A DNA stretch of 40,000 nt. Origin: Kribbella antibiotica (lineage in GTDB: Bacteria > Actinomycetota > Actinomycetes > Propionibacteriales > Kribbellaceae). Numbering within the stretch: the stretch's first letter is position 1; the number at the start of each line of letters is the position of its first letter. The position numbers and the translations under genes were made by a program. The stretch covers positions 42,267 through 82,266 of the forward strand of contig NZ_SMKX01000014.1 of the NCBI RefSeq assembly GCF_004349055.1, written 5' to 3'. Below the pieces are notes generated by a model that was not told where the DNA came from, searched no databases, and worked only from the letters and a program-made list of their open reading frames with translations. This document shows, piece by piece, positions 1 to 40,000 of this stretch.

Positions 1-461
1 TTCGAGTTCCACATGTCGCCCGCGCCCAGTTCGTCCCTCCCCCAAGTCAGGGGCGGGACCGACCCGATGAGGTCGATCAGAGCAGCCGCGCGGTTCTCGT
101 CCTGGCTGACCATGGTCGGTCCGGCCACTGCCTCGGCCACGTCCGGAATCTGCCCGCCCGCCCAGCAGCGCACCTCGTACCGGAAATATCGCGACCGGCC
201 GAGCCAAGCGAACCCGACCGGGCCTTCGCAGACCACACCGCGATCAGGTTCACGGTTGCTCCACACCGGCGCCATCTCGATCACGAACCGCTGCCCGCGA
301 GCACGCACCTGCAACGCAGAGTGGAACAGATCATCAGCCGGCCGATGATCCCGCCACGACAGCAACCGCTCCAGCACCCGGCCGTTCCACCGCACCGACC
401 GGCCGCCCGCCCCCAGCGGAAGCCAGTACAGCTCGATGCCCGACTCAACCGATGGGCTCAT
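1..461 (-). CDS. conserved hypothetical protein, partial (C-terminus lies beyond window start)
   Basis: Reverse-strand ATG at 459-461 opens MSPSVESGIELYWLPLGAGGRSVRWNGRVLERLLSWRDHRPADDLFHSALQVRARGQRFVIEMAPVW... The frame stays open to position 1 with strong third-position G/C bias. It is missing from the ORF track only because no stop falls inside the window. Confidence 0.45.
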   Translation of the reverse strand, partial: MSPSVESGIELYWLPLGAGGRSVRWNGRVLERLLSWRDHRPADDLFHSALQVRARGQRFVIEMAPVWSNREPDRGVVCEGPVGFAWLGRSRYFRYEVRCWAGGQIPDVAEAVAGPTMVSQDENRAAALIDLIGSVPPLTWGRDELGAGDMWNS

Positions 462-573
462 CGCAGGTCACGGGAGGCATCCTCGAGAGGCACACGCGGG
501 TCACTCGGTTGCTTCCCGTAGGCAGGGCGGTGCGGCACGATCGCAACCGGACCGGCACTTGGCGCGTTGGGCA

Positions 574-1479
574 TCAGGCAGAGTCCGAGTGATCGCAGTG
601 CACCACCGCGACCGGGCAGGTCGCGTGCTGGAGGACGCCACGGACGACCGAGCCGAGCAGGAGAACCGACAGGTGCGAACGGTGATGCCCGCCCATCACG
701 ACGATCTGTGCCTGGAAGGCCGCCGCCGCATCCAGTAGGCCCTCGACCGCGTGACCGCGACGGATATCGAGCTGAATCTCCAGGTCGGGGTACTTGTGCC
801 GCCACTGCGTCGCAACGGCTTCGTAGTGCTTGTCGGCAGTAGCCGCCCAGTCCTCCGCGACGCCCGCCACCAAGGTTGTGTCCCAGCCGTAGACAGGCGG
901 AACGTCCCAGACATGCACCAGCCGCAGCGACACATTCCGCTCGATGGCCAGCTCGGCGGCGAACTCGACAGCGGGCCCGTTCTCTCCTGAGTCATCTAAA
1001 CCGGCAACCACCGGGCCACCCGCCGTACGAGCGGTCCAGCCGTCCGGTACGACGACCACGGGCACCTGTGCCCGACTTGCGACCGCCTCGGAGGTGGACC
1101 CGAGCAGCAGGCGTTTGAAACTTCCCATCCCCCGCCGGCCGACCACGAGCATCCGGCTCCCCTGAGCCGCATCAGACAGGGCAGATGCGGGCGAGCCTTC
1201 GACCAGCGTCGCCTCATGGTCGAGACCGTCGGCCTGATCCTTCATCCAGGTCCGTACGTCGTCGGCCAGGTCCGACTCGGCTTGCGTGGTGACGATCGGC
1301 TCGTAGTACCGGGACCGCCGGACCGTCTCGTCGACGGCGTGGATTGCATGCAGCGGCTCGTCGCGCAGATGGGACTCGTACAGCGCCCAGTGGAGCGCTC
1401 CGGCCTCGCGCCACGCACCGTCGATCCCGACCTGGATCACTGGGCGAACGGTTTCGGATGACGGCGTGGTGGAAGACAC
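574..1479 (-). CDS. universal stress protein, tandem UspA domains
   Basis: 301 aa. Two Usp-like halves ([10 protein letters not shown]...[11 protein letters not shown]...VPVVVVP and VVAGLDDSG...[11 protein letters not shown]...CPVAVVH). Divergent from the phosphoketolase gene. Confidence 0.85.
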
Positions 1480-1664
1480 GGTGGTTCCTTCCGGTTCGGA
1501 GAGTGTGCCCCGATCGTGTCTCCCGGATGCCGGTTGCAGGCAGAGCCCGTGGTCACCCGCGCAGGTGCCGAAAGGCCCGACGGTTCAGGACCGTTGACCG
1601 CAGCGGTAGGCGATGGTGCGGAGCGACGCTGGTGGTGACCTGCACCGAGGATCGGGAGTCCCCC

Positions 1665-4037
1665 ATGCGCCAACTGCTGGACAAGCCACTCGCGAGCGCC
1701 GAACTCCAGGCGATCAACGCCTACTGGCGAGCCGCCAACTACCTTTCGGTCGGCCAGATCTACCTCATGCACAACGCCTTGCTGACCGAGCCTTTGCAAC
1801 CTGAACACATCAAGCCACGCCTGCTCGGTCACTGGGGTACGACGCCTGGCCTGAACCTGATCTACGCCCACCTCAACCGAGTCATCAAACAACGCGACCA
1901 GTCGATGATGTACGTCATCGGGCCCGGGCACGGTGGTCCCGCCATCGCCGCGAACGCGTGGCTTGAGGGCAGCTACACCGACACCTACCCCGACGTGACC
2001 CGCGACGCCGCCGGCCTGCAAACCCTGTTCCGCCAGTTCTCCTTTCCTGGCGGAATTCCCAGCCACGTCGCACCCGAGCTGCCCGGTTCGATCCATGAGG
2101 GCGGCGAACTCGGCTACTCCCTCAGCCACGCGTACGGCGCTGCCTTCGACAACCCGGACCTCGTGGTCGCCTGCGTGATCGGCGACGGCGAGGCCGAGAC
2201 CGGGCCGCTGGCCGCGTCCTGGCACTCCAACAAGTTCCTCGACCCGCGCACCGACGGCGCCGTACTGCCGATCCTGCACCTCAACGGCTACAAGATCGCG
2301 AACCCGGCAGTCCTGGCCCGGATCGGCGACGAGGAACTCACCAAGCTCCTCGAGGGATACGGCCATCGGCCCTACCTGGTCGACGGCGACGACCCCGAGC
2401 TCGTCCACCAGGCGATCGCCGCGACACTCGACGTCGTACTGGACGAGATCGCCGAGATCCAGACCGAGGCACGCACCAACCCCGGTACGCCGCGTCGCCC
2501 CTGGCCGATGATCGTTCTCCGGACGCCGAAAGGCTGGACCGGACCGCGCGAGGTCGACGGTGTCCCGATCGAGGGCACCTGGCGTGCCCACCAGGTGCCG
2601 CTGACCGGCGTACGGACCTCCCCGGAGCACCTCGCCATGCTCGAAACGTGGCTGCGCAGCTACCGGATCGAGGAACTGCTCGACGCAGATGGTCGCCCGG
2701 TCGCCGAGCTGACCGACCAGGTTCCGGCCGGAGAACGCCGGATGGGTTCCACGCCGCACGCGAACGGCGGGCTGCTCACCCGATCGCTGAATCTTCCACC
2801 CTTGTCGCAGTACGCCGTTGACGTCCCGCAGCCAGGCAGCGGACCGCATGAGCCCACCCGGGTGCTCGGGACCTTCCTCCGCGACGTGATGAGCGCCAAC
2901 CTCCAGAACTTCCGGGTCTTCGGACCCGACGAGACCGCGTCGAACCGCCTCGACGCGATCTACGAAACCACCGCCAAGGCCTGGAACGCCGAGATACTCC
3001 CGACCGACGAGCATCTCGCCACCGGCGGACGTGTGATGGAGATCCTCAGCGAGCACACCTGCCAGGGCTGGCTCGAGGGCTATCTGCTGACCGGGCGGCA
3101 CGGCTGGTTCTCTTGCTACGAAGCCTTTGTGCACCTGGTCGATTCGATGGTCAACCAGCACGCCAAGTGGCTCAAGGTGTCCCGGGCGCTCCCCTGGCGA
3201 CGTACGATTCCGTCACTCAACTACCTCCTCACGTCCCACGTCTGGCGACAAGACAACAACGGGTTCTCCCATCAGGATCCCGGCTTCATCGACCATGTGG
3301 TGAACAAGAAGGCCGAAGTGATCCGCGTCTACCTGCCGCCGGACACCAACACCTTGCTCGTCGTCTCCGACCACTGCCTGCGCAGTCGCGGCTACATCAA
3401 TGTCGTTGTCGCAGGCAAGCAACCGCAGCCCAGCTGGCTCGACCACGACTCCGCCGTACTGCACTGTGCCCGCGGTATCGGCGTCTGGCCCTGGGCGAGC
3501 AACGACGACGGCGACCCGGACGTCGTACTGGCCTGCGCGGGCGACGTACCGACTCTCGAGACGCTGGCCGCGGTGAGCCTGCTACGCGAACACGTTCCTG
3601 GGTTGAAGATCCGCGTGGTCAACGTCGTCGACCTGATGCGTCTAGAGCCCGCCTCCGAGCACCCGCACGGGCTGTCCGACGCCGAGTTCGACGCCATCTT
3701 CACCACCGACAAGCCGGTCATCTTCGCCTACCACGGCTACCCGTCGCTGATCCACCGGCTCACCTACCGCCGGCACAATCACGCCAATCTGCACGTCCGT
3801 GGTTACAAAGAAGAGGGTACGACGACCACGCCGTTCGACATGGTGGTCCGCAACGACCTGGACCGGTATCACCTGGCCATGGACGTGATCGACCGCGTCC
3901 CCGGCCTCGGCCACCGCGCGGCCGAAACCCGCCAATGGCTCACCGACCAACGCGCACGGCATCACGCCTACATCGTCGAGCACGGCGAGGACCTTCCCGA
4001 GGTCCGCAACTGGCAGTGGCCGGCTGACCTGTCCTGA
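1665..4037 (+). CDS. xfp: xylulose-5-phosphate/fructose-6-phosphate phosphoketolase
   Basis: The family-typical N-terminus [34 protein letters not shown] starts at the ATG at 1665 (codon 108 of the 897-aa track ORF). It is followed by [27 protein letters not shown] and GDGEAETG motifs. The product is about 790 aa, as expected for the family. Confidence 0.95.
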
Positions 4038-4048
4038 CACCGCCGGGC

Positions 4049-4426
4049 CTAGGCCTCGTCAGGCTCAGGCGGCTCCGGGTCGTCCTGGGCCAGCTTGAAG
4101 CGGTCGTCGGCCGCCGAAGTCCGATCGCCCTTCGAGTCCGAACGATCCATACCGGCGGACAATCGCGCCTGGTGCGCAGGCGCGAAGTCCACATCCCGAA
4201 GAAACGACTGCAAGCTGGCCGCCTTGTCCCGCTCGTCGGCCACCGCATCGCGCTTGTCCGCCTGCGCGTCCCGCGCGTCCGCGGCTTCGAGAATGGCGCG
4301 AGTTTCCTCCTCACGACCCGCCTGCGCGGACTCCTTGGCCTCAACGGCCTTCTCTCGCGACTCCAACGCGGCCTCGCGCACACCTGCGTCGTCCGGTCGT
4401 TCTGAAGGCGTTGGTCGCTCGTCCAT
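4049..4426 (-). CDS. small acidic, probably helical hypothetical protein
   Basis: Internal ATG at 4424-4426 (MDERPTPSERPDD...) is preceded by GAGAGGGAAGCCG (Shine-Dalgarno-like). The sequence is rich in E/D/R/A repeats (DAQADKRDAVADERDKAA). No recognisable domain. Confidence 0.4.
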   Translation of the reverse strand: MDERPTPSERPDDAGVREAALESREKAVEAKESAQAGREEETRAILEAADARDAQADKRDAVADERDKAASLQSFLRDVDFAPAHQARLSAGMDRSDSKGDRTSAADDRFKLAQDDPEPPEPDEA

Positions 4427-4739
4427 CGGCTTCCCTCTCGTGGGGCACGATATTCGTCTGCCATGCAGGCGCTTGAACTCGCTCCTCACGGTGACGGCCA
4501 CCGCACGATCGCCCCCTCAGACTACGGGTGCATCGCCATACTGGTCAGTGGGCCAGGGTGTCCAAGGCGCACTGACCGATTCAGCCTGTGGGCGTGCCGA
4601 TCTGATCGTGCTCGAGTTGGAATCTTCACCCGCGCGGCCCTCGACCACACCGGGGCCGTGTACACGGCCGGACAGGACCCCACCACCCGCTACTAAGCCC
4701 AGCCATCACAGCCAGCGTCGACGTCATCCTCGGTGTCCG

Positions 4740-5609
4740 CTAACGACGATCTCCACTGCCACCGCCCACAGCTTGGACGACGATGGCAACGAGGAGTACG
4801 GCCGCACCGATGAGGCTGAGGGGCCTCAGATGCTCATGAAATGCGAGTACGCCGATCAGCGCGGCCAGCAGGGGTTCGATCAGGGCCACCACGGCGGCAG
4901 TGGACACGCGGACCGCCTTGAGGCCGGCATAGAACGAGGCATAGGCGAGGGCGGTCGGCACCAGACCGAAGTACGCGAGTAGCGGCCAGCTACCCGAGGC
5001 CGGGGTGATCCGTTCTGTCATTGCCAACGGCAACAGAATGAGGGCACCGGCACCGAGGCCCAGCATGGCGCTACTGATGGGATCTTGCTGACCACGGTTC
5101 AGCAGGGTTCCGACTGCGTAACCGGCTCCGGAAAGCAGCGAGAAGGCGATGCCCGCAATCGATGTACCGCCGGCACCGCCGCCCCCGCAGACAAGTAGGG
5201 CAAGCCCGAGTACGGCGAGCAGCAACGCACCGGTGATGCGCTCGCGAGCGCCCAGGGCAATGAAGAGTGGCCCGACGCCGAGCGAGACCACGGTAGCGAC
5301 GGCGATGCCGACGCGTGGGATCGCGGCGAAATACCCGACTTGGCAAACAGCGAGGCCGAGGCCACTCAGGAGGTACCGCAGTGGGGCGGCCGCGAACTCG
5401 TGGACAGTCCGGCGCCGCCCGAGCAGGCGGCAGGCGACAGCCAGCCAGACGGCGCCGCCGACAAGACGCCAAAAGGAGATCGCTGTCGAGTTCAGGCCGC
5501 TGTACTGAAAGAGCAGGGCGCCGGTGGGGCCGCCAGTGCCCCAAGCAATTCCGGCCAAAGCGACGTACAGGAGACCGCGCGCCGACGACGGCGCGAGACG
5601 GTGATACAT
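4740..5609 (-). CDS. EamA/DMT-family membrane transporter
   Basis: About 10 hydrophobic segments. Start chosen at MYHRLAPSSARGLLYVALAGIAWGTGG (ATG 5607-5609). Two-fold EamA-like organisation. Confidence 0.8.
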   Translation of the reverse strand: MYHRLAPSSARGLLYVALAGIAWGTGGPTGALLFQYSGLNSTAISFWRLVGGAVWLAVACRLLGRRRTVHEFAAAPLRYLLSGLGLAVCQVGYFAAIPRVGIAVATVVSLGVGPLFIALGARERITGALLLAVLGLALLVCGGGGAGGTSIAGIAFSLLSGAGYAVGTLLNRGQQDPISSAMLGLGAGALILLPLAMTERITPASGSWPLLAYFGLVPTALAYASFYAGLKAVRVSTAAVVALIEPLLAALIGVLAFHEHLRPLSLIGAAVLLVAIVVQAVGGGSGDRR

Positions 5610-5727
5610 CAGACACTCCAGGGTGTTCGCACGAAGAGATCGGGGCGTCTGCGAACAGCCCAAAGAAGCCCAGGTCAGAACCCTGGGCGCGCTGAGGTTT
5701 GCCGTCCGCTAAACCGCGGTCGGCGGA

Positions 5728-6191
5728 GTGATGATTCGATGCACGTCGGCGACCTTAGCAACCCGCCGCCCCAGCCGACGACCCGTTTTGGCTCACGGCC
5801 GGGTCGTGATGGTGTTCGGCGCCGGTTCCAGTGGGGCTGGGCTCAGCAACGGCCAGGCGGCAGCGCTGACTTACGCCCGAGCAGGCGCAGCGGTCGCTTG
5901 CGTGGATCGCGACCCAGCCGCGGCAGACCGGATCACCAAGGAGATCAACGCAGCAGGCGGTACGGCGCTCGCCGTACAGGCCGATGCAACTCGTGAGGAC
6001 GACGTCGCACGTGCCGTGGCCGAGGTCGTCGCCGCGTGGCAGCCACCCGGTGGACTGCACAACAACGTCGGAGTCCCGATCAGCGGCGCAGTCGTCGAAA
6101 CGCAGCACTCTTCCTGATGAGCGACCGCGCAGCCTACGTCAACGGCGTCCTGCTCCCGGGCGACGGCGGCCTGGCGGCCCGCGGTGTCTGA
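5728..6191 (+). pseudogene. short-chain dehydrogenase/reductase with internal deletion and frameshift
   Basis: N-terminal Rossmann part (VVMVFGAGSSGAGLSNGQAAALTYARAGAAVACVDRD...LHNNVGV) stops at 6117. The SDR C-terminal tail (FLMSDRAAYVNGVLLPGDGGLAARGV*) follows immediately in another frame (6111-6191). The catalytic S...YxxxK middle of roughly 100 codons is absent. Confidence 0.6.
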
Positions 6192-6285
6192 CCTTGCCGA
6201 CCGAGAAGGCTGACTGTGATCACCCATCGCCTACCCTCGACAGCGGCCACCAGCTCAGTGAGCTGAACGGCCGGTCAGGCGAGCA

Positions 6286-7845
6286 GTGATGGCGCTTCGA
6301 GGGGACCGAGCCAGGCGCCGAGCGGGGGCCGGTTACCCTACGGCAGTGCCGACGAACACGGGGATCGACCCGGACGAGCTTGCCATCACCCTTCGGGTGC
6401 TGAGCCGGCTCCACGACCTCGAGCCCAACCATCCCGACGTCCAGGCGGTCAAACGGGCGACCGGTTACATGTGGAAGCTGCTCAAGAAGTCCCGTCGGGG
6501 CGCGATCCGCGAGGAGCGTCAGGCGCACGACCGGAGCATCATCGAGCAGACGGCGACCGGTTCGCCGGCGCGGATCGACGACGAGACCGCCGGCATCCCG
6601 CTGGTCTCGACCGCGCCGGGGTCGTTCGCCGGGGAGCTGCGCACCGCCCGCGGCTGCTACATCTGCAAGACGGACTACACGCTGGTCGACTCGTTCTACC
6701 ACTGGCTGTGCCCGTCCTGTGCCGCGAAGAGCCACACGCGGCGCGACCAGCGCACGGACCTGACCGACCGCCGCGCCTTGCTCACCGGGGGGCGGGCGAA
6801 GATCGGCATGTACATCGCGTTGCGCCTGCTGCGCGACGGCGCACACCTCACCATCACCACCCGCTTCCCGAAAGACGCGGTGCGCCGCTTCTCGGCGATG
6901 CCCGACGCCGCCGACTGGCTGCACCGGCTCAAGATCGTCGGGATCGACCTGCGCGATCCCGCCCAGGTGATCGCCCTGGCCGACGACGTCGCCGCCGCGG
7001 GTCCGCTCGACATCCTGGTCAACAACGCCTGCCAGACGGTCCGCCGGTCCCCCGGGGCCTACTCGCAGCTCGTCGCGGGCGAGTCGTCGCCCGTCGCCCC
7101 GCTTCCCTACGGGCTGGAGCAGCCGGAGATGGTCACGTTCGAACACGTCTCGGAGGCACACCCTGCCGCGATGGCGGGGGCGCTGACTGCCTTGTCGGTC
7201 GCCCACCACGAGGGGCAGTCGCAGGACGACGCCGTCGCAATGCACACCGCGGCGTCCCTGACGGCGCTGACGCTTCGGGCGGGCTCGGCCTCCCTGGAGG
7301 CCCACCTGGCCGGCACGGCTGTCGACGCCGGCGGGCTTCTCCCCGACCTGCAGACGAGCAACTCGTGGACCCAGGTCGTGGACGAGGTCGACCCGCTGGA
7401 ACTCCTGGAGGTCCAGCTCTGCAACTCGATCGCGCCGTTCCTGCTCATCTCCCGGCTGCGGCCCGCGCTGCGGGCGGCGACGTCCAAGGCGCGCCGCGGG
7501 TACGTCGTCAACGTCTCGGCGATGGAGGGGCAGTTCTCCCGCCGTTACAAGGGCCCGGGGCACCCGCACACCAACATGGCCAAGGCCGCCCTCAACATGC
7601 TGACCCGGACCTCCGCGGCGGAGATGTTCGAGAAAGACCGGATCTTGATGACCGCGGTGGACACCGGGTGGATCACGGACGAGCGCCCACACCAGGAGAA
7701 GCTGCGAATCGCCGCCGAGGGCTGGCATGCGCCCCTCGACCTGGTCGACGGCGCCGCCCGCGTCTATGACCCGATCGTCCAGGGCGAGGCCGGAACCGAC
7801 CTGTACGGCTGCTTCCTCAAGGACTACGAGCCGTCGCCCTGGTAG
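6286..7845 (+). CDS. long SDR-family oxidoreductase with N-terminal Cys4 (zinc-ribbon-like) extension
   Basis: 519 aa. CYIC...CPSC at aa 124-145 (nt 6655-6720), then ALLTGGRAKIGMYIALRLL (glycine-rich NAD(P) loop), LVNNACQ, and NVSAMEG...HTNMAKAALNML (catalytic-region-like). Confidence 0.8.
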   Translation: MMALRGDRARRRAGAGYPTAVPTNTGIDPDELAITLRVLSRLHDLEPNHPDVQAVKRATGYMWKLLKKSRRGAIREERQAHDRSIIEQTATGSPARIDDETAGIPLVSTAPGSFAGELRTARGCYICKTDYTLVDSFYHWLCPSCAAKSHTRRDQRTDLTDRRALLTGGRAKIGMYIALRLLRDGAHLTITTRFPKDAVRRFSAMPDAADWLHRLKIVGIDLRDPAQVIALADDVAAAGPLDILVNNACQTVRRSPGAYSQLVAGESSPVAPLPYGLEQPEMVTFEHVSEAHPAAMAGALTALSVAHHEGQSQDDAVAMHTAASLTALTLRAGSASLEAHLAGTAVDAGGLLPDLQTSNSWTQVVDEVDPLELLEVQLCNSIAPFLLISRLRPALRAATSKARRGYVVNVSAMEGQFSRRYKGPGHPHTNMAKAALNMLTRTSAAEMFEKDRILMTAVDTGWITDERPHQEKLRIAAEGWHAPLDLVDGAARVYDPIVQGEAGTDLYGCFLKDYEPSPW

Positions 7846-7860
7846 AGGTCCGGTCGATTA

Positions 7861-7968
7861 CCAGCCGCGCTCGGCGAGGCGGTGCGGCTGCGGGATCTCG
7901 TCGACGTTGATGCCGTGGTCCAAATGGTCGACTCTCGTATCGGCGCAGACAGTACATACATACTGGTC
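7861..7968 (-). pseudogene. 36-codon C-terminal remnant of a small repeated gene (ends ...HRLAERGW*)
   Basis: Between the stop at 7969-7971 and the stop at 7858-7860 the reverse strand reads PDQYVCTVCADTRVDHLDHGINVDEIPQPHRLAERGW*. The same C-terminus recurs at 9.1-9.4 kb and 25.7-26.0 kb. Confidence 0.4.
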
Positions 7969-8104
7969 AGGTCACCTCGGTTCACTGGCGAGGTTCTGGT
8001 CGTCGCCGGAGCGCCGAGGCCACGTTGATGTGGGCAAGATCGCGTGAGCCCCGCACCCATCCACAGGCGAGTTCATCGGCGGACCCCTGCAAGAATGCGT
8101 TGTC

Positions 8105-8971
8105 GTGAACCATGTGCTGGACCTCGGGTCCCGGAAGTTCTGGCGACTGGTCGGCAGGCCTGTCGACCTCGCCGCGAACCACTCCTGGCTGCGCGCCCCG
8201 ATGAGTCGTTCCTCCGCGGTCGGGGACGGCTGGCTTTCCGCCGAGGCTGCGCACCACGGCGGCACGGTCGACGAGGGTGCCGCGACCACAGGTCCTTCAG
8301 CGGGCCCAGCACCCGGCCTGCTCCCTGCGATGACCATCCTCGACGGCCCCGGGTTCGACGCCTCCCGACTGGATCCACGGATCCGCGACTTCTATGAGCA
8401 CACCGCCGCCTGGCACATGGAGGTGTGGTCCGGATGGTCACCGCTGTTCTGGCCGGCAGGTGAGCTGATCGCGCGCTTGTTCGGCCGCCGGGTGGAGCAG
8501 CTGTCTCTGCCGATGCGCCCGCTTGACGTCGCGTACGGAATGGACAGCCAGGTCCGCGTGATCCGCGACCGTGACGGCGAGCAGGTCGGCGCCGCGTGGC
8601 TGCGGACGCTCCGGCCGTCGGGCCGCTACGTGTTCAGCGGCTGCTACTCGGCGCGGCGTCTCCCCGGCGCGGCGCAGCCGAGCGTCCATGTCGCGTTCCC
8701 ACTCGAGTCCGGGAACGTCCAGATCTTCCTACGCCCGGTCATCAGCGACGACGGCGGGCTTGTCCTGGAGTCGCCCCCAGGGCGATTCGGACAGGACGGC
8801 GCGTACGTCGTTGTCCACGACAACGGACGGGACTTCGCGGCGCGCGTCCCGCTCCACGAGACCTTCCGCCTGTACTGCGACTCCTACGGGGTGCTCCGCA
8901 CCGACCACGAGCTGCGGATCCGGAGCACCTGGATGATGCGTCTGCACTACAAGATGGAGCCTGCCCGATGA
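8105..8971 (+). CDS. conserved hypothetical protein (possibly DUF4166-like; recollection only)
   Basis: 288 aa with strong GC3 bias from 8105 on. DPRIRDFYEHTAAWHMEVWSGWSPLFWPAGELIARLFGRRVEQLSLP...LRPSGRYVFSGCY. Start is uncertain (alternatives at 8201 and 8330). Confidence 0.55.
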   Translation: MNHVLDLGSRKFWRLVGRPVDLAANHSWLRAPMSRSSAVGDGWLSAEAAHHGGTVDEGAATTGPSAGPAPGLLPAMTILDGPGFDASRLDPRIRDFYEHTAAWHMEVWSGWSPLFWPAGELIARLFGRRVEQLSLPMRPLDVAYGMDSQVRVIRDRDGEQVGAAWLRTLRPSGRYVFSGCYSARRLPGAAQPSVHVAFPLESGNVQIFLRPVISDDGGLVLESPPGRFGQDGAYVVVHDNGRDFAARVPLHETFRLYCDSYGVLRTDHELRIRSTWMMRLHYKMEPAR

Positions 8972-8993
8972 TCCACACCTTGCACCTCACCGA

Positions 8994-9221
8994 GGCCGTT
9001 CAGGCGGGCGACGTCTCCCAGAGCCAACTCCGGAGGCGAGACCACGGCACCTGAACCCTGCCGGGATCCAAAATTGCTGCGCCCCGATCGACCAGTCGTC
9101 AATACCGGCGAGATCGACAGCCCGCACCCGGTTTGCGCTGGTATCTGAGGCGAAACGGCACCAAGTCCGGTCGACGCTCGGCAAGGCGATGAGCGACGGG
9201 GAGCTGGTCTACGTTGATGCC
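8994..9221. repeat. diverged direct repeat, copy 1 (partner 25553-25789)
   Basis: Hand alignment. Shared blocks are GGCC(C)GTTCAGG, CCAAAATTGC, GATCGACCA, ACAGCCC, CCGGTTTGCGCTG, GAGGCGAAACG(G)CACCAAG and GATGAGCGAC.G..AGCTG.TCTACGTTGAT, in the same order and orientation in both copies. Confidence 0.6.
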
Positions 9222-9422
9222 ACAGCCTTCCGCAGCCGCTCGATGCAGCGGGCAACTTCCAAGGAGATACCCGGACCGAACACCGGCGACGTCCGGTCTC
9301 GCCGCGGTGGGTGAAGGTTGGTGCCGAAAGCTGGAAGCGATCTGGACTGAGACTGTTGTCACCGGCGGGAGTGGCGGCTGGAATCCGGATCCGTCTAATG
9401 CGTCGCCGACCAGGAGCACGCA

Positions 9423-9581
9423 TTAGGCGACAAGTACCAGGTCGTTGGTCAGGGAACGCTCGCGGTGTGCCCAGGCCTGTCGCAGATTGACGCCGAAGAG
9501 GACGGCATACGCCGTGAGCACCCACGTCAACCAGAGCCTGGCGACGAGCACGAAAGCGCCGGCGACGATGCAGATCGGCAT
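9423..9581 (-). CDS. possible 52-aa two-helix membrane peptide
   Basis: Reverse-strand ATG 9579-9581: MPICIVAGAFVLVARLWLTWVLTAYAVLFGVNLRQAWAHRERSLTNDLVLVA*. Good GC3. Too short for the ORF track. It may itself be a remnant. Confidence 0.3.
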   Translation of the reverse strand: MPICIVAGAFVLVARLWLTWVLTAYAVLFGVNLRQAWAHRERSLTNDLVLVA

Positions 9582-9991
9582 CCAGACTATCGCTGCTCGA
9601 CAGTAGCGGGCCGGCCGAAGGGCCGTCAGAATGCCGGTCAGCCGCCCAACTGCTCGGGTACGCCGCCACCCAGGCGACCGCGGCCGCGATGAGCCAGGGC
9701 GACCAGCCTGCGAGAGTTAGCCCCCTCGACACCGGGAAGCCGAGGAAACCCCATGCGCCGTGCTGAGGGGGACGAGCGGCTTCGTCGATCGGCGCATGGG
9801 TCCATCTCCTCGGAGTCGGCCCGATTCAGGACGGTTTGGGAGCGCCGGGGCGGGCGTAGCGGATCCAGGTGATGGTGATGCACATGACCGCGAAGGCCGC
9901 GCCGATCGCGTAGAAGGCGACGGGCGACACGATAGCGAGGCCGACGCCGAAAAGAACGGGCCGAAGGCGGCGATACCGCTGGTCCAGCCGA

Positions 9992-10440
9992 TCACGCCAC
10001 CGGCCTGAACCGCTTCAGGCCTGCCCGGAACATGGTGAGCAACGACCCGCGCACGTACGGGTGGCGCACGCGTGACGGCGAGTACTCGTACCAGGAGAAC
10101 GACGCGCCCCGCGGACACCCGCGCGGCTCGTAGTCGGGGCTGTCCGGACCCGTCGTCGGGTAGTCGGTGGCCTGGTGCTCCCAGGTGATCAGCTCGTCCT
10201 TGACGAAAACGTTCCACGAGCACGACCCGGTGCAGTTCACACCGTGCGTCGACCGCACGACCCGGTCGTAGCTCCACCGATCGCGGTAGAACGACTCCCA
10301 GGCACCGGAGCCGATCTGGTGCAGCGTTCGGCCGTGGTCGCCACCGTCTCCTTGGTGAAGAACCGCCGGACGCCGAGCAGCGCCTGATGGCCGGGAAGCC
10401 GGTCGTTCGCCTGTCCGAACAGGACTCTCGGCCCCGGCTT
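9992..10440 (-). pseudogene. narG: respiratory nitrate reductase alpha subunit, N-terminal ~125 codons only, frameshifted
   Basis: [92 protein letters not shown] is the unmistakable NarG N-terminus including the HxxxCxxxC FS0 cluster motif. The preceding [10 protein letters not shown] lies in a different frame (1-nt indel near 10353). The ORF stops at 9992, whereas NarG proteins are about 1200 aa. The 5' end is uncertain. Confidence 0.8.
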
Positions 10441-10464
10441 TCGGCCCCGGCACCGCGATCGGAT

Positions 10465-10500
10465 TTGCAAAGTTCTTCAAGTCACTACATGATGAAGTCA
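10465..10500 (+). promoter_or_regulatory. conserved box copy 1 (putative ArsR operator / -35 region)
   Basis: TTGCAAAGTTCTTCAAGTCACTACATGATGAAGTCA. Shares TTGCAaA.TTCTTCAA.TCA with boxes at 15855, 18183 (reverse) and 18937. Contains CTTCA...TGAAG inverted and AAGTCAC direct repeats. Lies between the narG remnant and the arsR-sulP operon. Confidence 0.55.
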
Positions 10501-10523
10501 CCAGATCGAAGGGCGGAGACCTG

Positions 10524-10709
10524 ATGAACAGCGGTGAGTTCGCGGTCGATCTGCGGCGCCGGGTGCGCGAGGCACGACAGGCGCTAGCAGAAGCGCGCGC
10601 CGAGGACGATCTGTACGCCGCCGACGTTCGGCTCGGTGAGCTCGACAGCATGCTGAGGCTGGCAATGGAGCACGGCGTCGAGGTCGGCGACGTGAGTGTC
10701 GACCGGTGA
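10524..10709 (+). CDS. small hypothetical protein upstream of arsR
   Basis: 61 aa ([44 protein letters not shown]...). Its stop overlaps the GTG start of the ArsR gene (GTGA at 10706-10709), suggesting coupling. Confidence 0.35.
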
Positions 10710-11053
10710 GCGCGCCCGTTCCGCTCTACCAGGCCAAGGCGGAGTTTTTCCGGATCCTGGGCCACCCGGTCCGGATCAGAGTCCTCGAACTGCTCCAGGA
10801 CGGTCCACGGCCGGTGCGCGACCTGCTGGCCGAGATCGGCATCGAGGCGTCCAGTCTGTCCCAGCAGCTCGGAGTTCTGCGCCGCTACGGCATCGTGGTG
10901 TCGCACCGCGAGGCGTCGACGGTGGTCTACGAGATCGCCGGTGGCGACATCGCGGAGCTGATGCGGACCGCGCGCCGCATCCTCACCGAACTGCTGGTCG
11001 GCCAGAGCGAGTTGCTCGCGGAGCTGCGTGAGGCCGAGGCCGTCAACCGATGA
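10706..11053 (+). CDS. ArsR/SmtB-family transcriptional regulator (paralogue 1, Cys-free)
   Basis: [20 protein letters not shown] ... [31 protein letters not shown] winged-HTH pattern. No cysteine anywhere in the 115 aa. Confidence 0.9.
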
Positions 11054-12747
11054 GCGTGGCTCACCGGATGCTCGCTCTGCTTCCGGCCCGTAACGACCTC
11101 GCGGCCATGGTTCGTCAGCCCCGGCGCGACCTGATCGCCGGTCTGACCGTGGCCATCGTCGCCTTACCACTCGCGCTGGGATTCGGGATCTCGTCCGGTC
11201 TCGGCGCCGCGGCCGGTCTGACCACCGCTGTGGTCGCCGGGGCGCTGGCAGCCGTGTTCGGCGGATCTGCCTTACAGGTATCCGGTCCGACCGGCGCGAT
11301 GACCGTCGTACTGGTTCCGATCATGCACGCGCACGGCGCGGGCGGGGTCCTGACGGTCGGGCTCATGGCCGGGCTGATCCTGGTCGGACTGGCGGCTGCC
11401 CGGGCCGGACAGTACATGGCCTACGTCCCCGCCTCGGTGGTCGAAGGATTCACCCTCGGCATCGCCTGCGTCATCGGGCTGCAACAACTGCCCGCCGCGC
11501 TCGGCATCGACCCACCGGAAGGCGACCAGGTCGTCCTCGTCGCCGCCCGCGCCGTCGCGTCGTTCGCCGGCCACCCGCACTGGACGGCTGCTGCTGTCAC
11601 AGGAGGTGTCACGGTGGTCATCCTGGTCGGGGGACGCCTGCGGCCCACGATCCCGTTCTCGATCGTTGCCGTCCTCGCAGCGACCCTCGTCACGAATCTC
11701 GCCGGACTCGAGATCGCCCAGATCGGCCAGCTCCCCCACGGCTTGCAGTCCCCGTCGCTGGCCTTCATCGACCCGTCGGCACTCTGGTCATTGGCCGGCC
11801 CCGCACTGGCCGTGGCCGCTTTGGCCGCGCTGGAATCCCTGCTCTCCGCAGCTGTCGCCGACGGCATGGGCGTCAACCACAAGCACGACCCCGACCGCGA
11901 ACTGTTCGGCCAAGGGCTGGCCAACCTGGTCACGCCATTGTTCGGCGGAGTGCCCGCTACCGGAGCGATCGCCCGAACGGCCGTCAACGTGCGGTCTGGG
12001 GCAGGGTCGCGCCTGGCCGCTCTGGTCCACGCCGCCCTCCTCGCGGCGATCATCTACACCGCCGCCCCCCTGGTCGGACGAATCCCACTCGCGGCTCTGG
12101 CAGGCGTCCTGCTGGCCACCGCCGTACGAATGGTCGAGGTCGGATCGGTCCGCGCGATGACTCGCGCAACACGCGCGGACGCGATCGTCCTCGCACTCAC
12201 CGCCATCGCGACCCTCGCACTCGACCTGGTCAAGGCCGTGATCCTCGGGCTCATCGTCGCCGGTGCGCTCGCGCTCCGTGCAGTTGCACGCAGCGCACGG
12301 CTGCAGCAGACACCCCTCGACCACGACCTCCCCGGCGACCACACCGCGGAAGAGCGCGCTCTACTGGACGAACACATCGTTGCCTACCGCATCGACGGGC
12401 CGCTGCTGTTCGCCGCCCACCGGTTCCTGCTGGAACTGTCCGAGGTCGCCCACACATCGGTGATCATCCTGCGCATGTCGGCAGTCAGCGCGATCGATGC
12501 CAGCGGCGCCCTCGTCCTGAAGGACGCGATCGAGAAGCTCCAGCACCGCGGGATGACCGTCCTCGTCTCCGGCATCCGCCCCGGCCATCACCGACCGCTG
12601 GACGCCCTCGACGTGATCAGGACCCTCAGCGCCGAAGGCCGCGTCTTCCCCAGCACACCCGAGGCCATTCGAGCGGCCCGAAACCACCTGCAGCACCACG
12701 GAATCCTGCACCCGGGTACCACCGCGGCACCGCCCATCCCGCAGTAA
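11050..12747 (+). CDS. SulP-family anion (sulfate/bicarbonate) permease with C-terminal STAS domain
   Basis: 565 aa. [38 protein letters not shown], multiple TM segments. C-terminal STAS-like part ([18 protein letters not shown]...[38 protein letters not shown]). ATGA overlap with arsR. Confidence 0.9.
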
Positions 12748-12758
12748 CTACCGGACTA

Positions 12759-13616
12759 TCAGTACAGGATGTTCACCGCCGGGTCGGACTCGCGGGTCCG
12801 ACGCCGAACCCGGTCTCGTTCCGCGGACGAGACCGGGTGAGGGACGACTGCGACGGGGCAGCGGCTCGAGGCGACGACTCGGCGGACGACCGGGTTGACG
12901 GCCGCCAACGCCGTACTGCGGGCGCCGACGACCAGCAGCTCGGCCGTCCTCGACTCGGTGAGCAGCGTCGTCGTCGCCGACTGCGTGCTGACCAGGCGTC
13001 GTACGTCGACATCCGGGTACTCATCAGCCCGACCGGCCAGAGCCTCGGCAAGGATCCGTTCGGCCTGCGGACCCCGGTCGCCTCCGGCATGGATGACGAG
13101 GAGCGGCACAGCGCGCGCCGCCGCGGCCTGGAAGGCGAAATCAAGAGCCTCGACAGACAATTCGGTGCCGTCGATACCGACTGCGACTCCGCGTGCCGTG
13201 GAGGGCTCCCAGGACACTGGAACGCTCACGGTGGGACGGCCCACCCGGACTGCCAGCGTCAGGTCAGCCCGAGCGGTGAGCAGCCGATGAGACGGCCGGC
13301 CCTCACTGCCGGCCAGCACCAGCATGCGCACGCCGATGGACGCAGCCGGGATTACCTTCGACCGCGGGCCCTCGCCAGTCGTCACCGTCACGGACAGATC
13401 AGGGCCGCCTAGGCGGCGGGCGACGTCGACGGCCTCGAGCAACCTCGGCGAGGAAACCAGGTCCGGTACGTCCAACCTGCTCACCACCCTGGTCGACGTT
13501 GCGGCGATCGCGTACGGCGCCACCAGAATCAACGCAGCACCGGCTGCCACAAAGGATGTTGATCGGGTAGATGCAGCGCCTTCGGCGGCTCTAATGGAGT
13601 GCGGCCTCCAGCGCAC
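12759..13616 (-). CDS. universal stress protein (tandem; first half degenerate)
   Basis: C-terminal half is VAVGIDGTELSVEALDFAFQAAAARAVPLLVIHAGG...ELLVVGARS...CPVAVVPH. The N-terminal start is uncertain. Confidence 0.8.
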   Translation of the reverse strand: MRWRPHSIRAAEGAASTRSTSFVAAGAALILVAPYAIAATSTRVVSRLDVPDLVSSPRLLEAVDVARRLGGPDLSVTVTTGEGPRSKVIPAASIGVRMLVLAGSEGRPSHRLLTARADLTLAVRVGRPTVSVPVSWEPSTARGVAVGIDGTELSVEALDFAFQAAAARAVPLLVIHAGGDRGPQAERILAEALAGRADEYPDVDVRRLVSTQSATTTLLTESRTAELLVVGARSTALAAVNPVVRRVVASSRCPVAVVPHPVSSAERDRVRRRTRESDPAVNILY

Positions 13617-13690
13617 GCTTCGCGGCAGTGGCGATCGAGGGCGTCATACCGAGCAGTTCGTACGCACCCAAACGTACTACGGCTGTCGCG

Positions 13691-14392
13691 TCAGTTTCGC
13701 GGACACACATCCCGGTCTGCGGCTACGCCATCAGATGTCAACCGTCGCCGAGCAGCAGTCGGAGCACGCGGGCTCAGCAGATGCTGGACGACCGACGCCA
13801 GTCGTTGGGACTGGATCGGCTTGATGAGGAAACCGGCGGCGCCGACACCCGCCGCGTCGGCTCGAAGATTCTTCGTGGAGACCGCCAGAACGGGGATGCC
13901 TAGTTCTTGCCGCAGCTGCCGGCAGAACAGCATGCCTTGCCCGCCCGAGACGAGGAGATCGACAACGGCGAGAGCCGGTGTGACGCTTCGCACCTCGGCA
14001 ACGGCCTGATCCACGGTGGATGCAACCGTGACTTCGTGTCCCTGTTCGTGCAGGAAGTATTCCGAGAAGCTGGCCGCGTGCGAATCAGGATCGACCAGAA
14101 GGATGCGCGCCGGAACGCCGGCGAGGACCACTGAGGCGACTGGCAGCGGCACTTCACCGGCCAGATGATCCTCCAGCAAGCGGAAGGCCGCGCTCCAGGT
14201 CTTCCCAATGGCCAGTTGATCGCAGACGAACCGCAACTGCCGGACCTGCGCCTTCGAGTAGGCGCGTTGCCCGTCTGGGCTCCGCGGAGGCACCACGACG
14301 GGGTAACGGACTTCCCAGGTACGCAACGTCGTCATCGAAACGCCGAGTATGCACGCGAGGGCACCGATGCTGTAGGTGGGCTGATCAGACAT
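13691..14392 (-). CDS. hybrid regulator: N-terminal MerR-type HTH plus C-terminal receiver (REC) domain
   Basis: YSIGALACILGVSMTTLRTWEVRY...RSPDGQRAYSKAQVRQLRFV (MerR HTH), then RILLVDPD...ALAVVDLLVSGGQG...IPVLAVS...GFLIKPI (REC with acidic pocket, phospho-Asp, Ser/Thr and Lys positions all present). Confidence 0.8.
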   Translation of the reverse strand: MSDQPTYSIGALACILGVSMTTLRTWEVRYPVVVPPRSPDGQRAYSKAQVRQLRFVCDQLAIGKTWSAAFRLLEDHLAGEVPLPVASVVLAGVPARILLVDPDSHAASFSEYFLHEQGHEVTVASTVDQAVAEVRSVTPALAVVDLLVSGGQGMLFCRQLRQELGIPVLAVSTKNLRADAAGVGAAGFLIKPIQSQRLASVVQHLLSPRAPTAARRRLTSDGVAADRDVCPRN

Positions 14393-14434
14393 TCGTCAAG
14401 CCGTCCTGATCGCTCGCAGACCGCTGCGCGGCCT

Positions 14435-14890
14435 TCACACGGCCTCGCTGTTTCCCCGGGCAGCGGCGATCACCAGCCGGATCGTCTGCGGAGCGGAGCC
14501 CTCTACCGGAGGCATTCCCCCGGTGACCTCAGTGATCGGGGCGAGCAACAGGTGGCCGACCACGGTGACGGCCCAACGGCGACGCTGCTGGTTGTCGACT
14601 GCATTGACTTCGAACACAGCCACGTACCCACGAGCGGCAGCGAGCAGTACCTCGGCCTGGCTGGACCTGAACAGGATCGAGCCCTTCTCAAGCTTGAACC
14701 TGGTCAGCCACGTCGCCGGCTTACCGGCCGCGGTGTAAACCAACCGGCCGATCACGGCAGTGGGCAACTGTTGCAGGCAGTCAGCCTGGCTGAGCCGGCG
14801 CTGACCGTGGGTGCTTGGTTCCGCAGCGCCACTCGTCGCGGCAACGGGTGCGACCGTTCGGAGGGGCAACTGGTCCGCTAATTCGCTCAT
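14435..14890 (-). CDS. pyridoxamine 5'-phosphate oxidase-like (PPOX / flavin- or F420-binding split-barrel) family protein
   Basis: Start at ATG 14888-14890 (MSELADQ...). LSQADCLQQLPTAVIGRLVYTAAGKPATWLTRFKLEKGSILFRSS...YVAVFEVNAVDNQQRRRWAVTVVG matches the family pattern. Confidence 0.75.
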   Translation of the reverse strand: MSELADQLPLRTVAPVAATSGAAEPSTHGQRRLSQADCLQQLPTAVIGRLVYTAAGKPATWLTRFKLEKGSILFRSSQAEVLLAAARGYVAVFEVNAVDNQQRRRWAVTVVGHLLLAPITEVTGGMPPVEGSAPQTIRLVIAAARGNSEAV

Positions 14891-15189
14891 GGGTTGCCGT
14901 CGTCTCCTCGGTGTGATGGATTCTGGGTGGCCACCGGCCGAGCATCGATGGGGTCTCGGCTTCTCGGCGATCTCGTCTGAGTGGATCCGCGAGCCAGATC
15001 CTGATCGCGCTGCAGGCTCAGCCGCTCCTCGAGGCAGACATCCATCCAAGCCAGCAGTTCTGCGGCCGCCGCCGCTCGACCGCACTTGCGCGCCGCACTG
15101 AGGCGGACCACCACGATCGCCAGCGCAACATCGATCTCGGCGACTGGATCAGCGCCGGACCATACCCCCAGCCGCTCGAGAACCGGCAT
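14887..15189 (-). CDS. hypothetical protein (100 aa)
   Basis: MPVLERLGVWSGADPVAEIDVALAIVVVRLSAARKCGRAAAAAELLAWMDVCLEERLSLQ... The ATGA overlap with the PPOX-like gene start argues for translation. No domain recognised. Confidence 0.45.
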   Translation of the reverse strand: MPVLERLGVWSGADPVAEIDVALAIVVVRLSAARKCGRAAAAAELLAWMDVCLEERLSLQRDQDLARGSTQTRSPRSRDPIDARPVATQNPSHRGDDGNP

Positions 15190-15245
15190 CGGCGACTTCA
15201 GGTGATGCGCTGTACGCCGTTGGCGTGGAGCGCCAGTTCCTCTGC

Positions 15246-15644
15246 TCACAGAAGGACACCCCGGCGCTGCTGCATGACAGTGCTCCGCTGTCTCGAGATG
15301 CCGTGAGCTTCCAGGGCCATCGCGAGGTCTGCGTGAACGACGGGAGCGCCGATACATCCGCCGAGGTCCTGCCGATGGTCGGCATCGCCATCGATCATCG
15401 GGGCTCCGGCGAGCTCCAGGGTCCGGCCCTGGTCGGCGAACTGCCCGACTGCGGCCGAGACGGCCTCGCGTCCCGCGTCGGACCATCCATGGAGACCGGA
15501 GAGGTCGAGGATGACAGTCGTCGCGCGCGTCAAGATCCAGCCGGTCGCACCGTTGAACCGAGGCAGGGCCTCCGCGCCGAGGTACCCGGTGACAGCCATG
15601 ACACCCACGGCACCGAATTGCTCGTACCGCCATTGAATCGTCAC
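15246..15644 (-). CDS. STAS-domain (anti-anti-sigma / SpoIIAA-like) protein
   Basis: GTG at 15642-15644 (VTIQWRYEQFGAVGVMAVTGYLGAEALPRFNGATGWILTRATTVILDLSGLHGWSDAGREAV...). GGAGG lies about 14 nt upstream. The longer track ORF (to 15860) is an upstream read-through. Confidence 0.7.
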   Translation of the reverse strand: MTIQWRYEQFGAVGVMAVTGYLGAEALPRFNGATGWILTRATTVILDLSGLHGWSDAGREAVSAAVGQFADQGRTLELAGAPMIDGDADHRQDLGGCIGAPVVHADLAMALEAHGISRQRSTVMQQRRGVLL

Positions 15645-15808
15645 GTCTCTGACTCTGCCTCCGGACCAGCCGGGACAACCGGCCTGATGTGGACGCGGGT
15701 GCCGGTGAGGGCGGCTCGGCGGACAATCTCCGTCACGCCTGCCGCATCGGTCACCGTCGGCTCGGAATCCGCCGTGGCCGCCGGAGAGTGAGTGACTTGG
15801 TAGCGCAT
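15641..15808 (-). CDS. small hypothetical protein (55 aa), first gene of the minus-strand operon
   Basis: MRYQVTHSPAATADSEPTVTDAAGVTEIVRRAALTGTRVHIRPVVPAGPEAESET*. GAAAGG precedes the ATG. The stop overlaps the STAS GTG (GTGA). Confidence 0.35.
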   Translation of the reverse strand: MRYQVTHSPAATADSEPTVTDAAGVTEIVRRAALTGTRVHIRPVVPAGPEAESET

Positions 15809-15847
15809 CGCTGCCTTTCGTGTTCCGTAGTTCAAGGGAACAACCTC

Positions 15848-15879
15848 GCAAGACTTGCAAACTTCTTCAATTCATCATG
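15848..15879 (+). promoter_or_regulatory. conserved box copy 2
   Basis: GCAAGACTTGCAAACTTCTTCAATTCATCATG. Near-identical to the reverse complement of 18159-18190 (GCAAGAATTGCAGACTTCTTCAATTCATGATC). Sits immediately upstream of the 15808->12759 minus-strand operon. Confidence 0.55.
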
Positions 15880-16036
15880 CCGTTTATTGTACTCATTGTG
15901 AACCCGAACGCCAGTGCCAGTCGAGGGCGACGAAGTAGGTGAGGACACACCTGCTCTTGGAAGGCCGCGTCGGCGATCGTCGCGCACACTTTCTTCGGGC
16001 CGCCGCCAAACTCATGGCCACGGCGAAGTGCTGGCG

Positions 16037-16300
16037 CTAAAAGATGTAGAAGCCGGTCACGGCAGTGGGCAGAGCGCCGAGGATGAGCCAGGGCGAGAAT
16101 GGTGTGCGCTGGAAGATCAGCCGCACGCCGGCGACCGTCAACAGGCCGATGACACCGGACATGATCCACAGGCCGACACCCCGCCCGTGGTCAGTCTTGG
16201 CAACGCCGATGCTGTAGACAGCGAGCGATACCGCCGGGACGCTTCCGATGTGCACCACAATGACCGAGGCGACCCAGCGCTGAACGGTTTCGATCTTCAT
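16037..16300 (-). CDS. small integral membrane protein (87 aa, about 3 TM)
   Basis: ATG 16298-16300: MKIETVQRWVASVIVVHIGSVPAVSLAVYSIGVAKTDHGRGVGLWIMSGVIGLLTVAGVRLIFQRTPFSPWLILGALPTAVTGFYIF*. Lies directly downstream of the HycE-like gene. Confidence 0.55.
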   Translation of the reverse strand: MKIETVQRWVASVIVVHIGSVPAVSLAVYSIGVAKTDHGRGVGLWIMSGVIGLLTVAGVRLIFQRTPFSPWLILGALPTAVTGFYIF

Positions 16301-16326
16301 ACGATGTGCGGGACGGCGGCGGGTTT

Positions 16327-17649
16327 TCACAGATTGTTCCCTGCGTCGGACTGATTGAAGCTCTTGCTGGTCAAGGCGAAGTCGGGAGCGATCGTGTCGG
16401 CCAGGGCCACTGTCAGAGCCGGCCAATTGAAGAAGGACGGGTCGACGATCTTCCACCGCGAGATGGAGCTGTCGGGCCCGAACTCGATCCGGTGAGCGAT
16501 GGTCCCCCGCCATCCCTCGACCAGTCCGACACCGGAGGCACTCCCTGCAGTGAGCCAGGTGGGTTTCGTGGTCTCCGCACTGAGCGGTGGCCGGACTGCG
16601 ATGAGCTGCCCGAGCAGGGCAACGGAGTGCTGGATCTCATCGGCTCTGGTAAGGAACCGAGCCAGGACGTCTCCGGTGCTCCGGGCAGTGGAGACGACGC
16701 CAGCCGTCAGGGCGGAGAACGGATGATCTCGGCGAGCGTCGAGATCGCATCCGCTCGCGCGGGCGACGTACCCGAGGGCGCCAAGATCGCGAGCGTCCGC
16801 CGAGCTCAGCACGGCAGTGCCGTCCATGCGGTCCTGGACGGCACTGTTGCCAAGTGCCAGGTCAACGATCTGCCGGAGATCGGACCCGATCGCGATCAGG
16901 GCGCCGGGGTCGGGCAGAGCACGGACGCGGGTGACACCCGGCGCGATCACCCCACGGAGCAAACGGTCACCGGTTACCTGTCGGTTGATTCGAAGCAGCT
17001 GCTCGCGGACCTGCTGAGCCTGAGCGATGGCGAGACCGTGACCCACGTCGTCGCAGAGGGCCCCGATATCGGTGACGTGGTTGTACAGCCGCTCGAGCTC
17101 GAGCAGGATGGCCCGCAGAACCTGGTTCTCTGCAGTGACCGGCCAGTCGCGGGCTTCCTCGACGGCCAGGCAGAACGCGAGTGCGTGTCCGACTGTCGTG
17201 TCGCCGCACACCTGCTCGGCCAATGGGAGGGCGTCGGCAATCAGCCTGCCTTCGGCCTGCTTCTCGATGCCTTTGTGGGCGAGGCGCAACCTCGCCTTCA
17301 GCTGGAGGATGCTCTCGCCGACGGCGGAGAACCGGACCTGCCCCGGCGCACCCTCGATGCCGAACTGGTCCTGCAACTCACGCTCGAAGCGGCCTGCCGG
17401 GAGGGAGATTGCGGCGAGGCTGGGCAGCTGCGGAGCGGACCGGCTGGTACTCAGGACCAGCTCGACGCGGCGGTCGGGCCGGGCTGCGACAAACAGGTAG
17501 ACGACACGGAACGCGTCCGGGTCGTCATGCCCGGCGATGAGCGCAAGCCGGTAACCGCTGTCGAGCAGCGCGGCGGCGCGGTCAGCCAGAGATTCGGAAG
17601 TGACTTTGACTTGGCGCCGATTGGGGTAGGTTCTCCGCTCGGGGCTCAT
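16327..17649 (-). CDS. orphan NuoC-NuoD / HycE-like ([NiFe]-hydrogenase large-subunit fold) protein with degenerate metal site
   Basis: 440 aa. NuoC-like N-terminus (YRLALIAGHDD...FRVVYLF...GRFERELQDQFGI), then FSAVGESILQLKARLRLAHKGIEKQAEG...LAEQVCGDTTVGHALAFCLAVEEA (compare the ERvCGiCxxxH L1 motif) and LLELERLYNHV. The C-terminus is KSFNQSDAGNNL* where hydrogenases have DPCxxC. Confidence 0.8.
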   Translation of the reverse strand: MSPERRTYPNRRQVKVTSESLADRAAALLDSGYRLALIAGHDDPDAFRVVYLFVAARPDRRVELVLSTSRSAPQLPSLAAISLPAGRFERELQDQFGIEGAPGQVRFSAVGESILQLKARLRLAHKGIEKQAEGRLIADALPLAEQVCGDTTVGHALAFCLAVEEARDWPVTAENQVLRAILLELERLYNHVTDIGALCDDVGHGLAIAQAQQVREQLLRINRQVTGDRLLRGVIAPGVTRVRALPDPGALIAIGSDLRQIVDLALGNSAVQDRMDGTAVLSSADARDLGALGYVARASGCDLDARRDHPFSALTAGVVSTARSTGDVLARFLTRADEIQHSVALLGQLIAVRPPLSAETTKPTWLTAGSASGVGLVEGWRGTIAHRIEFGPDSSISRWKIVDPSFFNWPALTVALADTIAPDFALTSKSFNQSDAGNNL

Positions 17650-17744
17650 TCACCACCGGCCGGCACAGCGCGCGGTCGCTGACAGTCCCGGCGCGCAGGC
17701 TCCGGCTCCGCGATCTGTCTCGCGGATCGCCCCTAGCGGCGCTC

Positions 17745-18116
17745 TCACCGCACCGCCCGCTTCTTCACTCGCGACCGTCCGGCTGCCACCGCATCCGCGC
17801 GGAGCCCGTCGAGCAGCTCAGCCTGATCCGACAACACCGACGTCAGGATCACCCGGGCGACCATCAGCAGCTCGGCGACCTGCGGGCTCGTCAACGAGTA
17901 ATAGACCTGTGAGCCTTCCTTGCGGGTGGCAACCAGACCGGCCCGGCGAAGAACTGCGAGCTGCTGCGACAGATTCGAGGCTTCCAAGCCGATCTCCGGC
18001 AGCAACTCCCCCACCGACATCTCGTGCTCACTGAGGAGCTCGAGCAGCCTGATCCTGGCCGGGTGCCCCAGGGTCCTGAAGAACTCGGCCTTCAGCTGGT
18101 GCAGTGGTGTGGTCAT
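17745..18116 (-). CDS. ArsR/SmtB-family transcriptional regulator (paralogue 2, Cys-free)
   Basis: MTTPLHQLKAEFFRTLGHPARIRLLELLSEHEMSVGELLPEIGLEASNLSQQLAVLRRAGLVATRKEGSQVYYSL. Lies 95 nt upstream of the HycE-like gene on the same strand. Confidence 0.9.
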   Translation of the reverse strand: MTTPLHQLKAEFFRTLGHPARIRLLELLSEHEMSVGELLPEIGLEASNLSQQLAVLRRAGLVATRKEGSQVYYSLTSPQVAELLMVARVILTSVLSDQAELLDGLRADAVAAGRSRVKKRAVR

Positions 18117-18158
18117 CCTCTGCCTTCCGTCGCTTCACAGGGCATACGCCATGTATGT

Positions 18159-18190
18159 GATCATGAATTGAAGAAGTCTGCAATTCTTGC
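18159..18190 (-). promoter_or_regulatory. conserved box copy 3 (reverse orientation, upstream of ArsR paralogue 2)
   Basis: The reverse complement reads GCAAGAATTGCAGACTTCTTCAATTCATGATC. It is 43 nt upstream of the ArsR start (18116), which has a GGAAGGCAGAGG ribosome-binding region. Confidence 0.6.
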
Positions 18191-18248
18191 GTACTGCGCA
18201 ACCACAGTCCGCCGTCGGCCGCACCTGCCGGCCGCGGGACCGCGGGTT

Positions 18249-26930: not shown

Positions 26931-27372
26931 TCCTCCGTGGTGTGCCGTGGCCGAGACTCTGGCGGGCCCCTCGTCGGCCAGGTGCCTACCGAGGAGCGCG
27001 GCGGCCGCCCCGTGTCCAGTTGCCGGCGGCCGAGCGCAGCGAGTCTGGATGCGGGGGTGTGCTGGCCTGTCCACCTGAGCGACGAGAGACCCACCACACG
27101 GACTCTCAGAAGGAGGGTCGGGGCGGGGCGGAGCCCGGGTCCTTTATTTCCCTCACCGGTAGCTCCTCGACTGACGTGGCGCGAAGCGGATCCGCGCTAC
27201 CAGCCAAGTTCGGCGTACGGCGTACAGCTCAGGTAGTTGTCGAGACCGGCCCGTGGGTAAGGCACCATCTCGGCGGCGACCAAGTCTCCTCACCGAGGAG
27301 CCACGAGAACGGTAACGGGGTAGCCCAGCACTCCCGAAACTCAGTCCAGCCCCGGGAGCGCTCGGGTGGCCC

Positions 27373-28719
27373 TCAGGAGACGAGCAGCGCCAGTACATCC
27401 TGGCGGATCTGGGTCATGCTGGGTTCGTCGGCTGCTTCGACGTTGAGGCGTAGGAGCGGTTCGGTGTTGGAGGGGCGCAGGTTGAACCAGGCACCTTCGG
27501 CCAGAGTGATGGTGAGGCCGTCCAGCCGATCGGCGGCGGCGCCGTCCGCGGTGTAGTGCGTTTCGACGCGGTCGAGGACGGCTGGCACGTCGATGATCGT
27601 GTTGTTGATTTCGCCGCTGGCGGTGTAGCGGGAGAACTGGCCCGCCAGCGCCGAAAGCGGTTGGGTAGTCTCGCCGAGAGCGGCCAGTACGTGTAGTGCG
27701 GCCAGCATGCCGGTGTCGGCGCGCCAGAACTCACGGAAGTAGTAGTGGCCGGAGTGTTCGCCGCCGAAGACGGCGTCGTGTTCGGCCATGACCTGCTTGA
27801 TGAACGAGTGGCCGACTCGGGTGCGGATGGGTTTCCCGCCGTGCTCGGTGACTAGTTCGGCGACGGCTTTGCTGGTGATGACGTTGTAGACGATCGCGGC
27901 GCCGGCGTGGCGAGCCAGTTCGCGGGTTGCGATGAGGCTGACGACGGCGCTGGGAGACACTGCTTGACCGTTCTCGTCGACAAAGAAGCAGCGGTCGGCG
28001 TCACCGTCGAAGGCCAGGCCAACGTCGGCCTGGTGCTCACGGACGGCAGCGCACAGGTCGACGAGATTGGCTGGTTCCAGCGGGTTGGCCTCGTGGTTGG
28101 GGAAGGTGCCGTCGAGCTCGAAGTACAGCGGCACGATTTCGAAGGCGGGGTGAACGAGTACGGCCGGTGCGGTGTGTCCGGCCATGCCGTTGCCGGCATC
28201 CACCACGATCTTCAACGGGCGACTGCCCGCGAGGTTGACCAGGCTGTGCAGGTACTTGGCATAGGGCTGCAGCAGGTCTTCTGAGCGGGTGGTTCCGGCA
28301 GGGCCGTCGTAGGTGGGCAGTCCGGTCTCGAGCAGGGTCCGGATTTCGGCCAGGCCGGTGTCTTGTCCGACCGGGGCTGCTGCGGCGCGGCAAAGTTTGA
28401 TGCCGTTGTAGCCGGCGGGGTTGTGGCTGGCGGTGATCATCGCGCCGGGGACATCGCGGGTGCCGGAGGCGTAGTACAGCAGATCGGTGGAGGCCAGCCC
28501 GATGGCCAGCACGTCGCTGCCCCTGCTGTTCGCGCCAGCGGCGAAGGCTGCGGCCAGTTCGGGTGAGGACTCACGCATGTCCTGGCCGACAGTGATCAGT
28601 TCCGCACCGGTCAGGTGCGCGAAGGCGGCACCGATCTGGAAGGTCAGCTCGGCGTCGAGCTGGTCCGGGACGGTGCCGCGGATGTCGTATGCCTTGATCA
28701 GGCTGGTGAGGTCTCGCAT
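27373..28719 (-). CDS. phosphomannomutase/phosphoglucomutase (alpha-D-phosphohexomutase family)
   Basis: Start at ATG 28717-28719 (MRDLTSLIKAYDIRGTVPDQL...). Active-site loop GAMITASHNPAGYNGIK, metal loop AFDGDADRC, sugar loop GGEHSGHYYF. Confidence 0.9.
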   Translation of the reverse strand: MRDLTSLIKAYDIRGTVPDQLDAELTFQIGAAFAHLTGAELITVGQDMRESSPELAAAFAAGANSRGSDVLAIGLASTDLLYYASGTRDVPGAMITASHNPAGYNGIKLCRAAAAPVGQDTGLAEIRTLLETGLPTYDGPAGTTRSEDLLQPYAKYLHSLVNLAGSRPLKIVVDAGNGMAGHTAPAVLVHPAFEIVPLYFELDGTFPNHEANPLEPANLVDLCAAVREHQADVGLAFDGDADRCFFVDENGQAVSPSAVVSLIATRELARHAGAAIVYNVITSKAVAELVTEHGGKPIRTRVGHSFIKQVMAEHDAVFGGEHSGHYYFREFWRADTGMLAALHVLAALGETTQPLSALAGQFSRYTASGEINNTIIDVPAVLDRVETHYTADGAAADRLDGLTITLAEGAWFNLRPSNTEPLLRLNVEAADEPSMTQIRQDVLALLVS

Positions 28720-29741
28720 GAGGTCTTGGTCCTTAGCTTGTCGATGAGCAGGCTGCACTCCACGCCCCGAGATTCGGTGTCGTCCAACACCAGATACTGC
28801 ACAGGCAAGGTATCCAGTGCGCTGACCACGGTCGGCACCCGGTCGGTTGGTACCAGCGCGAACAGGCATCCGCCGTGTCCTGATCCGGTGAGCTTCGCTC
28901 CGTGGGCTCCCGCTTCCAGGCTGGCGGTGACGCAGCGGTCGATCAGCGGGGTCGAGCACCCCATGTATTCGGTGAGGAGTTGATGGCTGCGGCTGATGAG
29001 CCCGCCAAGGTAGGCGTAGTCGATGCCCGGAGCTGTCACAGCGGCCGCTATCTCCTCGACCAGTGGCGGGGCAAGGTCGCGGTAGGCCAGCATCCGGTCT
29101 TCTCCGGCTGCGAGCCTGTCGCGTTTGCTGACCAGCGCGCTCGCCGTGGTTCGCCGCTGCAGGGTGTCGATCAGCACCACCTGCACGCCGAGGGTCGGCG
29201 CCAGCAGGTGGGTGGCGGGAGGTGTGGATGCTTCGACTCGGCGCAGGCCACCGTAGGTGCAGGCGAGGAAGTCCATCCAGCCGGCTCCGGAACCAACCAG
29301 GGCCTCGGCGCTGTGTGCGAGCCCAGCCAGCCGCGCCAGGTCAGGTACCGCTGCTTCGGCGGCGGTGAGAAGTGCTGCGGATGCTGCGACGGTGACCGCG
29401 GCACTGGAGGAGACCCCGGCGCCTACGGGTGCGGAGGTCTGTGAGACCAGCCGTGCGCCGGAACCGTCGGTGAGGATCTGGAGCGCGCAGGCCTGGAGGT
29501 AGTCCAGTTTGTCGCCGCTCAACCGCCCGAGCCGGCGCGCTGCGATCCTGCGGTGGGCGTTGACGGGGTGTTTCGCGATCAGCTCGACCGATCGGCTGTG
29601 CGGATCGATGGTGGCGGTGACCTCGGTTCGCAGCCCGATCGCTGCGACCACGGACGGGCCGCCGATCATCCAGTCCAGGCTTTCCCCGGCCAGGCAGATA
29701 CGCGCGGGCACGGTAGCCCGGGCTGTTGAGGCCTCAGGCAT
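28698..29741 (-). CDS. GHMP-family kinase (sugar/polyol-phosphate or mevalonate-kinase-like)
   Basis: 347 aa. ICLAGESLDW, the GHMP motif II SAPVGAGVSSSAAV, and a C-terminal GAHGAKLTGSGHGGCLFAL motif III. Confidence 0.85.
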   Translation of the reverse strand: MPEASTARATVPARICLAGESLDWMIGGPSVVAAIGLRTEVTATIDPHSRSVELIAKHPVNAHRRIAARRLGRLSGDKLDYLQACALQILTDGSGARLVSQTSAPVGAGVSSSAAVTVAASAALLTAAEAAVPDLARLAGLAHSAEALVGSGAGWMDFLACTYGGLRRVEASTPPATHLLAPTLGVQVVLIDTLQRRTTASALVSKRDRLAAGEDRMLAYRDLAPPLVEEIAAAVTAPGIDYAYLGGLISRSHQLLTEYMGCSTPLIDRCVTASLEAGAHGAKLTGSGHGGCLFALVPTDRVPTVVSALDTLPVQYLVLDDTESRGVECSLLIDKLRTKTSCETSPA

Positions 29742-30597
29742 CGGCGCTCACCCGCCGGGTCTCGGGCAGTGGCTGGGTGCAGGACCTGCACGCCGGTGAC
29801 AGTGACCAGTCCGCGCGGGCATGCGCGGCCCGGTAGCCGCTCATCTGGTCACCGGTCCACAATTCGGTGAACGAGGCCTCGGTCAGGTCGCCGATGACGT
29901 AGCCGGCGTGGTCGTCGAGGTCGGGATAGACGCAGCAGCACATCTTCAGCCGGCCCCGGAAGTCGATGCTGGCGCTAGTTGCGGTCATCCAGCACGCCTC
30001 GATGCGGGGTGAGGCGAGCATCGGCAGTTGGGTGACGGTTCCGCCGCGGTTGTTGTAGGCGGCAATGATGTTCGGGCCGATGACCTCAACCTTCACCTCA
30101 CCGCGCTGCCAGACCAGCGCGAGGCCCTGCCGCACCACACGCTCCTCCCACGGCCACTGCGCCAGCCCGGCACGCCGGGCCCACGTACGCAGCGACTCGT
30201 ACGACGCGGGTGTCTCGGCACGGTGGGGGTAGCGAGTCACCCGCAGGTACTGCACCCCGGCCGCGAGCAGCCGCGTCAGCATCGGCTCGCGCAGCACGTC
30301 ACCATTGGTGTAGATCGCAGGCTTGGCCCTCGGTAGCACCTGACCGACATGGTCCAGCTCGTCGAATACCCGAGGGTTGAGCAGGGGTTCGTTGTAGTTG
30401 TGGTTGGCCAGCCAACCGTCATAGCCCATCGCGCCCAGTTCGCCGGTGATCTTGGCGAACAGATCCCAGTCCATCAGCTCCTGGTCATGGCGAAGTGATC
30501 CTTCGCCGTTGGGACACCACCCGCAGGTCCGGTTGCAGCGGCGGCTGGTCTCCAGTTCCACATAACGCGGCAACGCCACGCCTGACCCGTTATCCAT
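29734..30597 (-). CDS. radical SAM enzyme with Cys-rich C-terminal (SPASM/twitch-like) extension
   Basis: Start at ATG 30595-30597 after GGAGAAG. CNRTCGWC (CX3CX2C) at aa 21-28. C-terminal cysteines: ...CWMT...KMCCCVYP...SPACRSC. Confidence 0.85.
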   Translation of the reverse strand: MDNGSGVALPRYVELETSRRCNRTCGWCPNGEGSLRHDQELMDWDLFAKITGELGAMGYDGWLANHNYNEPLLNPRVFDELDHVGQVLPRAKPAIYTNGDVLREPMLTRLLAAGVQYLRVTRYPHRAETPASYESLRTWARRAGLAQWPWEERVVRQGLALVWQRGEVKVEVIGPNIIAAYNNRGGTVTQLPMLASPRIEACWMTATSASIDFRGRLKMCCCVYPDLDDHAGYVIGDLTEASFTELWTGDQMSGYRAAHARADWSLSPACRSCTQPLPETRRVSADA

Positions 30598-30786
30598 CGT
30601 TGGCTTCTCCAAATGTCTTGTGCAGCAGCGGATTCCCGTTGCTGGTGAGCGGAACTGGTGAGCCCGGCTTCGCTGAGATGTGCAATGAGCCGAGTGCGGC
30701 GTGGTCGGAGACCGGGGCTGCCGCCGGACGCGGTCTATGGGTGGTCGCCAGACCGATCGACGTGTCGAGGGCATTCGCCGCGCGGG

Positions 30787-31094
30787 TCAAATGGTCAGGG
30801 GCTGGGATCGGTGCGGGGCGCTGGGGGCGCTGACCTCGTAGGTGGGGGCCAGGAGGTTGAACCTGACCCAGCGCGGCGCGAGCTGGTTCACGAGCTCGAT
30901 CGTTTGGTCGATCCCGAGGCCGTGGGCTTCGGCGTCGATGACGCCGGTGTTGAACCCGGCACCGGCGGCCGCGGTGGCGATGTAGACCATCCCGAGCACG
31001 GGGGGTGAAGCTGTTCACCGGGGGCGCAGTGAGTAGTCACGCAGTGGTGCGTTGACGAGCAGGAGGTCCAGCTGGCGGCCGGGGTCTCCTTCAT
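30787..31094 (-). pseudogene. N-terminal remnant of a cobalamin-binding (class B) radical SAM protein
   Basis: Joined across frames: ...QLDLLLVNAPLRDYSLRPR / VNSFTP / PVLGMVYIATAAAGAGFNTGVIDAEAHGLGIDQTIELVNQLAPRWVRFNLLAPTYE. This resembles the B12-binding N-domain pattern (LLxNPP...PxLGLxYxAA...G...xxD). Frame breaks sit around a C-run near 31005-31015, and the sequence ends after about 90 codons. Confidence 0.45.
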
Positions 31095-31173
31095 TCGACA
31101 CCTTGCGGGTCAGGCGTCAGCGGCCAAACCTCCTAGCTCGAGCAATCTCCGGCCGCCGCCGAAGCTTGACCGC

Positions 31174-31653
31174 CTAATCTTTCGCGAGAAGGGTCGAGGC
31201 CCAGCACGCGATGCCCTCCGCGCGACCCAATGCGCCCAGACCCTCCGCCCGTTTTCCTTTGACCGTGACCGGCGCGCCCACCACACCTGTCAAGCGTGCG
31301 CTCATCTCCACCCGACGATGCGAAAGAATCGGCCGTTCGCAGATCGTCACGCAGTCGACGTTTAACGGCCGCCAGCCTGAATTGGCAACGAGCGCCACAA
31401 TCTCGCGCAAAAGTTCAATGCTATCGGCCCCGACGCACCTTTCATCAGACTCAGGGAAGACTTCTCCCATGTCGCCCAGACCAGCCGGACCCAAGAGGGA
31501 GTCGCCAATAGCGTGGGCTATGACGTCCGCGTCGCTCAGCCCGACAAGCCCACACTCGCCAGGAAATTCGACGCCGCCGAGGATCAAGGGGCGACTTGCC
31601 CCGGCGCTGCTGAACGGGTGTACATCAAACCCAAGACCAGTTCGTATATCCAT
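31174..31653 (-). CDS. IspF-fold protein (2-C-methyl-D-erythritol 2,4-cyclodiphosphate synthase paralogue, divergent)
   Basis: 159 aa. GLGFDVHPF, LGGVEFP, SDADVIAHAIGDSLLGPAGLGDMGEVFPESD, GADSIELLREI and LGRAEGIACWA align without gaps to E. coli IspF. The His42 position is Leu, and KATTTE reads KGKRAE. Confidence 0.85.
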   Translation of the reverse strand: MDIRTGLGFDVHPFSSAGASRPLILGGVEFPGECGLVGLSDADVIAHAIGDSLLGPAGLGDMGEVFPESDERCVGADSIELLREIVALVANSGWRPLNVDCVTICERPILSHRRVEMSARLTGVVGAPVTVKGKRAEGLGALGRAEGIACWASTLLAKD

Positions 31654-31685
31654 GTGAAACTCCTCAACAATTGACGGCTCGGCCT

Positions 31686-32408
31686 CTAGCAGCAGTATCG
31701 CTCGACCGCGCGGCGATCGTCTTCATTGTCAACGTCCCGGACTCGATCGCAACGGTATGCGTATATCGAGACGTAACTCTTCCTGACGACAAACGGCAAG
31801 AAGTCACTGAGGCCGGTAGCACCTTCTGCGGCCGCCCCTGTTGCAAGCCCCAGGAGCGGACGATTGTAAAGAAGCACACCCTGGGATATCACCGGTTCTA
31901 ACGCGAGAGCTCGACCTATCTCAGCGATTCGGCCGCTAGGGTGAACACGAACTCCTTGCTCACTCCGTGAATCCTCCGGCCGCCTGTCTCGCACCCACTG
32001 AATCCCCGTCGCCTGAGCCTTCTCAAACGAGGAAATCCTGCTGAGAAATCTCACAAACTCACTCTCCGGAAACACAGCGTCCGCCAGAACTATCAGTACA
32101 CGCTCTGTTGTGACAGCGCCAAGGCCGGCGACCAAACTCTCGAGCGTGCCCGATGTAACGCATTCGACCGACGTTGTCGGTGTAGCTAAGTCCAGGTCGC
32201 GTACAAACCGACCCACGTCCGGATCAGTGGCCCGGCTCACGACCACCAGTGAGTCGAGGTCACCCCTATCCAGCAACCGCAAGAGCCGACCGATCATAGG
32301 CTCACCGCAGACAGGAACCAGAGGCTTTGGAGTACTCGGCCACGCCTCCTTCAGCCGAGTTCCCTCTCCAGCCGCAAGCACTACCCCAGTTATCGCGCCC
32401 TTCGTCAT
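31686..32408 (-). CDS. nucleotidyltransferase (NTP_transferase fold, LicC/RmlA-like)
   Basis: 240 aa. GVVLAAGEGTRLKEAWPSTPKPLVPVCGEPMIGRLL matches the LAAGxGTRL...PKPL signature of sugar-/alcohol-phosphate nucleotidylyltransferases. Confidence 0.8.
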   Translation of the reverse strand: MTKGAITGVVLAAGEGTRLKEAWPSTPKPLVPVCGEPMIGRLLRLLDRGDLDSLVVVSRATDPDVGRFVRDLDLATPTTSVECVTSGTLESLVAGLGAVTTERVLIVLADAVFPESEFVRFLSRISSFEKAQATGIQWVRDRRPEDSRSEQGVRVHPSGRIAEIGRALALEPVISQGVLLYNRPLLGLATGAAAEGATGLSDFLPFVVRKSYVSIYAYRCDRVRDVDNEDDRRAVERYCC

Positions 32409-33778
32409 TGCCCACCCTCCGCCCGGCCAAGGATCCGGGACTTCTCCGGGACAATACGCTCAGATATGTGCGCCATGAGATCCTCGATCATGGCTGGTTC
32501 ATAAACAGATGCGTTGTAGGTGGACACGAGCTCAAAGCCGCCGCCCGGGGCGTCTTCAACCAGTTCAAGCGCCAACCGATCGTTGTGGCTCGGGTCGGCA
32601 TCAGTATCTATCCAGAAGAACTCAACCTCCACGCCAGGAATGACCGGTGCCCTCTGGTGTCTGTACTGTGTAAGCAAGATGGACCGCGTTCCCAATATGT
32701 CGTCGACGCGGTGCGAAACAATTCGCTCCGCCAGATATTGATACGGGATCTTCGAATTCTTTAGCACCGCGAACAGCTCCGCCTGCGTTTGCTTGATGAC
32801 TTCGCCAAACCCAGGTCCAGGCGAGACGGGGAGCGAGAAGAGTATGCGATTGATGAAATACCCTATTGCTCGGTTAGCCGCCGCGGTAGAACGGCCGGAT
32901 ACAGTGATGAGCAAGTCTGGTGCACAGGCATCCCCTCGCTCCTGAAGTGCGGAGACCAGTGCTGCCGTGATCAACATGAATGGAGTTGCGACGTGGTCTC
33001 GGTGGCGTGACATTGCGGCCGCGACCTCGTCGGCAGAGTGACTCACGGCACTGTGCTTCATCTCTGCGGCTGTCGCTTCGCTCGTGCCTGATCCGCGGCT
33101 TGGACTCGCGACAAGATGATCGCTGGCTCGCCAGCGTCCCTCCCAGAACTGGAGCGATTCCTCAGCCCTCGATGTTCGAAGAAAGCGATCTTCCTCAAGT
33201 GCGAATGCAGCCTGACCCCAATCGGCCGTTCTCTCCGAGACGCCCGGCGATCGATGAACGAGATGGTATCGGTATGCAGTCGACAGCTCATCGAGGAACA
33301 CACTGACCGATTGGCCATCGAAAACAACATGGTCAGCCGAGAAGCCCACCAAGCAACGGTTCGGCAACTGACAGACGACTGCGCGGACGAGTGGGGGTGC
33401 GTCCAGATCGAAAGGCTTCCCCAACTCAGCTGACAGCAGATCCTCAGCGCAACGCGAGTCCCCACCTTCGGCCAGGTTCAACACCTGCAGCGGCCATTCG
33501 AACTCGGTCCGCGAAACACACGCTGCAAAGCACGAATCTGTACCGGCTGGAAAGAATTGGCGCAGGCCGTCGTGCCTCCGACCAATGACATTCAAAGCGG
33601 CCTGCAGTGCACCCACGTCGAAGGCCCCAGATATCCGTAGACCGAACGTTACCGGGGGCTTTCGGACAGGCGTCGGTCGGCGATACTGCTCGATGCGGGT
33701 ACGCTGATTGAACGATGTGTACGTAGGGCCTCCGGGCGGCCGGCTATCAGTCGCACTGTCGTGTCCTGGCGATGTCAT
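32405..33778 (-). CDS. stand-alone NRPS-type condensation (C) domain protein
   Basis: 457 aa. SADHVVFDGQS corresponds to the HHxxxDG core as DHxxxDG (second, catalytic His kept). ATGA overlaps at both ends (33775-33778 and 32405-32408). Confidence 0.8.
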   Translation of the reverse strand: MTSPGHDSATDSRPPGGPTYTSFNQRTRIEQYRRPTPVRKPPVTFGLRISGAFDVGALQAALNVIGRRHDGLRQFFPAGTDSCFAACVSRTEFEWPLQVLNLAEGGDSRCAEDLLSAELGKPFDLDAPPLVRAVVCQLPNRCLVGFSADHVVFDGQSVSVFLDELSTAYRYHLVHRSPGVSERTADWGQAAFALEEDRFLRTSRAEESLQFWEGRWRASDHLVASPSRGSGTSEATAAEMKHSAVSHSADEVAAAMSRHRDHVATPFMLITAALVSALQERGDACAPDLLITVSGRSTAAANRAIGYFINRILFSLPVSPGPGFGEVIKQTQAELFAVLKNSKIPYQYLAERIVSHRVDDILGTRSILLTQYRHQRAPVIPGVEVEFFWIDTDADPSHNDRLALELVEDAPGGGFELVSTYNASVYEPAMIEDLMAHISERIVPEKSRILGRAEGGQ

Positions 33779-35112
33779 CGGGCTCGCCCCAGCGTGTTGG
33801 ATGAAGCGTCACCAGGTGGCAGTGGCCCGCCCAGTTCCCGGTACCAAGCTCGTGCGGTGCCTGGTTCGATCCCGAATACCTCGTCGAGGTGTCGGCGTGC
33901 GGTCAGTAGATGCCGGTCGAGTTCACTCGCGGTCCCCGCGCGCAGGGTAATGTTCGCCATTCGGTAGCCGCATTCTTCTGGCGTCTGCCCGTAAAGGGCC
34001 ACAGCGTCTACGCCCGCGACGCCCGGTAGTCTTCTCAGCTGCGCCGCAGACACATGAGTCTTGACCTCACTGTGTCGATCGGCCAGTGGTGGGAACAAGC
34101 CTGCCGCCCAGCCCCGGGCCGGTGAAGTCGGAGAACTCGGGACACGCGCGATGGCGAGACTTAGGGCGGATCGTACGAGGTCGTGTCCGTTCGTGAGCTT
34201 GAGAAGGCGATTTAGATGGCCCCCAACTCGTCCGTTGATCTCGATGATTTCTGGCCCGTTGGGAGTGAGCTTGACCTCGGTGTGCGTCATCCGCCACCGC
34301 ACGCCTAGGACGCGCAGCGCGGATGACACAAGACGTGCAACAGCTTCGCGCTCCTGAGCCGGAAGGCGGGATGGGGTGATGTCGCCAGTGACATGGATCG
34401 CATCTGCGCCGTCCTGAGCCGCGCGATGAATGATCTCGACCGGTGTCTTGTCGAAGATCGCGACGTGGCGGTTGGAGTCGGCGGTGTTGACTGTCTCGAC
34501 GGACACAAAATCGGCGAGGACGGGGGAACTCGCCGGGTGAGCGCCGTTGGACAGCCTCGTCTCGAGCATCAGCCCTTGCCACTTCTCACGGTGCCGTAGC
34601 TGGTGGTTGATGTCGTCGGGGGAATTGATCATGGCAATGTGGCCGCCACCAACTCCGCGGCGGGGTTTGAGGACCGCCGGTAGACCGACATGCTGTGCGG
34701 CGAGCTGTAGCTGGGCTGGTGAGTCGACCTTGAGGGCACGCACTCGTGTGAGGCCGGCGGCGGCGAGCCGGTTGCGCTGGACGAGCTTGTCCCACGGTTG
34801 AGTCTGGTCGGCCGGTCCGGGCAAACCATGTTCGGCGGCGGTAGCGTCCACGGCGTCGAGTGCGTCGTCGTGGAAGGTTGTAATTCCGTCTAGAGCAAGG
34901 GCGCCGACGGTCTCGCTGAGGCCAGCTTTGTGGACGATGTGAACCTCGGCGAGCAACCTGGCCGTCGCGGCGATGTCCGGGTGAGCGCTGACCGTCGCTT
35001 GATGGAACAGAAATACCGGCTGGCACAGGTCTACCGCAGCGCGGCAGACGTCGGGCAAATTGGCCGCCCCATAGGGTAAGTGAACGATGCCGACCCGCGG
35101 CAAAGTCTTCAT
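33775..35112 (-). CDS. ATP-grasp ligase
   Basis: Start at ATG 35110-35112 after AAAGGAGG. GLPAVLKPRRGVGGGHIAMINSPDD and PEIIEINGRVGGH are typical ATP-grasp elements. The longer track ORF overlaps the upstream gene. Confidence 0.8.
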   Translation of the reverse strand: MKTLPRVGIVHLPYGAANLPDVCRAAVDLCQPVFLFHQATVSAHPDIAATARLLAEVHIVHKAGLSETVGALALDGITTFHDDALDAVDATAAEHGLPGPADQTQPWDKLVQRNRLAAAGLTRVRALKVDSPAQLQLAAQHVGLPAVLKPRRGVGGGHIAMINSPDDINHQLRHREKWQGLMLETRLSNGAHPASSPVLADFVSVETVNTADSNRHVAIFDKTPVEIIHRAAQDGADAIHVTGDITPSRLPAQEREAVARLVSSALRVLGVRWRMTHTEVKLTPNGPEIIEINGRVGGHLNRLLKLTNGHDLVRSALSLAIARVPSSPTSPARGWAAGLFPPLADRHSEVKTHVSAAQLRRLPGVAGVDAVALYGQTPEECGYRMANITLRAGTASELDRHLLTARRHLDEVFGIEPGTARAWYRELGGPLPPGDASSNTLGRAR

Positions 35113-35131
35113 CGCGTCCTCCTTTGGTCTG

Positions 35132-40000: not shown

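Follow-up and report, generated by a model that had tools for sequence, protein, structure and literature searches.

A horizontally acquired second IspF-fold gene paired with a non-IspD nucleotidyltransferase in Kribbella antibiotica: a candidate for neofunctionalisation

We have analysed a stretch of 40,000 nucleotides (the window; all positions given below refer to it) from the genome of Kribbella antibiotica, in which a gene coding for an IspF-like protein, P0001, is the last of eight minus-strand genes forming an island. In the order of the strand, these genes encode a FemAB-like protein, a peptidyl carrier protein (PCP), an MFS transporter, an adenylation (A) domain, an ATP-grasp enzyme, a condensation (C) domain, a nucleotidyltransferase (NTase) and P0001 itself (Table 1). 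The NTase gene lies upstream of the IspF-like gene on the same strand, and 32 nt separate its stop codon from the ATG of the latter. The FemAB-like protein had no sequence relative in the PDB, the true start of the ATP-grasp gene is possibly the Met at 35112, and the C domain has DHVVFDG in place of HHxxxDG.

Table 1. Coordinates of the island genes and of the sequence features of the IspF-like gene discussed in the text.
Feature	Position	Strand	Evidence or remark
FemAB-like (Acetyltransf_6) protein, first island gene	38169..39254	-	PF13480, E 6e-5
Peptidyl carrier protein, GGNSL motif	37920..38165	-	PF00550, E 7e-12
MFS efflux transporter	36694..37923	-	PF07690, TIGR00900
Stand-alone adenylation domain, DltA-like	35132..36694	-	PF00501, PF13193; TIGR01733, 282.9 bits
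ATP-grasp L-amino-acid-ligase-like enzyme	33775..35340	-	best PDB matches BacD and other L-amino acid ligases
Stand-alone NRPS condensation domain, motif DHVVFDG	32405..33778	-	PF00668, 111.9 bits; PDB relatives
Partner nucleotidyltransferase P0121, 240 aa, MobA-like / sugar-1-P NTase fold	31686..32408	-	PF12804, 65.9 bits
Shine-Dalgarno GAGGAG of the IspF-like gene	31660..31665	-	6 nt 5' of the ATG; read from the sequence
IspF-fold paralogue P0001, 159 aa	31174..31653	-	ORF and translation; PF02542, TIGR00151; AF2 model
Zn triad Asp10 (31624-31626), His12 (31618-31620), His47 (31513-31515)	31513..31626	-	E. coli Asp8, His10, His42; invariant columns
Leu39 codon CTG, replaces E. coli His34	31537..31539	-	alignment to E. 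coli K-12 IspF
Flexible substrate loop FPESDE, residues 66-71	31441..31458	-	canonical FPDTD; clade D63E, T64S
Ile109 at the E. coli Lys104 position	31327..31329	-	clade I/I/I/L
KGKRAE, residues 132-137, including the Mg ligand Glu137	31243..31260	-	Acidimicrobiia-type variant of KATTTE

The open reading frame of the IspF-like gene, as read from the sequence, is intact over all of its 159 codons. Its product scored 164.5 bits against the Pfam profile YgbB (PF02542; cut-off 26.7) and 145.3 bits against TIGR00151 (cut-off 116.45), and it matched about 30 solved IspF sequences with a best E value of 2.6e-32. It is 42-46% identical to solved structures of the family (for example 1GX1 from E. coli, 3F0D from B. 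pseudomallei and 2UZH from M. smegmatis). The AlphaFold2 (AF2) model of P0001 had a pLDDT of 91.4, and its top Foldseek matches were all IspF, with TM scores of 0.92-0.94 and an rmsd of 1.2-1.5 A for the single chain. From the profile scores, the matches to solved IspF sequences and the superposition of the model, P0001 is predicted to be an IspF-fold protein in good order, sharing with the family the fold, the Zn triad, the Mg-binding Glu and the Ser35-Asp36-x-Asp38 segment.

A search of sequencing runs listed no RNA run as carrying the sequence, and two DNA runs with weak matches. The source genome, of 9.28 Mb, contains two YgbB matches. The second of these is located on contig C117 in a carD-ispD-ispF locus and shows the canonical motifs GHSDGD and ATTD, so that the first-pass annotation of this DNA, which had called P0001 a paralogue and had proposed looking for the canonical genes elsewhere in the genome, was correct on this point. 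P0001 is a true paralogue and is 39% identical to the housekeeping IspF of the same genome. Exactly one YgbB match, at 38-44% identity, was present in 96 of the 97 other Kribbella genomes, and the one genome where none was found is 65% complete. The adjacent NTase had no homologue in the same 97 genomes. The IspF-like gene differs from other members of its family in that it adjoins neither ispD nor any other MEP gene, being an acquired second copy in a peptide-type island. Horizontal acquisition of the gene together with the island is indicated by the low GC3 of the island genes (31.1-39.3 kb; 0.61-0.76, compared with 0.79-0.84 in the flanking native genes and 0.815 in the housekeeping ispF), by the break at 30682 of nucleotide homology to another Kribbella genome, by an IS remnant which marks the edge of the island, and by the nearest relatives of P0001, which are from Acidimicrobiia. 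The remnant consists of IS-type transposase fragments (HTH_23/HTH_28 and HTH_21/HTH_Tnp_1, in different frames) at 39425-40000, just upstream of the first gene of the island.

The first-pass annotation had aligned P0001 to E. coli IspF without gaps and, from this alignment, had reported that the Zn ligands Asp8 and His10 are kept and that the third, His42, is replaced by Leu. For the mapping of residues we used E. coli K-12 IspF from NC_000913.3, and the alignment of this protein to P0001 contains two 3-residue indels. The codon concerned is CTG and does encode Leu, as had been stated, but this residue, Leu39 within GLVGLSDADV, aligns to His34 in GLLAHSDGDV of the E. coli protein. The true counterpart of E. 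coli His42 (VALHAL) is His47 of P0001 (VIAHAI), a residue invariant in all alignments made. His34 had therefore been mistaken for His42, an error of hand alignment which the annotation itself had named as a way in which its claim could fall, and the loss of a Zn ligand was rejected. In M. smegmatis IspF the equivalent of His34 is His37, while Asp11, His13 and His45 are the Zn ligands (PMC2151065); since this spacing and the alignment to E. coli IspF agree, the Zn triad of P0001 is complete. The ligand of the second cation (Mg), Glu or Asp at position 135, is likewise kept, the aligned residue being Glu137, and the alignments showed that D10, H12, S40, D41, D43, H47, G63, P108 and E137 are all retained.

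What has been lost is a residue that anchors a substrate loop. The side chain of His34 forms hydrogen bonds with the carbonyls of Asp63 and Asp65, and these bonds fix in place the flexible loop 61-71, by which the methylerythritol-2-phosphate (ME2P) part of the substrate is positioned; the attacking 2-phosphate is held by the backbone amides of His34 and Ser35 and by the hydroxyl of Ser35 (PMC2151065). The His34-Ser35 segment of IspF is found in P0001 in part, with the Ser retained as Ser40 and the His changed to Leu39.

The second residue difference put forward by the first-pass annotation was in the KATTTE segment, which reads KGKRAE in P0001. This reading is right, but the segment is not special to the paralogue. 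The nearest relatives of P0001 are Acidimicrobiia IspFs of 60-67% identity, and these combine KG[KRN]RAE with a retained His34. An IspF of the KGKRAE type is the sole YgbB match, encoded directly downstream of ispD, in four genomes of Acidimicrobiia (two of them complete chromosomes), and it is for these two reasons that we regard it as the housekeeping enzyme of Acidimicrobiia. KGKRAE is thus a lineage-wide trait and not a peculiarity of P0001, which has in common with the Acidimicrobiia housekeeping enzymes the changes Thr132 to Lys, Thr133 to Arg and Thr134 to Ala, as well as Gly131 and the overall sequence. In annotation, the gene should accordingly be read neither as an IspF with a dead metal site nor as one in which KGKRAE is a defect. 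At the position of Thr133, a contact of the alpha-phosphate, P0001 has Arg135, and Arg was found there in 37 of 142 diverse representatives. Thr133 is not truly defining for IspF, because Arg is a normal alternative that is present in the sole-copy enzymes of Acidimicrobiia. The "strictly conserved" Thr133 is Arg in the sole IspFs of Acidimicrobiia (L003, L033 and L073, for example) and in about a quarter of the diverse representatives, so that Arg amounts to another way of binding the alpha-phosphate.

The features that do set P0001 apart emerged when it was compared with 122 close relatives and with 150 diverse representatives of 50%-identity clusters. Among 5.8 billion proteins, Leu at the His34 position was found in just three others, P0002 to P0004, which are metagenomic and 72-78% identical. 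A scan of the GTDB species representatives yielded no further member of this group, and one metagenome scan, in which the generic pattern SDADVIAH dominated, returned only canonical Acidimicrobiia IspFs of at most 65% identity. In the tree, P0001 to P0004 are monophyletic (SH-aLRT 99) and nested within the Acidimicrobiia IspFs, which are themselves sole YgbB copies beside ispD; the stem of the clade is long, at 0.47 substitutions per site, the median for tip branches being 0.09. A clade defined by Leu, as the first-pass annotation had suggested looking for, therefore exists and has four members, although the Lys-Arg state in the KGKRAE segment, which was to have accompanied the Leu, is not specific to it.

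Six substitutions with respect to solved IspF are fixed in the clade. Residue 39 (E. coli His34) is Leu in the clade, whereas His is present in all 122 close relatives and in 143 of 149 diverse representatives. Residue 56 (Ala51) is Pro, found in 3 of the 150 diverse representatives, with Ala in 99% of the close relatives. Residue 62 (Ile57) is Met, and the diverse representatives have Ile (124), Leu (24) or Val (2) and never Met. Residue 68 (Asp63) is Glu, again found in 3 of 150, with Asp in 95% of the close relatives. Residue 69 (Thr64) is Ser, where Thr occurs in 80% of the close relatives and the diverse set has Thr 76 times and Ser 37 times. Residue 109 (Lys104) is Ile or Leu; close relatives have Lys (71%) or Arg (19%), and of the diverse representatives 133 of 150 have Lys (75) or Arg (58) and none has Ile or Leu. 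The changes I57M and K104I/L thus both have a count of 0 in 150. The housekeeping IspFs of Acidimicrobiia, in the midst of which the clade arises, keep His34, Ile or Leu57, Asp63 and Lys or Arg104, and the clade does not.

The changed positions are those of residues which anchor the loop over ME2P, touch the methyl group of ME or stack on the cytosine, the last being the role of Lys104 (Lys107 in M. smegmatis) (PMC2151065). The changes of the clade thus cluster in that half of the active site which is specific to the substrate, and the half responsible for the chemistry is unchanged. The four members, from different samples, have a mean column identity of 88%, and every metal ligand is invariant, which argues for purifying selection on what is probably a working site. 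A caveat is that P0002 has Gly at the position of the ribose-binding Asp56.

The partner of P0001 in the island was identified as non-IspD by its profile scores, which lie under both IspD cut-offs (PF01128, 22.8 bits against 27; TIGR00453, 27.3 against 181.3). This agrees with the first-pass annotation, where the adjacent NTase had been described as not of IspD type. Among solved proteins, the NTase is closest to RmlA and inositol-1-phosphate cytidylyltransferase, with E values of just 1e-7 to 1e-5. A search of 5.8 billion proteins at E<1e-20 found two homologues only, P0162 (69% identity) and P0163 (66%); the plasmid collection contained no match, and an Atlas search with the NTase returned just generic NDP-sugar pyrophosphorylase clusters. 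P0162 and P0163 are encoded on contigs of 9546 and 4060 bases, and the same sizes are recorded for the contigs of P0002 and P0003, from the same source. The match in contig size suggests that the NTase accompanies the His34-less IspF, on common contigs in two metagenomes. A search with the C-domain protein in the same 5.8 billion proteins, at the strict threshold of E<1e-40, recovered only the query itself, and because of this the conserved unit may be just the NTase-IspF pair, with the rest of the island perhaps not co-conserved.

The order of the last two genes of the operon, with the NTase before the IspF-fold enzyme, suggests the logic of IspD-IspE-IspF in the MEP pathway, that is, activation as NDP-X and then elimination of NMP. 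The island departs from that pathway in that its NTase is of the MobA or sugar-1-P type, that an IspE-type kinase is missing, and that its other genes make peptide bonds and not isoprenoids; searches with Pfam and TIGR profiles detected no terpene or MEP gene, including ispD and ispE, in the island. The reading that we prefer, though tentatively and at somewhat short of an even chance, is that P0001 is an active NMP-eliminating cyclase acting on the NDP-linked product of the partner NTase and recruited into a peptide-type island. The NTase would form NDP-X by condensing X-P, a small molecule bearing a phosphate, with an NTP that is probably CTP. The trimer of the IspF-like protein would then bind the nucleotide in its conserved pocket, and the Zn site (Asp10, His12, His47) and the Mg site (Glu137) would activate the beta-phosphate. 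A phosphate or hydroxyl nucleophile within X would attack the beta-phosphate and expel NMP. This would yield a cyclic phosphate or cyclic diphosphate, transfer of a phospho-X group to an acceptor being the less likely outcome. The product could serve as a building block or tailoring group for a compound which the A-PCP-C, ATP-grasp and FemAB-like enzymes put together, and the MFS pump would export the final compound. P0001 would in this case be enzymatically active but no longer act mainly on CDP-ME2P, and X, like the NTP, can be named only by conjecture.

Repurposing of an IspF scaffold within an operon resembling one for secondary metabolism had also been the conclusion of the first-pass annotation, and it is still the best reading, although both of the reasons given for it there have failed. 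It is instead based on the status of P0001 as a paralogue, its horizontal acquisition, the long-branch clade with its unique pocket substitutions, and the co-conservation with a novel NTase. Several points weigh against it. Loss of His34 does not in itself prove a new function, as variants at this position occur in IspD-IspF fusions, and the His34 side chain has been reported as an anchor of the loop and not as part of the chemistry (PMC2151065). P0002 has Gly at the ribose-binding Asp56 position, and conservation may not extend beyond the pair to the other genes of the island. Furthermore, the island contains no IspE-like kinase that could supply a second phosphate, and the GHMP kinase nearby belongs to a separate module. 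A second phosphate, and with it a kinase, would not be strictly required, since IspF can reportedly cyclise CDP-ME to a 3,4-cyclic monophosphate, as Herz et al. are said to have found in 2000.

Taken a step further, and with slightly more reserve than the cyclase reading itself, the NTase and the IspF-fold protein could represent a previously undescribed two-enzyme cassette which makes a non-isoprenoid cyclic phosphate or cyclodiphosphate (or carries out a phospho-transfer) from an NDP-activated precursor, for use in a small peptide natural product. The literature searched regards IspF (YgbB) as a drug target and as a family with a single function, and it contained neither an IspF-like enzyme in a non-isoprenoid cluster nor anything relevant on IspF self-resistance or on a cyclophosphate. 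If the cassette reading is true, P0001 would be the first neofunctionalised member of an otherwise monofunctional family. Repurposing would imply that the IspF scaffold can be reused for other NDP-linked substrates, and it would point to a phosphorylated or cyclic-phosphate natural product. With its metal site intact, the case of P0001 is less dramatic than the first-pass annotation proposed, yet it is a rare and coherent candidate for neofunctionalisation.

Three other explanations were weighed, with some of the probability left to none of the four readings. An unlikely one, which the first-pass annotation had not considered, is that P0001 is a self-resistance copy, in other words a genuine MEcPP synthase whose pocket substitutions make it insensitive to an inhibitor that the island produces against IspF or the MEP pathway, for instance a cytidine-nucleotide-like peptide conjugate synthesised with the help of the NTase. 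The presence of dxrB in the FR-900098 cluster is reportedly a precedent for a self-resistance copy of a MEP enzyme. As in that type of target duplication, a diverged extra copy of an essential enzyme is found here in a biosynthetic island that also encodes an exporter, and the copy that would be sensitive lies elsewhere in the genome; the catalytic residues are all kept while residues contacting the ligand are changed, and substitutions of His34 are tolerated in IspD-IspF fusions. The conservation of P0001, however, differs from the dxrB type in that it tracks the NTase and not the whole cluster, since the NTase is co-conserved with P0001 whereas the C-domain protein, searched at E<1e-40, is not; this fits an enzymatic pair better. 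The long stem and the several pocket changes also exceed what resistance usually needs, no cluster for a natural IspF inhibitor was found in the literature searched, and IspF as the target of the product is a conjecture. Were this so, P0001 would point to the existence in nature of a compound inhibiting the MEP pathway, of direct interest for antibacterial and antimalarial discovery.

Less probable again is that P0001 is a redundant but ordinary IspF which hitch-hiked on the transferred island and still makes MEcPP. Its score above the TIGR00151 equivalog cut-off, its intact fold and metal sites and its nearest relatives, which are housekeeping enzymes of Acidimicrobiia, would all be expected of such a gene. 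An island devoid of ispD, ispE and terpene genes would not, and neither would the accelerated stem and the substitutions fixed at near-invariant pocket positions in four members that are 72-78% identical, nor the pairing with a non-IspD NTase, which judging from the matching contig sizes is kept across contigs; in addition, a second copy is present in none of the 97 other Kribbella genomes. Least probable of all is a non-catalytic or decaying protein, either a nucleotide-binding or scaffolding subunit or a gene in the course of being lost, for although the clade is very rare and has lost a residue that about 96% of the family retain, together with the cytosine-stacking Lys (and P0002 also the ribose-binding Asp), the ORF is intact with a good Shine-Dalgarno sequence, the model is confidently IspF-like, the four members share the high column identity and the invariant metal ligands described above, and the retention of all metal ligands and of the Ser that binds the 2-phosphate makes a non-catalytic binding role less likely than the first-pass annotation had implied.

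The diverse representatives also bear on the standing of His34 in the family at large. This residue is not absolutely invariant, and Phe, Asn or Tyr was found in its place five times among the 150. Two of these variants, P0277 and P0297, are IspD-IspF fusions with Asn or Phe, and are presumably housekeeping enzymes. Because some bifunctional IspDF proteins carry Asn or Phe there, His34 may be less essential to MEcPP synthesis than the structure papers imply.

Outside the island, the minus strand carries at 19574-24965 a pair of very large neighbouring ORFs, of 771 and 1042 aa, which have no Pfam match. Between the IspF-like gene and the radical SAM gene of the neighbouring block lies a minus-strand ORF of 70 aa (30787-30999) with a weak match to a B12-binding domain (E 9e-4); it may be what is left, at the junction of the island, of a radical SAM gene of class B. 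The neighbouring block itself, at 27371-30682 (3.3 kb), encodes a radical SAM/SPASM enzyme, a GHMP kinase and a phosphomannomutase. These three genes were considered as part of the IspF-like unit and were rejected, since they form a separate block of native GC which is also found in one other Kribbella genome (G024), without the island. The block shows 91% nucleotide identity to its counterpart in that genome, which stands beside DUF2397/DUF2398 genes in an unrelated context, and its radical SAM gene is present in 2 of 98 Kribbella genomes. The three genes have the appearance of a sugar-phosphate module that is mobile or patchy in its distribution.
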